Shown piece by piece: positions 1 through 64,000 of a DNA stretch of 64,000 nt (positions are counted from its first letter, which is position 1; every line of letters starts with the position of its first letter). Under the pieces are notes generated by a model. It saw nothing but the letters and a program-made list of their open reading frames with translations. It was not told the origin of the DNA and did not search any database. A program made the translations under genes and the position numbers. Source of the DNA: Promethearchaeota archaeon (GTDB taxonomy: Archaea; Asgardarchaeota; Lokiarchaeia; Sigyniarchaeales; SOKP01); the NCBI GenBank assembly GCA_048939995.1, contig JBHLOY010000007.1, positions 1 through 64,000 of the forward strand. The letters run 5' to 3'.

Positions 1-1209
1 TTAAATAAGGATATTGATTTAAAATTTATAGCAGAAAGGACTCATGGATTTGTGGGAGCAGATGTCGAAGCATTATGTAAAGAGGCTGCAATGTTAGCTA
101 TTCGAGAAATATTACCAAAATTTGATTTTGATAAGCCTATCCCTATGGAGATTTTAGAACAACTTCAGATAAAGATGGAAAGCTTTCTTCAAGCTTTAAA
201 TAGTATCGAACCATCTGCTTTAAGAGAAGTCTTAATTCAGCAACCAAGGGAAACCTGGGAAGATGTAGGAGGATTAGAAGATGCTAAGCAACAGTTAAGA
301 GAGGTAATTGAATGGCCTTTGAAATATCCTGAACTGTATAAGCACTTAAATTCCAGACCTCCGAACGGTATATTATTATTTGGACTTCCTGGTACAGGTA
401 AAACCCTACTAGCTAGAGCTTTAGCTCATGAAAGTGAAGTAAATTTCATCTCAGTAAAGGGTCCAGAATTTTTATCTAAATGGGTAGGTGAGAGTGAAAA
501 GGCAGTTCGAGAAACTTTTAGAAAAGCTAGAGCAGCAGCTCCATGTATAATATTTTTTGATGAGATTGATGCAATTGCGGGTATGAGGGGGAGATTTGCA
601 AGTTCAGAAGTAACTGAACAAGTAGTATCACAATTATTAACTGAAATGGATGGGTTGGAAGATTTGAGAGATGTTATATTAGTAGCAGCTACTAATCGTC
701 CTGAGCTTCTAGATCCTGCTCTATTACGTTCTGGTAGATTTGGAAGACATATTGAAATTCCCATTCCAGATTTAGAAAGTCGAAAAGAAATCTTCAAAAT
801 TCATTTAAAAAATAAGCCTTTAGCTGAAGATGTTGATATCAATAAGTTAGCGGAGGATCTAGAAGGATATACTGGTGCTGATATCCAAGCGATATCTGAA
901 GAGGCTACCTTATTAACTATAAGGAATGCAGTTCCATCCATCAATGAGAAAAAACAAAAAATTCAAGATTATGATAATCAATTAAAAACATTAAGGGAAG
1001 AACAATCAGTTAATATTAATATTAATCTAGAGAAGGAAACTAAAGATTTGGAAGTTAAAATAGAGAACTTAAAAGCTCAATTGGTTGATAACATTTCACT
1101 TTCAAAAGAAGATTTTAACCAGGCAATGGCAAAAATTCTTAAAGGCGCCGATCGCGCAAAAAGTGCTCATGATAGATATGCTAAAGAAGCTGAGGACTTA
1201 TATAGATAA
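1..1209 (+). CDS. cdc48: CDC48/VAT family AAA+ ATPase, 5'-truncated by the window edge
   Basis: Frame is open from base 1 (LNKDIDLKFIAERTHGFVGAD...). D2 Walker A GLPGTGKT, Walker B IIFFDEID, second region of homology ATNRPELLDPALLRSGRF. C-terminus ...DLYR. Confidence 0.96.
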   Translation, partial: LNKDIDLKFIAERTHGFVGADVEALCKEAAMLAIREILPKFDFDKPIPMEILEQLQIKMESFLQALNSIEPSALREVLIQQPRETWEDVGGLEDAKQQLREVIEWPLKYPELYKHLNSRPPNGILLFGLPGTGKTLLARALAHESEVNFISVKGPEFLSKWVGESEKAVRETFRKARAAAPCIIFFDEIDAIAGMRGRFASSEVTEQVVSQLLTEMDGLEDLRDVILVAATNRPELLDPALLRSGRFGRHIEIPIPDLESRKEIFKIHLKNKPLAEDVDINKLAEDLEGYTGADIQAISEEATLLTIRNAVPSINEKKQKIQDYDNQLKTLREEQSVNININLEKETKDLEVKIENLKAQLVDNISLSKEDFNQAMAKILKGADRAKSAHDRYAKEAEDLYR

Positions 1210-1239
1210 TTTTTAACACTAAAAAGGTGTGAATTAAAA

Positions 1240-2064
1240 ATGGAAGTTGAAGAAAAGGATGAAAATATTCAAATAATAAGCTTAGATTCTTTATTAGAGA
1301 TATTGGGTAACCCTACAAGAAGAGCAATTTTGAATAAATTGGCTAAGTTCCCACACTCTGCTCCAGAGCTAGCAAACGCATTAGGTATTTCAAGACAAGC
1401 TGTTCATAGTCAATTAACGTTACTTCAAGAAAAAAATATAATTGAACCTCTTGAAGCATCTGAAATTAGAGGTGATAAATACCGCATAAAAACGAATATT
1501 TCAGTAAATATTGATATAACTCCCGATTATTACAATATCAAATATAATACCAGCACTACTGACCCAGAATCAGAATTGGTTGAATTCAAGGATATGAATT
1601 GTTCAATTAATTATTCTAAAATAAAGGCCCCAAATGATAAAATCAGATTCTTGAGCGACGAAATTAGAAAAATCGAACAGAGTATGACAGATTTAGAACT
1701 TAAACGAAAAGAAATCCTGAATCAAAAAGAATGTTTAATTTTAGAAATAAAAAATTTAATGCATGGACAATTTAAAGATAATTTGGAAAAATTACTTAAA
1801 GAGAAATATGAAGGAGATATCAAAGATAAAAATTTAAGAGCAAGTTTAAACCTTACAGAGGAAATATTAACAACAATGTTTTTTAATCCAGAACGGTATT
1901 TTAACCGCTTCAATATTAATAAATTAATGGAAGATCTTTTTCTCTCAGATATGGACAGATATGAACGCGATCGCCGATTTGGTTCGATACGCCCTATTTT
2001 AGAAGAAATTTCGCGATTAATGGGTTTTTTCCGAGAAGATGATGATTGGTTTTTTGATTTTTAA
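1240..2064 (+). CDS. ArsR-family wHTH transcriptional regulator with coiled-coil C-terminal region
   Basis: N-terminal LGNPTRRAIL...SAPELANALGISRQAVHSQL ArsR HTH. AGGTG SD upstream. Directly follows cdc48. Confidence 0.85.
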   Translation: MEVEEKDENIQIISLDSLLEILGNPTRRAILNKLAKFPHSAPELANALGISRQAVHSQLTLLQEKNIIEPLEASEIRGDKYRIKTNISVNIDITPDYYNIKYNTSTTDPESELVEFKDMNCSINYSKIKAPNDKIRFLSDEIRKIEQSMTDLELKRKEILNQKECLILEIKNLMHGQFKDNLEKLLKEKYEGDIKDKNLRASLNLTEEILTTMFFNPERYFNRFNINKLMEDLFLSDMDRYERDRRFGSIRPILEEISRLMGFFREDDDWFFDF

Positions 2065-2083
2065 TTAAAGTTAGGAGAAAGTT

Positions 2084-2584
2084 ATGAAATTACGAGAATT
2101 TAAGCTTGAAATGCCTGAGATTTTCGAAAAGGTTAAAAAAGATGTTAAAGCTGTTTTAGGCCTTCATAGGGCTGGTTTAAGCCTCGGTTTAGCAGAATTG
2201 GGGATGAAACGTGGATTTTTTATAGGAGGAATGCATTTCTATCCCGGTCATGATATAGTTATGAACATATCTCCCCTGATAAAAATTCTAGAATCACAAT
2301 CTTATGAAATTGTATGGGCTTATACCTATCACATTCTTTTACATGAATACATCCATTCCCTAGACAAAATTGATGAATATGAGTGTAGAATACTAACTCT
2401 TAAAGTGACTGAAGAAATATTCAATGATAAACACCACCCTGCCTTAATTATTGCTAAAAATGGAATAGGAACTTTTATTCCTAACCTAAATCTCATATAC
2501 CTCCCTCCAGAACGAAAACCAGACGGTATTCCAATTGAATATGTTTATGGTTTTGATCGAGAAAGCCAAACGTATTTCTCTTAG
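2084..2584 (+). CDS. Zincin-like putative metallopeptidase
   Basis: HExxH motif (LLHEYIHSL). AGGAG SD. Confidence 0.6.
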   Translation: MKLREFKLEMPEIFEKVKKDVKAVLGLHRAGLSLGLAELGMKRGFFIGGMHFYPGHDIVMNISPLIKILESQSYEIVWAYTYHILLHEYIHSLDKIDEYECRILTLKVTEEIFNDKHHPALIIAKNGIGTFIPNLNLIYLPPERKPDGIPIEYVYGFDRESQTYFS

Positions 2585-2713
2585 GATATTCTTTATAGAA
2601 ATCTGTTTTAAAGACGTTTTATAAATTACCAGATTTCATTTGACAATAATTAAAGTTTTTTTAAATTATTCAATACTATTAAATAGAATTACTTTAAATT
2701 GGTGTAATTTAAA

Positions 2714-3778
2714 ATTTCTAAATCATCCTCAAATGCGAATAAAGAGCAAGGAACTATCGCAAAAGATCTCATCATTGAACCTGATCAATTAATCTTTAAT
2801 TGGAAGTATAAGGATGTTAAGAAAAAGCTAACCTATGATATAAAAAAATGCATAGGTTGTAGCTTATGTAAGTTAATCTGTCCTGTAGATGCGATAGAAT
2901 TAGGACCAGTCCCTGAGATTGCTCAAAATATCTTAGATGATTCAAACCCAAAACTCTTTATAGATCATGAAAAATGTTGCTATTGTATGCTATGCGTAAT
3001 TGTATGCCCCACAGATGCATTTCATGAAAATATTGAACCCGAAGGACAGATTTCATTAGACGAGTTTCCAGCGATTGGTAAATTCTTTAAAATTGATATG
3101 GATAAATGTATTGAAGACAAAAATAATAAAATCTGTAAACTTTGTCTGACAATTCGAGAAAGAAATGCCATTAGAGAGTATTTCCAGATTGAAAAAGAAT
3201 GCCCTACCCATTGTTTTCATATAACCTCTCCAATTAAGGGAGAAGTGATTATTAAAAAAAATATGCTGCATAAATGTGATCCTCAAGGCTGTAAAGCTTG
3301 TGTTAATATCTGTCCTACTGAATCTTTTTTTATCCCCGAAAAAGCTGAAGAAGTGATAAAATATGGTAAGATAGCTTGTAACGAAGATGAGTGTTTTTAT
3401 TGTGGAGCATGCGTAAATTCTTGCCCTGATGATTTGATAATTGTAAACAGAAAACAAATAGAAATTATTGATCCCAAAAAGAAAGGAAATTATCCCTGGA
3501 TTCAAGGATGGATTAAAAATATAAAAGAAATACTAAGAAGAAGGCTAGTTGAAGGAAAAGAACAAATATCAATACCTATTATTGAACAAGAAATTAAGGA
3601 AGTTAAAGCTAAAATTGAGGAGAAAATTCCACAGCTATCAGAAGAAGATAAAGTAAAATTATCTGAACTGAATGAGAGAATTCAAACTTTCTTAAGATCA
3701 TCAAAGATTAGATATTGGATCAAAGATAAAAAGACTGAAAAAATTTCGAAGGAGTTAAAAAAAATCTTAAATCAATAA
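2714..3778 (+). CDS. Polyferredoxin / multi-[4Fe-4S] protein; start probably ATT at 2714, not ATG at 2987
   Basis: Frame is open back to a TAA at 2705-2707 and includes extra motifs CIGCSLCKLICP and CCYCMLCVIVCP. The ORF-track ATG lies inside the second motif. Further motifs: CKACVNICP and CFYCGACVNSCP. Confidence 0.85.
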   Translation: MSKSSSNANKEQGTIAKDLIIEPDQLIFNWKYKDVKKKLTYDIKKCIGCSLCKLICPVDAIELGPVPEIAQNILDDSNPKLFIDHEKCCYCMLCVIVCPTDAFHENIEPEGQISLDEFPAIGKFFKIDMDKCIEDKNNKICKLCLTIRERNAIREYFQIEKECPTHCFHITSPIKGEVIIKKNMLHKCDPQGCKACVNICPTESFFIPEKAEEVIKYGKIACNEDECFYCGACVNSCPDDLIIVNRKQIEIIDPKKKGNYPWIQGWIKNIKEILRRRLVEGKEQISIPIIEQEIKEVKAKIEEKIPQLSEEDKVKLSELNERIQTFLRSSKIRYWIKDKKTEKISKELKKILNQ

Positions 3779-3894
3779 GCATAATATTTCTAGAAACGCT
3801 TAGGGTATGGATGGAAAAATTATTTTTGTTTTTATAATCAAAATTAAACTAATTTTATATGGATTAAATTAAAAATAAAAAATAATTTCTTAAA

Positions 3895-4179
3895 ATGATT
3901 CTAAAGTTAAAAATAAAGGGTAAAAGAAAACAAGAAAAAAAAATTTACCTATGGATCCAGAGACATAAGGATTTCAAGCAAGATATTCAACAATTATTGC
4001 AATTTTTTAAAGATCAAATCTTAGTTTCTAAAAAGAGAAAGATTTTACCTTATTATCGAATAGCTTCTGAAAATCCTGCAATAGCTTTATCCTTATTTTC
4101 AGCAATACAAGATTTAATCCCTGAAGTTTACTTTAAAGAAGAAAGTAAATTTGAATTAGAAGAAACAGTAAATCCCTAA
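3895..4179 (+). CDS. Hypothetical protein
   Basis: 94-aa ORF with protein-like composition; no recognised motif. Confidence 0.55.
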   Translation: MILKLKIKGKRKQEKKIYLWIQRHKDFKQDIQQLLQFFKDQILVSKKRKILPYYRIASENPAIALSLFSAIQDLIPEVYFKEESKFELEETVNP

Positions 4180-4213
4180 ACTTTAATTTTTTGAAGAAAT
4201 CAGGAATTTTTAA

Positions 4214-4324
4214 TTAAATACTAAGTATGATGATCGGGATAGAAATTATCAATGCAAATAAAATCATGAGAATCGTGATTGCTTTATCCCTTAATAAGTT
4301 AAGTTTACTACTTTGTTTAGACAT
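4214..4324 (-). CDS. Small single-pass membrane protein (36 aa, MSKQSSKLNLLRDKAITILMILFALIISIPIIILSI)
   Basis: Read manually. Strong AGGTGG SD upstream of the ATG, basic N-terminus, then a hydrophobic helix. Below the ORF-track size cutoff. Confidence 0.55.
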   Translation of the reverse strand: MSKQSSKLNLLRDKAITILMILFALIISIPIIILSI

Positions 4325-4564
4325 AATATTACCACCTAACAGATATATAAAAATTCATCTTTATTAGTTTGTTCATTCGTGAAATTCTAGATTTTTCTTT
4401 ATAAAGGGATATCATATCTGTATATTACCAAGGAAAATTTATAACTTCTTCTACAGTTTGATCCATATGTCATCTCCTCTTTATGCTCTATTCCACTGAA
4501 GCGTTGCAAATAGATGTGTGGATTATTAAAGTATTCTCTTATGAAGTATTGATTTATTAAATCC

Positions 4565-5545
4565 TTAATCATTGAGTTCTTTTAAATAATTACAATAAGT
4601 ACACATATTTGAGTTCCCAGAAGGGTATCCACATACTTGACAATAATTATATTTTACTTCTTTATAACTATGGTATAGAATCTTAGATAATTCTAAAAAT
4701 CCATTTAGCAGATTAAATTCAATTTCAGGACTATATGCTTTACATTTTTGGATAAAATCTAAAACTCTTTTTCTTATAATTGGGTCCTTCTCCCTATAAG
4801 GACAGTGGGAAGGATAGTAAAATAATTTTTTTAAATTAGCATAGAGGAATATTTCCTCTTCCGGAATTCTCATTAAAGGTGTTATCTTTTTAAGAAAAAA
4901 TTTGGAAATGTTCTCACTTTGTTTTTTGAAGATATATTGTTTTCCAATTAACGGAAGTCTTTTATATAAAATATTCATCATAAAAGTTTCAGCAATATCA
5001 GTAAGATTATGCCCTAATGCAATAATATCGCCACCTAATTTTTTTGCCTCATCATTTAATAGCCTTCTTCGAAATGTAGCACAATAATTACAAGCGTATC
5101 GGTAATCAGGAGAATCCTTTTTAATATTTATTATCTGATCTAAACTGTATCCAACAGCTTCTTGAAATCTTAAGATTTTATGCTCAATATTATATCTTCT
5201 GCAAAATTTTTTAGCATATTCCACACTCTGATCTCGATAGTCTTTGATTCCCTCATCTATTGTAAGAGCAATAACAGGATTTGAATTGTAGGTATTTTCT
5301 TGAATCTTTATTAAATTATAAAGTAGTGTAATTGAATCTTTTCCTCCTGATAATGCTACGATAATTTTTTTATCTGGTTGTAGCATCTTATACTTTGAAA
5401 TAGTTTTATAAATATTTTCCTCAATAGAATTTTCAAAGCAACTAGTGCATAAATCCTGTTTTGAGATTTTTCTATGAATTATAATTGAATCATTCTCGCA
5501 AGAGGAACATTTCCCATTTTTCAAGAAAATCTTATAATTATTCAT
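4565..5545 (-). CDS. tRNA 2-thiolation protein, TtuA/NcsA/Ctu1 (TIGR00269-like) family
   Basis: PP-loop SGGKDS, central CxxC (CNYC), GHN motif, CP motif, and N- and C-terminal Zn-finger CxxC pairs. Confidence 0.88.
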   Translation of the reverse strand: MNNYKIFLKNGKCSSCENDSIIIHRKISKQDLCTSCFENSIEENIYKTISKYKMLQPDKKIIVALSGGKDSITLLYNLIKIQENTYNSNPVIALTIDEGIKDYRDQSVEYAKKFCRRYNIEHKILRFQEAVGYSLDQIINIKKDSPDYRYACNYCATFRRRLLNDEAKKLGGDIIALGHNLTDIAETFMMNILYKRLPLIGKQYIFKKQSENISKFFLKKITPLMRIPEEEIFLYANLKKLFYYPSHCPYREKDPIIRKRVLDFIQKCKAYSPEIEFNLLNGFLELSKILYHSYKEVKYNYCQVCGYPSGNSNMCTYCNYLKELND

Positions 5546-5600
5546 TAAAAAGACAATCCTTCTTTCTCTAACACTTTTTACTTTAAACTATTTTTAACAA

Positions 5601-5706
5601 TGGGAGAGGGGGGATTCGAACCCCCGACCCCTAGGTTTTTTGCTTTCGTACAATAGGTTTACGTAAGACCCAAACCTAGAATCATACCAAGCTAGACCAC
5701 CCTCCC
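5601..5706 (-). tRNA. tRNA-Pro(UGG) with a 32-nt canonical-position intron (5637-5668)
   Basis: Reverse complement gives acceptor GGGAGGG/CTCTCCC+A, D arm, anticodon stem CTAGG/CCTAG, loop TT-TGG-G^A, T arm GGGGGTTCGAATCCCCC. The intron forms a BHB (UUUG/CAAA central helix). CCA is not encoded. Confidence 0.95.
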
Positions 5707-5857
5707 TTTGAGAATGAGTTCTAAAGATTAAATATAACCTCTAAAACTTCTCTTATTTAGGAGATAAATTGAAAATTAAATAAATCTTTTTATTAGATAA
5801 AAAAAATTAATTAAATAAAAAAGTTTTTCCGTTAAATATCAGATAAGTTTCATTGAA

Positions 5858-6409
5858 ATGAAAAAGAAAATTTTACTTCTTAAAATTGGTCAAATCAGTG
5901 AAGCAATCATATTAAAATTGAAGAAGAATTTAGAATGGACCTTTAAAGATTTTAATATGAAGCTTGAAATAATACCTAAAGAACTCGATTTGAAAGATTC
6001 CTTTTACCATTCCCAAAGAAGGCAGTATGATGCTAATAAAATTATGAAGGAAATGAATCAATTTTTATTTAATTATGACTTTTTTCGAGTTTTAGGAATA
6101 ATTAATGAAGATATTTACTCAAGGTTTTATAATTTTATTTTTGGGTGTGCAAGTGGAATTGAATCCAATATTGCTTTAATTTCCGTAGCTCGATTAGATG
6201 AAAAATTTTATAATAGAACTGAAAATACTGCTCTACTTGAAAAAAGAGTGTTAAGAGAATCAATCCATGAGCTAGGTCATACTTTTGGCTTAGAACACTG
6301 TGAAGATTATTGTGTCATGCAATTTTCTAATAGTTTAGCAGAAGCTGATAATAAACCCTTAAAATTTTGTAAGAATTGTAATAAACAATTAGAGAAGTTT
6401 TTCGCTTGA
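5858..6409 (+). CDS. amzA: Archaemetzincin Zn-dependent protease
   Basis: HELGHTFGLEHC motif, CVM Met-turn, and C-terminal FCxxC. Confidence 0.9.
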   Translation: MKKKILLLKIGQISEAIILKLKKNLEWTFKDFNMKLEIIPKELDLKDSFYHSQRRQYDANKIMKEMNQFLFNYDFFRVLGIINEDIYSRFYNFIFGCASGIESNIALISVARLDEKFYNRTENTALLEKRVLRESIHELGHTFGLEHCEDYCVMQFSNSLAEADNKPLKFCKNCNKQLEKFFA

Positions 6410-6414
6410 AAAAA

Positions 6415-7419
6415 TCATCCATATCTATTTTTGAACTTATTAAATAAGGATTCGCTAATTTTCATGATATCTTTGTTATTTTTTACTAACTTTCTCAATT
6501 CATAAGGGATATTTTTTAAACCAAAATAAGCTCCAGCTAAACTGCCTCCTATAGCACCAACTGTATCACTATCTCCTCCAGCGGTTGCTAATTCAAAAAT
6601 GCATTCTTCAAATGAATGTAAACTCTTTAAAAATATGAATATTGCACACGCAACAGTACTTAAAGTATAAGGGTGAATAAATGCCTTCCCAAGATATTCT
6701 TCTATAAAATAAGGAGATTTAACTCCAATTTGTGAAAATTTAATCAACCCTGATTCAATTGAAATGTTGAGATTTTGTTCCACTTTCCTCAAAATATCGA
6801 TAAATTCCACCCATATTTTATCTTGAGAATTTGATATTGAGGATATAATGACTTCAAAAAACTCATCGATAGGAAATCCGTTCTCTGAAGTTTTTCCTAT
6901 CAAATAAGATATAGCTCTTGCTATAACTATCGCTCCTGCTGAAGCTGCTGGATGGGAATGTGTAATAAGACTCGACTTTAATGCCACAGTGTTTAAAGTT
7001 TTTACATCTCTACTATAAAACAATCCTATCGGAGATACTCTCATTGCTGTTCCATTACCACCTGAATTAGAAGCAGCTTCTCTCCAAGGAATTTTGTATT
7101 TCAATTTTTGAATTGAACTCAAGCACCCATAACCGGGCCCAATAGGAGGATCATCCAACCATTTTACATACTCTCTAACAAAATTATCTAAATTAAATCC
7201 TGACCCCTGAATTAGAGCCTCAGCAGTATGAAGTGTTAATTGGGTATCATCAGTATAAGTATTAAACAACTTTTTATGACTTTTTAAAAATTCCCCAAAA
7301 TCAGTAAATAATGAATGAATTTTTTCTCGTAATACACCTTCAAATGGGTGACCTAGCGTATCTCCTATAGCTACTCCAAATAAAGTCCCTGAAAATTTAT
7401 CCAAATAATCAATTTTCAT
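6415..7419 (-). CDS. ADP-ribosylglycohydrolase (DraG/ARH family)
   Basis: GDTLG, YTDDTQ, GNGTAMR, THSH and GGDSDT motifs. Confidence 0.92.
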   Translation of the reverse strand: MKIDYLDKFSGTLFGVAIGDTLGHPFEGVLREKIHSLFTDFGEFLKSHKKLFNTYTDDTQLTLHTAEALIQGSGFNLDNFVREYVKWLDDPPIGPGYGCLSSIQKLKYKIPWREAASNSGGNGTAMRVSPIGLFYSRDVKTLNTVALKSSLITHSHPAASAGAIVIARAISYLIGKTSENGFPIDEFFEVIISSISNSQDKIWVEFIDILRKVEQNLNISIESGLIKFSQIGVKSPYFIEEYLGKAFIHPYTLSTVACAIFIFLKSLHSFEECIFELATAGGDSDTVGAIGGSLAGAYFGLKNIPYELRKLVKNNKDIMKISESLFNKFKNRYG

Positions 7420-7584
7420 ATTATTAAGCCAATTTTATAAAAAGTTCATATTTTACTTATTATTTAATTTTTCTCCATAAATTCAAGATTCGATCTCAGT
7501 AATTAATCTCATAAAAATAATTTTTAAAAGGTATTCTTACTAATTTATGTTTTAATAAAAAATATAAAAATTGTATTAAGTAAA

Positions 7585-8499
7585 ATGGCAAAAATAGAAC
7601 AACTAAGAGATGTAATAACAGCAACGCTTACACCCTTTAATGAGGATCTATCGTTAGATGAGAACAATTATCGTGAATTTATAAGATTTCAAATAAAGAA
7701 TGGTTGTAAAATCTTAACTATGGGAACAACTGGAGAGAGTGCTACCATGTCACATGAAGAACATCATCAAGCAATTAAAGTTGCTGTTGATGAAGCAAAA
7801 AAAACTGATAGAAATACTTTTGTTTTAGCTGGAACAGGGAGTAATGCAACAAGAGAGGCAATATCACTTTCTCAATTTGCTGAAAAAGCAGAAGTAGATG
7901 GATTACTCCTTGTAGTCCCTTATTATAACAAACCTCCTCAGCACTCATTAATTGATCATTTTTCTAAAATAGCCGATTCAGTCTCATTGCCAATAATTTT
8001 GTATGACGTACCGTCTCGCACTGGAACAACACTAGAACCTGAGACTATTTCTAAATTGGCGTATTCTAAGGAAAATGTAGTAGGAATAAAATGCGCTTCT
8101 GGGAATATTGATCAAATAACAAAAATCTGCCAGAGTACACCAGATGATTTTATTATTTTAAGCGGAGATGATGGACTGACGTATCAGATCATGGGTCTAG
8201 GAGGCCGAGGGGTCATTAGTGTAGCTTCAAATATCATTCCAGCTAAGATGCTAAAGTTTACTAGATTAATGAATGAGGGAAAATGGGAAGATGCTAGGAA
8301 AATGCAATTTGAACTTTATGATCTATTTAAAGTTTTATTCGTTGAATCTAATCCTATTCCTGTGAAATACGCAGCAGAATTAATGGGATTAATGAATAAA
8401 AGAATGAGATTACCTTTAACTCCTCCTTTGGTCGAAAATCAAGAAAAAATCAAGAAAGTCTTGAAAACTCTAAATTTAATTCCTTTAAATTACATTTAA
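7585..8499 (+). CDS. dapA: 4-hydroxy-tetrahydrodipicolinate synthase
   Basis: GTTGES, PYYNKP, LYDVPSRTG, catalytic Lys in GIKCAS, SGDD, ESNPIPVK. Confidence 0.95.
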   Translation: MAKIEQLRDVITATLTPFNEDLSLDENNYREFIRFQIKNGCKILTMGTTGESATMSHEEHHQAIKVAVDEAKKTDRNTFVLAGTGSNATREAISLSQFAEKAEVDGLLLVVPYYNKPPQHSLIDHFSKIADSVSLPIILYDVPSRTGTTLEPETISKLAYSKENVVGIKCASGNIDQITKICQSTPDDFIILSGDDGLTYQIMGLGGRGVISVASNIIPAKMLKFTRLMNEGKWEDARKMQFELYDLFKVLFVESNPIPVKYAAELMGLMNKRMRLPLTPPLVENQEKIKKVLKTLNLIPLNYI

Positions 8500-8512
8500 G
8501 AGGATATATAAC

Positions 8513-9334
8513 GTGATTAAATTATTAATTTTAGGCCCTACGGGCGCTATGGGGAAATTAATTAGTGAATTAGCGCTTAAGGATGAAGAAATAAATGTTG
8601 TGGCTGTTTGTGATATTAATAATGTGGGAAAAAAACTTGCTTCTTTTATCACTGTTAATGTTCCTAATGAACTTATAATCCAAGATGTAAATAATCTACA
8701 AGATGTAATTGATCAAACTAAGCCCGAAGTTGTCGTTGACTTTACAATAGCAGCAGCAACTGAAAAGAATTGTAAAATCTGTATCCAAAATGGTATTAAG
8801 TGTGTTATAGGAACAACGGCTTTATCGCAAGAATTTCTTGATGAATTTGCAAATTTAGTAGAAAAATTTAATGCACCTTCGGTTATTTCCCCAAACATGG
8901 CTATTGGTATTAATGTGTTATTTAAAATGGCTTCAATGCTGACTAATTATTTAGTTGATTGGGATATCGAGATAATAGAAGCCCACCATCATAGAAAACT
9001 TGATGCTCCCAGTGGTACTGCATTAAAAATAGGAGAAATCATCAGTGCTAGTCTTAATTCAAATTTTGAACAAATAGCTAAATTTGGAAGGAACAAAGGC
9101 CAAAATAAAAGAAAAATTGGTGGTAAAAATGAATTAGGGGTTCATTCGATTCGTGCAGGTGATATAGTAGGAGATCATATTATTCTTTATGCTGGGACTG
9201 GAGAAAGAATTGAATTGAAGCATCAAGCACATAATAGATTCTGTTTTGCTAATGGAGCAATAAAAGCAATTAAGTTTATCGTAAAAGCTGAAGAAGCCAA
9301 AATTTATTCCACAAGTGAAGTCTTAGGATTGTAA
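8513..9334 (+). CDS. dapB: 4-hydroxy-tetrahydrodipicolinate reductase
   Basis: GPTGAMG, DFT, GTT, EAHHHRKLDAPSGTA, RAGDIVGDH. GTG start with GAGG SD. Confidence 0.95.
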   Translation: MIKLLILGPTGAMGKLISELALKDEEINVVAVCDINNVGKKLASFITVNVPNELIIQDVNNLQDVIDQTKPEVVVDFTIAAATEKNCKICIQNGIKCVIGTTALSQEFLDEFANLVEKFNAPSVISPNMAIGINVLFKMASMLTNYLVDWDIEIIEAHHHRKLDAPSGTALKIGEIISASLNSNFEQIAKFGRNKGQNKRKIGGKNELGVHSIRAGDIVGDHIILYAGTGERIELKHQAHNRFCFANGAIKAIKFIVKAEEAKIYSTSEVLGL

Positions 9335-9460
9335 TAATACTTTTGTGTTTTATTAAACACATAAGTTATAGATTGAGATAAAATTACAAAATTTTTCAGA
9401 GCAGATCAGTATTTTCATCAATCTCAAGAATAAGATTTCATAACGCCAACTCTTCATTTA

Positions 9461-9492
9461 AAAGATTAAAGGGTATCCTGACTTTAATCTTT
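9461..9492. terminator. 11-bp inverted-repeat hairpin between convergent dapB and lysA
   Basis: AAAGATTAAAG-N10-CTTTAATCTTT. Terminator function is inferred only from its position. Confidence 0.35.
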
Positions 9493-9575
9493 GATAATTT
9501 TATAATTCTATCTCGTTATAATAGAAATTAACTCAAATTTTAACTTTTTTCATAAACAAATATAAATTTAATTTC

Positions 9576-10898
9576 TTATCTTAAATGCATTGGTATAATC
9601 TGGTTCTTTAACAAATCATCAAAATTCTCAGCATCTCTGATTTTAAAAAAGTTTCCATCAGTGATTAAAATTTCAGCTGGACGTGGTCTTGAATTATAAT
9701 TACTACTCATTACGAATCCATAGGCTCCAGTATCAAGAATCGTAAGATAGTCACCTTCTTTTAGTTCTGGAAGCTCCCTTTCTCTCCCAAGAATATCTCC
9801 AGATTCGCAAATTGGACCGGTTATATCGTATTTTAGTTCTTTCTGATTCCCCTTTTCTTCACAAGGAATTATATGATGATAGGAACCATACATCGTAGGC
9901 CGGATTAAGGTATTAAATCCTGCATCTACTCCTGCAAATAATTTATATCCGTTATCTTTAATAGTATTTACTTGTGTTATTAGTATGCATGATTCAGCAA
10001 CTATATATCTTCCTGGTTCAATTTTAAAAATGGGTTCTCCAATATTCTCCATAAGTGAAAACTTTTTAAAGGATTGTAAAACAATAGATTTATAGGTTTC
10101 TAAGTCTAAAGGCTCAGTGTTTGGAAGGTAAGGTATCCCTAAGCCTCCTCCAAAATCGATGAATTCGAATTTTATCTTTAATGAATCTACTAATTTTTTT
10201 ATGATCGATAAATATTTTTTAGTTGCTTTCTCAAAATCATGTGGATTTATAATACCAGACCCAATATGTTGATGGATACCGAATTTTGAAAAACCATAAT
10301 CTTTTGCTTTTTTATAAGCATCGATTACTTGATTTTCTAATATTCCAAATTTTATGTCTTTTCCAGCAGTAATATTATGGACATGGTGTCCTGCTCCAAA
10401 TTCTGGATTCACTCTAAATGATATTACATTTTTCTCTTTACCTTGATCCTCATATACTTTTGCTAATCTCTCTAATTGACTGACACTATCTAAATTAATT
10501 AAAACATCATTTTTAACTGCAAATTGAAAGTCATTGTTAGTAAACATATTCCCAGTATAAATTATCCTCTCAGGAGCAATCCCCGCTGAAAAACACATGT
10601 AAATTTCACCTTGAGAGGTACAATCAAAAAAAGAACCTTCAGTTTTTAGGATTTTTAAAACCGAAATGTTTGAGTTTGCTTTAACCGCATAGTGGATTTG
10701 ATTCTTCTTATATTCTGAATTAAGCACGCTTTTCAAATTTCTGTATTTTTCTCGAATAATTCTTTCAGATAGGACATAAATAGGAGTTCCAAATTTTTTC
10801 GCTAGCTCTATGCTGTTTACATTATCAAAATAAAGAACATCATTTTGATATTCTAGTTCTTTACTTTTTAACCAATCACTAATTTCCATAAAAACCAT
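9576..10898 (-). CDS. lysA: Diaminopimelate decarboxylase
   Basis: PLP lysine in YAVKAN, HIGS, GGGLGIPY, EPGRY, GPICESGD, GAYG, SNYNSRPRPAE. Confidence 0.95.
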   Translation of the reverse strand: MVFMEISDWLKSKELEYQNDVLYFDNVNSIELAKKFGTPIYVLSERIIREKYRNLKSVLNSEYKKNQIHYAVKANSNISVLKILKTEGSFFDCTSQGEIYMCFSAGIAPERIIYTGNMFTNNDFQFAVKNDVLINLDSVSQLERLAKVYEDQGKEKNVISFRVNPEFGAGHHVHNITAGKDIKFGILENQVIDAYKKAKDYGFSKFGIHQHIGSGIINPHDFEKATKKYLSIIKKLVDSLKIKFEFIDFGGGLGIPYLPNTEPLDLETYKSIVLQSFKKFSLMENIGEPIFKIEPGRYIVAESCILITQVNTIKDNGYKLFAGVDAGFNTLIRPTMYGSYHHIIPCEEKGNQKELKYDITGPICESGDILGRERELPELKEGDYLTILDTGAYGFVMSSNYNSRPRPAEILITDGNFFKIRDAENFDDLLKNQIIPMHLR

Positions 10899-10907
10899 CC
10901 TTCTTTC

Positions 10908-11780
10908 TTAAAATTCAATTTTATCAATAACTCCTTTAAATACTTTAACAATAGGACCTTCCATGAAGACCTTCTTTCCATTAAATGTTATTATTAAATC
11001 TCCCCCATCATTATGCACTAAAACTGAGGTATTTTTTTCAAATAATCCTAATATTGTTCCTGCCACAACAGCTGCACATGTTCCAGTCCCACATGATAAT
11101 GTAATTCCAACACCTCTCTCAAAAACCCTTAAATATGCCTCAGTTTTAGAGACAATCTTCACAAACTCAACATTAGTTCTATTTGGGAAATGCTTATTTG
11201 ATTCAATTGCGGCACCATATTTATTTAAATCATTATCATTGATGATATTCTGAGTAAAAATTACAGCATGGGGGTTTCCCATAGAAACTGCTGTGAAATT
11301 AAAAATCTTATCTAGAATCACAATTTGTTCATTTACACATCTATCAACATCATCATCCAATATAACAGGAATACTATCGCAATCTAGAATTGGAGATCCC
11401 ATATCAACCTTAACTGAATTAACTGAACCATTTACAACTTTTAATTCATTTGTAATAACGTTTTTCATAGTTTCTATTTTTATAGTTTCTTTCTTACAAA
11501 TATTATTTTCATAGATGAATTTAGAAAAACATCGTATCCCGTTGCCACACATTTCACTCTCGCTTCCATCTGGATTGAACATCTGCATTCTTATATCCGC
11601 CTTATTGGATGATGAAACAAACAGTAATCCATCAGCTCCTATAAAAAAATGGGGCTTACATAATATCTTCGCCAATTGACCCAGTTTATCCTCCGGGATT
11701 TTCCATTTAAGATTATCGATAATTATGTAATCATTACCTAAGCCATGCTGCTTCTCAAAATCTAAATTTTCAATTATCAT
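10908..11780 (-). CDS. dapF: Diaminopimelate epimerase
   Basis: HGLGNDY, NPDGSESEMCGNG, SMGNPH, FERGVGITLSCGTG. Confidence 0.95.
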   Translation of the reverse strand: MIIENLDFEKQHGLGNDYIIIDNLKWKIPEDKLGQLAKILCKPHFFIGADGLLFVSSSNKADIRMQMFNPDGSESEMCGNGIRCFSKFIYENNICKKETIKIETMKNVITNELKVVNGSVNSVKVDMGSPILDCDSIPVILDDDVDRCVNEQIVILDKIFNFTAVSMGNPHAVIFTQNIINDNDLNKYGAAIESNKHFPNRTNVEFVKIVSKTEAYLRVFERGVGITLSCGTGTCAAVVAGTILGLFEKNTSVLVHNDGGDLIITFNGKKVFMEGPIVKVFKGVIDKIEF

Positions 11781-11934
11781 ATTTATTCAGTAACGAATTT
11801 AATCTTCCTTAGAATAATAATTAAGATTAAAACTTCATTGAAAAAAATTTCTTTTTTATAACTCTTTTTTGAAAAATCTAAATAAAGCTTAAAATTATAA
11901 TTATATATTCAATTTGAAAGATTTACGAAAGATA

Positions 11935-12456
11935 ATGAAAAAAAAAATACTTATTTTACCATTCTCAATCCTAATTTTGTGTATATTATTACCTTCAGTA
12001 GGAGCTTATCAATATTCTGATAACATAAATGAAGGGATTTCAGTGTTTTTTTTAACAGCATTAGATGAGGGAGAAACCATTGAAATAAATGTAACTCATT
12101 CCGGTATAGGGAACTTTACACTATTCCTCTTTGATCAACGCCCTATGGATTCTTATATAAATTTTGACAAAACTCTAAACCGAGAAATTTTTAATCTAGC
12201 TATTAATTATAGCTTAGAAGAAAACCCTTATCTGCTTTATAATGCTACTTTATCCAAAATCTACTATTTTCAGATTATATTGCTCGATCAAGGACCAGAT
12301 ACGTATTTCATTTATTCCGATAAAGAACTAACCCGTTATTATCTCCCTATCATTCCAGGATATTATTTGTTTTTGATCTTGGCTTTTATCACTATAATAA
12401 TAGTAGCTTTAGTGTTTAAAATTAAAAAAGTAATTTTAAATATATCTGAAAACTAG
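11935..12456 (+). CDS. Secreted/membrane-anchored protein with IPGY-TM-basic C-terminal sorting signal (Loki-CTERM-like)
   Basis: Signal peptide MKKKILILPFSILILCILLPSVGA; C-terminal IIPGYYLFLILAFITIIIVALVFKIKK. Confidence 0.7.
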   Translation: MKKKILILPFSILILCILLPSVGAYQYSDNINEGISVFFLTALDEGETIEINVTHSGIGNFTLFLFDQRPMDSYINFDKTLNREIFNLAINYSLEENPYLLYNATLSKIYYFQIILLDQGPDTYFIYSDKELTRYYLPIIPGYYLFLILAFITIIIVALVFKIKKVILNISEN

Positions 12457-12617
12457 AAAGCGCCGAAGAATTAGTGAACAAGGTTATAATTGGTTTAAAT
12501 TGATTGGTGCTGTTGAATTTAATTAAAAATAAACTTAGTATATTAATTTTTTATGCAAAGAAATTTATATGAAATATGCAATTTAAAATCTAACGAAATC
12601 GAAGCTAGATACTATAT

Positions 12618-13241
12618 ATGTCGCAAGAATCGTGGAAGTATTTTTTAAATTGTAGTTATATTATGGCATTTCTGTTATTTGTTCCTACTCATTATGATCT
12701 TGAAATTTGTTATTTTTTTTATTTTGCTGGAGCAGGAATTTTCAGTCCCTTATGTTATACCAATGTTAATCCGTTTATTTATTGGATTTTTGGCGTGGTC
12801 CTTACAAGATCTATTCCAGGTTCAGGAATATTAATAGAGGTGAAATATTGGTTCTATTCTCCATATATCATTATTGTATCATTAGTATCTTCTTTCACTA
12901 TTATTTTAACTGCTATAATTGCCAATTACAAGGCAAGGAAAATCAAAAAAGGTAAAAAAACTAAAATTAAGATACTTCAATTATTAACATATATTCATGT
13001 TTTTTTGATTTTCATCAATTTTAGCCTGTATCCCTTATTACCATTTTTTGGATATATACTTTGGATATTTGCTCTTTTTTTATTTTGGAATGGAATTCTT
13101 AAATTTAAAAACGCAAATAAAAAGAAAATGCATAATCTTAATGTTTTATTTAGTTCTTGGTTAATTTCTATTACATTGTTAATTCTTATGGTAATTATTT
13201 TTGATATTTTAAATGCTCTTTATATTATTACCCAAAATTAA
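12618..13241 (+). CDS. Multi-pass membrane hypothetical protein
   Basis: Several hydrophobic helices separated by basic loops. Confidence 0.55.
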   Translation: MSQESWKYFLNCSYIMAFLLFVPTHYDLEICYFFYFAGAGIFSPLCYTNVNPFIYWIFGVVLTRSIPGSGILIEVKYWFYSPYIIIVSLVSSFTIILTAIIANYKARKIKKGKKTKIKILQLLTYIHVFLIFINFSLYPLLPFFGYILWIFALFLFWNGILKFKNANKKKMHNLNVLFSSWLISITLLILMVIIFDILNALYIITQN

Positions 13242-13362
13242 TTTCTTAAATATATTTTCTTATGTTAGTAAATAGGCAACCTTTTTAATGTATCAAGAAA
13301 TATCTTCTTCTAAATATTTTTGTATCTAAAATCTCCATATCGGAAGAATTAATTGATAAAAT

Positions 13363-15036
13363 ATGTATGAAACTAAACCTTGGTTAAAATTTTATGATAA
13401 GTATGTCCCAGAGCACATTGATTATCCTGAGACAACAATATATAACGCTGTAAAACAAACTGCTGAAAAATACCCTGATTCAATAGCTTATGATTTTATG
13501 GGATATGAATCTACTTATCGAGAGATGATTGAAGAAATTGATCAATGCGCCAAAGCGTTATCTAATTTAGGATTAAAAGAGGGGGATCGAATGACAATAT
13601 CCATGCCAACAACTCCTCAAGGAATTATTTGTTTTTACGCAATAAATAAAATTGGGGCTATTGCAAGTATGATTCATCCCTTAAGTCCTCCAAGTCAAAT
13701 TGAATTTTTTTTAAACCTGAGTAACAGTACACATCTGCTTACCCTTGACAAAGCTTATACTAACGTCGAGAAAATTATTGACAAGACTCCATTAAAAATG
13801 ACAATTCTAACTCAACTTGGTCATGAACGAGTAGATATAGCCGAAAATCCTAAAATCCAATGGTGGAAATATATAATGGCTAAATCTTACTCTGAAATAC
13901 CAACTTTTGAGATGAATCCTGATGATATGGCTGTGATTTTGTATTCAGGAGGCACTACTGGTATTCCAAAGGGAATCATGCTTTCTAATTACAATTTTAT
14001 AGCTGAAGGAACTCAAGTTGCTACATGGATGGATATGTCAGACAAGGATTCAGCTCTTGCAATTTTACCAATATTTCATGGATTTGGACTTGGTGTATGT
14101 GTTAATTCTGTATTCATGGGAGGAGGAAAAAGTATTTTAGTACCATCATTTACCCCAGATCAGGTAGTAGAGTTAATCAAAACTAAACAGCCTACCTTGC
14201 TATTTGGAGTGCCAACATTATATGAAGCCCTTAATCGAAACCCAAAATTCCAGAACACTAATTTAAGCTTCTTAAAAGCTGCTTTTTGCGGCGCTGATAC
14301 TTTACCGCGTACTACAAAAGAGAAATTTGAAGAAATTTGTAGAAAAAATGGATCAAATGTTCAACTTAGAGAAGGATATGGTTTAACTGAAGCGGTTACT
14401 GGAATTTGTGCCATGCCCTTGGGTGAATATCGGGAGGGAAGCATTGGAATTCCACTTCCAGATATGATGATGAAAATTGTTGAGCTTGAAACTATAAAAG
14501 AAGCGCCTATTGGGCAAGAAGGTGAATTATGTGTTCAAGGTCCCGCTGTAATGTTAGGTTACTTAAATAAACCGGAAGAAACTGCGAAAACATTGAAAAA
14601 GCATGAAGATGGAAAAATATGGCTCCATACTGGAGATATTGCGACGATGGATGCGGATGGATTCTTCTATTTTAAAATCAGATTAAAACGCATGATAAAA
14701 TCATCTGGTTTTAATGTCTATCCTGCTCAAGTTGAAAATGTTCTTTACAAACATCCAGATGTCCTTGAAGCGTGCGTTATTGGTGTACCTGATGAAAAGC
14801 AAGTAGAAAAAGTGAAGGCTTTTGTAGTTTTAAAAGATCCTGACAATGAAAGTAAGGAAATGGAAGAAAAATTAATTAATTATTGTAATGAAAATTTAAT
14901 TAAGTGGAGTTGTCCTCGAGAAATCGAATTTAGTAAACAATTACCTAAGACTCTTGTCGGAAAAATAGATTTTAAGAAGTTAGAAGCACAAGAAAAAGAA
15001 AGGCTAAAAGCTGCGGGAAAATATTATGGGTTATGA
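13363..15036 (+). CDS. Long-chain fatty-acid--CoA ligase (AMP-binding enzyme)
   Basis: YSGGTTGIPKG, EGYGLTE, WLHTGD, and LPKTLVGK motifs. Confidence 0.92.
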   Translation: MYETKPWLKFYDKYVPEHIDYPETTIYNAVKQTAEKYPDSIAYDFMGYESTYREMIEEIDQCAKALSNLGLKEGDRMTISMPTTPQGIICFYAINKIGAIASMIHPLSPPSQIEFFLNLSNSTHLLTLDKAYTNVEKIIDKTPLKMTILTQLGHERVDIAENPKIQWWKYIMAKSYSEIPTFEMNPDDMAVILYSGGTTGIPKGIMLSNYNFIAEGTQVATWMDMSDKDSALAILPIFHGFGLGVCVNSVFMGGGKSILVPSFTPDQVVELIKTKQPTLLFGVPTLYEALNRNPKFQNTNLSFLKAAFCGADTLPRTTKEKFEEICRKNGSNVQLREGYGLTEAVTGICAMPLGEYREGSIGIPLPDMMMKIVELETIKEAPIGQEGELCVQGPAVMLGYLNKPEETAKTLKKHEDGKIWLHTGDIATMDADGFFYFKIRLKRMIKSSGFNVYPAQVENVLYKHPDVLEACVIGVPDEKQVEKVKAFVVLKDPDNESKEMEEKLINYCNENLIKWSCPREIEFSKQLPKTLVGKIDFKKLEAQEKERLKAAGKYYGL

Positions 15037-15314
15037 ATGAAATTACAAAATACGATATACACTCTTTTTTTTATTATTTTCTGATAATGACGAAAACCGA
15101 CATAATAAATATTTAAGGAATTATCAGTTTTGAAAACTTTTCTTGCAAATCATTTTCAAAATAGTTTAAAACCTACTAAATTCGGTGATCCTTGATCTAT
15201 TTCCATCACATAATTTTAAATTCAATACATCAATTCCCTACCTATATTATAAACAGAAAATAAAAGTGAGATAAAATTTCATTTGAGGAGATCAGTAAAA
15301 AACTCGCAGAGATA

Positions 15315-16466
15315 ATGAAAGATACAGAATCTCTGGAGCTAAAAGATGTAGACCTTTTTGCTGAATATATGGAGTTCCAAATGCTCCCTAGTATCGTTCA
15401 AGCAGCTGCTCAGGCAGCTCTTCCGGGAATTGGAAAAGCAGAATGGACACCCACCAAATTTTCACTGGATGTTTCTTATCCTGGTAAAATCCAAACAATT
15501 GAATTCATACGTGCTAATGGCAAGAAGGCAGTAATAGGAGGAGAAGCCGTCCCACCTTTCTATAACTTCCTTGGACTTGATAAACGTAATCCACATCCAC
15601 CTCTAGTGACATATGACGTGTTTGATATGGGTTCAGAAATGATGCTTCCAAAACCTATTAAACAAGAATATAAAGATGTCCTAGCCAACCCAGCAAAGTG
15701 GGCTAAATTTGCCGTTGATAAATTCGGGGCTGAATGTATCACTTTCCATTCTTTAGGAATTGATCCTGGAACACTTGATTGGCCAGTTTCAAAATCAAAA
15801 AAGCTATTTGAAGAAATATTACAAGCTGTTGATGTGCCAGTAATCATCGGATGCTCAGGGAATAAAAAGAAAGACGTCGAAATGTTTAAAGTACTCGCTG
15901 AAGTTGCAGAAGCTGATGTTTTGATGCTTTCAGCAGCTGATAAAGCAACCTGGGAAGAGGTCATTCCTTTAGCTGTTCAATACGACCACAATTGCTTACT
16001 CTGGACAAGTTTAGATCTAAATAACCAAATCAAAATGAATAAGGATGCAGTAGAATTAGGTTTGCCTAGAAACCGAATCGTTATGGACCCAACATGCGCT
16101 ACTCTCGGTTATGGGATGGAGTACAGCTTTAGTATATATCAAAGGATGCGGATTGCAGGCTTATTAGGAGAGGAAGATTTAGCTTATCCGATTAGTGGTG
16201 GAACAACAAATGCTTGGGGCGCTAGAGAGGCATGGATGAGCGAAAAGCAAGTCCCTGAATGGGGTCCAAGAGATTACAGGGGTCCTATTTGGGAAATTAT
16301 TAATGCTCTATCATTAAGTCTTGTGGGCTTAGATTTGGCAATGATGTTTCATCCTGTCGCGGCGAGGCACCTTAAGGATATTACAGCTCAATTTTTCGCT
16401 GAAATTCCAAAAGTAATGGAAGATAAAAGATATTATGATTGGGTTTCGGCGCGTATAAAGAGATAA
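15315..16466 (+). CDS. cdhD: Acetyl-CoA decarbonylase/synthase delta subunit (corrinoid Fe-S protein small subunit)
   Basis: IGGE...PFY, LQAVDVPVIIGCSG...KD, IVMDPT..LGYG.EYS, AWGAREAW, MMFHP motifs. Confidence 0.9.
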   Translation: MKDTESLELKDVDLFAEYMEFQMLPSIVQAAAQAALPGIGKAEWTPTKFSLDVSYPGKIQTIEFIRANGKKAVIGGEAVPPFYNFLGLDKRNPHPPLVTYDVFDMGSEMMLPKPIKQEYKDVLANPAKWAKFAVDKFGAECITFHSLGIDPGTLDWPVSKSKKLFEEILQAVDVPVIIGCSGNKKKDVEMFKVLAEVAEADVLMLSAADKATWEEVIPLAVQYDHNCLLWTSLDLNNQIKMNKDAVELGLPRNRIVMDPTCATLGYGMEYSFSIYQRMRIAGLLGEEDLAYPISGGTTNAWGAREAWMSEKQVPEWGPRDYRGPIWEIINALSLSLVGLDLAMMFHPVAARHLKDITAQFFAEIPKVMEDKRYYDWVSARIKR

Positions 16467-16636
16467 ATCAAAATAATTTTTTTTATTATTAATAAATAGA
16501 ATCAATCCTTTTTTCTACCTGATTCTTAAAAAATAGTATTAACAGTATTCTCATTATAATCTATATTCATAATTTTTATATAATCTATTTAGTTAGGTTA
16601 CAGTGATAAAGTGAATTTAATACGGGGGAAATTAAA

Positions 16637-16741
16637 ATGAAATTCACAAAAATCTATACATATTTTCTTACAATTATAGGGTTTTCAGCTCTATTAGTAT
16701 TAGGCTATTTATTTATACTTCTTGGAAGCCTTTTTTTCTAA
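16637..16741 (+). CDS. Small hydrophobic peptide (34 aa, MKFTKIYTYFLTIIGFSALLVLGYLFILLGSLFF)
   Basis: Read manually. GGGGG SD-like run upstream; single hydrophobic helix. Confidence 0.4.
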   Translation: MKFTKIYTYFLTIIGFSALLVLGYLFILLGSLFF

Positions 16742-16793
16742 TTAAGTAATTCCATTACAAATTTAATTGCTATACAGGAATGAACAATTAATA

Positions 16794-17000
16794 TTATACT
16801 GGCGGTTTTGCATCTGGGCGTGATTCAGTGGCTGGTTTTCCTTCTATACCCCAATGAGTTTTTGGTACTTCATGAACAATCACTTCTACTGCTTGAGGAG
16901 GGATGTCCATATCCACGAATACTTTAGTAATTCCTGATATAATTAATTTTACTTTTTCTTCAGAGATTCCTTTCCACATATTTACATGGATGACTGGCAT
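16794..17000 (-). CDS. 4-oxalocrotonate tautomerase family protein
   Basis: Catalytic Pro1 after Met, about 68 aa, V.V.EV...HWGI.G pattern. Confidence 0.88.
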   Translation of the reverse strand: MPVIHVNMWKGISEEKVKLIISGITKVFVDMDIPPQAVEVIVHEVPKTHWGIEGKPATESRPDAKPPV

Positions 17001-17125
17001 ATTAAATTTCTTATATAATCTGTTTTAAAATATAATAGATTTTCATGTTATATAAGTTTGTTAAAAACGAGATTTTTTAACAATTTAAAACTAAGTAGTA
17101 AAATAATGAGTGAAGAGGATTGAAC

Positions 17126-17362
17126 TCATGCTTTTTGGATTGTTATAGAAAAATCTTCCCCTTCGATCTTGAAATCAACTATTTTATTTTGCGTTTTAGA
17201 GATATATCTTTTGATATTTTCTCCTGCTTCAGCGAAATCACCCAAAACTTCGAGGATATCACCGGATTGTAACTCCAATAATTTCCTTTTTGTTTTTGCT
17301 ACTGGTAAGGGACATACAAGGCCAGTACAGTTTAACTTATGGGTATTTGTCATAATTCTCAC
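17126..17362 (-). CDS. tusA: TusA/SirA family sulfur carrier
   Basis: LNCTGLVCPLP motif and GDILEV. Start may be the ATG at 17353. Confidence 0.88.
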   Translation of the reverse strand: MRIMTNTHKLNCTGLVCPLPVAKTKRKLLELQSGDILEVLGDFAEAGENIKRYISKTQNKIVDFKIEGEDFSITIQKA

Positions 17363-17371
17363 ATTTTAATC

Positions 17372-17734
17372 TTAACTAAATAAAATATTATCTGCTCTTA
17401 CACACATATCAACAAATCCATGCATTGTCGTAACTGAAATACCATCAATTAATTCACCTTCTGAAATGCCCCTAGCCTTCATACAAACTGAACATGCTGC
17501 TATTTTTGCACCTTCTTCAATCACATCTGCCATCCATTTTCCAATGTTATCATGACTTGCGGGTTCTTGGTTTTTTTTGCCTGCAAAGATTCCATCTTCC
17601 ACTAAAAAAACATTTACTTGATGGCCTTCCAATAAGGCAGTATAGACAAATCTTAACATGGTAAAAGGACGTTCTTTTGTATATGGTCCATCAGCAATTA
17701 CCACTGTGAATACTTTCTTTCTTTCAGTCATCAA
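17372..17734 (-). CDS. DsrE/TusD-like sulfur relay protein
   Basis: GPY..E, VFLVEDGI and ACSVCMKARG motifs. Confidence 0.85.
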   Translation of the reverse strand: MMTERKKVFTVVIADGPYTKERPFTMLRFVYTALLEGHQVNVFLVEDGIFAGKKNQEPASHDNIGKWMADVIEEGAKIAACSVCMKARGISEGELIDGISVTTMHGFVDMCVRADNILFS

Positions 17735-17903
17735 TACTTTCCTTAATTTTTTAATATTATTATGATTATGAACGAATAAAGATTTATTAGTTTTTTCGAA
17801 ATTAAATATTTATTTTTTAGATAAAAAGTTAAATAATGTAGATAGTTATTTATAATTGAAAATTTCATTTTTAGATTGCGTAATTATATTAGGGAAAGAG
17901 AAA

Positions 17904-18815
17904 ATGAATATCGAGTATCTTAGGAATTTTATTAAATTAACACAATATCAAAGTTTCTCAGAATTGGCAAAAGATATATCACTTTCTCAGAGTACGCTCT
18001 CTCATCAAATTTCTCAATTAGAAAAAGATTTTGGTGTTGTTCTGATAGAACGGACAACAAAAAAGTTTGAATTAACTGAAGCGGGGCAGATTCTCTTAAA
18101 TTATGCTAAACAGATTGTAACCCTCTATGATAAATGTGAAGCAGAATTAATTAAATTTAGTGCTCACAAATTTGAAGAAATAGTTATTTCAGCCTCTACT
18201 ATCCCCGGATCTCATATTCTCCCAAAATTTATAACTGAATTTAGAAATAAGAATCCTAATGTTAATTTTAAACTTCTAATAAATAATTCTCAGAAATCAA
18301 TAGAAAACCTAAAGAAAGCTTCTGCTGATTTTGCTGGAATCGGTAGTTTTATCAACTATAATAAGGATGAATTTGATTATATTGAGATCGGATTTGATGA
18401 ATTTTACTTCATATGTTCTCCAGATCATAATTTGTTAAAGTCTAGTGTTAAAGAAGTAACTTTTGCTGAACTTATAAAATATCCTTTTGTTTGGAGAGAA
18501 AAGGGATCTGGGATGCGAGATACTTTTCGCCAACAATTTCCCGATTATCTTAAACTGAATATTGAATTAGAGATTAATGATAATGATTCTATTATTTCTA
18601 CAGTTAGCGAATCAAATTATATTAGTATAATGAGTGAAATAATGGCAAACAAGGCAGAAAAAGCAGGCCTGATTAAGAGGTTAAAAATTAAAGAGCATCC
18701 TGTTATTGTTAAAAGACCTTTGTATTTTATTAAAGTAAAAGAATCAAAAGACTTAAGTGAGTTTAAGAAGAAATTCTGGAACTATATATTGCAAAAAATC
18801 AAAAAAAAGAAATAG
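17904..18815 (+). CDS. LysR-family transcriptional regulator (CysL/selenium-associated-like), divergent from dsrE-tusA
   Basis: HTH SFSELAKDISLSQSTLSHQISQLE, ASTIPG..ILP and REKGSG motifs. ATG at 17904 preferred over TTG at 17856. Confidence 0.9.
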   Translation: MNIEYLRNFIKLTQYQSFSELAKDISLSQSTLSHQISQLEKDFGVVLIERTTKKFELTEAGQILLNYAKQIVTLYDKCEAELIKFSAHKFEEIVISASTIPGSHILPKFITEFRNKNPNVNFKLLINNSQKSIENLKKASADFAGIGSFINYNKDEFDYIEIGFDEFYFICSPDHNLLKSSVKEVTFAELIKYPFVWREKGSGMRDTFRQQFPDYLKLNIELEINDNDSIISTVSESNYISIMSEIMANKAEKAGLIKRLKIKEHPVIVKRPLYFIKVKESKDLSEFKKKFWNYILQKIKKKK

Positions 18816-18822
18816 AAATTAT

Positions 18823-20169
18823 TTATTTAATCAATATTCCTGTTTTATCAAAATTTAGGAAATAACTGATTTTTTCTTTTAAGGGGTATATACCCTCTTT
18901 GAATAATGTTATCAGAAAGATCACAATAAAGACAATAGAGCCTAAACCTGGAGCAAAATTGGTTACTACATCTAAAAATGTTGATGAGGTATCTATAGAA
19001 AAAATAGTAAAGACCAAAGATGCAATAGCAACAATTACGGATAAAAATGAAATTATTGCTGCTATTTTTTTGCTGACATTAAGGTGTATAGGTCCTAGAT
19101 CTAAGTGAAAATGTTTAGGTTGTACAATTATTGAGAGGATCGTGTGATTAATCGTTTTTTCTTCATAATCTATATACACATGCAAAAATCGGCGCTCGCC
19201 TTCCTTTTTCTCTTTTTTGGTCTTTTCTTTCTTTTTAATTGGTAGAATTGAAAAGATCATGACTGGAGGATTCACTGCATCTTTTTTTACTTCGACTCTG
19301 CCATATAAAGGATGTACTTCAAAACCTTCTCCTTCCACTCTTAAATTTAATATAGGAGGTTCTTTCTTGAGAGTTTCAATCCTAATAGTCGTTTTAAATA
19401 CGGTTTTGCCTTCTTCATCTACTATTTTTAATTCTTTGTGAGAAAAATAAATATAAAACAAGTAACTCATTTGTTCCATCATAACAGAATAGTATTGAAG
19501 ACCCATATTAATTTCATAAACAGTTGGTCTGAGGGGTTCTGTAACTAACCCTGCCATAGGTTCATCCTCCGCTTTATCTTCATCCATTAAAACCCTCGTA
19601 GGACCTGCCCCAGGAGGAGGTGGCGGAGCTTTAGGAGCTGACGGTGCCATAGAAGATCTAGCTTCTGGTTCTCTTAAGCGTCTGGAATCGTCAAAAGCTA
19701 CTTCTTCCTCTAATTTTTCATAACCAATTTCATCACTTTCATAATCATATTCAATATCCTTAGATTTTTCCTTTGCTTTTTTTCTTATCTCTGATTTAAC
19801 CTTAGGGGCTTTTTTCGATTTGAATTTTTCTTTTTCTTCAACTGGTGCTATTTTTATTTCTTTTTTGGGTTCTTCTTTCTCTTTTTCGATTTCTTTTTTT
19901 GAAAGCAATTTTAAGTTCTTCAATTTTGTGTTTTCTCTTATCTGGTTATGAGTAACAAAATCAACAACTAATAAATTCTCACGAGATAATGAAATTTCTC
20001 CAAAAGAATTATGTAAATCATCTAAAACTTTACTTAATTTAGAAGATTTTTTATAACTTCCAATAAAGACAAAATCGAAAATATATATTGATAAAATCTC
20101 AGTCTTTTTATCATAAAACATCTTATTACTTTCAATTTCTAGTCTATCAATAGCTTGCAGCATTTTCAT
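18823..20169 (-). CDS. Hypothetical protein with a charged/Pro-rich linker and two C-terminal TM helices
   Basis: 448-aa ORF; APKAPPPPPG stretch; hydrophobic C-terminus. Confidence 0.7.
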   Translation of the reverse strand: MKMLQAIDRLEIESNKMFYDKKTEILSIYIFDFVFIGSYKKSSKLSKVLDDLHNSFGEISLSRENLLVVDFVTHNQIRENTKLKNLKLLSKKEIEKEKEEPKKEIKIAPVEEKEKFKSKKAPKVKSEIRKKAKEKSKDIEYDYESDEIGYEKLEEEVAFDDSRRLREPEARSSMAPSAPKAPPPPPGAGPTRVLMDEDKAEDEPMAGLVTEPLRPTVYEINMGLQYYSVMMEQMSYLFYIYFSHKELKIVDEEGKTVFKTTIRIETLKKEPPILNLRVEGEGFEVHPLYGRVEVKKDAVNPPVMIFSILPIKKKEKTKKEKKEGERRFLHVYIDYEEKTINHTILSIIVQPKHFHLDLGPIHLNVSKKIAAIISFLSVIVAIASLVFTIFSIDTSSTFLDVVTNFAPGLGSIVFIVIFLITLFKEGIYPLKEKISYFLNFDKTGILIK

Positions 20170-20259
20170 TATTAATACTCATCTCTAAATCAAAAATTCT
20201 TATAATTATTATGGCTATAATGTTTATGAATTTTTCTGAACCTTTAAGCGATCATCTAA

Positions 20260-21267
20260 TTAATGTTTCAAATCTCTAAAAAATGATTTTATCTTTGGCA
20301 AATAATCTTTGAGGTCCCTTAATCTTCTTATTTCCTTATCAGTTCCTATTACTTTTTCTATCGCTTCATTCATTAGCTGAAGATCTTTATATGATTTATA
20401 GCTTTCATAGGTTTGAGTCTCAAAATTACCAAACCATGGCTTTAACTTTGGAACTGATTCAGTCTCCCTTAAATCCCAATTTAAAGTTCGCTTAAATTCT
20501 TCAGTTAAAGGTTTTAAGTTCATAGCATTCCAATTCATTATTATCCAAGGAGCATATTCATGTAATTTATCATAATCAAGTTCTAAATCGTTTTTCCATT
20601 CGAATTGATGATCCCAATTCGCGATTGATAAATAATTCTCATTAAAACTCTTATCATATCTAAAGAATTTCCAAGAGTTTCTATCAATATTTTCATTCTT
20701 ATAGGGGCTTCCTTCTCCATATTGGAAATAAAATCCTATATTTTTTAACTCATTAGAGTGCTCTTGATCTTTTTTCAAATAGACCTCTATTTGTTTAATA
20801 TCAATCTTGCTTTTGAGTAAATACTCTTGATATAATTTATACACCACATTTTTAGCTTTATTTGGATGACATTTCCCCGAGAACACGGTATAATAAGAGA
20901 AGCAATAGTAAGTTTCAGTTCCTCCTATCGTACTTTCATATATTTCAATCCAGCACTCAATTGGTTTAATCCTAACATTTGATCGTATATAAATTATTAA
21001 CAATATTAGATCAGATAGTACAGCAATTACTATTACTACTAAAAACAATATCAAACTAAAAAATACTTCTATAAAAATAATGGATAATGATACATAGATA
21101 AGCAAAAATCCTGCTATAAAGAAAAAAGCAATCAGGGAGTTATAAGCTTCCGGTTCTTTATCTTTTCTCGAATATAATATTGTTGGGGCTTTATCAATTA
21201 CAATATTTTTGTTAAATTTGTTAATAAAATCTTGGAAATCTATTTTATGCCACTCAGAATTAGACAT
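20260..21267 (-). CDS. Hypothetical membrane protein (two N-terminal TM helices)
   Basis: 335-aa ORF with a hydrophobic hairpin near residues 45-95. Confidence 0.65.
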   Translation of the reverse strand: MSNSEWHKIDFQDFINKFNKNIVIDKAPTILYSRKDKEPEAYNSLIAFFFIAGFLLIYVSLSIIFIEVFFSLILFLVVIVIAVLSDLILLIIYIRSNVRIKPIECWIEIYESTIGGTETYYCFSYYTVFSGKCHPNKAKNVVYKLYQEYLLKSKIDIKQIEVYLKKDQEHSNELKNIGFYFQYGEGSPYKNENIDRNSWKFFRYDKSFNENYLSIANWDHQFEWKNDLELDYDKLHEYAPWIIMNWNAMNLKPLTEEFKRTLNWDLRETESVPKLKPWFGNFETQTYESYKSYKDLQLMNEAIEKVIGTDKEIRRLRDLKDYLPKIKSFFRDLKH

Positions 21268-21424
21268 AATTTAGGCTAAAATTTATTTAAAATTCGTTTA
21301 ATCTCATTAAAGGGTTTTGATATTTATATTTTAGTACCTTTAATCCTATCTTTTTAGAAATGATTAAATCATCTCACTTTGAAATTTTTAATTTTTATGG
21401 TACATTATTGAAATTGATTGATTT

Positions 21425-23740
21425 ATGTTTAATTTTGAGGATTTTATCAATTTCATTAAATCAAAAGACTTCTATTCCAATCAAATCTCTCATATAGAAC
21501 ATATTCCCGAACTAAAAGCTCGATATGACGAATTAAACCAACCTTTGAACAAAAGATTAGAGCATTGGTTATCGGGTTCGAACTCTATAAGACTATGGCG
21601 ACATCAAGCAGAAGCTATAAACTATATAAGACAAGGGAAAAATACTGTTATTGTAACTTCAACAGCTTCAGGAAAATCGTTATGTTATAATTTATCTGTT
21701 CTTGATGCTATACTTAACGACGAAAAAACTACAGCAATCTATGTCTTCCCTACGAAAGCATTAGCAAGAGACCAATATCGTATTTTAAAAAAAATGTTGG
21801 AAGAGACAAACATCAAGCAGCAAAGAGTAGGGGTCTATGACGGTGATGTCGAACAAAATGAAAAAAGAAAAGTATTGGCAAATGCAAACATTATAATTAC
21901 TAATCCTTATGGTCTTCATTTCTATTTACCTTGGTTTAAACAAAATTGGAGACGAATATGCATAAACTTAAAATATATTATCCTGGATGAGATACATATT
22001 TATCGAGGGATTTTTGGATCAAATTTTGCACTACTTATTAGAAGATTAAAGAGAATTTTAAAAAATTTTAATGTAAAGCCAGTTTGGATATTATCAAGTG
22101 CTACAATTCATAATGCAAAAGAATTCAGTGAAAAATTAATTGGTGAAGATTTTTTTATTGTTGATAAAGATGATTCCCCTTCTGGTCCTAAAAATGTAAT
22201 ACTGTGGGATTTACCTTATGACAGTATATCAAATAGATATAGTTCTGCACATCAAGAGACTAAAAACTTATTTATTGCCCATCTCACCTACAACAGCGGA
22301 ATTCAAACCTTAAATTTCACACTATCAAGAAAGATGGCAGAATTACAAGCTATTTGGACTAGAAAAGCTCTTCCTTATTTAAAAGATAAAATTCATAGCT
22401 ATCGAGCAGGTATAAGTAAGAAAAAGAGGAGAGAAATTGAAAGAAGATTTAAAAATAAAGAAATTTTGGGAATTAGCTCCACTAATGCTTTAGAATTAGG
22501 GATAGATATTGGATCCTTAGAAGCAACCATCAGCTCTGGATTTCCAGGTACAATTTCCAGCTTTAGACAACAAATTGGGCGTTCTGGAAGAGGATCTGCT
22601 TTATCTATTTCTACACTTATTCCTATGCAGAACCCTCTTGACTTATTTTATATTCATAATCCTGAAAAATTATTTGGGCCTGTCCAAGAAGATGTATTAA
22701 TTACTCTATCTAATAAATACATTCTTAAAAATCATCTGTGTTGTGCTTCTAAGGAAATCCCTATAAAGCAAGATGAATATTCATCCTTTGGAATTGAAGA
22801 TGAAGACCTATTTCACAATTCTATTGAAGAATTAATTTCAGAAGCTCTTCTAATGAAACGAGGTGAAAAATATTACTGGAGAGGGGGATTTTTCCCAAAT
22901 GAGCAATTTGGATTAAACGATTTATCATCTAAAAGTTATAAGATTATATTAAGAAACCATGGACGTGAAGAACTCCTAACAGTAGAAGACGAGAGTTATG
23001 TATTCCGGGATCTACATCCTGGAGCAGTTTATCTTTATGAAGCAGATACATACGTCGTTGAAGAATTGGATCTAAATGAAAGAATCGTGTATCTAAAGAG
23101 AACTGAAGTAGAATATTACACTCAATCTTTAAAACACACAGAAATTACTCCACTTGAAATAATATTAGAAACTAGCTTTGGACCAGAAAAAAGTGTAAAC
23201 GCTTTTTTTGGTGACGTAAAGGTTGAGCATGAATACTATTCATATAAAGTTATTGATACAATCAGTCAAGAAATTCTCTCCCGTCATTCTTTAGACAACA
23301 TTCCAATAGTAGAATTTGAAAGTCAAGCTTTCTGGCTTACTATCCCATTTGAATATCAAAAGCAATTAGAGATGAAAGGGTATGATCTTGGAGGAACTAT
23401 TCATGCTATTGAACATGCAATAATAGCGATATCCCCGGCATTAGCTCAAATTTCAAGATGGGATTTAGGAGGTGTATCTATAGATTTTGATCCTGTTAAA
23501 CAACAACCTGTAATTTATATATATGATGCATACAGGGGAGGTATTGGTATATCAGAATTATTGTACAACAATATAGAACAATTATTAGAGTTAACTTATA
23601 AATTAATTGAATCTTGTTCTTGCAAAAATGAAAATGGGTGCCCAATGTGCGTAATGAGCCCAAAATGTGGCAATAATAATGACCCTCTAGACAAACAAGG
23701 CGCGCTTTTTCTTCTAGAAAAGTTTCTTAATAGCATGTGA
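21425..23740 (+). CDS. DEAD/DEAH-box helicase of the Hrq1/MrfA type with C-terminal Zn-binding DUF1998
   Basis: TASGKS, FPTKALA.DQ, DEIH, SAT, TNALELGIDIG, QIGRSGR, C-terminal CSC..GCPMC..SPKCGN. Confidence 0.93.
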   Translation: MFNFEDFINFIKSKDFYSNQISHIEHIPELKARYDELNQPLNKRLEHWLSGSNSIRLWRHQAEAINYIRQGKNTVIVTSTASGKSLCYNLSVLDAILNDEKTTAIYVFPTKALARDQYRILKKMLEETNIKQQRVGVYDGDVEQNEKRKVLANANIIITNPYGLHFYLPWFKQNWRRICINLKYIILDEIHIYRGIFGSNFALLIRRLKRILKNFNVKPVWILSSATIHNAKEFSEKLIGEDFFIVDKDDSPSGPKNVILWDLPYDSISNRYSSAHQETKNLFIAHLTYNSGIQTLNFTLSRKMAELQAIWTRKALPYLKDKIHSYRAGISKKKRREIERRFKNKEILGISSTNALELGIDIGSLEATISSGFPGTISSFRQQIGRSGRGSALSISTLIPMQNPLDLFYIHNPEKLFGPVQEDVLITLSNKYILKNHLCCASKEIPIKQDEYSSFGIEDEDLFHNSIEELISEALLMKRGEKYYWRGGFFPNEQFGLNDLSSKSYKIILRNHGREELLTVEDESYVFRDLHPGAVYLYEADTYVVEELDLNERIVYLKRTEVEYYTQSLKHTEITPLEIILETSFGPEKSVNAFFGDVKVEHEYYSYKVIDTISQEILSRHSLDNIPIVEFESQAFWLTIPFEYQKQLEMKGYDLGGTIHAIEHAIIAISPALAQISRWDLGGVSIDFDPVKQQPVIYIYDAYRGGIGISELLYNNIEQLLELTYKLIESCSCKNENGCPMCVMSPKCGNNNDPLDKQGALFLLEKFLNSM

Positions 23741-23819
23741 ATTGAAAATAAATTCCCATTTCAGTCATTAAACTTAAATTTTTAAATTTTTAAAAGTAGA
23801 AATAAGGATAAGAAGATGG

Positions 23820-24128
23820 TTGGAACAACTTACTGAATACCGAAAACCAATAGATATAAATCTAACTGAAAGAACTAAAGAAATCGACCTAAAAACTAAA
23901 ATACAAGAAGCCGCATATTACTTGGCGTTAAAGCAGCACTATTATAATGATCTATGTTGGATTCTAGCTGAAAAAATTCAAAAAAGAAATCTAATCACGC
24001 CAACAACAGAAGATATTAGAAAAATGGCAGAAGAAATCTCAAATTTATCAAAAACATATGATGAATTATGCTGGTTAAATGCTGAAATGGAGTTAAAACC
24101 TAATACTCTTATAATAACTAAACACTAG
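23820..24128 (+). CDS. Small protein with two tandem DUF2934-like helical repeats
   Basis: Repeat I...A..(L/I)......Y..LCW..AE occurs twice. Confidence 0.6.
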   Translation: MEQLTEYRKPIDINLTERTKEIDLKTKIQEAAYYLALKQHYYNDLCWILAEKIQKRNLITPTTEDIRKMAEEISNLSKTYDELCWLNAEMELKPNTLIITKH

Positions 24129-24512
24129 ATAAAGCGGGTAGAAATTAGAACATAAACTAGCGTTTATTGTTATCATTTAAGTAATAAAGTAAAAGATTGT
24201 TTTTGAAGGATAAAGAATATTCATAAAAACTAATAACTAGAACAAATAAAAAAAATTAAAAAAAAATTATTTTATAAGTTCATTAAGAGCAGGATTAAAT
24301 CCAAAATTCCAAATCATTATTTCTTTTCTTTCTTTTCTTTTCATTTTTTTAACCTTTTTCTATGTTTTTTTTATTAATTTTAATATAGATAAGCTTCGAT
24401 ATATAGTTTCTATCCCGTAACTTTCCGCGAAGTTCGAATTATAAAAAAAGCCTATATAGTTTAAATAACAAAAATACCTTTCTATAATTAAGGAAAATTA
24501 TTTTAGATTTCA

Positions 24513-26981
24513 TTGATAATGAGTCAAAATTATCCCCATGAAGAGATATATAAAACTCCTAAATTCGGAAGAAAGAATTTTGAACACATTATTCTATGGA
24601 TGTTAAATAATAATGAAGAATGTGAGTGGTCAGACTTCACTCAAAAGCCACTTGAACTAAGATTATCTACTCTTTCTAAATATCTCTCCTTATTAAAAGG
24701 AAAAGGTTACGTTGATAATTATTCTCGAGGGCATTATAAAATAACCTCTGAGGGTAAAAATAGATTTTATGAAGTTTCTAGAACCTTTAAAAAAAAGAAA
24801 AAATTGAGTTATCCTCCCGATGTAATCAAAAGGAGGAGATTTTACGATCATTGGATTATATGGATGGTGTACAATAATAGCTATTGTAAATGGTCTGATT
24901 TTCTCGAAGAACCACTTTCAATCAATCAATCTTCTTTATCAAAAAATATGAATCTGTTAATAGATAAAGGATTTGTAATAAAAGAAAATAAGGAGTATAG
25001 AATTACCCAATCAGGTAAATTAGAATATTCTAGAATGTTACAAGGTTATGATTTAGATAAACAATCAATTCTGGATGAAGAAAGTAAAAGAATTGAAGAG
25101 ATTACTAAAAAAGTAATTAAATTTTTTGATATAAATGGTATAAAAGATGAAAATATTCAATTTAGGTTTCTCAATAATGTTTTAAGATTAGACTATACAA
25201 GAGTTAAATCCATGTTGACAAAAGAGGAAGATTTTGACAAAATTTTGCTCTTTCTGTCTATTAATCATCCAAATCAATATCCTAATTACATTTCTATTCA
25301 AGATTTTTCGAAAACGTATGGGATTAAGGAATCAAAACTGGAATACTATATAGACGAAATTGTGGAGAATAAAATATATCCGATTAAATTTTTCAATATA
25401 AACATCCCACCAGATATATATTATTATTTTCAAGAAAATGAGAGATTAGAAATAATGCTTCGAGCTATCACCGAGGATCATATTACTAAATTTACCTACT
25501 TAAATAAATTATTTTCAAGGTCATCAGATATGCACACTACTATAAATAATATTCTAGAAGAGATTTGTGAAATTTTGTTTCATAAAGATTTAAAAGGACC
25601 ATTAAGGAATTTTTTATTCGAATATATAAACTATTTAGCTTATAAAATTGAAGCGGAGAAGGATTTAATTGATACTTTTGACAAGATAGAGGGAATAATA
25701 TGGCGTGAAGTTCAAAAGTATCAACCTCAATTTTTAGATGAATGTGAAATTTTTTATTATATAGATCCAGTAATATTAGAAACATTAGAACCTCATTATA
25801 AGTCTAAATTTAAAATTCCCTTTAATAAAGCAAAAAATTTAATGAGAAATAAAGAATATCTTGAAGCATTAAAGGTTGTTAATTCTACCATTGATTCAAA
25901 TCAGAAGGATCTGGGATTGACCATTTTAAAAGCAGTAATTTTATGCTTTTTAGAAAAAAATAATCAAGTAATAGATTTACTAAGAGAAGAGATTGAAATT
26001 TCTCGGAATTTTAGAGAAAACAAACAATTCATTCCCATTTTTCTATTATTAGCCATATCCTACATGACAATTGGAGACATTAAAAGTGCTCGTGGAGTAG
26101 TAAGTAAAATTATGGAGAATTATCCTGATAAGGCACTCTCTTATGCCACTAAAGGATTAGTAGATGGTTATAATTTAATATATAATATTGAACCACAAGG
26201 GACTGATCTAAATATTGTTTTAGCTGAAATTGATAAAGCTATTTCATTGGATAATGTTGAGAGTAATAAAGCCCGATATTATCAATTAAAAAGTACAATT
26301 TTATTACGAATGAACAAATGTGATGATGCAAATGAAGCAATTAATAAAGCCCTTGAATTAATTTCCAGCGAATTTGATATTTATGATTCAAAAATTAACA
26401 TTTTACTCTACTCTAACCAGTATGATAAACTTTTGAACTTATTAGATGATTTAATTGAAATCTTTCCTGATAACGAACTCTATCTTAAAATTAAAAAAGC
26501 TTATGTTTATAAAAATCTCAAAAATCTTGAAGCAGGATTAGCTATTATTAATGATCTACTCCAAAAATATCCAAATAACACTGAAATTTTGAATACAAAA
26601 GTATATTATCTTCAATATTTAAAAAGAAAAGAAGAAGCGCTCAGAACCATAAAAAATCTAATAGAAAAGGAACCAAATGAAGCAATGTTCCATGATACAT
26701 ATGGAGAAATGCTTATGAGCATGCAAGAATACGATAAAGCAGCTGAAGAGTTTATCAATACTGTTGAATTGGCACCATATGAGTGGTTCACCTTTCAAAC
26801 ATATGTTAAATTAGGAATTTGCTATAAAGAGCTAGGAGATCATGAAAAAGCAGAGGAATTTCTTAAAAAAGGAAAAGATTTAACTAATAAATGTTATTGT
26901 AATTATGATATAAAAAACAAATGGTTGAAGATTGCAGATTTATTCATAATTGAATTAGAGAAATTAAAAGTTGGAGTATAG
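24513..26981 (+). CDS. Tandem wHTH plus TPR-repeat protein (putative regulator)
   Basis: Two repeats of IxWM..NN..C.WSDF..PL.....LSK....L..KG.V......Y.IT..GK; C-terminal TPR helices. Confidence 0.8.
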   Translation: MIMSQNYPHEEIYKTPKFGRKNFEHIILWMLNNNEECEWSDFTQKPLELRLSTLSKYLSLLKGKGYVDNYSRGHYKITSEGKNRFYEVSRTFKKKKKLSYPPDVIKRRRFYDHWIIWMVYNNSYCKWSDFLEEPLSINQSSLSKNMNLLIDKGFVIKENKEYRITQSGKLEYSRMLQGYDLDKQSILDEESKRIEEITKKVIKFFDINGIKDENIQFRFLNNVLRLDYTRVKSMLTKEEDFDKILLFLSINHPNQYPNYISIQDFSKTYGIKESKLEYYIDEIVENKIYPIKFFNINIPPDIYYYFQENERLEIMLRAITEDHITKFTYLNKLFSRSSDMHTTINNILEEICEILFHKDLKGPLRNFLFEYINYLAYKIEAEKDLIDTFDKIEGIIWREVQKYQPQFLDECEIFYYIDPVILETLEPHYKSKFKIPFNKAKNLMRNKEYLEALKVVNSTIDSNQKDLGLTILKAVILCFLEKNNQVIDLLREEIEISRNFRENKQFIPIFLLLAISYMTIGDIKSARGVVSKIMENYPDKALSYATKGLVDGYNLIYNIEPQGTDLNIVLAEIDKAISLDNVESNKARYYQLKSTILLRMNKCDDANEAINKALELISSEFDIYDSKINILLYSNQYDKLLNLLDDLIEIFPDNELYLKIKKAYVYKNLKNLEAGLAIINDLLQKYPNNTEILNTKVYYLQYLKRKEEALRTIKNLIEKEPNEAMFHDTYGEMLMSMQEYDKAAEEFINTVELAPYEWFTFQTYVKLGICYKELGDHEKAEEFLKKGKDLTNKCYCNYDIKNKWLKIADLFIIELEKLKVGV

Positions 26982-26991
26982 ATTTTTCAAA

Positions 26992-27543
26992 TTATTCTGA
27001 GGATAGTTTCTTATATTTAAAATACAAATTTTCAATAATAACATTAAATGCTTCATAAACTCCCCGTCCTGTTTTTGCTGAAGTTAAGTAATATCCCAGA
27101 AAATTACGATCCTTTACCACTCTTTGAATTTCTGTAGATTCAAGGTCGTTCTCATCAATTAAATCGACTTTATTTGCAAATAAAACAATTGGAATATCTT
27201 CACAATAGTCATTAAGATCATTATGCCAATTTTGAATATGCTCAAAGCTCCGCTTTCCAAAATCATTTTCTTCAAGACTATACACAATAATAGCCGCTTT
27301 ACTTTCTCTATAAAAAGAAGGGCGCAGAAAGAGGAAATCATCTTGACCAGCTATGTCCCAGAATGTTAGTTTAATTTTATCTCCATTAATTGTTTTCTCA
27401 TAGTCTGAAAATTGAGCACCAATTGTCTTAATATAATCCCCTTGAAAGATGCCTTCAGTGAATTTCTTAATTAAGGAAGTCTTTCCTACACCACCATCTC
27501 CAATGACTGTAATCTTAAATCCAAATTTTTGAATGTTATTCAT
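26992..27543 (-). CDS. Rab-like small GTPase
   Basis: G1 GDGGVGKT, G2 TIG, G3 WDIAGQ, G4 NKVD, G5 SAK. Confidence 0.93.
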   Translation of the reverse strand: MNNIQKFGFKITVIGDGGVGKTSLIKKFTEGIFQGDYIKTIGAQFSDYEKTINGDKIKLTFWDIAGQDDFLFLRPSFYRESKAAIIVYSLEENDFGKRSFEHIQNWHNDLNDYCEDIPIVLFANKVDLIDENDLESTEIQRVVKDRNFLGYYLTSAKTGRGVYEAFNVIIENLYFKYKKLSSE

Positions 27544-27829
27544 TACTTAAATTCATAACAGTCATTTTATGAAAGATTAGAATTATATTAATATAAAAGT
27601 TTTGAAAACATTTATCATAAAAGAATAATGAAACAAATAAAAAAAATAATTATTTAATAAGTCATTGAACGATAGGATTAAATCCTCCAGTAAAATGGTT
27701 ATTAAAGACCTAACCATCTCTATATGATTGAGAGAATATTTCGCTTCATCAGATCTCTATCCTAAAAATTTATTTAAGGAAATCTTACTTCTTTTTATTT
27801 AATTTTATACTTGTTCGAAATTAATTCCA

Positions 27830-29764
27830 ATGCCAGAATTTAGAGAAAAACTGAAGACTATCAACCAGTTTTTTAATCAAGGTTTATATTTTAAAGCTCT
27901 TAATGTTTTAAACGATTTCGAACAAAAAATAGATCCTACTTCTGAAGACCAACTCTTTTGTCATATACTAAAGAGTAATATCTTTTATGAGCTTGGGCGA
28001 TCTACTGATGCTCTCAAATTTGCTGAAGAGGCGTGTAGTATGAGTCAAGAGCTTGGAAATAAACCGCTCCTTATTGACAGTTATATTTCTAAAGCTTGGG
28101 CTTTATTGGATTTAGGAGATTTAGATGCAGTTTTAGATTTATTATCAAGGGGAGAAAATTTACTTAACCAACTTAGTATGATGCCACGTTCAGAGTCTGC
28201 AAAAAGAGAATCTCTTTTAAAATTAATCAAAAGTTCATTTTCTTTTCGAAAAAACCGTGATATAGACAAAGCCATTGAATTTGGTGAAGAAAGTCTAAAA
28301 ATATCTGAGAAATATAACAATTATAATGAACTCGTGCTAGCTTTGAACATCAACAGTTCGTATTATTTTATTATTGGAGATTATCAACGAGCTAAAGATT
28401 ATCTGGAACGATGTCTAAGAGTTCAAAAAAATTACCGCAAACGCGATGATTGGAGATCAATTAAAGATCTTGGGGTATTGAACGGCATAATAGGTGAATT
28501 AAACCTTGCGTTAGAATATACCAAGCATAGCCTAACAATTGCTGAAGAATTAGGGAATAAAAGCTATATTGCACAATGTCTTAACAATGCTTCCTTAATA
28601 TACCGGCAAATGGGGAATTTTGATCAAGCTATGGAGGCTTTAAAGCGAAGCCTTAAGATTTGGGAAGAACTTGACATTAAAACGAGATTAATAGGTGGTC
28701 TAGATTCTCTATTTATTGTCTCGCTAGATGCTAATTCTATTAAACAAGCAAAACAGTATTTATTGCGTATGCAACATATTAACAGAACAGTAAAAGATGA
28801 AGTATCTGATTTAGCATGCCGTGTAAATAAAGCATTATTACTAAAAAAGAGTTCAAATTCTTTCGATCAAGAAAAAGCTAAAGAAATACTCCTACAAGTT
28901 GTTGAAGAGGAGGTTATTAATTGGGAATTCACTGAACGTGCACTCCTTCATTTATGTGATATTTTCTTGCTTGAACTACAAACTTATAACAACCAAGAAG
29001 TTTTGCGTAAAGTTAATCTCCTTATAAATCGATTATCCAAATTTGCAGAATTTCAACACTCTTTTCGTTTGCTAGCAGAAGCTAATCTACTACGGGGCAA
29101 GCTAGCATTAATTCAAATGAATATGGGAGATGCAAGACAGTTATTCACCAAAGCTGAGCGCATAGCTGATGAGCATGGACTTCATTTATTAGCTAGAATA
29201 ATTTCAATTGAACACGATAAATTATTAGAAGAGCTAGAAAAATGGGAACGATTGCGAAAAGCTAAGACTCCTGTATCTGAACGATTAAAATTAGTTGAAA
29301 TAGACAAAACTTTAGATCATATGATGGGTAAGAGGATGATAGAACCACCAGATTTAATTGAAGAAGATCCTATATTACTTATTATAATGAGTAAAGGCGG
29401 AAATGCTTATTTTAATCATTCTTTTACAAAAAATTGGAATCGAAGCAACCTTTTTAGCTCTTTTATCTCAGCTTTTAATACTTTTAGTACAGAGATCTTC
29501 GCAAAAACTATTGATCGCATCAAAATCGGGGAAAATATTATCTTTATAAAACTGGTCGAACCTTTTGTAGTCTGTTACGTCAGCAAAGGACAATCTTATC
29601 CTGCCATAAAGAAACTAAATAAATTCTCAGATTCCATCAAAAATGAAAAAGAGATTTGGGATACTTTAAATAAAGCAGTTAAAACATCTCAGGAGTTAAG
29701 CATAAATAACTCACCTTTACTTGGAACCGTAGTTAACGAGATTTTCAGAGTAATATCAAATTAA
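27830..29764 (+). CDS. TPR-repeat protein with probable C-terminal longin-like domain
   Basis: TPR helices; C-terminal ILLIIMSKGGNAYF...LFSSFISAFNTFS.EIF...IDRI pattern. Confidence 0.75.
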   Translation: MPEFREKLKTINQFFNQGLYFKALNVLNDFEQKIDPTSEDQLFCHILKSNIFYELGRSTDALKFAEEACSMSQELGNKPLLIDSYISKAWALLDLGDLDAVLDLLSRGENLLNQLSMMPRSESAKRESLLKLIKSSFSFRKNRDIDKAIEFGEESLKISEKYNNYNELVLALNINSSYYFIIGDYQRAKDYLERCLRVQKNYRKRDDWRSIKDLGVLNGIIGELNLALEYTKHSLTIAEELGNKSYIAQCLNNASLIYRQMGNFDQAMEALKRSLKIWEELDIKTRLIGGLDSLFIVSLDANSIKQAKQYLLRMQHINRTVKDEVSDLACRVNKALLLKKSSNSFDQEKAKEILLQVVEEEVINWEFTERALLHLCDIFLLELQTYNNQEVLRKVNLLINRLSKFAEFQHSFRLLAEANLLRGKLALIQMNMGDARQLFTKAERIADEHGLHLLARIISIEHDKLLEELEKWERLRKAKTPVSERLKLVEIDKTLDHMMGKRMIEPPDLIEEDPILLIIMSKGGNAYFNHSFTKNWNRSNLFSSFISAFNTFSTEIFAKTIDRIKIGENIIFIKLVEPFVVCYVSKGQSYPAIKKLNKFSDSIKNEKEIWDTLNKAVKTSQELSINNSPLLGTVVNEIFRVISN

Positions 29765-29871
29765 TTACAATATCTATAAAATTTATTTTTGCTATAAATA
29801 ACTATTTTTGCTTTATTTCTAAGTGTATAAGATGAAAATATTTATCCTTCATCCTTTCTTCATCAATTAAT

Positions 29872-31704
29872 TTATATTAATACATCTAAATCTAATTCAC
29901 TTAATTTTTTAATGCTTGGTCTGCCTGAAATGGGATCCCATTCTCTATATTTGTAAAATAACGATTTAAGTTTTTCAAAATCTGGACTTTTTCCAGCAGA
30001 ACCCCCCTCCTTGAAAGGATTTGTCAAAATTTTAGGTAACCTATCCTCAGAAGCATTTAAACCCATTTTAATGTTAAATAAGCGTTTAAGATTTGAAATT
30101 CGTTCTCCATATAATTTTATTTCATGTAAACCAAATTTCAATCCTGTAGTATATTCAATTAGTTTGGCATTTTGAGATGGTAAAGGATTACAGAATGAAC
30201 ACATTATCATAGAACTGTATAATGCCCTATAATCCATGAGCAAAGAACAAAATTCTGCCATATCTTTATTATCAGAATATTTATCAATTTGTTTAATTCC
30301 AATTTCTTCTAATGGTACTCCAACTAAAACATAATAAGCATCTAACAAATTATGGGATGGCCCTTTTGAACCTAGTCCGTATGCAATTGCCATCCCATAA
30401 TTGGAACGAATATCATGATATGTTACTTCCATACCATCAACGGTGGCAATTTCATCTTGAGAAATTTTAAACTTCTTGGCAACTGCATTAGATCCTTCAG
30501 CCAATAAATTCCCTATTCCCTCTCTATAAACAATCTTCTCTAATAATTTTTCTGCAACTTCTGTATTGCCCCACTCTAGTTCTAATCCATCTAAATCATT
30601 AATTGTAAGCTTTCCTTTTTTGAAGTGATGAGTTAAGCAAGAAATTATGCTTCCCGAACTTATAGTGTCAATTCCATAATCAAAACATATTCTATTGATG
30701 TGGGTTATCCATCCTAAATTGTCATTTAGGTATAGAGAACCAAAACTAACCAAAGTTTCATATTCAGGACCTTCAATCTCATCAGTTTTATAAGCTCCTT
30801 CTTTTATCGCAATCCTCCTCCCACATCCGATAATACATGAATGGCAAAATCTATTCTTAACTAAAATGCTTTCTGCCATGGTCGCTCCTGATATGTTATA
30901 TGTTCCTTCCCATTGTGGAATTGTAAAATATTTATTAGGTAATTCGCCAATTACATTATACATATCCATCGCTCCTGAGGTTCCTAAATCTCTTAAAACC
31001 TGAGTAACGAAAGATGCTTTTACAGTTTCTCTTACTCTATTTATTACTTCTCTTAGCTTCTCAAGATTGTCAACTTCTAAGTTAATTTTACTCCCTTTTA
31101 CGACTATTCCTTTTAATTTTTTAAACCCTAGAATTGCGCCCATACCTGTTCGACCTGCTGCCCTTTCTTCTGAAATTATATTAGCAAATTTGACCAAATT
31201 CTCTCCTGCAGGTCCTATACATGCAACTTGTGCTTTTGGTTCACTGATCAATTCTTTTAGTTTAGCTGTTGTATAGTAGGTTCCTTTTCCCCATAATTCT
31301 TTAGCATCCTTAAGTTCTGCCTCCTCATCCTTTACTTCAAGATAAATAGGTTTATGGGATGACCCTAAAATTATTATTCCGTCATATCCTGCTTTTTTAA
31401 TTTCAGCTCCAAACCAACTACCACAATTAGACTCCCCCCAAATACCTGTATATGGTGATTTTGAACAAACAACCCACCTACCTGTATTTGGAGCAAATGT
31501 TCCATTTAATGGACCATTCATTATCATAAGAACATTATCCGAAGAAAGTGGATCAGTAGATTTATTTATTAGATCATGTAAATATCGACAGGAATAACCC
31601 GCTCCTCCCAAATAATTTTTTGCATAATTTTCATTTAAAGGTTCTTTAGAGATTTTTGTAGTAGATAAATCGACCTTTAATAATTTTCCTCTGAATCCTT
31701 TCAA
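29872..31704 (-). CDS. aor: Aldehyde:ferredoxin oxidoreductase (W/Mo-pterin family)
   Basis: KSP.TG..GESN.G, IGPAGEN, AAGRTGMG, CxxCxxxC, EYET and DTIS motifs. Confidence 0.93.
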   Translation of the reverse strand: MKGFRGKLLKVDLSTTKISKEPLNENYAKNYLGGAGYSCRYLHDLINKSTDPLSSDNVLMIMNGPLNGTFAPNTGRWVVCSKSPYTGIWGESNCGSWFGAEIKKAGYDGIIILGSSHKPIYLEVKDEEAELKDAKELWGKGTYYTTAKLKELISEPKAQVACIGPAGENLVKFANIISEERAAGRTGMGAILGFKKLKGIVVKGSKINLEVDNLEKLREVINRVRETVKASFVTQVLRDLGTSGAMDMYNVIGELPNKYFTIPQWEGTYNISGATMAESILVKNRFCHSCIIGCGRRIAIKEGAYKTDEIEGPEYETLVSFGSLYLNDNLGWITHINRICFDYGIDTISSGSIISCLTHHFKKGKLTINDLDGLELEWGNTEVAEKLLEKIVYREGIGNLLAEGSNAVAKKFKISQDEIATVDGMEVTYHDIRSNYGMAIAYGLGSKGPSHNLLDAYYVLVGVPLEEIGIKQIDKYSDNKDMAEFCSLLMDYRALYSSMIMCSFCNPLPSQNAKLIEYTTGLKFGLHEIKLYGERISNLKRLFNIKMGLNASEDRLPKILTNPFKEGGSAGKSPDFEKLKSLFYKYREWDPISGRPSIKKLSELDLDVLI

Positions 31705-31828
31705 TGTAATTGTAAATCACTTTAAAATAATAATTGTTATAAGTTTGTAGTTCGCTTTATACTTATTTTAATTACGCTTATTTTCTATAAAATCTATAGA
31801 AGAATTTTTTTTAATCATGATAACTTAA

Positions 31829-32344
31829 ATGAGTATTATGGCATCTAAAAATCAACTTAAATGGAGTGATCTTGAATCACCTACCATGGCTCTAGAGGAA
31901 TATTTAAAGATCTATAAAGATAAAATAGAGTTTAATTACAAAACTTATGAACCAAAAACAGAAATTCTAAATAAAATTAGTGGGTTTTTAGAAAAGGAAA
32001 AAGAAACGTTAAATATTCTAGCTTTAGGAGCTGATTGGTGCCCTGATTGTAATAGAAATATACCAAGATTAATTAAAATTGTAAAGATGCTAAATAATAA
32101 AGACCTGACTCTTAAAATTTTATATGGAATTATGAAAGACGCATTTCATAAACCTAATGAACCAATTTGGCACAAAAAACGATCACCAAAAGAAGCTCTA
32201 AATCCGAAATTTGATTTAAAAGCCATTCCTACAATTTATTTTTTTAACAAGAAGGGAGATTATTTAGGAGCAATTATAGAGAACCCCAAAGAAGAATCAA
32301 CAATTGAGGAAGATGTGCTCGAAATACTCCAAAAAAGCCTATAA
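31829..32344 (+). CDS. Thioredoxin-family protein
   Basis: WCPDC active site and cis-Pro motif IPT. Confidence 0.85.
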   Translation: MSIMASKNQLKWSDLESPTMALEEYLKIYKDKIEFNYKTYEPKTEILNKISGFLEKEKETLNILALGADWCPDCNRNIPRLIKIVKMLNNKDLTLKILYGIMKDAFHKPNEPIWHKKRSPKEALNPKFDLKAIPTIYFFNKKGDYLGAIIENPKEESTIEEDVLEILQKSL

Positions 32345-32403
32345 TTTTTATTTTCTGTATCATCTAATCAACATTTAAATTAATAGGAAGCTATAATATT
32401 CCT

Positions 32404-34449
32404 ATGTCTAAATTAAAAGTTAAGAAAGTCATTATTTTCAAACATGGAGTTTCCTATTATATTCTTGAGGGGATTGTAAAGGGAACTGATACATTTGAGC
32501 TTGAGTTCAAAATTGATGAGATGGACGATATATTAAAATCACTCTTTGTTTTAGATACCAGTAAAAATGGTTATATTAGTTCTATATCTTATGATGCGGC
32601 ATTAGATACTTCACAACTACTAAAATCCATAATGTTAGATATACCAGATACAGATTCATTTAGTTCTCTCGTGGCACAAATAAAGGGAGCAAGTGTTGAT
32701 CTAAGTATTGGTGGAGCTAAGAAGATTTCAGGGACAATTATGGGTATTGAGACCGTAGAAAAAGTAGTTAAAGATGAGAAGATTTTTGAGAAAAAACTTG
32801 TTTTATTACAAGATGAAGAAGTTGTTACAAAAATCGGATTTAATGAGATAAAATCATTGGACATTCTAAATGAAGATATAAAGAAGGATTTGAAATTTTT
32901 CTTGGATACTGTAATATCCGGTAAAAAGAAAGATGCTAAAAAAATTATAATTAATTGTGAGTCAGGTGGAGATGATAACGTTGAAAGGAACGTTTTTGTC
33001 TCGTATATCCGAGAAAGTCCCATTTGGAAAACTTCCTATCGTCTAATTATAAGTAAGGAGCAAGCGCTGGAGAATAAATGTTTATTATCTGGATGGAGCT
33101 TAATTGAAAATACCACAAATCAAGATTGGGAAGCTATAGAATTAAGTCTTGTTGCTGGAATGCCTGTTTCATTTAAGTACGAATTTTATCGACCGATATT
33201 TATTGAAAGGCCAGTAATTAGACCACCTAAGGTATTGAGCGCGAAGCCAACTGAAATTGAAGAAGGTTTAGAAACAGAAAGATTTAAAGAATATGCGATG
33301 GCAGAAGAGGCAGCACCTACCAGAAGTCTCAAAAAAGCTGCAAGGATGGCTGTTGCTGGAGCTCCAGCGCCAATAGCAAAACAACGTGGTGGCTTCGGAT
33401 ATACAGGAAACGAATTATCTGATGAAGTATTAATGGATAAAATTAAATCACAAACAAAAACTCAGACTAAAGATCTAGGAGAACTATTTGAATATAATAT
33501 AGCAAAACCAGTTTCAATTAAGAGAAAACAGTCAGCTCTAGTCCCTATTTTAACAGAATCAATTAAGGCAAAGAAAGTATTATTATATAATAAAAATGAA
33601 CATGATAGAAATCCAAATGCATGCATAGAAATAACGAATAATACAAATTTAACATTAGAGAGAGGTCCAGCGACGATTATCTATGATGATAATCTTGCTG
33701 GAGAAGCAATTATCCCCTTCTTGAACAAGGATGATACACGACTCTTAAATTATGCGATTGAGCAGGCCATAATCATAACACACGAGCAAAAATCAGAGAA
33801 TCTTAGCGTACATAAAGTAACCTTCGGAAGTGGATATTCTTATGAACATTATTTTACCAATATCACAACTATATACAAAATGAACAATAAAACTGATGAG
33901 GAAAAAGAATTATACTTGGATCATCCGAAAACTTATGAATTCAAATTTATCGAAAAACCAGTAGAACCTGAAGAAACTCCCAATTATTGGCGATTTAAAA
34001 TAACTTTAAAACCAAAAGAAGCAATTAAATTCACACTTAAAGAACAAAGAGAAAACTATAGTAGTAATTATTTATGGAATTGGTCAAAGGATGATTTCTT
34101 AAAACGTATTGGATTTTATGTTAAAAAGAAGTTTATTGATGCCGCCCTTGAAAACCAATTAAAAGAAATAGCTGAGCAAATACAAAAATTAAATGATCTT
34201 AAAGATATGAGAGAAAAACTCTATGAAGAAAGAGATTTAATGACAAATGAACAAGTAAGACTTAGAGAAAACATTTCTGTCTTAGGAGATGATTCGCAAT
34301 CAATCACCCTAAAAGAAAGATATGTGAAAAAGTTAAACGATCAAGAAAATAGATTTGAAAAGATTTCAGTAGAATTAACAAAATTAGATAAAGAGGTTGA
34401 TTCATTGAACAAAGAAATTCAGAAGAAAATGGAAAAATTACCAGCTTAA
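32404..34449 (+). CDS. DUF4139-like protein with C-terminal coiled coil
   Basis: MDDILKSL, P.WKTSYRL, ENTT.QDW..IELSLVAG.P, GELFEY and QSALVPI patterns. Confidence 0.7.
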   Translation: MSKLKVKKVIIFKHGVSYYILEGIVKGTDTFELEFKIDEMDDILKSLFVLDTSKNGYISSISYDAALDTSQLLKSIMLDIPDTDSFSSLVAQIKGASVDLSIGGAKKISGTIMGIETVEKVVKDEKIFEKKLVLLQDEEVVTKIGFNEIKSLDILNEDIKKDLKFFLDTVISGKKKDAKKIIINCESGGDDNVERNVFVSYIRESPIWKTSYRLIISKEQALENKCLLSGWSLIENTTNQDWEAIELSLVAGMPVSFKYEFYRPIFIERPVIRPPKVLSAKPTEIEEGLETERFKEYAMAEEAAPTRSLKKAARMAVAGAPAPIAKQRGGFGYTGNELSDEVLMDKIKSQTKTQTKDLGELFEYNIAKPVSIKRKQSALVPILTESIKAKKVLLYNKNEHDRNPNACIEITNNTNLTLERGPATIIYDDNLAGEAIIPFLNKDDTRLLNYAIEQAIIITHEQKSENLSVHKVTFGSGYSYEHYFTNITTIYKMNNKTDEEKELYLDHPKTYEFKFIEKPVEPEETPNYWRFKITLKPKEAIKFTLKEQRENYSSNYLWNWSKDDFLKRIGFYVKKKFIDAALENQLKEIAEQIQKLNDLKDMREKLYEERDLMTNEQVRLRENISVLGDDSQSITLKERYVKKLNDQENRFEKISVELTKLDKEVDSLNKEIQKKMEKLPA

Positions 34450-34575
34450 CCTTTTCTGTTTATTTTCATACTTTTTTTCCAATAAATAAGTAATTATTCA
34501 TTTGATAAATTTCTAAAATGGAAAAGAACTTAAATTATGAAATATTATATATGAATACATTTGAAGGTGTAAACC

Positions 34576-34788
34576 ATGAGTATCGAAGAACTTGAAGATC
34601 AAGTTGAAAAATTATTAGAAGAAAGAGATAAGCTCGAAGAAATATGCGATACGCTCCCTGAGTGCGAAGAAGATGATGGATGTGAAACTTGCAAAAATTA
34701 CGAAAAGATTTCTGAGCTCGATGACAAAATCGAAGAACTAGAAAACAAAATTGAAGAACTAACGGGCGAAGAAGAGGACGACGATTAG
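34576..34788 (+). CDS. Small acidic coiled-coil hairpin protein with four central Cys
   Basis: AGGTG SD; heptad repeats flank C-x5-C-x5-C-x2-C. Confidence 0.75.
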   Translation: MSIEELEDQVEKLLEERDKLEEICDTLPECEEDDGCETCKNYEKISELDDKIEELENKIEELTGEEEDDD

Positions 34789-34826
34789 ACAAATCTTTTT
34801 TCTAATAAATTTTAATTATTCTTCTT

Positions 34827-35726
34827 TTATTTTATTTTTAACTTTTTTAACTCTTTAATTGCCAGATCAAGGCCTTCATTTAAAGTGACTTTAGTTTTAA
34901 ATCCAAGTTTTTCCTCGGCTTTAGTAGGCTTAGCATAGAATTTACTAACATCGTACGATCGAGATTTAGAAAATTTAATTTGTGAGTGACTTCTTGTTTT
35001 TTCAATAATTAATCTAGCTAACTCTTTTAAAGAGATGGGAATACCACTTGAAATATTGTAAACATCAAAGGGGATATCGCTTTTTGAAATTTCTTGAATA
35101 CAAGCGTAGATTCCTTGAACAGTATCTTCAATATATGTGAAATCAAATTGCTCATTGCCACTCCCATTGATAATTAAATCTTCATCATTGAGTGCTTGAA
35201 TAATAAACTTCGGAATTACTCGATCTAGTTGATCTCTAATTCCAGTATATACATTTGAGAACCTTAACACTCTTGTTTTTACCCCATAATGAGTAGAATA
35301 AATCTTACATATATCTTCTCCGGTTACTTTCGAGATTCCATAGATATTAATGCTTTTTCTAGGAGAATCTTCGGTAACAGGCAAAAATGGTGATTCTCCA
35401 TACACTTCTCTAGATGATCCAAAAACAACCCAAGGGTAATTTTTACTCCCTTTTCTGGCAACTTCAAGAACATTACTAGTACCTCCAATATTTGTTTGAA
35501 TGCATTTTAAAGGATTCTCTTGAGCAATCTTTACTCTACTTACTGCTGCTAAATGAATCACACCATCTATATTTTCCATCTTTGCTTCCAAGCGATCTAA
35601 ATCTCTTATATTATCCTTTGGGTTCTCTCTTATATCATATGAGATAATTTCAATATTAATTTGCTCTAACATGCACTTAAGAGCAGATCCTATAAATCCT
35701 TCACTTCCAGTAATTAAGAGCTTCAT
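34827..35726 (-). CDS. NAD-dependent epimerase/dehydratase (extended SDR)
   Basis: TGSEGFIG, HLAA, and YxxxK (YGISK). Confidence 0.9.
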   Translation of the reverse strand: MKLLITGSEGFIGSALKCMLEQINIEIISYDIRENPKDNIRDLDRLEAKMENIDGVIHLAAVSRVKIAQENPLKCIQTNIGGTSNVLEVARKGSKNYPWVVFGSSREVYGESPFLPVTEDSPRKSINIYGISKVTGEDICKIYSTHYGVKTRVLRFSNVYTGIRDQLDRVIPKFIIQALNDEDLIINGSGNEQFDFTYIEDTVQGIYACIQEISKSDIPFDVYNISSGIPISLKELARLIIEKTRSHSQIKFSKSRSYDVSKFYAKPTKAEEKLGFKTKVTLNEGLDLAIKELKKLKIK

Positions 35727-35859
35727 AATTTGATCAAATATAAAATATCATTTAATGTTTAAGGTTGTTGTGCTTAAAAAAACTTAAATAATTACATCAT
35801 ATTTTCCTCATTATACTTATTTTCTAACTAGAAATTAAATCAAAAAAGATGATTTAAAA

Positions 35860-37158
35860 GTGAGCGAAAAAAAAAAATTCCAAACTCAAGCTATTGATGA
35901 TGAGATTTTGGATAAATTAAGCTTGAAAAATCGCTATGCTTTCTTGAATAATAATCTAACTTCTATTTTATCCCCGAAAGAATTTAACTTTTTACGCGAA
36001 GTCCAACGCTTCTGCATGAGGTTTGAAAAAAAGAACAACATTACTCATGGACCAGATGAGGATATTTATGAGTGGGTTCCCGAATTTGGGGAAAAAGGAT
36101 ATATTACACGACAACACACATTTGATGTGTGTGATGTGCATTATGATGAATGGGGGTTAGCTCCTGATTTTATGAGAAACATTGCAATTGATATGTTTGA
36201 CCCTCAGTTCGCAATGGGTGGTGGGGCTACTGTTTTAGCTATAAATCCTGTATATGAACATCATGAACATTTCCCTGTTAGATTAGAAGCATTAAAAGAA
36301 TTGGTCACGGGAAAAAGCCCGGGAGCTATCTTAATCACGGAACCAGAGAGAGGTTCTGATGCTGTCCATCAATTAACTACTTGCACTGAGCAAGATGATG
36401 GTAGCTATCTTCTTAATGGGACTAAAATATACAATACTAACGCACCCCGATCTAAATGGGTTGTATCCTATGCTGCAGCTGAAGCGAATAACGGAAATAC
36501 TATGGCTCAATTTTTAGTTAACACAAATTGGGATGGCTTTAAAGTCGAAAGGGTTAACATTCCATGGGTTCCTAAATTATATCTTGGTAAAGAAACATTT
36601 ACTAACCTTAGAGTGCCCAAAGAATACATTTTGGGTCCAGTAGGAAAAGGACGTGAACATCTCTTCGAAGGACTTGTACCAGAGAGGATATCCATCGCAA
36701 TCATGAGTATGAGCGAATGCTGGGGTGCCTTAGCTCATGCAGTAATTTATGCAAATCTTAGAAAGCAATTTGATCAAGAAATTCTGAAATTCCAAGGAGT
36801 TGGATTTTTACTGGCAGATTTATGGGCTCAAACTACCAATTTGACAATAGGATTGCTTAAATTCTGTGAAGCTTATGATGAAAAATTTGAGAAATTTGGC
36901 GGTGAAATCCCAAAAAATATCTCCCAAGCAATGGTGGCGGGGGCATCACAGATGAAATACCACGCTGCTAAATTGTCTAGAAAAGTCTGCTATGAAAGTG
37001 CTAATCTAATGGGAGGGGCTGGGCTCTGTGATAATACTTTAATGCATGATTATTTGAATATTTCTCGAATCCAAGAAATTGTGGGTGGGTCTAGACAGAT
37101 CCAACAATATATAATGAGTCTAAGCTTACGAACTTTATATAAGATGTCCGTAGGTTAA
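35860..37158 (+). CDS. Acyl-CoA dehydrogenase family protein
   Basis: ITEPERGSD, LNGTKIYNTN, RKQFDQ.I..FQGV, MGGAG and EIVGG motifs. Confidence 0.9.
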   Translation: MSEKKKFQTQAIDDEILDKLSLKNRYAFLNNNLTSILSPKEFNFLREVQRFCMRFEKKNNITHGPDEDIYEWVPEFGEKGYITRQHTFDVCDVHYDEWGLAPDFMRNIAIDMFDPQFAMGGGATVLAINPVYEHHEHFPVRLEALKELVTGKSPGAILITEPERGSDAVHQLTTCTEQDDGSYLLNGTKIYNTNAPRSKWVVSYAAAEANNGNTMAQFLVNTNWDGFKVERVNIPWVPKLYLGKETFTNLRVPKEYILGPVGKGREHLFEGLVPERISIAIMSMSECWGALAHAVIYANLRKQFDQEILKFQGVGFLLADLWAQTTNLTIGLLKFCEAYDEKFEKFGGEIPKNISQAMVAGASQMKYHAAKLSRKVCYESANLMGGAGLCDNTLMHDYLNISRIQEIVGGSRQIQQYIMSLSLRTLYKMSVG

Positions 37159-37203
37159 GTTTGGGTTAATAAATTTAAATTTTTTTTTTTTAATTTCTTA
37201 TCA

Positions 37204-38310
37204 TTAACAAATCATCTTTAATGAGTAATCTTTTTTTTTTTTTAGTATTATCATTGTTAACCCTATGATGGTTATAGTTGATATCCCTATTAAAATATAC
37301 AAATGAAATCCAGGTAGAGTACCAGTTTCTTCGCTCCACGGTAAAGGACATGACATAAATGGAAAATTATCCTCAGCTCCGGCTTTACCACCTATGGTAT
37401 AAGGGGAGTCCCCTATCCCATTATTGTCTACATCTTCTCCTAAATAATCATCCCAATAATTGCCTCTTACGCCGTTATCCCATTGATTATTCAAGCCGTC
37501 ATCTCGTGCGTTTATTGTATTATTAAAACAATTGAGATATATTTCATTTCCAGCTGAGAGAGTAGTAATATCCAATCCTCTGTCAACATTTGTTTTAATT
37601 ACATTTTGTATAATTGTATTATTATTTGAATAGACTTCAAGACGGATACCATCCCCATTATTAGAGACTAGATTGTTTGAAATCACATTCTTTCTATCGT
37701 AACCATCAAGAAGTATCCCTGTATCAGTATTATTCTCTACCACATTATGAGAAATAATATTATGAGTATTCTGATAATTTATCTCTCCATCTAAAAATAT
37801 TCCATATAAAAAGTTGAAAGATGCGTTGTTTGAACTAATTACATTATAACTTGAATTTTGCAACCAAAATAAAGCGCCGCTTAAAGGTATGTTGTGATTA
37901 TTAGTCATCAATCCATTTGTTACATTTATTAAATGGATTCCAACTTGAAAATAATATGATAAAAATTGACAATTTCTAATTATGAAATACTCTCTTGAAT
38001 TTTGAATTGTTAAACAATCATCACCAGTAAATGCAAATGTATTGAATATATGATTTTGAATTATATAAGGATTTGCTACAGTACCAAAACCTGTACAATA
38101 ACCTTGAGATTTAGCCCAACTCCAATTAAATTGACTTTTTGGAAGTCCATTTATTGTTATTGGTGAAAAGTAAGAAGCTGAAACTTTTAAGTCAATATTA
38201 TCTATTGAATCCTTAAAGCCTATTTTTACATTATTGCTATTAATTGCTATCATTGAAGTAGTAATAAGTAGAAGAGAAAGTAAAATAAAATAAGATTTTT
38301 CAATTTTCAA
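37204..38310 (-). CDS. Secreted NosD-like parallel beta-helix protein with LPGF-TM-basic C-terminal anchor
   Basis: Signal peptide, Asn-rich beta-helix repeats, GNYWDDY.G.D...NGIGD.PY, C-terminal LPGF + TM + KKKK. Confidence 0.85.
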   Translation of the reverse strand: MKIEKSYFILLSLLLITTSMIAINSNNVKIGFKDSIDNIDLKVSASYFSPITINGLPKSQFNWSWAKSQGYCTGFGTVANPYIIQNHIFNTFAFTGDDCLTIQNSREYFIIRNCQFLSYYFQVGIHLINVTNGLMTNNHNIPLSGALFWLQNSSYNVISSNNASFNFLYGIFLDGEINYQNTHNIISHNVVENNTDTGILLDGYDRKNVISNNLVSNNGDGIRLEVYSNNNTIIQNVIKTNVDRGLDITTLSAGNEIYLNCFNNTINARDDGLNNQWDNGVRGNYWDDYLGEDVDNNGIGDSPYTIGGKAGAEDNFPFMSCPLPWSEETGTLPGFHLYILIGISTITIIGLTMIILKKKKDYSLKMIC

Positions 38311-38443
38311 TATTAAATCCCCTATTCCTATTTTTTTATATAGAAAATAGGTTTGTCCTATAAAAATATATCTCCTAACGCTTTAGGATTAAGTTGAATA
38401 AATTAAATAATAAAAAAGAAAATTTTTTAAGTAAATTTTTTCT

Positions 38444-39163
38444 TTAAGAAGTGCTTCGTGGTTTAGGCATGAAATTATACAGCCATAATGCAAACTCACG
38501 AGGATTTCTTGATTGCATTATAACCCTTCCAGGACCTTTTAATTGAGTTATCAAACCTTCCCCCGAAAGAAATGTTGACTTTAAACCTCCGACTCTTTTA
38601 ATGTCAAAAGAAACAGTTGATTCCATTGCAACTAAATGTCCGTTATCACAATTAAAAAGTTGATTGTCAGCTAAATTTGTTTCAATAAATGCTCCCATAG
38701 CACCAACAAATAAATCCCCAGGTCCGTTTAATGCGTCTATTTTTAAGTAAAAAGCTCTTTCCCCACCAAAAATAGACCTTTTTAAACCCAGGAAACTTGT
38801 TTCTGTCTCAAAATGTATAGAGCTAGCAATGAAGCATCCGCTAAAAAGTATCCAACTATCATTTTTTTCTAATGAAAGATGCATTAAATCTCCAGGAAAG
38901 GCAGGAGCTAATCCTAGATTCCCTTCTTCATTAGCCTCAAATGTGTTCATAAAGAAAGTTTCACCAGCTAAAACACGTTTTAGTGACTTCAGAAATCCTT
39001 TCGAAGCCTTTTTTGTAGAAATACTCAAAGTGGGATCAAAATATATCATAGTTCCACCTTCACACTGTATTTGCTGCCCTTTACTTAAATGAATTTCTAT
39101 ATAAGAAAAAGTAGGACTTTTTAATATATCATATTCATACTCTTTTCCATTTGTCATTGTCAT
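38444..39163 (-). CDS. AIM24/TIGR00266 family protein
   Basis: R.LAGETFFMN, LAP.FPGD, DNGHLVA, SGEGL...GPG.V..QSRN motifs. Confidence 0.9.
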   Translation of the reverse strand: MTMTNGKEYEYDILKSPTFSYIEIHLSKGQQIQCEGGTMIYFDPTLSISTKKASKGFLKSLKRVLAGETFFMNTFEANEEGNLGLAPAFPGDLMHLSLEKNDSWILFSGCFIASSIHFETETSFLGLKRSIFGGERAFYLKIDALNGPGDLFVGAMGAFIETNLADNQLFNCDNGHLVAMESTVSFDIKRVGGLKSTFLSGEGLITQLKGPGRVIMQSRNPREFALWLYNFMPKPRSTS

Positions 39164-39297
39164 TCACGTTATTTTTCAATATGGATAAAAAATATAAATT
39201 AATCCTAATAAACTTTTATTTATTACACAGTTAAATACTTCATACTATTAAACTAGGGATAAAAAAATAGAAAAAAGAAATTATTGAAAAGTTTGAA

Positions 39298-40599
39298 CTA
39301 TATGCCCGTCATCTTGTAAAGTGTCCTCATAGCCATAGACATAATGTATTGCTGTATTTGTCTACTTCCTCCAACTATTTCTTGAATCCTGGAGATATTT
39401 AGAAGGTCATGCATTAAAGTATTATCAGATAATCCAGCACCACCCATAAGATTTGCGGCCTCATAACAAATTTGCATTGAAAGCGATGTACAGTGATATT
39501 TAAACATAGAGGCTGAAGCTACCATGGCTTGGGAGATGTTTTTGGGCAATTCACCTCCAAATTTCTCAACTTTCTCATCATATTTCTCACAAAATCTTAG
39601 AAGACCAAGAGTTACATTAGTTAATCGTGCCCATAGATCCGTTAAAAGAAAACCAACACCCTGAAATTTTAGAATTTCTTGATCAAATTGCTTTCGATTG
39701 TTTACGTAAATTGCTGCGTGAGCAACAGCATTCCAACACTGAGAAGTAGAGTCTAATGCTATGCCAATCCTTTCTGGTACTAAACCTTCGAATAGATGTT
39801 CTCTACCCTTTCCAATTCCCCCGAGTACAAATTCTTTGGGGACATGTAAATTCCTGAAGAACTCATGTCCAAGAAAAACGCGTGGGACCCATGGAATAAA
39901 CACACGTTCGCAAATCCACCCATCCCAAGAAGTATCAATAAGAAATTGCGCCATCGTATTTCCATTATTAGCTTCGGCTGTAGCATAAGCAACTACATAA
40001 CCTGATTTTGGAGCATTAGTATTGTATATTTTTTCTCCATTTAGAATGAAACTTCCATCGGGTTGTTCTTCACATAAAGTGAGCATGTGAACAGCATCTG
40101 ATCCTCGCTCCGGTTCAGTAATTAAAATTGCACCTGGAGATCCTCCGGTTACAAATTTTTTTAAAATTTCGAGTCTGATGGGGATATTTTCATGATGATA
40201 GTAAACTGGATTTATAGCTAACACGGTTGCCCCACCTGCCATACTGAATTGAGGATCAAAGAAATTAAGTGCTAAACAACGTAATAGTTCTACTGTCATC
40301 CCATTTTCAGGATAACTAAGATCAATTTCTTCATATGGATGTGCCCTAGAGATCAATCCTTCCTTTCCAAATTCGGGAATCCACTCATAGACATCCTCAT
40401 CAGTTCTATGAGAGATGTTATTCTTTTTCTCAAATCGCATACAAAATTTTTCAGCTTTTTTAAGGAAATTAAGTTGTTCCGGTTCCAGTGCAGTCATAAG
40501 GGCAGTATTTAGGAACTGATATCTGCTTTTTAAGCTTAACTTTTCTAAAATCTCATCGTTAATAGCTTGACTCATAAATTTGGTTTTTTTCTCTTCCAA
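39298..40599 (-). CDS. Acyl-CoA dehydrogenase family protein (paralog of 35860-37158)
   Basis: Same motifs and long identical peptide blocks with the neighbouring paralog. Confidence 0.9.
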   Translation of the reverse strand: MEEKKTKFMSQAINDEILEKLSLKSRYQFLNTALMTALEPEQLNFLKKAEKFCMRFEKKNNISHRTDEDVYEWIPEFGKEGLISRAHPYEEIDLSYPENGMTVELLRCLALNFFDPQFSMAGGATVLAINPVYYHHENIPIRLEILKKFVTGGSPGAILITEPERGSDAVHMLTLCEEQPDGSFILNGEKIYNTNAPKSGYVVAYATAEANNGNTMAQFLIDTSWDGWICERVFIPWVPRVFLGHEFFRNLHVPKEFVLGGIGKGREHLFEGLVPERIGIALDSTSQCWNAVAHAAIYVNNRKQFDQEILKFQGVGFLLTDLWARLTNVTLGLLRFCEKYDEKVEKFGGELPKNISQAMVASASMFKYHCTSLSMQICYEAANLMGGAGLSDNTLMHDLLNISRIQEIVGGSRQIQQYIMSMAMRTLYKMTGI

Positions 40600-40869
40600 T
40601 TTTTAACTCCTCTTTAGTTTTTTAATATTTTATAGGGATAGTATTATGATTAGAAAAGTAAGAATTGACTTTTTAATTTTGTTAAAATTTATTATTCCAA
40701 TTTGAAAATAAAATGTCTGTTTTAGAAATTTTTACAAGAATTCGTTATATCTAAGAAATAATTAGATAAATATAATTGCAATTCTGCGTAATTTATTTGA
40801 TGATATTTGACATATTAAAGTACTGACGGTGAATAAACTTAGTTTAACCAAGGCTAAAAAATAATATGA

Positions 40870-41616
40870 TTAGGTGATGAGTTTTTTTAATCTTGTGGAG
40901 AATTTCTTAGAGATTATAAGGGCAGTTTCAAATGGGCAGTTTTTTTTAAATTGGATAATTGAGATAAAATTAACTATTCCCACTAAAGATAAAATTCCAT
41001 AATCCTCGAGAGATATTAATTCATGTATTCTGGAATTTCCAATAATAAATCGGCTTTCTAGGAGACGGATAATTTCGGATAAAACATTAGTATCTAAATA
41101 AGAAAGAATCACTCTACCTGTTTGAGTCAATAAAGCAGATGAAATAACGAAAGAAGAGAATTTATGTAATTCTTGGAATACATCAACAAGATCTCTTTGA
41201 ATTTCTTCTGATATTAATTTTTTACTTTTTTCCATTATATCCTGTATATTTTCTTCAAATTCTTGATATTTTGAAATTTCGCCATCAAAATTTTCTGTAA
41301 TTAGATTTAGGTCAAATTTTTCTAAGAATTGAGTTTTAATCTCTTTTAATTGATTTCTAAGTTCCACTAGATTATCTGTACGATCACTAAATAAAGCAAA
41401 CATTAATTCACTAGAGTTAGCTTTCTCAATTTCAAAAATAAACCTGAAAGGCCCAACTTCTATTTCAGATAATTCTTTAGTTCTAAGAGTTTGTTTAACG
41501 AACGAAAAAATAGCACTTAAAAAACTACTGGTAAGTTTAATGTTGAAAATATCCTCATAGATTTTATAAAAGATTAATTCTCCTGTTGATTTCATTATGA
41601 AGATATTCTTGATCAT
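40870..41616 (-). CDS. Longin-like plus roadblock-like two-domain protein
   Basis: N-terminal IFIM..TGELIF...L.SSFLSAI.SF......LSEI (longin pattern); C-terminal VISSALLTQTGRVILS (roadblock pattern). Confidence 0.7.
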   Translation of the reverse strand: MIKNIFIMKSTGELIFYKIYEDIFNIKLTSSFLSAIFSFVKQTLRTKELSEIEVGPFRFIFEIEKANSSELMFALFSDRTDNLVELRNQLKEIKTQFLEKFDLNLITENFDGEISKYQEFEENIQDIMEKSKKLISEEIQRDLVDVFQELHKFSSFVISSALLTQTGRVILSYLDTNVLSEIIRLLESRFIIGNSRIHELISLEDYGILSLVGIVNFISIIQFKKNCPFETALIISKKFSTRLKKLIT

Positions 41617-41802
41617 CGTAATCAGAAAACTAATTATTCTTAAAAATTATCGTTCTACATCATTTATGAAATTCCTTCTATAAAAATTCTTTTAAATATA
41701 AAATTATCCTTCTAAAGCAATGAAAAATACCAATCTTACAAAATTATCAATTACAATAAATAAAAGAAAGGTTCAATTTTTATGAAATAGATTAATAGAA
41801 GC

Positions 41803-42570
41803 TTAAAATCCATCAAATTTAGCCCATTCATCATCTTCTTCAAAATCTTCTTCTTCTTCCTCATATTCGTCAAATTTTTCTTGATCCTCACGATCTGCAT
41901 ACTCCTCTTCAGCTTCTCCATAATCATCATCAAATGTAATTGATTTTTCTAAATCTGTTGAAACTTCAGCTTGACTAACTTGTACCCTTGGGATTTCTTT
42001 CTCTGAGGCCTTTTTCTCTACTAATTTTAAATAATCTCCATGAATCTTTATAGTAATTGGAGTTTCTTCTTGTAATAATCTTACTACTACCTCTTCACTA
42101 CTTGAGGTATCATGAGGCATTCGCATCACAATCGCTCGAGCCCCCTCAAAAACTCCACTTATAATTTCAACTGTATCTCCTTCCTCTAAATATTCAGTTA
42201 CACTTCTTGGAAGAAGAACATGTCTTAATTCTTTTAATTTAATATTTTGAACAATTCTTCCTTTAATATGCGGGATACCTTGAACAGCTAACTGTACAGC
42301 TCTCTTCTGAGGTGCTTCGAAAAAGATATATCCCGGTAACAATGGGCTAATTAACATTGCTTTTATATCAGGAACAACATCTAAAATTTTAAACCTATAA
42401 AAGATTTGTTTTAAGATATTACTCTCTTGATTAATCGTGGTCCTAACTGCAAATAAAGTGGTAGAAACATCTTCATCTATTAGATCACCTGGCAAACTAA
42501 CTTCATTAGCATCTATATCTCTTTCCTCCTCATCCTTTACTCTATTTTCTTGATCTACCAAATTTATCAC
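41803..42570 (-). CDS. spt5: Transcription elongation factor Spt5/NusG with acidic terminal extensions
   Basis: NGN domain FAVRTT.NQE...LPGYIFFEA and KOW GDTVEIISGVFEG. Confidence 0.92.
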   Translation of the reverse strand: MINLVDQENRVKDEEERDIDANEVSLPGDLIDEDVSTTLFAVRTTINQESNILKQIFYRFKILDVVPDIKAMLISPLLPGYIFFEAPQKRAVQLAVQGIPHIKGRIVQNIKLKELRHVLLPRSVTEYLEEGDTVEIISGVFEGARAIVMRMPHDTSSSEEVVVRLLQEETPITIKIHGDYLKLVEKKASEKEIPRVQVSQAEVSTDLEKSITFDDDYGEAEEEYADREDQEKFDEYEEEEEDFEEDDEWAKFDGF

Positions 42571-42722
42571 TTAATCCTTATTTGAATTCTCCACTATATT
42601 AACTTTTCATAAAAATCTTAGAAAAAAAAGTCTAAGATAATAAGGTATTTATAAATTTTAAAATTTTGCTTTTAATCTGAACTACTAATATCGTAATTTA
42701 TAATTTCACAAGAGTATATGAT

Positions 42723-43112
42723 TTAGAAGGGGATATTATTAACATCTAATATTTCAGGTATTCTTTTCTTACGTTCGAGCCATCCTATCTCTGCATTGGT
42801 ATATCTCCAAGTAATTTCGCACTTACCGGACTCACCGCTAGTTTCCGTTTCCCAATCCCACGGATTTACAATAACTAAATCGCCTTTGCGAATCCACACT
42901 CTTTTCTTTATTTTACCACGAATTCTACCAATTCGATGTTTTCCATCTTCACAAAATACACCCATACGATCATTGCCATATATTTCAACTACTCTTCCAA
43001 ACATTTCTCCTAAATTTTTGCTAGGAAATTTAACACGAGTAATCACTGGAGGCTCAGTAGTCCCCCCTCGGCCTTTACCTTTTTTAGCTTTTTTTGTTTT
43101 TTTTTTTGCCAT
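42723..43112 (-). CDS. eif1a: Translation initiation factor aIF-1A
   Basis: V.C.DGK.R.GRIRGKIKKRVWIR.GD.V.V.PW and WRY motifs. Confidence 0.95.
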   Translation of the reverse strand: MAKKKTKKAKKGKGRGGTTEPPVITRVKFPSKNLGEMFGRVVEIYGNDRMGVFCEDGKHRIGRIRGKIKKRVWIRKGDLVIVNPWDWETETSGESGKCEITWRYTNAEIGWLERKKRIPEILDVNNIPF

Positions 43113-43138
43113 ATATAATTACTTGGAATGATTATTTA

Positions 43139-43477
43139 TTATTCAATTTTATCATCTGGTTTATAATCTCCTTTGATAAATACTATTTTAACAGGTTTAT
43201 TAGAATCATTTCTTATGTTATGCATCTCTTTTGGTTCACATAGGAAGACACTTCCTTGGGGAGCTTTATATTCTTTATTATCAATAATCATTACACCCTC
43301 ACCTTCCAAAAAATAAAAAGTTTCATCCACTATATTATGACCATGAGCTTTCTTTCCCATCAATTCACCCGGATTTAGTAAGATTAGCCCCCAATCAATA
43401 CTCGGTCCTCGCATTAAATATTTCACACCACTTTCACCATTTCTATACTTAAAATCTGATTCATGTACCTTCTTCAT
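43139..43477 (-). CDS. Cupin domain protein
   Basis: HGH...DETFYFLEGEG...P.EMH.I.N. Confidence 0.85.
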   Translation of the reverse strand: MKKVHESDFKYRNGESGVKYLMRGPSIDWGLILLNPGELMGKKAHGHNIVDETFYFLEGEGVMIIDNKEYKAPQGSVFLCEPKEMHNIRNDSNKPVKIVFIKGDYKPDDKIE

Positions 43478-43627
43478 TTTAAATCCCTAATCGAGTTTCT
43501 CTTATTATTACGAATTATCTTATGTAAGTTAAAAATCTTATTATAAAAACCTTAATGTTTGTATATTGCATTTAACATTATTATTAAATAGAAAAATTTC
43601 TCAATCAAAAAGAAAAAGGATAGAACT

Positions 43628-44815
43628 ATGATTCCTAATTTCAATTTTGCTAGTATTCCTCAAATTTTATTTGGTTCTGGAACGATTAATCAACTCTTTA
43701 GCATAATTCCTCAATATGGAAGGAATTTATTGTATGTAATAGGGAAAAATTCACTTAGGAACTCAAAAAAATGGAATGAAGTGATAGATAAATCGGATGT
43801 GAATTCCCTCAATTATTCTATCATTTCTATTCGAGGGGAACCATCTCCAAACCTCATCGATAGTTTCATAGATCAATATAGAAACCAAAAGATAGATCTT
43901 GTAGTTGGAATAGGGGGTGGAAGCGTTATTGATGCTGGAAAGGCAATATCTGCGATGCTATTGAAAAAAGATTCAGTTAAGGATTATTTAGAGGGCGTCG
44001 GAATCAAAAAGCATGATGGTATAAAGATTCCATATATCGCAGTTCCCACAACCTCAGGTACGGGAAGTGAGGCTACAAAAAATGCTGTTCTTAGTGAAGT
44101 GGGACCTGAAGGATTTAAAAAATCACTAAGACATGATAATCTAATTCCCAATTATGCTATTATTGACCCTGAGCTTACAATTTCGTGTCCTGCATCAGTT
44201 ACAGCTGCATGTGGGTTAGATGCCTTTACTCAACTTTTAGAAGCGTATACTTCAAATAAATCGAACCCTATGACAGACTCACTAGCTTATAGTGGTATGA
44301 TATATATGAAGGATGCTATAATACCTGTTTGTACAACTAATCCCTCTGATTTGAATCTGAGAGCAATAATGGCATATGGGGCATTAATGTCAGGTATTTG
44401 TCTAGCAAACGCGGGGCTAGGAATTGTTCACGGATTAGCATCATCTATTGGAGGTTTCTTTCGAATTCCTCATGGGGTTGTTTGTGGAACTCTTTTAGCT
44501 GAGAGTACTAGAATGAATATTATGAATTTGAAAAAGCTTGGTTCCTCTGGTTTAGAAGCATTACAGAAATATGCGACAATTGGTGCTTTATTCGATAAAA
44601 AAAAAATTATTGAAAAAACACAAATTGAATATTACTGTTCACTCCTAATTAGTAATTTAGAAAAATGGACTATTGATCTAGGTATTGAGGGGTTAGGCAA
44701 GTATGGCATAAGTGTGAACGACATTGAGAAGATAGTGAATAGCGCTGGAATAAAAAATAACCCTGTTCCATTAAGTGAAGAAAATATCTATAAAATTATG
44801 GAATCCCGTATTTAG
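43628..44815 (+). CDS. Iron-containing alcohol dehydrogenase
   Basis: GGGSVIDAGK, PTTSGTGSE, DAFTQ, GLGIVHG and PHG motifs. Confidence 0.93.
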   Translation: MIPNFNFASIPQILFGSGTINQLFSIIPQYGRNLLYVIGKNSLRNSKKWNEVIDKSDVNSLNYSIISIRGEPSPNLIDSFIDQYRNQKIDLVVGIGGGSVIDAGKAISAMLLKKDSVKDYLEGVGIKKHDGIKIPYIAVPTTSGTGSEATKNAVLSEVGPEGFKKSLRHDNLIPNYAIIDPELTISCPASVTAACGLDAFTQLLEAYTSNKSNPMTDSLAYSGMIYMKDAIIPVCTTNPSDLNLRAIMAYGALMSGICLANAGLGIVHGLASSIGGFFRIPHGVVCGTLLAESTRMNIMNLKKLGSSGLEALQKYATIGALFDKKKIIEKTQIEYYCSLLISNLEKWTIDLGIEGLGKYGISVNDIEKIVNSAGIKNNPVPLSEENIYKIMESRI

Positions 44816-44818
44816 CAT

Positions 44819-45352
44819 TCATTTAAATCCATATTTTCCAACATGAAGAATTATTTCTTTTGCTAACAATTTAAAAGCTATATCTATATTTTCTCCGGTC
44901 TTACTAGATATTCTTAAATATTCAAAAAAGTTATATTTTTGCATAAATTCGAATATAAAATCACCAGAAAGCATAATTGATTCCTTCAAGTCTGATTTTG
45001 AGCCAATAAATAAAATGGGTAAATCAGGATTTTCTGTTCTGCATACATCCACCCACTCTCCTATTTTTTCTAAGGTAATAGGCCGGGTGGGATCAAATAA
45101 TAAAAGAGCCCCTTTTGCCCCTCTAGCATAATTTTTAAGAAGAAAGCGAAAGCGTTCTTGACCTCCAAAATCCCAAATTTGTAAAATAATTTTCTCATAA
45201 TCAAGCTCTATAGTTTTTAAGAAAAATTCAACACCAATTGTCATTTGCAAATTTTCAATGAATTTTCCTTCAATATACCTATGAAGCATTGTGGTTTTCC
45301 CAACTCCTCCATCTCCAGCAATAATTGTTTTAAAAACTTTCGGTTTGGACAT
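44819..45352 (-). CDS. Rab-like small GTPase
   Basis: GDGGVGKT, TIGVEF, LQIWDFGGQERFR, G4 variant SKSD, SSK. Confidence 0.93.
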   Translation of the reverse strand: MSKPKVFKTIIAGDGGVGKTTMLHRYIEGKFIENLQMTIGVEFFLKTIELDYEKIILQIWDFGGQERFRFLLKNYARGAKGALLLFDPTRPITLEKIGEWVDVCRTENPDLPILFIGSKSDLKESIMLSGDFIFEFMQKYNFFEYLRISSKTGENIDIAFKLLAKEIILHVGKYGFK

Positions 45353-45434
45353 TTAAAAGCACTTTTATTGTATGATTATTAAAATGGCTACTTCATTATT
45401 TGAAATATCAAAAAGTATTAAATTTTTTCTTAAT

Positions 45435-45866
45435 TTAATCAAAAGTTAAATATTTTTTCTGCCTTAGAAAAATTGTGCTAATTCCCAACCTTTTCACTTC
45501 CTTTCGTAGCTTAGAATCATTCGTGGCCAAAAAAACGCGCCACTTTTTTTCTTTTAAGTTAATACACTGCTTTATTAAAAATTCATCCGTAGTTTCAGAT
45601 TCCAATTTTACTTTATTCTTAATTTCAATATGAAATCTCTCTTTATTTGACTCTAGGTAAATTAAACTTGATTTTAGTTCCGTTTGAAATTTTGACGTTG
45701 TTGACTCACGCCTACTTTTTGCTTCTAATTCATCTAATATTTGTTTGTATATAATAAAACATGTTTTACCTTCAATCTCTAAGCAAATTTCATTAAAGTA
45801 ATCGATTTTAAATTGAAAAGGAAGTAAAATGAAGTTAGAATCAATAACAACTACATTATTAAACAT
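45435..45866 (-). CDS. PIN-domain ribonuclease, Fcf1/Utp24-like
   Basis: VVIDSNF.L.PFQF.ID, ELE, TD, LATND..L motifs. Confidence 0.85.
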   Translation of the reverse strand: MFNNVVVIDSNFILLPFQFKIDYFNEICLEIEGKTCFIIYKQILDELEAKSRRESTTSKFQTELKSSLIYLESNKERFHIEIKNKVKLESETTDEFLIKQCINLKEKKWRVFLATNDSKLRKEVKRLGISTIFLRQKKYLTFD

Positions 45867-45880
45867 TTTACAAATTAGAA

Positions 45881-46402
45881 TTAAAATATCTGTTTTTCTA
45901 ATATTCTTTTTGTTAATAAGTCAAAAGCAAATTTTACATTTTCTCCAGATTTGCTCGAAACTCGTAAATAGTCAAATAAATTAAAATCGCTCTTAAAATT
46001 CAATGCATATTCATCATTAACCATAATTTCATCCTGTAAATCGTTCTTTGTACCTAAAAATAAGATTGGAAGGTTTGGATTCCCCTTTCGACAAATATTA
46101 ACCCACTGTTCTAGATTTTCAAGAGTTATAGGGCGTGTTAGGTCGAACATAAGCAAAGCACCTTTCGCTCCTAATACATAACTTTCCAGCAAGAATCGAA
46201 AACGTTCCTGGCCTCCAAAGTCCCAAAGTTGGAGCGTACAATGTTGGCCGTCGATCTCAATCTCTTTAAGGAAGAATTCGACTCCGATCGTCATTTTTGT
46301 CTCAGCTGAAAACCTTCCTTCAACATAACGATGTAAGAGTGTTGTCTTACCTACACCTCCTTCTCCAGCTGTCAGGATCTTAAGTATAAATTTTTTAGGC
46401 AC
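45881..46402 (-). CDS. Rab-like small GTPase
   Basis: GEGGVGKT, TIGVEF, LQLWDFGGQERFR, G4 variant TKND, SSK. Confidence 0.93.
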   Translation of the reverse strand: MPKKFILKILTAGEGGVGKTTLLHRYVEGRFSAETKMTIGVEFFLKEIEIDGQHCTLQLWDFGGQERFRFLLESYVLGAKGALLMFDLTRPITLENLEQWVNICRKGNPNLPILFLGTKNDLQDEIMVNDEYALNFKSDFNLFDYLRVSSKSGENVKFAFDLLTKRILEKQIF

Positions 46403-46634
46403 GATTTATTAACCTATATGTATTTTCTATTATCTTTAACTTAGCTTTTTCTAGTATTGGTATTTTTCATACTAAGAATATTTACTTATTTATAGATTTA
46501 AAGTTTTAAAACTTATTTTGTTAGATATTTGATATTAGATATTAGATAAAAATTTTTATTTTTTATTTTTTGGATTTGTGAAAAAGTAAAATATAAAGAT
46601 TAAGCTAAATAAATTTCATACTAGTATTATAAGT

Positions 46635-46922
46635 GTGATAAAAATGAAGAAGAAAAAACCAACTGAAGAAGAATTAAACAAATTAAAAGTTAAATCCTGG
46701 GGTATCTGGGAAAAGGAAAAGAGTGTTTTTGATTGGGCGTATAGCGATACAGAAACTTGTTATATATTAGATGGGGAAGTGGAAGTCACAGATTCATCAA
46801 CAGGCAAGAAACTTGAGTTTAAAAAGGGAGATTTAGTCCAATTTCCAAAAGGTTTGAAGTGTGTTTGGAATGTTAAGAAACCAGTAAGAAAACATTATAC
46901 ATATGGAGATCTTGATATATAA
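46635..46922 (+). CDS. Cupin_3 (DUF861-like) protein
   Basis: W.IWEKE.S.F.W.Y...ETCYIL.G.V, GDLV.FPKG..C.W. Confidence 0.85.
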   Translation: MIKMKKKKPTEEELNKLKVKSWGIWEKEKSVFDWAYSDTETCYILDGEVEVTDSSTGKKLEFKKGDLVQFPKGLKCVWNVKKPVRKHYTYGDLDI

Positions 46923-47102
46923 TCGAAATTCTTTATTTATGATTAATACTCATTCTTTTTTTTTATCCAAAAAATCCAAATTAGAAATTCTTAAATATCC
47001 AAAGCTAGTAATAAATAAGTGCATACAAAATTAAATTTAATCCTATTTTAAATTATTATATCAAAATAATTAAAATCTTAAATAATTGAAAGAAGAATTT
47101 AA

Positions 47103-48758
47103 ATGGAATCTATTGAAAGCAAACTTTTTGGGTCAGAAGTAAAAATAAAAGACTTTTTTAATAACATCCCTATTCCTTCCTATGTCTGGCAAAAGGTAAA
47201 AGATAATTTTATCCTTATTGAATATAATACTGCTGCTGAAAAAGCTACAAATGGCGCGATAAAAAATTATTTGGGTGAAAAAGCCTCTTTCTTCTATGAA
47301 AATAAACCTGAGCTTGTAAAAGAGTTACAAAAATGCATAACAGAAAAAAAAGGTAGTGTAAAGGAGTTAAAATATACGACGAAAACTACTGGTGAAGATT
47401 TATATTTATCAATTAGATATTATTTTGTAGCTCCAGATTTAGTAATACTTCACACAGAAGATATAACTAATCGAAGAAGAATTGAAAAAGAATTAAAAAG
47501 ATCAGAAGAAAAATTCAGACATTTATTCCAACATTCACCATACGCAATCATCCTAGTTGATTTAATGGGTACAATCTTAGACTTTAATGATTCAACTACT
47601 AGATTATTTGGTTATGAAAGAAATGATTTAATAGGGAAAAACTATCTGCAATTAACAATGTATCCGGAAGAATTTGTCACTATCCTTAAAGCAAGATACA
47701 AAAAAGCATTAGAAGTCGAACTTTTAGAGCCTATTGAACTTAAAATTACCAAAAAAAGTGGTGAAGAGGCATGGGTTCTCTCTAATTTGTCAATTCTTAA
47801 ATTAGGGAAAAAAAAACTATTACACTCAATAATTAATGATATTACAGAACAAAAAAAATTTGAGAAAACAATAAAAAGAAAACTAGAGATTGAAAGATTC
47901 TTATCTACCATCTCTTCTCGATTTATAGGAACTATTGATATAGATATGACTATTAATTTGTCATTAATAGAAATGGGTCGATTATTAGAAGCGAACCGTG
48001 CGTATCTACTATTATTTAACGAAGAAAATTCATTAGAATTTTTTACTCAGCAATGGTGTATCGAAGAAATTGAACCGCAGCATTTAGAATCAATAGTTAT
48101 ACATATTGAAAAATACCCTTGGTGTCTTAATCAGTGCAAAAATCAAGGATTTGTTTATATCCCCGATACGTCAATGCTTCCTGAAGAAGCTTTATCAACA
48201 AAGCAACGGCTAGAAACTCTACAAATAAAATCTTTTTTGGCTTTTCCTGTAATGATAAAGGGGGAATTATTTGGATTTATAGGATTTGATAATATAGAAA
48301 AAATGAAGACTTGGAATAAGGAAGACTTTTCTCTACTAAAGACTTCCTCTGAAATTATTGGAAGTGCATTAGAACGTAAATGGGCTGAAGAAACGCTAAA
48401 AAATAGTAATCAACTATTAGCTGGAATAATTTCTTCGTTAACGGATCCTATATTTTTAATTGATAAAGGTTTTAATATTCTCTGGTGTAATAATGTAGCC
48501 AAAAACAAATTTGGCTTAGAGTCTATCGGAAATAAGTGTTATGAGGTTTTAGTTAAAAATGAAGAGAGGTGTAAAAAGTGTATTGCAGAGAAAACCTTCT
48601 CTGACAGCAAAATCCATGAGCGGGAATTAAATTTAATTGATGTTAATGGGAATGTTTTTATAGCATGGTGTACTTCCAGTAGTGCAGCTCAAAATCTCGA
48701 AGGTAATACAGAATTAGCCGTACTAATTCTTAGAGATCTGACTACAAAAAAATCTTAA
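47103..48758 (+). CDS. PAS-PAS-GAF-PAS sensor protein without a kinase domain
   Basis: PAS/PAC ends (EDIT.RR, DITEQKK, RDLT), GAF FGFIGFD...W; the protein stops right after the last PAS. Confidence 0.85.
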   Translation: MESIESKLFGSEVKIKDFFNNIPIPSYVWQKVKDNFILIEYNTAAEKATNGAIKNYLGEKASFFYENKPELVKELQKCITEKKGSVKELKYTTKTTGEDLYLSIRYYFVAPDLVILHTEDITNRRRIEKELKRSEEKFRHLFQHSPYAIILVDLMGTILDFNDSTTRLFGYERNDLIGKNYLQLTMYPEEFVTILKARYKKALEVELLEPIELKITKKSGEEAWVLSNLSILKLGKKKLLHSIINDITEQKKFEKTIKRKLEIERFLSTISSRFIGTIDIDMTINLSLIEMGRLLEANRAYLLLFNEENSLEFFTQQWCIEEIEPQHLESIVIHIEKYPWCLNQCKNQGFVYIPDTSMLPEEALSTKQRLETLQIKSFLAFPVMIKGELFGFIGFDNIEKMKTWNKEDFSLLKTSSEIIGSALERKWAEETLKNSNQLLAGIISSLTDPIFLIDKGFNILWCNNVAKNKFGLESIGNKCYEVLVKNEERCKKCIAEKTFSDSKIHERELNLIDVNGNVFIAWCTSSSAAQNLEGNTELAVLILRDLTTKKS

Positions 48759-49315
48759 CCAAATCTCTGTTTATCTCTATACTCTTTAACTGAAATATTC
48801 CTTTCAATTATTCTATCATTTTTAATGAGGGTTTCTTCTATCGCCTTGACCTCTGCTCGAGTGCTTACTTTTCTTTTTTGAAGTTCTTCTAAAATTTCTT
48901 TTTCTCCCAACCCTTTTTTATAAAGTTCTTTGAATTTTTCAATTATTTGACTATTGTAAAATATATATTGCTTATTTAAAAAAATAATTAACCAACTTTC
49001 CTTACTTTGTTTTTGGGATAATTTAAACATCTTTTTTTGTATGTCTTCATACTTCTTCCTAAGTATTCTCGAGATTGTTTTATCATCTATGGTGTTCTGG
49101 TTTTTCAGAAATCGTTTTAACTTATTACTAAAAAATAAATCTGGAATATATGATAAACCATACAAGATTAATGTAATTATAGTCATCCAGATACCTGCTT
49201 GAAGATTGAATATGGCAACAATTATAATAATGATAATAAGCATCAAGAACCATTTCCTTCCAATCGATTTTAAAATTATTGTTAAATTTTTTGGCATATC
49301 TCCACATTCAGTCAA
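48755..49315 (-). CDS. Hypothetical membrane protein (N-terminal TM hairpin)
   Basis: Hydrophobic N-terminal helices and a basic soluble domain. Likely start is the MPK ATG at 49297. Confidence 0.7.
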   Translation of the reverse strand: MTECGDMPKNLTIILKSIGRKWFLMLIIIIIIVAIFNLQAGIWMTIITLILYGLSYIPDLFFSNKLKRFLKNQNTIDDKTISRILRKKYEDIQKKMFKLSQKQSKESWLIIFLNKQYIFYNSQIIEKFKELYKKGLGEKEILEELQKRKVSTRAEVKAIEETLIKNDRIIERNISVKEYRDKQRFG

Positions 49316-49396
49316 AGAATAATTAGATAATATTATATTTTATTAAGGAACACTTAAAAAAATTATTTTTCGTTTTAATTGAATTAAACAAATTAG

Positions 49397-49402
49397 AAAA
49401 AA
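49397..49402 (-). terminator. Oligo-U tract just downstream of the permuted 5S precursor
   Basis: U6 on the minus strand, 3 nt after the 3' arm of the 16-bp stem; typical archaeal terminator signal. Confidence 0.4.
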
Positions 49403-49405
49403 GTG

Positions 49406-49591
49406 TTTTAACCACAAAAATTTTAGCGTTTCTGGGTTCAGATGGGACCAGGTATTTTCCTGTTTTACCATGACCGTAGCCTAAGCCACAGTTAGAAAGT
49501 TCCCACAAATCTCAATTGCAGTACTGATTTCAACGCAAAACAGTTTAACTTCCAGCGCATTACGATATGGATATGATTTTTGTGGTTAAAA
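49406..49591 (-). repeat. Perfect 16-bp inverted repeat (49406-49421 / 49576-49591) enclosing the 5S unit; predicted precursor processing stem
   Basis: TTTTAACCACAAAAAT ... ATTTTTGTGGTTAAAA. Confidence 0.9.
49430..49549 (-). rRNA. rrf: 5S rRNA, circularly permuted gene (3' half 49549-49485, UUAG linker 49484-49481, 5' half 49480-49430)
   Basis: 5' half: GCUACGGUCAUGGUAAAACAGGAAAAUACCUGGUCCCAUCUGAACCCAGAA, with the loop C CCCAUC.GAAC signature. 3' half: GUUAAACUGUUUUGCGUUGAAAUCAGUACUGCAAUUGAGAUUUGUGGGAACUUUCUAACUGUGGC, with loop E AGUA/GAA. Helices I, II, IV and V pair as in 5S, and helix III completes across the predicted junction. Confidence 0.88.
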
Positions 49592-49769
49592 AATCCATTA
49601 AGACCATCTTATAAGCTTGGCTAACTTTTCTCAAAATAGCTTGCTTATATGGTTTTAAGTAAATAGAATTAATAAAAGCTACTAATTAAATTTTATTATT
49701 ATAAACCATTAAATTTAAAAGCTAAAGTTCAGAGTCTGTTATTATCTAGAAGAACTCCGTCTATTAGAG

Positions 49770-51911
49770 CTATCTCAATGCTTCCTTGTGTTTTTGCTTC
49801 CCTTTGAATATTGCGAAAAATGAGATTCCAATGAGACCAATTATTAATAACAATGTTATTATAAGTACATAATTAATGAAAGATTCAGGAATTGTAAATT
49901 TAAAATTTTCACTAGATAAAATATCTGAATTATTTGCATAATTTCTTGCAACAATAGCAAAATTATATTCCCCTGGATCGAGTTTATTAAGTTCGTATTC
50001 GAAGGTTATGAGATCTAGAAGAATTTCATTATCAATTTTATAATAAGTGTAATCTGTAAAATTATCTTTAGATAAAAGGATAAACACACTCTCAATTCCA
50101 GAATGATTATCATAAGTTGTTATATTAAAGCAAATATTATCTAAAAGAGATGGGGATTTTGGAAACCAATCGATATGGCGTATTTCTGGTTTAGAATTAT
50201 CGGGATTAGTTGAAAAGTTAAAGTAGGAAGGAATTAGGTTATGACCCGTAATAGTCACATTATAAACCTCGTTTGCAAGGGGAGGTAATCTAATATTCAC
50301 TAGACCATATTCATCTGTATAGAATGTTCTCGATTTACCATCTAGAGTTTTCAAGTTTACACTCGCATAAGGTATTGACTTATTATTCAAATCTTTTACA
50401 GTAAACGAAATGTATTGACCTTCACTATAAGAGATATCAAACGGATTAATTGCTTCTTTTGGTTTATTTGTATAAACATCTAATTCCGGATCTCCTAATA
50501 AGCAATAACTCAAAATATTTTTCCGATGCCATTCAAAATACATAGAGGAGGAACCATTTATAAATATATCTGAATTCATATAAGCTTGTTTAGATTTATA
50601 TAATGCCTTTCCTTGCTGAAAATATTTTTCATTAAAGAAAGCCTTCCAAAATAGTTTAGCATTCGCACGATTAAGATATTCAAAATTTGGATCATCATTT
50701 ACATACCACGTAACTCTGAGACCCCCAACATATCCAATTACTCCTGCATCTTCTTTTTTTATCAAAATTTCTCCTATACTATTATCATTTTTATCATAAG
50801 AGGAGGTTGTACACGCATCAGCATAAAACAATGATGGTTTCTGCGAATTTTCACTTGATCCTGCATCAGTATTACTATAGACTGGAGGAATAATCCCTAA
50901 ACTTGTGAACTGTGTTGGATCTCCATGCCCCGCAAACATGACTGTAGAATAGCCTTTATCGAACATAGTATCAAAATTGACAGAATTTAATTCTGTTTGA
51001 TTATTAGGAGGTGGTGGGACATCTGGAGTAAAACTTGAAGTAGCCTTATATAAATTAGTAAAATTCATTTCAGGTAATACATAATTCGTCCATATATATT
51101 CAGTTAGCCTTGCTTCATCTTCATCTGGAGAATATTCTGATATTCCGCCAGCTAGCAGCATAGCATTCATCCAATCGCCAATAAATGGATTTGATTCATA
51201 TTTCAGGCTTTTATTAACCATTATTTCAAGTTCAGCAGCGGTGTTAGCAGGAAATCTCCCCACATAGACTTCTGGAGTCCAACTAATTTCATCTATTCCA
51301 TCTTGATTATATTTCGATGATTCTCCAAAATTACCATCATTATCATCATCCCAAGAACCAGTTAAATCAGCATAATAAAAATCAGTAGGTTTATAGTAAT
51401 CATCCCAATTAGAATATTCACTTTCTCCACCTCCAACTTCTATTACATCTGGATTGTATACATATCTTATAGGGATCAAATTATCTTCTGCATCGCCTGC
51501 TAGAAGAACCCACTTAATGTTCTCACGTTCATAATAATACTTTATCATATTCCGGATTCTTTCAGCATCATCCCTTCCAGGATATTCCGAATAATTACTT
51601 AATATTATTGTCTTTAAGCCTTTACTATTCTTCCATTCCACTAAAGGGGAGATTGCGTTAATAAAATCTTCACTATCAGGAGTAATTACCAGCATCTCAA
51701 TCTTGGGTTTGTACCAAAATTCGTAATCAATTCCAGGTAATTTAGATATGTCTATATTTGATATGTTATTAGAAGATTTCAGAAGATTTAAAGAAGTACT
51801 CTTTAACTTAATGTCGACATTTTCATTACCAAATATGAAAAAGCTCGGTAAAAATAATAAAAAAATTATAAATGCTAATCTTAGATTTTTCTTCAAATTA
51901 AAATATTTCAT
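49770..51911 (-). CDS. Peptidase C25 (gingipain-like) cysteine protease, membrane anchored
   Basis: WVLLAGD, TDFYYADL.G.WD, VGRFP, catalytic His (FAGHG) and Cys (ADACTT), LLGDP. Signal peptide and C-terminal TM. Confidence 0.9.
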   Translation of the reverse strand: MKYFNLKKNLRLAFIIFLLFLPSFFIFGNENVDIKLKSTSLNLLKSSNNISNIDISKLPGIDYEFWYKPKIEMLVITPDSEDFINAISPLVEWKNSKGLKTIILSNYSEYPGRDDAERIRNMIKYYYERENIKWVLLAGDAEDNLIPIRYVYNPDVIEVGGGESEYSNWDDYYKPTDFYYADLTGSWDDDNDGNFGESSKYNQDGIDEISWTPEVYVGRFPANTAAELEIMVNKSLKYESNPFIGDWMNAMLLAGGISEYSPDEDEARLTEYIWTNYVLPEMNFTNLYKATSSFTPDVPPPPNNQTELNSVNFDTMFDKGYSTVMFAGHGDPTQFTSLGIIPPVYSNTDAGSSENSQKPSLFYADACTTSSYDKNDNSIGEILIKKEDAGVIGYVGGLRVTWYVNDDPNFEYLNRANAKLFWKAFFNEKYFQQGKALYKSKQAYMNSDIFINGSSSMYFEWHRKNILSYCLLGDPELDVYTNKPKEAINPFDISYSEGQYISFTVKDLNNKSIPYASVNLKTLDGKSRTFYTDEYGLVNIRLPPLANEVYNVTITGHNLIPSYFNFSTNPDNSKPEIRHIDWFPKSPSLLDNICFNITTYDNHSGIESVFILLSKDNFTDYTYYKIDNEILLDLITFEYELNKLDPGEYNFAIVARNYANNSDILSSENFKFTIPESFINYVLIITLLLIIGLIGISFFAIFKGKQKHKEALR

Positions 51912-52021
51912 CTTAGATTATTATATTAAAATTAATTCGATATATATTTATTTTTAGACTAAAAAATATATGTTCTGATATTATTAATAATTAAAAATAA
52001 GAGACGTATTAATAAAGAAAC

Positions 52022-52246
52022 ATGATTCGATTTTATATTTGTCCACATTGTAATCAAAAAATCATATTTAAAATTGAAAAAGAGGATATAGATTCTTCTC
52101 AATATCCCGCTCCAGTATATATTCATCATAGCGATGAATCATGTGGCAAAATATCTACTTTTTATGTTGATAGTCTTTTGCAAGTCTCATATTATGAACT
52201 TGAAAAGAAAAATGGTGCAATTAAAACCATAACAACCCTAAAATGA
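52022..52246 (+). CDS. Small Zn-ribbon-like protein
   Basis: CPHC...HH....C pattern, 74 aa. Confidence 0.65.
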   Translation: MIRFYICPHCNQKIIFKIEKEDIDSSQYPAPVYIHHSDESCGKISTFYVDSLLQVSYYELEKKNGAIKTITTLK

Positions 52247-52347
52247 ATATTTTTCTAAAAATCTTATATTTGACAATTAATTTATTATAAAATACATCAT
52301 ATAATTTCTTAGATACTATAATTAGAAGAACTCATATTAAGGTTGGA

Positions 52348-53913
52348 ATGACACTAAATTTAGAAGATATTTCTGGAATAGGTAAGGCTACCGCTGAACG
52401 GATGAAAGCAGCAGGTATAGACTCAGTCGAAAAGTTAGCTTCCTGTAAACCAGAAGATCTAACAAAAATTAAAATTAAAGGCGTAGGGACATCAACAGCA
52501 ATCAAATATATTGCTAATGCAAAAGAATTATTAACTTCTAAGGAGAAACAAAAAGATCAACCTGCAAAAGAAGAAGGACCACAAGAAACCGAAACAAAAG
52601 TAGAGAAAGCACCTACTAAAAAGTATTCTCCCGAAAAAGCAAAGGAACTAGAGAATTTAATAAGACAACAAGCTGAATGCAACATTGGTTTAGTCGGGCA
52701 TGTAGATCACGGAAAGACTACATTAGTTAAGTCACTTACTGGAGATTGGACAGATAGGCACTCCGAGGAAAAAGAGAGAGGAATATCGATTAAATTGGGT
52801 TATTCTAACGCAACTATACTATACTGTCCTGAATGTGATGAATATCTCACATCATACATGGCACAAAAAGATCGCAAAAAAGGGGAACCTTCCTATAGTT
52901 GCAGAAGATGCGAAGGAAGTTTAATATTTAAAAGAAATATATCATTTGTTGATGCTCCTGGACACGAAATACTGATGGCTACAATGTTAAGTGGGGCTTC
53001 TTTAATGAATGGAGCTTGTTTACTTATTGCCGCTGATGAAACATGTCCTCAACCTCAAACTCGAGAACATCTTGCTGCTTTAAATATTGCGGGAATTGAA
53101 AATGTAATTATAATTCAGAATAAAATTGATGCTGTATCTAAGGAACAAGCATTTAAAAATTACCAACAAATTAAAAAATTCCTTAAAGGAACACCTATAG
53201 AAAATGCACCCATATTACCTGTCTCAGCAGTATTTAGTGCAAATATTGATCTTGTAGTCAAAGCGTTTGAAGAAGTAATTCCAACGCCAGAATTAAGTAA
53301 TGAGGAAGCATTTGAATTTTTAATAGCTAGATCGTTTGACATTAACAAACCAGGTACAGATATAAGTAAATTGAGAGGCGGAGTTATTGGAGGATCTGTT
53401 CTAAAGGGAAGAATTAAGGTCGGCGATGAGATAGAAATCAGACCAGGGATAAGAATTAAAAATAGTTATTCTCCTATTAATTCGAAAATAGTCAGTATAA
53501 GTCAAGGAATGAATCTATTGAATGAAGCTAAACCTGGTGGTTTAATTGGTCTAGGAACAAAATTGGATCCAGCATTAACTAAAGGAGACTCATTGATAGG
53601 GCATTTAGTTGGAATTCCAGGCACATTACCGGATGTTATTTCAGAGGTTGAGCTAAAAGTCCATTTACTTGAAAGAGTTATTGGTTCAGAGATGCAAATA
53701 AAAGTAACAGAACTTAAGCATAATGAAAAGTTATTACTGGTTGTAGGTACAGAGAAAACTGGGGGGACGATAACAAAAATTCTCAAAAATTCTTATATAT
53801 TACAACTAAACCCTCCAATTTGTATTCCCAGAGATTTTATCTTTGCAATCTCACGAATAATAAATCGAAGGTATAGGCTGATAGGTTATGGAGAACTAGT
53901 TAGCGCTAATTAA
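52348..53913 (+). CDS. eif2g: Translation initiation factor aIF-2 gamma with N-terminal helix-hairpin-helix extension
   Basis: NIGLVGHVDHGKT, RGISIKLGY, Zn knuckle, DAPGHE.LMATMLSGA, PQPQTREH, QNKID, RSFDINKPG, R.RLIGYG. Confidence 0.96.
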   Translation: MTLNLEDISGIGKATAERMKAAGIDSVEKLASCKPEDLTKIKIKGVGTSTAIKYIANAKELLTSKEKQKDQPAKEEGPQETETKVEKAPTKKYSPEKAKELENLIRQQAECNIGLVGHVDHGKTTLVKSLTGDWTDRHSEEKERGISIKLGYSNATILYCPECDEYLTSYMAQKDRKKGEPSYSCRRCEGSLIFKRNISFVDAPGHEILMATMLSGASLMNGACLLIAADETCPQPQTREHLAALNIAGIENVIIIQNKIDAVSKEQAFKNYQQIKKFLKGTPIENAPILPVSAVFSANIDLVVKAFEEVIPTPELSNEEAFEFLIARSFDINKPGTDISKLRGGVIGGSVLKGRIKVGDEIEIRPGIRIKNSYSPINSKIVSISQGMNLLNEAKPGGLIGLGTKLDPALTKGDSLIGHLVGIPGTLPDVISEVELKVHLLERVIGSEMQIKVTELKHNEKLLLVVGTEKTGGTITKILKNSYILQLNPPICIPRDFIFAISRIINRRYRLIGYGELVSAN

Positions 53914-53922
53914 AGGTTCTCT

Positions 53923-54252
53923 CTAAGAGGAGTAAGAAAGAAAAATTTCTCTAATTTTTCCTTTAATCAGAGTTATTGAAGGATCTACTTGATTAAAAAT
54001 TCTTTTTAAAGAATTTAATACTTCTTCATCAATATTGGAACTAATAGGTTTATTTAAAGTTAATTTCGTCTCAAAAAGCATTAGGTTTCCTTCAACCTTG
54101 GCTAAAAAGTGAAGAACTATCTCAATTTTATCTTCACTACTTAAATCTGATTGGTCAATATTTTGTTTAAATTCAAAGAAAATCTCATTCATTATCCTAT
54201 TATTTAAAAATTCAATGAAATTTTCTAGATTATCAATAAAGATAACTATCAT
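53923..54252 (-). CDS. Hypothetical protein
   Basis: 109-aa ORF overlapping the upstream stop (ATGA-type coupling). Confidence 0.65.
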   Translation of the reverse strand: MIVIFIDNLENFIEFLNNRIMNEIFFEFKQNIDQSDLSSEDKIEIVLHFLAKVEGNLMLFETKLTLNKPISSNIDEEVLNSLKRIFNQVDPSITLIKGKIREIFLSYSS

Positions 54253-55946
54253 TTAATATTTCGATACTTTTTGTTTTGAATATAAGATATCAAACCTAAT
54301 AATATAAAGATGATACTAATAGCCAAAAATACTAAAATAACTAATGGAAAATGGATCTCATCTGTTTTAACTGCGTTTATTTCATTATAAGTACTCACAG
54401 TGGCTTCTTTTATAAATCTCGAAGTATCATATATTCTTACTATATAATTCCCAATTGGTACATTCCTAATCACGACCTCTCCATTCTCGTTTGTAAAGAG
54501 AGGTGACATTTTTTGATTCAAATCATTAGAAATATAGGTGCCATAACTTTTTTGGTAATAATATAATTCAACGGTAACACCCACTAAAGGCATATTAATG
54601 TTGTCAGTAATTCTAATGATTAGATCATTAAACGCATCATATGTAATAATTATAGGGCTAGTTTCTCCAACGACTAGATATGGAAGTATTATTCTTAATC
54701 CTAGCTTTTTTACTGCACCCCGAGTAAAAATTAAACTTTCTTGAAATTCTTCTTTAACATTAGATATGTTGAGATCGTAATATTGAACGTTTCTTCTAAA
54801 TAGCGAAGAATTTGAGATAACTTGATCAACAATAATTGTATCTTCGTAGATCATGAGATATTTTAGAAGGATATGCTTTGGTCCTTGCGTTAGGGAGGGA
54901 AAATATATGCGTTCCCTTATATTTCTATATTTAACCAATCGGTCTATCGCCCAGGTTTTCTCAATAGAGTTAATAAATTCAACAGTATAATTTGCATTAA
55001 AACTTAGGCTTATCAATTTTCGATCTGTGGTCGTCGAAATATTAATTGAATTATCTATATTTAAAAAATCAGTGATATCGCTATCACCAACCTTTAAGGT
55101 GTGTCCATGAAGTACTTCTTTATCTGGAAGGTTTAATCTCAAATCAACATCAATGTCATCAGAAAATACCTTGGTTGAAAGATTAGTAAACTTTTGCCCC
55201 TGAATAGTAAAATTGTAATAAAAAAGTGGGCTAACCTCTTGCTGTTGAAATTTAACTAATATCTTGTCCTCTGGATTCTGATATAATATCCAGTTTCTAA
55301 TGGTAATATTAAACTCCCAGATAAGGTTCATTGTAAAGTTATTGCGATTGGTTTCAAAGTATTGAAGATAATCAAATAATAAGAAATTAAAAGGATCTAT
55401 ATTGTATTCATTCTCTGAAACCTCATGAAGGTTTATTGATTCATTTCTTAATAATAGTTGGACTAATTTGCAAGGAAATAATCTGGGACCATATATTAAA
55501 TATCCTTCTGCATTGGGAATTGAATTATCATATACTACATTAATAGATTCATTTAAAATAACTGTAATCTGGTTTGAGTCAACTATTTTCTTATTCATGT
55601 TATCAATTTGAGCCGGATTCTTCGTCTCTGTAAAATCAATTCCGAGAAAATTCATGTCGAGAGCTCCAGAAGTTAAATCATCTTCAAGTTCAGGATACTT
55701 CTCAGAGTTATTGAAAAATCCTTTTTGATTGAAATTAAGACTTTTTACTGTGATATTACCCAAAGCTTGCTTTTCTTCTTCAATAACAGGTGTAAAGTCT
55801 TCTTTAGAGAATGTTTGGGTTTGTAGATCATCATTTTGATTAATCATAATAACCTGAGAATTAGGGGATATGTAGTAAGCTGATAATATACAAATACCCA
55901 AAATAATCAATACAACTGCAAAAATTTGAGTGTTTTTTTTTAGCAT
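54249..55946 (-). CDS. Extracellular beta-rich protein with N- and C-terminal TM anchors
   Basis: N-terminal TM; carboxypeptidase-regulatory-like TNENGEVVIRNVPIGNY; C-terminal TM plus basic tail. Confidence 0.7.
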   Translation of the reverse strand: MLKKNTQIFAVVLIILGICILSAYYISPNSQVIMINQNDDLQTQTFSKEDFTPVIEEEKQALGNITVKSLNFNQKGFFNNSEKYPELEDDLTSGALDMNFLGIDFTETKNPAQIDNMNKKIVDSNQITVILNESINVVYDNSIPNAEGYLIYGPRLFPCKLVQLLLRNESINLHEVSENEYNIDPFNFLLFDYLQYFETNRNNFTMNLIWEFNITIRNWILYQNPEDKILVKFQQQEVSPLFYYNFTIQGQKFTNLSTKVFSDDIDVDLRLNLPDKEVLHGHTLKVGDSDITDFLNIDNSINISTTTDRKLISLSFNANYTVEFINSIEKTWAIDRLVKYRNIRERIYFPSLTQGPKHILLKYLMIYEDTIIVDQVISNSSLFRRNVQYYDLNISNVKEEFQESLIFTRGAVKKLGLRIILPYLVVGETSPIIITYDAFNDLIIRITDNINMPLVGVTVELYYYQKSYGTYISNDLNQKMSPLFTNENGEVVIRNVPIGNYIVRIYDTSRFIKEATVSTYNEINAVKTDEIHFPLVILVFLAISIIFILLGLISYIQNKKYRNIK

Positions 55947-56211
55947 TCTTTAATTTAATGACTATTTAGAGAGAAAATTAATTAAAATTAAATAATCTTT
56001 CCTTAATTTTTAAATTTTAGCTCAATTTCTTCTTCTGTTCTGATATTTTAGGAATATTTATATTTATTGAATTTATTTTTATTTTATTTAAAATCACTTT
56101 AAAAGAAATTTTTAAATATCTATTAAATGATCTTAGAAAAATGGTTTTTAATTATAATGTTAAACAGAATTTTGGTTAACTAAATTACTCTATAATTGAA
56201 ATATGATATAA

Positions 56212-57609
56212 ATGACACAGAAACTTGATCGGTTAAAATTTCTAGAAACTCTTGAGAATGCTGCTGATATATTCACTGATAATTGTAAGAATCGTTATAA
56301 TAATATAATTGCAATATCTCATAACGATGCTGACGGAATTAGTAGCTTATTGATTATCCAAAATTTACTTCACAGGTTAAATTTAAATTATGATTACTTT
56401 ATTTATAACCGATCCTCTTCATGGGCTACGTATTTAGAAGGAATCTTACCTAAAAGGCAAAGTGAAAAGACTGCTTTGATTCTTACCGATATTGGTTCAA
56501 CTCTAACTGAATTAGTCCCTATAATACTTAAAAGGAAAGAGCATTTCTTTATTTTAGATCATCATGAGATTGAAAATGATTTTAAATTCAAGGAATTCCC
56601 CGAAAACCTGATTTTTGTAAATCCAACTGCTTATGGATATGATGGCCTTGATCATATTGCAGGAGCAACTCTCACTTACATGTTTTCTAAACTAATTACT
56701 CCAGCCATCATAAAACACGCTTGGTTAACAGCAATAGGAATAGCAGGGGATTCTTTAAGATCAATGGACAAATTAGAATCCTTTAATAAAGAAATATATC
56801 AAGATTTGATTGATGAAGAGTTAATAGAAGATAAAGAGGGGTTGATTCTATTTGGAGCAATGCATAATTCTATTAAAAATGGATTAAAGTATAGTATTTT
56901 ACCTTTTGTAAGAGATTTTGGGGGTGAAAGCGATTTAACTATTAATTCATTTTTGAACAATTTACATATAAATCCGAATAAAAAAGTCAGTGAATTAACC
57001 TCCTCAGAAATACAATTTATTCAACAAGCTACTAACTCGACTCGAGGTCATTATGCTATATTGCCTCAAAAAGAGGGACTATTACATTTTGTATTTGAAC
57101 ATGCTATATTGTTAAATATTTTATCCTTCAAGAACATAAGCGCTGCTTTATCAATGATTCAGCAAAAAACTATTACTCGTTATGCCAAATCACTCTATAT
57201 TGATTATGTAAGTAATCTAACTAGAAATTTAAAAACAGTTTCTAATGATATTGGTCGATTTGAAACTCAAAAAGCGGTTTTTATTAATGCCGGCAATGGC
57301 CTTATACCACCTAGTAATTGGTCAGATACTGCAAGCTTTAGTATGGTTAATGAATTGATTAATCCTGATAAGATGTTATTTTTAGGAGGATTGGAGAAAA
57401 AAACTCAAATGATTAAACTAAGTATTAGGTGTTCTAGAAGATTTTTAGAACTTAATCAACAGATGGGTGTAAATAAGGTAATTACAAGAATTAAAGGTGA
57501 ATTAGGAGGCAATGGCGGTGGTCATAAACTTGCGGGGGGCATTCGTTTGTCCATACCATCATTTAATAGATTAAAAAATGATATTGACCATTTTCTTGCA
57601 CAGGATTAA
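56212..57609 (+). CDS. DHH-family phosphoesterase, RecJ/GAN(Cdc45)-like
   Basis: HNDADG, TDIG, DHH, NP...GYDG, GD, and DHHA1 GGGH..AGG. Confidence 0.88.
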   Translation: MTQKLDRLKFLETLENAADIFTDNCKNRYNNIIAISHNDADGISSLLIIQNLLHRLNLNYDYFIYNRSSSWATYLEGILPKRQSEKTALILTDIGSTLTELVPIILKRKEHFFILDHHEIENDFKFKEFPENLIFVNPTAYGYDGLDHIAGATLTYMFSKLITPAIIKHAWLTAIGIAGDSLRSMDKLESFNKEIYQDLIDEELIEDKEGLILFGAMHNSIKNGLKYSILPFVRDFGGESDLTINSFLNNLHINPNKKVSELTSSEIQFIQQATNSTRGHYAILPQKEGLLHFVFEHAILLNILSFKNISAALSMIQQKTITRYAKSLYIDYVSNLTRNLKTVSNDIGRFETQKAVFINAGNGLIPPSNWSDTASFSMVNELINPDKMLFLGGLEKKTQMIKLSIRCSRRFLELNQQMGVNKVITRIKGELGGNGGGHKLAGGIRLSIPSFNRLKNDIDHFLAQD

Positions 57610-57611
57610 GG

Positions 57612-57920
57612 GTGAATATGAATTTAATTAAGGAAAAGTCTGATAATCTTTTTATTCTACGAATTAAAGTAAAACCTAATTCAAGACTTCAAGAAGTAAA
57701 AATAGATAAGGAATCGAATTTCATTAAAATTACTTTAAAATCCAAACCTACTCAAAATAAAGCAAATATTGAGTTGCTCCGCCTATTAAAAAAACGTCTT
57801 AAAATAAATTCTAAACAAATTCAATTCATCTCTGGACTAAAAAGTATAAATAAAGTGATTCAAATCCAATTTAAAGATAATATACAAAAGAAAGAGATTC
57901 TAAACATGTTATTAGATTAA
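57612..57920 (+). CDS. DUF167 (YggU/UPF0235) protein
   Basis: IKVKPNS, P...KAN.EL and I..G.KS..K motifs. Confidence 0.85.
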   Translation: MNMNLIKEKSDNLFILRIKVKPNSRLQEVKIDKESNFIKITLKSKPTQNKANIELLRLLKKRLKINSKQIQFISGLKSINKVIQIQFKDNIQKKEILNMLLD

Positions 57921-57938
57921 AGAATGTGGTTTTACCAA

Positions 57939-58301
57939 TTAACTCCCAATTTTTTTCATTTTGCCACATTTAAGACAAGTAATAAAATGAGTCATTCCCT
58001 CATCAGCTCTCCTTGTCTGTCTTGTTTCTAAATGTGCTTTAGTATAGCCACATCTAGAACATTTGAAATTCTTTATGGAGCTTCTAAGATTTTCATCTTT
58101 CCAATCCATTATTTCTGTTAAATTTGTAACTTCATTTCGAATAGAATGTTCGATTTTAGTACTTACTTTATAGGATTCAGATTTTTCATCAGAAAATGGT
58201 TTTATAGCACCACATTTGCATTTAAAAACCTTTGTTCCATCAACTAAGGAGGGAAGCATTATACTACCACAATCATCACAAAATTCCATAAAAAGCATCA
58301 T
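57939..58301 (-). CDS. tfs: Transcription factor S (TFS/RpoM-like)
   Basis: MEFCDDCGS.M.P, C-terminal ribbon CSRC...QTRRADEG.T.F..C.KCG. Confidence 0.9.
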   Translation of the reverse strand: MMLFMEFCDDCGSIMLPSLVDGTKVFKCKCGAIKPFSDEKSESYKVSTKIEHSIRNEVTNLTEIMDWKDENLRSSIKNFKCSRCGYTKAHLETRQTRRADEGMTHFITCLKCGKMKKIGS

Positions 58302-58349
58302 TTAGAATATTCTTAAATTAATTTGTTATCCTTTAATCAAAAATTTTTC

Positions 58350-59312
58350 CTAAAATTTTAAACCGAAAATTAAGGCAGAAAATATAATCCCAGCAATTAA
58401 GTCTGCTGATGTGCCCGGATTCATTTTTCCTTTAGCTTTATGTAGCTGATTATCAAGTTTAATGGCTAAATTTAGACCTTTTTTTGTAGAAATACCCCCA
58501 TTTTGAAGTATTTTGAAGGCAGCTTGAGAAACTAATAAAGCCTCATCTTTCCCAGATTTTCTGATTATTAGAGTATCAGGATGATCACTGAGAAGCTTCA
58601 AAAAACTATCTACTATCGCAATATTAATATCATTATAATTATTAAAACGGTCGATAAAAAATGGAAGACCTTCATTTAATATTATATTAAATCCACTGGC
58701 ATACTCAGAGCTAATTAAATCATAATGCTTTGAAAATTCAAAAATCTTTTTTAAATTTATATTATCTTGTTGAATTTCAGATATTGATTCATTAGCATTA
58801 AGATCATATTTTGCAACTTTTCCTAATCCGCCGGGATGACATATTCTTATAGCTTCATAAAGATTTATTGTATCTTCAACAGTTGAATCTCTTATAATAT
58901 TTTTAAGGATAGTTCTAAAATCCTTTAAGGAAAATTTTTTAAGTTTTTTACAAATACATGCTGATGCACTAAGTGGTGCTAAAATTAGAATATGACCGAA
59001 TAAAATATTTCCGCCATATTGCCATTTCATCATTTTTTTAACCGCTCTTTTGAAAAATTTACCTAATTCCACAAAAGCATAGTCATTATTTTTAGGATCA
59101 GTTTTATTAACTATTCGAAGGCAGAATCGCCTAAAAATTGGTTGGATAGCTGCAATTCCAGCGAGAAAATGCTCATATCGCGTTTTGTTGAAGTTTCTTG
59201 TTCTATGAACATTCCCTGGTTTTGGCCATCCTCCAATCTCTAGCGAGCTTGCTAAATTTATGCAAGTTAAAATGTCATTAATTGACCTAATTTTAATTTC
59301 TTCTAAATTCAC
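58350..59312 (-). CDS. citG: Triphosphoribosyl-dephospho-CoA synthase (CitG family, archaeal type)
   Basis: LE...PKPGNVHR, PDTLI.RK.G and NPGTSAD motifs. Confidence 0.85.
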   Translation of the reverse strand: MNLEEIKIRSINDILTCINLASSLEIGGWPKPGNVHRTRNFNKTRYEHFLAGIAAIQPIFRRFCLRIVNKTDPKNNDYAFVELGKFFKRAVKKMMKWQYGGNILFGHILILAPLSASACICKKLKKFSLKDFRTILKNIIRDSTVEDTINLYEAIRICHPGGLGKVAKYDLNANESISEIQQDNINLKKIFEFSKHYDLISSEYASGFNIILNEGLPFFIDRFNNYNDINIAIVDSFLKLLSDHPDTLIIRKSGKDEALLVSQAAFKILQNGGISTKKGLNLAIKLDNQLHKAKGKMNPGTSADLIAGIIFSALIFGLKF

Positions 59313-59366
59313 ATTTAAAATAGAATTCTTGGTTAATTAAAAATTATTTTTCCTAAGGAGTATTAT

Positions 59367-59690
59367 TTAATAATAGGATAGTTCTAAAATTTTTCTCTTT
59401 TTTATCATATAACCTTCAAGTTCATGAGTTTTATACAGAATAGGTCTAAATTCATTAAAGAGATTTTTTTGATGCAAGAATTTTTTAATTCTCAATCTAA
59501 CAGCTTTCTTAGACATTCTTCTAGGCATTTCAACTTCAAAAGTATTTCCACTACGATTAATTTCAATTTGAGGTAGTTGTTCAACCATAAATCTCAATAA
59601 GTCCTCAGCATGTTCCTCTTTCCCTACTTTGGGGGCTAAAATCAATTCTTTAACATCTATGACTAATTGTTTAGTTTCTGTTTTACTCAT
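59367..59690 (-). CDS. rpl22e: Ribosomal protein eL22 (L22e) homolog
   Basis: IEINRSGNTFEV...MSKKAVRLRIKKFLHQKNL aligns by eye with the eukaryotic eL22 core (TIERSKSKITV...FSKRYLKYLTKKYLKKNNL). Confidence 0.75.
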   Translation of the reverse strand: MSKTETKQLVIDVKELILAPKVGKEEHAEDLLRFMVEQLPQIEINRSGNTFEVEMPRRMSKKAVRLRIKKFLHQKNLFNEFRPILYKTHELEGYMIKKRKILELSYY

Positions 59691-59751
59691 GTTTTAATCA
59701 CTCAATAGAAGAATTAAAGAAAATATAAAATTTTTACTTTTTTAATATATT

Positions 59752-61026
59752 TCAAATAGGTGTCTCATTTCCCCAAAGATTTAATGCCTCTGCTAATTCT
59801 TGATGGCTTTTAGCATATTCCTCTACCGTTATTCCTTTCATATACGCATCAATAGCTTGCCTTAATGCTTTAGCACCACTTTCAGTGCCATTAGGATGAC
59901 CTAAAACACCTCCACCTGCTTGTACAACGATGTCAGTGGATAAAAGTTCCATCAATCTATGCATTATACCTGGATGTAATCCTCCAGAGCAGACCCCAAA
60001 GACAGGTTTTAAACCATGCCAATTTTGTTCAAGCATTTCAAATTCATTTCCATTTGATTCATTATAGCATTTTATATAATTACTTCTAACTTCTGTTCTT
60101 CCTCCTGCCAATTTTCCTAATCCCCCAATATGTAGTTGATCAACTCCTTGCATTCTAGCAATTTCAGCAAGAACTTTCATTGAGATACCGTGATCAGGAT
60201 TGCGATCAAAGGCTGCATGAAACGCCCTATGAGCATGAATTGCTAATTCTAATTCATCACAAACATCCCTAATCGTTTGTACAGATGACCAACCTGTAGT
60301 AAAGATATCTATCATCACATATTCATTGTTATAATCCTTAACTAATTGAGCCCTTCTTTTCATTTCTTCCACTTCAGCAGTTATATTTATTAAATAACTT
60401 TTACGCTCCCCAGTTTCATTTTCAGCCTTGTCTCTCATTTTCATACTTAATCTGAGTCTTTCTTTAAACTTATTAAATTTCTGGTTAGATAAGTTTTCAT
60501 CATCCTTAAGAAGATCTACACCACCTGACCATATCTTATACCCTTGTTGAGCGTGTTCTTCAGCATAAAAGCCCACTTTAGGCTTTGGAACTGTTGCCGT
60601 AATTGGGCGTTTATTTATTTCTAGCATCTCTCTAATTCCATTAACTCCATATTGGGGTCCTTTAAAAGACTTCAATATGTTTGAAGGCCATCTTACGTCA
60701 ATCAGTCTTAATCCTTCCAAAGCTTTCATCCCAAATACATTTCCTGCTATAGAACTTAAAATCTGGGGCATATTACCTTCTTCAAATAAATCATTAGGAT
60801 AAGCAATTTTTATATATTCTCCATCTATGTGATAAACTTTAGCACTTAGTTGACTGATATGATCAGGAACCTTTAAAGTAGTCCATGTTCCATTACTACT
60901 TTCTGCAGCAACCCTAATGGCTACGGCTTCAATTTTAAATCCTTTTGCTGGTTTGATCTTAAATAAACATACCAGATCATCTTTATTAGGAATATACTTT
61001 AAATCTAAAAAATCCTCATACTTCAT
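59752..61026 (-). CDS. rbcL: Ribulose-1,5-bisphosphate carboxylase, archaeal form III
   Basis: AAESS.GTWT, IAGN.FGMK, KPK, GGVDLLKDDE, HAHRA.H, GKL, SGGLHPG and QAGGG motifs. Confidence 0.93.
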   Translation of the reverse strand: MKYEDFLDLKYIPNKDDLVCLFKIKPAKGFKIEAVAIRVAAESSNGTWTTLKVPDHISQLSAKVYHIDGEYIKIAYPNDLFEEGNMPQILSSIAGNVFGMKALEGLRLIDVRWPSNILKSFKGPQYGVNGIREMLEINKRPITATVPKPKVGFYAEEHAQQGYKIWSGGVDLLKDDENLSNQKFNKFKERLRLSMKMRDKAENETGERKSYLINITAEVEEMKRRAQLVKDYNNEYVMIDIFTTGWSSVQTIRDVCDELELAIHAHRAFHAAFDRNPDHGISMKVLAEIARMQGVDQLHIGGLGKLAGGRTEVRSNYIKCYNESNGNEFEMLEQNWHGLKPVFGVCSGGLHPGIMHRLMELLSTDIVVQAGGGVLGHPNGTESGAKALRQAIDAYMKGITVEEYAKSHQELAEALNLWGNETPI

Positions 61027-61037
61027 TTAATCTCATC

Positions 61038-61979
61038 TTATATTAATTCTGGATATAACTTGGTAAAATAGTAATGAACATGGCTTGAAGCAAATAAACC
61101 AGCCTCTGTTAACAATCCATCAATATATCTTCTACTTACGGTTTCAAATGCTGGATTTAGTATCTTTAATCCTTTAGGGGCATTTTCCCAAATTTCTTTT
61201 GAATCACGCATCTCTATTTTTTCCAAAATACCAAATGATGTCCTTGGATTATATTTTAATAATGGTGATGCTACATAAAAAGGGACATGTTCTTCATGGG
61301 CCACAAGAGCTAACAAGCGCGAACCAATTTTGTTTAACACTGTGCCCTCACTAGTAATACTATCTGCTCCAATTAAGATTAGATCAACCTCAAAATGGTT
61401 AACTGCCCATCGCATTGCGCTATCTATAACATGAATCACCTCAATTCCTGCATCCAAAAGCTCTTTAGCTGTTTTTCTTCCTTGCAATCTAGGTTGAGTT
61501 TCAGTATTTATAACCTTAAAATCCTTTCCTTGTTTTTTAGCTTCTATAAAAATAGCCGTTACCACAGAAGAGTGACAATGGGTCATAACAATAAACTTTC
61601 CGTCAGTTAATACATCTGGAAATCTCCTTGCTCCAATCTCTGCTATTCTGGCCTTTGCTGTGTGGAGCATCGTTTTATATTCATCCTTACAGTGAGAAAT
61701 TAATTCTAAAATTTTATTTAGGGATAATGTTTTTCTCTCTTTTTCTAATTTATTCATGAGATAATTAAGTCCATTGCTCATAGCTGGTTCCGTGGCTCTT
61801 GTTTCTAACAAAATTTTTTTAGCTTCTTTAAGCTTTTCAATTAACTCATCTATACTTAGATTTTTACCAATTCTATATGCGTAGTCATGCAGAAAACTAA
61901 TAGCGCTCACTGCAACATTCAAAGCCCCCTGTATTTCTAAAGACTTAATTTTTGCCGCATCTCTCAATAATTGTTCCAT
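61038..61979 (-). CDS. Ribose-1,5-bisphosphate isomerase (eIF-2B alpha-like family)
   Basis: IQGA, TR.TEP, THCHSS, TET.P..QG, GAD.I, NKIG and NPAF motifs; adjacent to rbcL. Confidence 0.88.
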   Translation of the reverse strand: MEQLLRDAAKIKSLEIQGALNVAVSAISFLHDYAYRIGKNLSIDELIEKLKEAKKILLETRATEPAMSNGLNYLMNKLEKERKTLSLNKILELISHCKDEYKTMLHTAKARIAEIGARRFPDVLTDGKFIVMTHCHSSVVTAIFIEAKKQGKDFKVINTETQPRLQGRKTAKELLDAGIEVIHVIDSAMRWAVNHFEVDLILIGADSITSEGTVLNKIGSRLLALVAHEEHVPFYVASPLLKYNPRTSFGILEKIEMRDSKEIWENAPKGLKILNPAFETVSRRYIDGLLTEAGLFASSHVHYYFTKLYPELI

Positions 61980-62052
61980 TCTATAACACCTTGACTTTTC
62001 AAAAAAGATAAAATTATCGTTTTATAAAAATGTAAGGTAAAAAATTAAACTG

Positions 62053-62235
62053 CTATTCTTCAGTCTCTTCCTCATCACCAGGTTCAAAATCATTTGAATC
62101 AACCTCCAAATATAAATATCCAATGTATTTACATTCTGTACATTCATACATATCAGGTGCTAACCAACCTGAAACGTTAGTTGCATTCTTAAGTTTTGCC
62201 TTTCTACATTTTGGACATAGTTTAATTTTTGTCAT
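62053..62235 (-). CDS. Small Zn-ribbon protein
   Basis: CPKC...GWLAP..Y.C..C.Y.G pattern with an acidic tail. Confidence 0.7.
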   Translation of the reverse strand: MTKIKLCPKCRKAKLKNATNVSGWLAPDMYECTECKYIGYLYLEVDSNDFEPGDEEETEE

Positions 62236-62411
62236 TTTTACGAAATTAAATTTTCATCGAATAAGATTATTTTAATTAGTACTGATAATAAGTCCATATA
62301 ATATATAATAGTAAATAACTTTTAGTCCCTAATACTATTTATAGTGAGTTAGTAATTTTTTTAAAATAAATGAGTTATTGTTAACCAAACAAGCAATTGA
62401 ACAATAATTTT

Positions 62412-64000
62412 ATGACCAATTCCATAAAAGATTTAGATCTACAAAGAAGAAGTTTGCCTAATGAACCAGGAATATATATATTTACCAATAAAGAGAAAAC
62501 CCCTCTCTATATTGGAAAAGCCTCTAATATTCGAAAAAGAGTCAATCAATATTTTTCAAAATCGACTTATACTGATCCTTATTATGGAGAAAAGATCAAA
62601 GAATTAATACAAAGAGTTGATTCAATAGATTATATCGTAACAGAGAATGAAAAAGAAGCATATATCCTTGAAAACATTCAAATCAAAAAATTCCAACCCA
62701 GATACAATGTTATCATGCGTGATTCTAAATCTTATCCATGGGTTGCGATTTTTTATTCTGAAGAGTATCCAAGAATTAGAGTAATAAGAGGTCCTGAAAA
62801 ATTCTCACAAGAGAATCTATTTTTAGGACCCTATACTGATAAAAAGGAAATAATTAGGATTTTACGTGATTTAAGAAAAATTTTTCCTTATTGTTCCTGC
62901 AAAAAGAAAGTAAAAAAGAGGCAGAGACCATGTTTATATTACCAAATAAAATTATGCTCAGGTCCATGCATCAGAGCGATTGATAGAGAATCATACTTAG
63001 AAAATATAAAAAATATTGAACTTTTCCTTAAAGGAGAAACTGATGAACTTAAAGAACAAATTAAAAACAAAATGAATAAAGCTTCTCAAAAGTTAAATTT
63101 TGAAATCGCAGCTTTTTGGAGAGACAAATTACAAGCAATAGATAACTCAACCACAGACCAGAATGTTCTCCTTAACATTAAGGAAAATAAAGACATAATA
63201 GGGTACTATAGTGATGAGAATCAAAACTTTATTGCGATGATCATCATTCATATTCGTGATGGGAAAATAGCAAATAAAAGTTCATTTAGTTTTAATTTAA
63301 AAGAAAAAATATTTGAAAAACGAGATGTTTTTCCTTTAATAATGGAGCAGTTTTACCAAGAAACTAAAAATAACTTACCAGATATTATTGTAGTCCCTGA
63401 AAGATATAAAAATATCGAAATATTTATGGCATTACTAAAAGATTACAAGAAACAAATTCAGAGTAGAACCCCTCTCGAACATGAATATGGTTTAATGAGA
63501 ATTGCACGGAAAAATGCGAAGGTATTAGTTCAACAAGAAATACAAATGGAGGAAATTAAAAATCAAGATCAAAATTTATTAGATCAAGCATTGAGTGAAG
63601 TTAAAGAAGTTTTAAGTTTACCTGATGAGCCAAAAATTATTGAAGGGTTTGACATTTCGAATATACAAGGAACTAATGCTACTGGTTCTATGGTTTACTT
63701 TTTGAATGGAAAACCATATAAAAAATTATATCGTCATTACAAAATTAGAACTAAATCTACTCCTGATGATGTAGCAATGATCAAAGAAATTATAAAAAGA
63801 AGATACGATATGCTTTTAGAACGAAATTTAGAATTACCGGACTTAATTCTAGTTGATGGGGGAAAGGGTCAATTAAATGCAGGTCTGTCAGTTTTAAGAG
63901 AATTAGGAATTGAAGAAATTCCAATAATAGGATTAGCAAAGAGGCTTGAAGAAATTTACATCCCTTATATAAAAAATCCTATCGTTCTTCCTTCTAGCTC
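62412..64000 (+). CDS. uvrC: Excinuclease ABC subunit C, 3'-truncated by the window edge
   Basis: Read manually: MTNSIKDL...LPNEPGIYIF...LYIGKASNIRKRV (GIY-YIG), RPCLYYQIKLCSGPC, IEGFDISN, DD..M, LVDGGKGQ, GLAKR.EE. Confidence 0.95.
   Translation, partial: MTNSIKDLDLQRRSLPNEPGIYIFTNKEKTPLYIGKASNIRKRVNQYFSKSTYTDPYYGEKIKELIQRVDSIDYIVTENEKEAYILENIQIKKFQPRYNVIMRDSKSYPWVAIFYSEEYPRIRVIRGPEKFSQENLFLGPYTDKKEIIRILRDLRKIFPYCSCKKKVKKRQRPCLYYQIKLCSGPCIRAIDRESYLENIKNIELFLKGETDELKEQIKNKMNKASQKLNFEIAAFWRDKLQAIDNSTTDQNVLLNIKENKDIIGYYSDENQNFIAMIIIHIRDGKIANKSSFSFNLKEKIFEKRDVFPLIMEQFYQETKNNLPDIIVVPERYKNIEIFMALLKDYKKQIQSRTPLEHEYGLMRIARKNAKVLVQQEIQMEEIKNQDQNLLDQALSEVKEVLSLPDEPKIIEGFDISNIQGTNATGSMVYFLNGKPYKKLYRHYKIRTKSTPDDVAMIKEIIKRRYDMLLERNLELPDLILVDGGKGQLNAGLSVLRELGIEEIPIIGLAKRLEEIYIPYIKNPIVLPSS

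Follow-up and report, generated by a model that had tools for sequence, protein, structure and literature searches.

A circularly permuted 5S rRNA gene of Asgard archaea, probably matured by tRNA-type splicing

Can a gene whose two halves stand in swapped order supply the 5S rRNA of a ribosome and, if so, in what form? This question is raised by a gap between a peptidase C25 gene (49770–51911) and a membrane-protein ORF (48755–49315) in the genome of a Promethearchaeota archaeon (GCA_048939995.1; hereafter referred to as G000), which is 98% complete by markers and has its 23S gene unassembled. All positions refer to the window, namely the whole stretch of 64,000 nucleotides that was analysed (contig JBHLOY010000007.1, positions 1 to 64,000). 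Elsewhere, the window encodes an aIF2-gamma with an N-terminal helix-hairpin-helix domain (52348–53913, plus strand; HHH_5, E 3.6e-10) and, as judged from translations, a PIN-like ORF (44819–46402, minus strand) between two small Rab/Ras-like GTPase ORFs. Within the gap, the minus-strand sequence 49549–49430 is a circularly permuted 5S rRNA gene, in which the 3′ half, a UUAG and the 5′ half follow each other as listed below.

49485–49549, minus strand: 3′ half of the 5S rRNA, encoded first (helix III end, 3′ strand of helix II, helix V, loop E, helix IV, 3′ strand of helix I)
49481–49484, minus strand: UUAG tetraloop, which links the native 3′ and 5′ ends and caps helix I
49492–49485 with 49480–49473, minus strand: helix I pairing under the UUAG cap
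49430–49480, minus strand: 5′ half of the 5S rRNA, encoded second (5′ strand of helix I, loop A, 5′ strand of helix II, loop B, helix III, loop C, AA bulge)

A first reading, made from the sequence alone (hereafter referred to as the sequence-only reading), had assigned the order of the halves, the UUAG linker, helices I, II, IV and V, loop E and loop C, all of which are present in the sequence at the positions claimed. It had placed the break at the AA bulge of helix III, and the alignment with the Rfam model RF00001 puts it directly 3′ of this bulge. The five helices and loops A–E form a three-way junction, and every helix shows compensatory changes; across 20 genomes, the helices were 90.2% paired, double changes had occurred in 25 of the 33 pairs, and none of 500 shuffles was as good. 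Compared with the Rfam consensus, loop C of this gene lacks one base and carries a C-to-U change (shared with genome G010). Single-sequence folding, with a z of −1.45, was set aside as stand-alone evidence.

Finders of linear rRNA genes had been expected to miss or split the gene, and so they did. The Rfam scan of the genomic order gave no match at the cut-off (38 bits, the gathering cut-off of RF00001), and RF00001 aligned with the 5′ half alone at 20.7 bits, a sub-threshold score that is expected for a permuted gene and is the top RF00001 match across the whole of G000. An HMM derived from ordinary linear 5S genes gave 14.3 bits with the genomic order versus 36.0 bits with the re-ordered sequence, and matched none of 200 shuffled controls. 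With an HMM of archaeal linear genes only, the corresponding values were 17.4 bits (positions 4–52) versus 47.7 bits (positions 4–117); in the whole genome, the linear archaeal 5S profile matched only the two halves of this locus, with their order swapped. A permuted covariance model, trained on 25 permuted genes from families other than the window's own, matched 49430–49550 over all 124 positions (71.1 bits, E 1.6e-14). Rfam scans of the window and the locus gave no match to mtPerm-5S, the model of the permuted mitochondrial 5S of stramenopiles.

We considered whether the locus might be a pseudogene or stem from an assembly artefact, such as a cDNA of a chance circle, with a normal 5S gene doing the work. 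A search for a conventional gene found none, 49549–49430 being the sole 5S-like locus in the assembly; the rRNA operons of G000 are unassembled, so that a linear 5S gene could be absent from the assembly, and one bin of the same genus (G015) contains a linear 5S. The latter (L043, G015:C263) was rejected as a contaminant, probably of plastid origin, because it follows a bacterial-type 23S and adjoins a LysR/RbcR-like gene that is only 27% identical to anything in G000. The compensatory changes in all helices argue against a pseudogene, as do the closed genomes that have no other 5S and the finding that, of about 115 genomes in the family, most carry a single copy.

The same arrangement had been predicted for related Asgard genomes, and a survey of 151 of these revealed it in about 97 (at least 40 bits with the permuted model), a linear gene in 49 and neither in 5. 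Leaving aside the contaminant of G015, none of the 151 had both forms. With a first draw of genomes counted in, permuted genes occurred in about 23 families, at least one locus of each being inspected, and linear genes in five (f2, f12, f15, f17 and f27). Most genomes of the window's genus and family had one permuted copy, the single-contig genomes G061, G072, G083, G086, G097 and G118 had permuted copies only, and two single-contig genomes (3,081,793 and 3,326,783 bp) had two permuted copies each. The Heimdall records CSMAG_1090 and AB_125 were permuted as well; for the closed genomes of Heimdallarchaeum (3.08 and 3.32 Mbp), it has been stated that 5S genes ‘could not be predicted’ (PMC8813620). 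In 151 genomes of a non-Asgard archaeal phylum (that of a Nitrososphaeraceae genome), the best 8 hits, on inspection, were all ordinary linear genes. A loose pattern scan of GTDB returned, among the matches listed, mostly ordinary bacterial 5S genes and chance matches, the permuted ones being Asgard only (L088, L119 and L155). Finally, an independent 1072-nt contig (run X5, record 6) spans the gene and both flanks. An artefact or a pseudogene is thus already contradicted by the RNA contigs, the helix covariation and the survey, and is barely credible; we regard it as practically certain that the locus is a real, functional permuted 5S gene.

How could the break in helix III be repaired? The sequence-only reading was right about the permuted gene but overlooked two features of the flanks that would supply the mechanism, a BHB-type motif and a 16-bp processing stem. 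A BHB motif is cut after the second bulge base on each strand, and the cuts listed here follow this rule.

49549–49558, minus strand: 5′ strand of the splice motif (outer helix GCG, 49558–49556; central helix CUGG, 49555–49552; bulge AA^G)
49426–49435, minus strand: 3′ strand of the splice motif (central helix CCAG, 49435–49432; bulge AA^A; outer helix CGC, 49428–49426)
49550/49549 and 49430/49429, minus strand: predicted cuts
49576–49591, minus strand: 5′ arm of the processing stem, a perfect 16 bp (100% complementary) that clamps the precursor
49406–49421, minus strand: 3′ arm of the processing stem, which pairs with 49591–49576

The leader CUGG pairs with CCAG (4 bp) and GCG with CGC; these pairings leave a 3-nt bulge and keep the register of the junction. 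The inner helix is absent, which makes this a relaxed (hBH) form of the BHB motif described in PMC4731332. Cutting and joining as the motif predicts yields a 120-nt ring in which the consensus of helix III is restored and the 5S HMM score rises from 17.4 to 47.7 bits. The flank pairing covaries across 20 genomes (90.6% paired, double changes in 7 of 9 pairs, none of 500 shuffles as good), controls in which it was slid were at most 45% paired, and random flanks would produce an in-register motif with a chance of 3.6e-4. The BHB-constrained fold lies 2.8 kcal/mol above the minimum-energy fold. Relatives have similar arms of the processing stem.

Further elements lie outside the stem.

49603–49654, minus strand: leader hairpin 5′ of the processing stem, conserved across the genus (alignment of 16 genomes), a probable part of the primary transcript, without an Rfam match
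49683–49697, minus strand: A-rich BRE-like stretch and TATA-like box TTTAATTA, conserved in the upstream alignment
49397–49402, minus strand: U-tract 3′ of the stem, a candidate archaeal terminator

Archaeal promoter spacing would make 49683–49697 the gene's own promoter, with a start near 49660, and the conserved TATA-like box, the leader hairpin and the U-tract together suggest a stand-alone transcript. A sigma-70 promoter scan was set aside as inapplicable to archaea.

The enzymes and binding proteins that such a route would call upon are encoded in G000. Its two EndA paralogues are a catalytic type, which has the catalytic His motif, and a structural type, which lacks it; on their sequences we class the pair as the heterotetramer type, the one called most relaxed (PMC4731332). 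RtcB, uL5 and uL18 are encoded as well. ARAGORN reported introns in 15 of the 25 tRNA calls, which suggests that the splicing machinery is in heavy use. The window itself contains an intron-containing tRNA-Leu gene (5601–5706, minus strand).

We propose the following course of maturation. A precursor of about 260 nt would be transcribed from the gene's own promoter, and its leader and trailer would pair via the 16-bp stem. The leader CUGG would then displace the internal strand of helix III and pair with CCAG to form the relaxed BHB (hBH), a structure shown by the covariation. The tRNA splicing endonuclease would cut each bulge 3′ of its second base, and RtcB would join the ends, both enzymes being present and their action here presumed. 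The product would be a covalently closed RNA of 120 nt with the normal helix III sequence back in place, the junction of which occurs in RNA-library contigs. With its tetraloop-capped helix I, this ring would bind uL5/uL18 and serve as the 5S of the 50S subunit. We consider cutting and ligation of the precursor at the motif very probable, and put the likelihood that the closed ring is the ribosomal form of 5S at roughly three in four.

The junction between the CCCAGAA and GUUAAAC ends, which had been predicted from the sequence, is present in RNA-library contigs from two studies. Two sediment metatranscriptomes (X1 and X2) each contain a 150-nt contig (120 + 30) that is confined to the gene, has the 49549→49430 joint with 37 letters on its short side and differs from the window at one or two positions; the difference common to X1 and X2 is the allele of G010. 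Both contigs begin at 49466 and finish at 49437 and so overlap themselves by 30 nt, as is expected when 31-letter words close into a cycle. Words across both the junction and the UUAG linker thus exist in RNA libraries. The same back-turn, as a loose end, is made by a third contig of 150 nt, which stems from a more distant relative. Contigs of X3 and X5, runs without a recorded library type, cross the gene ends into the genomic flanks and have no joint; the missing flank cover in X1 and X2 is no more than a weak hint. These contigs show that a unit of about 120 nt is expressed, as RNA of near relatives of G000 and in a form that carries no ends, strand or levels. Library preparation favours circles, since rolling-circle cDNA passes size selection and a linear RNA of 116 nt may not, and a closed assembly cycle could arise from two differently nicked linear forms.

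The sequence-only reading had left two forms open, a closed 120-nt ring and an RNA reopened at UUAG; the ring has come out as the better supported and reopening as the less so. If the ring were a mere intermediate, reopened at the helix I loop or another loop, the ribosome would carry a linear 5S. There are precedents in the circles from the permuted tRNA genes of C. merolae, reopened at the linker (as cited in PMC4267664), and in the 23S of P. furiosus, reopened at helix 98 (PMC7758197, as summarised in PMC12918454); moreover, the library bias would hide a short linear product, and the linker varies from 3 to 6 nt in some families. On the other hand, the RNA contigs run unbroken through the linker, and in most cases this linker is a UNCG loop of extra stability, on a stem of 7–13 bp. 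Among 89 permuted loci, many of which are kin, 46 have UUCG as the cap and 56 have UNCG. A UNCG loop is a poor nuclease target and lacks tRNA-like recognition elements, which counts against reopening. E. coli ribosomes still work when helix I bears a connector of 4 nt (PMC7283268), and this, together with the UNCG-type cap, indicates that reopening is neither needed nor favoured. We therefore consider a reopened, linear ribosomal 5S unlikely.

Another conceivable outcome is that the precursor is cut at the motif and remains mostly unligated, the ribosomal 5S being permuted and nicked in helix III and the contigs representing a minor ligated by-product or template switching. The brown-algal mitochondrial 5S does function as an open permuted molecule (PMC4267664), the RT-PCR validation of minor 5S circles of Sulfolobus failed (PMC3326292), and the 3-letter (GAA) microhomology at our junction makes template switching by reverse transcriptase formally possible. 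Such a nick, however, would sit in the domain that binds ribosomal proteins (PMC4267664), and all three RNA contigs have the 120-nt period. The register that exactly restores the consensus on joining is a further argument against it, as it holds even where the break lies in loop C or loop B; its retention after moves of the break point is expected only if the ends are joined. An unligated ribosomal 5S thus appears distinctly improbable, even less likely than a reopened one, and the closed ring remains our preferred reading.

The moves of the break point were seen in comparison of the permuted loci, those with introns, nested or truncated (e.g. f10, G005 and G020) having their motifs read by eye. 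At the AA bulge of helix III, the break occupies three registers; elsewhere, it lies at the border of helix III and loop C in G016, G023, G032, G035 and genus g18 (L031/L055, L048, L049, L290, L226, L227, L229, L234 and L293), and in loop B in G038 (L045). The shift to the helix III/loop C border occurs within one genus and family. Wherever the break lies, it has its own in-register motif, a 4-bp helix with bulges of 3 nt, and joining the ends gives back the consensus. Several 5S genes have, in addition, inserts of 29–31 nt with full BHB motifs, the removal of which restores the insert-free sequence.

L006:1470–1711, L007:1465–1706 and L030:1446–1685: loci with inserts in helix IV
L226: locus with an insert in loop D
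L014, L015, L021, L023, L024, L027, L028, L029 and L216: loci with inserts in loop C

By their sequences, these inserts are candidate 5S rRNA introns at no fewer than three, that is, at least three, sites; we found no report of archaeal 5S introns in the literature. An origin of permuted genes from intron-containing genes by tandem duplication and loss has been suggested for SRP RNA (PMC4731332), and 5S genes with BHB introns would fit such an origin of the permuted 5S. In the loci L186–L197 (Heimdallarchaeaceae-like, f10) and L047 (G043), a conserved leader hairpin of about 25–30 nt lies between two candidate splice strands, the first with a long outer helix and the second with the consensus-restoring cut, as read by eye; this suggests two-step processing of a permuted gene whose junction contains an intron. 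In the permuted 5S of L235 (G154), the helix I strand is longer by about 31 bases, which form a further hairpin, and no clear BHB was found there; the linear 5S genes L222 and L223 (f12), of about 150 nt, have an insertion 3′ of helix II, in which no convincing BHB was found.

The closest parallel is the SRP RNA of Thermoproteus tenax and T. uzoniensis, which is permuted, circular and matured via a BHB (Plagens et al. 2015, PMC4731332). There too, a universal structural RNA had a seemingly missing gene, with its halves swapped and a BHB formed by leader and trailer; the ends are joined by EndA and RtcB, which re-creates a protein-binding element at the junction, and the mature RNA is a circle, the same route that we propose for 5S. 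The window's gene shares with it the 3′ part before the 5′ part, the linked native ends, the in-register 4-bp helix and 3-nt bulge in a relaxed hBH, and a ligated junction that restores a conserved sequence (in the X1 and X2 contigs, with the 3-nt ambiguity). The Asgard case differs in concerning a ribosomal RNA, in extending over about 23 families of a phylum versus one genus, in the several moves of its break point, and in that cleavage is deduced here rather than established biochemically.

Although no described permuted 5S rRNA gene was known to the sequence-only reading, brown algae and other stramenopiles have a permuted 5S in their mitochondria (Valach et al. 2014, PMC4267664; model mtPerm-5S). 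Its helix I is likewise a closed hairpin, with the gene ends relocated. The mitochondrial ends, however, are open at the alpha/gamma three-way junction, the product is linear and no splice motif was reported, whereas the Asgard break lies inside domain beta (helix III) and is sealed. Permuted tRNA genes, as in Cyanidioschyzon merolae (Soma et al. 2007, as cited in PMC4267664), resemble the Asgard 5S gene in that the 3′ half comes first, a BHB forms at the junction and the splicing machinery makes a circular RNA; the tRNA circle is reopened at the linker to give normal ends, whereas the 5S linker is a conserved stable tetraloop through which the contigs read. Archaeal 16S and 23S rRNAs are also excised from a processing stem with a BHB and ligated, and circular 23S has been reported inside ribosomes (PMC12918454; PMC7758197). 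Their genes have the normal order and their junctions lie outside the mature core; in the Asgard 5S, the core sequence itself needs ligation. Thermofilum pendens, an archaeon, has circularly permuted tRNA genes. In E. coli, an engineered cp5S with its native ends joined by a 4-nt connector, as here, functions in the ribosome (PMC7283268); this artificial RNA has its opening in loop C or loop D and is part of a fusion with 23S, not a free ring. The minor circles of Sulfolobus came from normal 5S genes (PMC3326292), and 5S rRNA has been stated not to use the BHB route of circularisation (PMC12918454). In our literature search, which fell short of most subscription papers, no report of a permuted or ring-forming 5S gene of archaea was found; the archaeal spliced form thus appears to be unreported.

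The permuted order accounts for 5S genes having seemed missing from Asgard archaea, close relatives of eukaryotes. In a single-gene RpoB tree (FastTree, partly masked, unrooted), the linear families appear in four places, which, weak as this tree is, hints at one early origin of the permuted 5S with reversions to the linear form. Our joint reading is that a closed, spliced 5S dates back to the common ancestor of Asgard archaea and is the normal form in most of them, that its break point moved several times, that BHB introns were gained and that the linear form was regained in a few families; we offer it tentatively, as somewhat short of an even chance. As part of this tentative reading, since genomes of the Heimdall group are permuted, the linear, Pol III-transcribed 5S of eukaryotes could descend by reversion from a gene that encoded a ring. 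In most of the phylum that is nearest to eukaryotes, a universal part of the ribosome, assumed to be linear, would depend on splicing of the tRNA type. The permuted covariance model provides a ready annotation fix for missed 5S genes, and permuted versus linear 5S a new phylogenetic character for Asgard archaea and eukaryote origins. The permuted 5S may also offer a natural experiment on the importance of free 5S ends in the assembly of ribosomes.

What the first reader, a model, noticed from the sequence alone, without database searches (positions are those of the whole stretch)
49426..49558. BHB-like splice motif whose predicted cuts rebuild 5S helix III exactly
Seen in sequence: the leader GCG-CUGG-AAG (49558-49549) pairs with the trailer CCAG-AAA-CGC (49435-49426). 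This gives a 3-bp outer helix, a 3-nt AAA bulge and a 4-bp central helix CUGG/CCAG. Established: archaeal splicing endonuclease cuts after the second nucleotide of each bulge, and excised BHB-bounded RNAs can be ligated into circles. Applying that rule gives CUGGAA^G and CCAGAA^A, so ligation yields CCAG-AA-GUU, the canonical helix III 3' strand with its AA bulge, with no base gained or lost. The leader CUGG also mimics the 5S's own CUGG (49451-49448), implying a pairing switch between precursor and mature folds. Caveat: the inner bulge is non-canonical (a 2-nt bulge closed by GUU/AAC, or an open loop), so a relaxed-specificity endonuclease may be needed.
Basis: partly seen in the sequence, partly recalled or inferred. 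Interest (0 to 1): 0.85.

Follow-up and report, generated by a model that had tools for sequence, protein, structure and literature searches.

The report
Permuted 5S rRNA gene, spliced ring
This Asgard archaeon writes its only detectable 5S ribosomal RNA gene back half first, between two tRNA-splicing-type cut signals, and environmental RNA holds the predicted cut-and-rejoined 120-base form, which explains why standard tools miss 5S genes in many of these relatives of eukaryotes.

Summary
Confirmed, and part of something larger. The motif flanks a circularly permuted 5S rRNA gene (49549-49430, minus strand) in a Lokiarchaeia (Promethearchaeia) genome. The 3' half comes first and a helix-I tetraloop joins the native ends. 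Cutting after the second bulge base and joining gives a 120-nt ring that scores 44 bits against canonical 5S genes, versus 21 for the gene as written. Sediment metatranscriptomes from two studies contain exactly this join and nothing from the flanks. The joined form occurs in none of the genome or metagenome collections scanned, while the unjoined form does. The 4-bp helix, 3-nt bulge and outer helix hold in 29 of 31 distinct motifs at four permutation points, with covariation. Fourteen relatives also carry removable BHB introns inside the 5S. The inner side is an open loop (bulge-helix-loop), and the genome encodes a two-subunit endonuclease with the relaxed-specificity loop, plus RtcB. Not shown: which enzymes act, and whether ribosomes keep the ring closed. 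I found no paper on it. The closest case is Thermoproteus SRP RNA. This scan found the same system before in other Asgard genomes.

The parts
49609..49614 (-). TATA-like box (TTATAA), candidate promoter of a stand-alone transcript
   Evidence: Lies 26-30 nt before the AACCAY stem start in 23 of 30 genus loci; function inferred
49576..49591 (-). 5' arm of the 16-bp outer processing stem
   Evidence: Pairs with 49421-49406 in the minimum-energy fold; core conserved across the genus
49549..49558 (-). Leader strand of the splice motif: outer GCG, central CUGG, AA^G; cut 49550/49549
   Evidence: RNA joint
49430..49549 (-). Circularly permuted 5S rRNA gene, the 120-nt excised and re-joined unit
   Evidence: RNA cover is exactly 49430-49549 with a back-joint of 120 in two studies; reopened ring 44.3 bits versus 20.7 as written
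49485..49549 (-). Native 3' half of 5S (GUUAA, helix II 3' strand 49543-35, helix V, loop E AGUAC 49525-21, helix IV, helix I 3' strand 49491-85), encoded first
   Evidence: Aligns to positions 49-116 of the canonical 5S profile
49481..49484 (-). Tetraloop (UUAG; UUCG in most relatives) joining the native 3' and 5' ends on top of helix I
   Evidence: helix I paired in 322 of 322 cells with G-C/C-G/U-A exchange
49430..49480 (-). Native 5' half of 5S (helix I 5' strand 49480-74, helix II 5' strand 49468-60, loop B, helix III, loop C 49446-36, CCAGAA), encoded second
   Evidence: Rfam RF00001 partial hit, 20.7 bits
49448..49451 (-). Internal CUGG, the mature helix III partner of CCAG, mimicked by the leader
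   Evidence: Paired with CCAG in 184 of 184 cells with C-G/U-A covariation
49426..49435 (-). Trailer strand of the splice motif: central CCAG, bulge AA^A, outer CGC; cut 49430/49429
49406..49421 (-). 3' arm of the outer processing stem
49395..49405 (-). T-rich tract, candidate archaeal terminator
   Evidence: Sequence; function inferred

Best explanation
This is the cell's 5S rRNA gene in permuted order. A short stand-alone transcript folds into a 16-bp outer stem that brings leader and trailer together (transcript ends inferred). The leader CUGG takes the place of the 5S's own CUGG and pairs with CCAG, forming a bulge-helix-loop (shown by covariation). The (alpha-beta)2 tRNA splicing endonuclease cuts two bases 3' of each strand of the 4-bp helix, and RtcB joins the ends of the inner 120 nt, treating the 5S like an excised intron (enzymes inferred; joined product shown in RNA). 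CCAG then re-pairs with the internal CUGG, and helix III with its AA bulge is complete. The native ends are already closed by a tetraloop, so the mature 5S is most likely a covalently closed ring in the large subunit (inferred).
For: RNA back-joint 49549->49430 in two metatranscriptome studies, as 150-nt contigs (120+30, the form a ring takes), with no flank cover; a third 150-nt contig of a relative also runs past the junction. Joined 24-mer in 0 genome and 0 metagenome records; unjoined form in 24 and 35. Geometry 29/31 versus at most 7/31 shifted; the outer helix, which lies outside the 5S, covaries. Four cut points in the class, a fifth register in other classes. Fourteen relatives have 29-31-nt BHB-type introns whose removal raises the 5S score by 12-16 bits. 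Only 5S-like locus in the genome. Relatives G075 and G060, with a full 23S assembled, also have only the permuted gene. uL5, uL18, RtcB and two EndA subunits are present. The catalytic subunit is closest to Aeropyrum EndA (E 5e-37) and keeps K44/R46, the loop needed for bulge-helix-loop cleavage (PMC3241643). Helix I is closed, mostly by UNCG loops. Precedent: PMC4731332.
Against: No cleavage or ligation assay. RNA evidence is three low-depth assembled contigs (depth 3-12) from close relatives, not raw reads; contigs cannot show ends, strand or abundance. A 3-nt microhomology blurs the register and allows template switching in principle. The motif is not the minimum-energy fold of this precursor. 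The 23S gene is not assembled in this genome, so a second 5S cannot be excluded from it alone. Circular 5S from ordinary genes has been read as a degradation product in other archaea (PMC12558985).
Confidence: 0.72

Rival explanations
1. Same cut and join, but the ring is an intermediate that is reopened in the helix I loop to give an ordinary linear 5S, as permuted tRNAs are reopened at the acceptor stem.
For: Permuted tRNAs go through a circular intermediate (cited in PMC4267664). The loop is not invariant (UUAG, UUUG, UACG, UUCG), and one relative has a 31-nt longer linker (L075). Contigs cannot measure open versus closed molecules.
Against: The linker is only 4 nt, mostly a stable UNCG loop, with no spacer to remove. 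RNA contigs run through the loop without a break and with no precursor flanks.
Confidence: 0.15
2. The working 5S is a linear permuted molecule with ends in helix III (cut but mostly not ligated, like brown-algal mitochondrial 5S). The join in RNA is a minor by-product or reverse-transcriptase template switching on GAA.
For: Linear permuted 5S exists in brown-algal mitochondria (PMC4267664). 3-nt microhomology at the junction. Low depth.
Against: The break would sit in helix III's conserved AA bulge. Four to five different cut points all conserve exact, gap-free joining, including types without microhomology. Intron-bearing alleles need ligation anyway. The join appears in two studies.
Confidence: 0.1
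3. The locus is a relic or assembly artefact, and the true 5S lies in the unassembled rRNA operon.
For: No 23S in this assembly. Two family-f1 genomes (G087, G015) carry a canonical 5S over the cut-off.
Against: Present in 32 of 36 genus genomes and 35 metagenome contigs. Helices fully conserved with compensatory changes. Expressed. Genomes with an assembled 23S have no other 5S. The two canonical hits look unlike the permuted family, and one genome (G015) has both, which suggests contamination (not tested).
Confidence: 0.03

Closest known systems
Permuted, circular SRP RNA of Thermoproteus tenax (Plagens et al. 2015, PMC4731332)
   Same: Gene-level permutation of a universal RNA, short leader and trailer forming a BHB, heterotetrameric EndA, join restores a conserved element, gene missed by annotation.
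   Different: Here the RNA is ribosomal and the trait spans many families with several cut points and internal introns. Enzyme cleavage and the circular mature form were shown there and are only inferred here.
Permuted mitochondrial 5S rRNA of brown algae (Valach et al. 2014, PMC4267664)
   Same: 5S gene in permuted order, helix I replaced by a closed hairpin.
   Different: There the product stays linear with ends at the three-way junction, and the paper describes no religation. Here the ends lie in helix III, carry a splice motif and are joined in RNA.
Permuted tRNA genes of Cyanidioschyzon merolae (Soma et al. 2007, cited in PMC4267664)
   Same: 3' half before 5' half; pieces cut and ligated through a circular intermediate.
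   Different: tRNA rings must be reopened; here a tetraloop seals the native ends and no reopening is needed.
BHB processing and circularisation of archaeal pre-16S/23S; circular 23S (PMC12918454) and permuted 23S of Thermococcales (PMC7758197)
   Same: Long processing stem plus BHB, EndA/RtcB circularisation of an rRNA.
   Different: Those genes are in normal order and cut outside the mature sequence. PMC12918454 describes the route for 16S and 23S 'but not 5S'. Here the cut lies inside the conserved core and joining is needed to make the sequence.
Circular 5S seen from ordinary genes in Sulfolobus, Halobacterium and Pyrococcus (PMC12558985; bioRxiv 10.64898/2026.03.23.713588)
   Same: Circular 5S molecules in archaea.
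   Different: Those have variable ends, low amounts and no BHB, and are read as intermediates or decay products. Here there is one precise junction from a permuted gene.

Membership tests
5S rRNA (RF00001) | About 120 nt with 5S sequence motifs in canonical order | tested here: met
   After the join: 120 nt, profile positions 3-115, 44.3 bits, E 2e-15 against a profile of 10 canonical relatives. As written in the genome it is below the Rfam cut-off (20.7 of 38 bits).
5S rRNA (RF00001) | Conserved helices with covariation | tested here: met
   Helix I 322/322, distal helix III 184/184, helix II 353/410 cells paired in family-f1 rings; helices IV and V not counted.
5S rRNA (RF00001) | Resides in the large subunit bound by uL5/uL18 | not testable with these tools
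   Both protein genes are present; binding not tested.
Canonical bulge-helix-bulge motif | 4-bp central helix | tested here: met
   98% of cells paired in 31 distinct motifs; U-A/C-G exchange at position 2.
Canonical bulge-helix-bulge motif | 3-nt bulge closed by an outer helix | tested here: met
   Outer 3 bp 96% paired with a 3-nt bulge versus 18% and 28% with 2 or 4 nt.
Canonical bulge-helix-bulge motif | Second 3-nt bulge closed by an inner helix | tested here: not met
   First inner position is U-C in 19 of 19 motifs of this type; so not a canonical BHB.
Relaxed bulge-helix-loop EndA substrate | One bulge, 4-bp helix, open loop, cuts 2 nt 3' of each helix strand | tested here: met
   Geometry; RNA join compatible with the register.
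Relaxed bulge-helix-loop EndA substrate | Host has an (alpha-beta)2 EndA with the specificity-broadening loop | tested here: met
   Two subunits; one has the catalytic His and KPR aligned to Aeropyrum K44-R46, the other lacks the His.
Relaxed bulge-helix-loop EndA substrate | Cleaved by EndA in vitro | not testable with these tools
   Bench assay needed.
Permuted-gene circular RNA (Thermoproteus SRP type) | Halves swapped in the gene, no normal copy | tested here: met
   own assembly lacks the 23S, so the 'no normal copy' part rests partly on relatives.
Permuted-gene circular RNA (Thermoproteus SRP type) | Ligated junction present in RNA | tested here: met
   Two studies, in near-identical relatives (1-2 differences).
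Permuted-gene circular RNA (Thermoproteus SRP type) | Circle is the main mature form | tested here: inconclusive
   Contigs cover the whole ring and no flanks, but cannot give ends or proportions.

The most novel reading that the evidence does not exclude
Ribosomes of many Asgard lineages carry a covalently closed 5S rRNA made by obligatory tRNA-type splicing from a scrambled, sometimes intron-bearing gene. The cut point has moved several times between sites that the mature 5S fold offers to the endonuclease; types A and B are the two symmetric cut sites of the same helix III segment.
Probability: 0.55. Interest if true: 0.88.

Novelty: new variant of a known kind. Interest (0 to 1): 0.8.

Why it matters
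It would be an rRNA whose gene is scrambled and whose sequence exists only after splicing. It adds 5S to the substrates of the archaeal tRNA-splicing machinery, a route the literature assigns to 16S and 23S but not 5S, and it includes introns in 5S. It explains low 5S detection in Asgard genomes: 47 of 151 over the Rfam cut-off in the phylum sample and 13 of 151 in the class sample. It also makes 5S gene order a testable character in the lineage closest to eukaryotes.

Tried and rejected
Rfam at gathering threshold finds no 5S in the window; only a sub-threshold half hit. ViennaRNA folding does not select the motif in this precursor, so energy was not used as support. The automatic BHB picker chose wrong sites in several intron-bearing or truncated loci; these were redone with sequence anchors, leaving L004, L057, L065 and L069 unscored. 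In one search L091, L093, L097, L105, L107 and L109 gave no clean motif. The 31-nt insertion in L075 is not a BHB intron by my test. The tree of spliced rings puts type B in four places but is built from 120 nt with weak support; it is a hint only. A blind BHB search in tRNA genes was noisy. The sigma-70 promoter scan is not informative for archaea. Runs X3 and X4 have no recorded library type, so they are weak controls; the DNA control rests. The leader-trailer by-product could not be sought (one read-laying run; contigs only). Nine literature searches found no report of a permuted or intron-bearing archaeal 5S gene; the library lacks most subscription papers.

Full report
Observation. The leader GCG-CUGG-AAG (49558-49549) can pair with the trailer CCAG-AAA-CGC (49435-49426) as a 3-bp outer helix, a 3-nt bulge and a 4-bp central helix. 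This amount of pairing at a fixed 120-nt spacing occurs at 0.17% of window positions. A 16-bp stem (49591-49576 with 49421-49406) encloses the whole unit. A TATA-like box lies 27 nt before the stem core, at a spacing kept in 23 of 30 genus loci, and a T tract follows. The unit sits alone between two protein genes, a C25 peptidase and an unknown ORF.

What it encloses. Rfam sees only a half hit of 20.7 bits. The 120 nt between the predicted cuts are a 5S rRNA with the 3' half first. Joined at the predicted cuts and reopened at helix I, they align over positions 3-115 of a profile built from ten ordinary 5S genes of a sister family, at 44.3 bits against 20.7 for the gene as written. Of 576 junctions tried, the predicted one ties for first. 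The native ends are linked by a four-base loop on helix I, UUAG here and UUCG in most relatives. Across the family, helix I is paired in 322 of 322 cells and distal helix III in 184 of 184, with compensatory changes, so the RNA is under structural selection. Relatives with the same motif are named Promethearchaeota/Promethearchaeia, that is Lokiarchaeia.

Only copy. No other 5S-like sequence is in the genome, and uL5 and uL18 are encoded. The assembly lacks the 23S gene, so this genome alone cannot exclude a hidden copy. Two relatives in ten contigs with a full 23S (G075, G060) also show only the permuted gene. The locus is found in 32 of 36 genus genomes.

The motif is conserved as structure. 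With junctions fixed from 5S sequence anchors, 63 loci give 31 distinct motifs. The geometry 'cut two bases after a 4-bp helix, 3-nt bulge, outer helix' holds in 29; no shifted register exceeds 7. Kin are not independent, so this is a comparison, not a probability. The outer helix lies outside the 5S and switches among G-C, C-G, A-U and U-A, which is the cleanest sign of pairing. In many relatives leader and trailer are both CCGGAA, a direct repeat that could reflect duplication, but in this genome the leader CUGG differs from the trailer CCAG and complements it. The inner side is not closed: the first inner position is a U-C mismatch in all 19 motifs of this type. Folding energies do not favour it in this precursor (P about 0.003, 2.8 kcal/mol above the minimum), though they do in several relatives.

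Several cut points. In the class there are four: before GUUAA (type A, this window), on the 5' side of loop C (B), in loop B (C), and one base 3' of A (D). Types B and D mostly have no end microhomology, yet the rule still gives the best junction among 169 neighbours in nearly all cases. Types A and B are the two symmetric cut sites of the same four base pairs of helix III, and both occur within one genus. Loci from about ten other families of the phylum are also permuted, many with a CGUG/CACG helix and a cut one base 5' of type A. Ordinary genes over the Rfam cut-off were seen mainly in five families, 47 of 151 phylum genomes and 13 of 151 class genomes. Fourteen relatives carry 29-31-nt insertions in helix IV or loop C. 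These fold as BHB-type introns, and their removal by the same rule raises the 5S score by 12-16 bits and, in helix IV, restores the intron-less allele.

RNA evidence. Two sediment metatranscriptomes from different studies each hold a 150-nt contig with the joint 49549 to 49430, going back 120 bases, with one or two differences from the window. RNA cover is confined to 49430-49549. One run also holds a 150-nt contig of a more distant relative that runs past the junction into its own loop C. Two runs of unrecorded type show no joint. The joined 24-mer is in none of the 185,579 species genomes and none of the JGI metagenome records scanned, while the unjoined form is in 24 and 35. Limits: these are low-depth contigs that cannot show ends, strand or proportions, and the shared GAA allows four registers with the same product.

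Enzymes. The genome encodes RtcB and two endonuclease subunits. One has the catalytic histidine and is closest to the Aeropyrum pernix alpha subunit (E 5e-37), including KPR at K44-R46; the other lacks the histidine. That loop is what lets the enzyme cut bulge-helix-loop substrates (PMC3241643).

Mechanism. Shown: permuted order, conserved motif, joined RNA, enzymes present. Inferred: transcript ends, EndA and RtcB as the agents, the switch of CCAG from the leader to the internal CUGG, and a closed ring in the ribosome. I put cut-and-join by the splicing machinery near 0.9 and the full model with a closed mature ring at 0.72. Reopening at helix I (0.15), a linear permuted RNA (0.10) and a relic locus (0.03) are the rivals.

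Known systems and novelty. It works like the permuted, circular SRP RNA of Thermoproteus tenax (PMC4731332). Permuted 5S is known from brown-algal mitochondria, where it stays linear (PMC4267664). Archaeal 16S and 23S are circularised at BHB motifs outside the mature sequence, and a 2026 paper describes this for them but not for 5S (PMC12918454). Circular 5S from ordinary genes has variable ends and no BHB. Nine searches found no report of a permuted or intron-bearing archaeal 5S gene. This scan has noted the system in other Asgard genomes; those notes are not independent evidence, and the results above were obtained here. Verdict: a real and conserved feature, a new variant of a known kind, interest 0.8.

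Noticed in passing
L006, L007, L028 (helix IV, CUGC/GCAG); L053, L055, L059 (helix IV, UUGC site); L010, L020, L021, L023, L024, L027, L029, L030 (loop C, UCCG/CGGG): 29-31-nt BHB-type introns inside the 5S gene at three sites; removal raises the 5S score by 12-16 bits.
   Followed up: yes
L075 (G073:C7:19850-20400): 31-nt hairpin-like insertion next to the helix I linker; not a BHB intron by my test, possibly an expansion.
   Followed up: partly
L031, L083 (genus g1) and L059 (genus g18): Cut types A and B both occur within single genera; they differ by a 16-nt block moved from the 3' end to the 5' end of the gene, which suggests repeated shifts of the permutation point.
   Followed up: partly
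window 5601-5706 (-): tRNA gene, probably Pro(UGG), with a 32-nt BHB intron after position 37; ARAGORN missed it in default mode.
   Followed up: partly
G000:C11, minus strand, dnaG: A 34-nt insert interrupts the GAIFGQTEGLL motif; removing it restores the frame. Fits earlier notes of BHB introns in mRNAs of this genome.
   Followed up: partly
G000:C37:172380-172557 (-), C11:460731-460907 (+), C23:442-598 (-), C19:8320-8449 (+): tRNA genes with insertions at apparently non-standard positions (T loop, D loop, anticodon stem).
   Followed up: partly
window 52348-53913 (+): aIF2-gamma with an extra N-terminal ~105 residues containing a helix-hairpin-helix domain.
   Followed up: no
window 44819-45352 and 45881-46402 (-): Two small Rab-like GTPase genes flanking a PIN-like ORF, by sequence appearance.
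   Followed up: no
L035 (G044:C1:1399892-1400758): One-contig 4.4-Mb genome of family f2 has three tandem ordinary 5S genes; this family has normal order while the loci examined in its sister families are permuted.
   Followed up: partly
L032 (G087) and L043 (G015): Canonical 5S genes in two family-f1 assemblies, unlike the permuted family in sequence; G015 also has the permuted gene. Possibly contaminating contigs.
   Followed up: no
L093 and L094 (G177, one contig): Two permuted 5S-like loci in one genome.
   Followed up: partly
L065 (G043:C2:11400-11985): Permuted 5S with an extra hairpin right after the leader cut, possibly a nested intron; not resolved.
   Followed up: no
L116, L117, L122, L131: Records labelled Odinarchaeota, Hermodarchaeota, Nanopelagicaceae and Hodarchaeota carry the same Lokiarchaeia-type motif; labels or bins may be wrong.
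   Followed up: no
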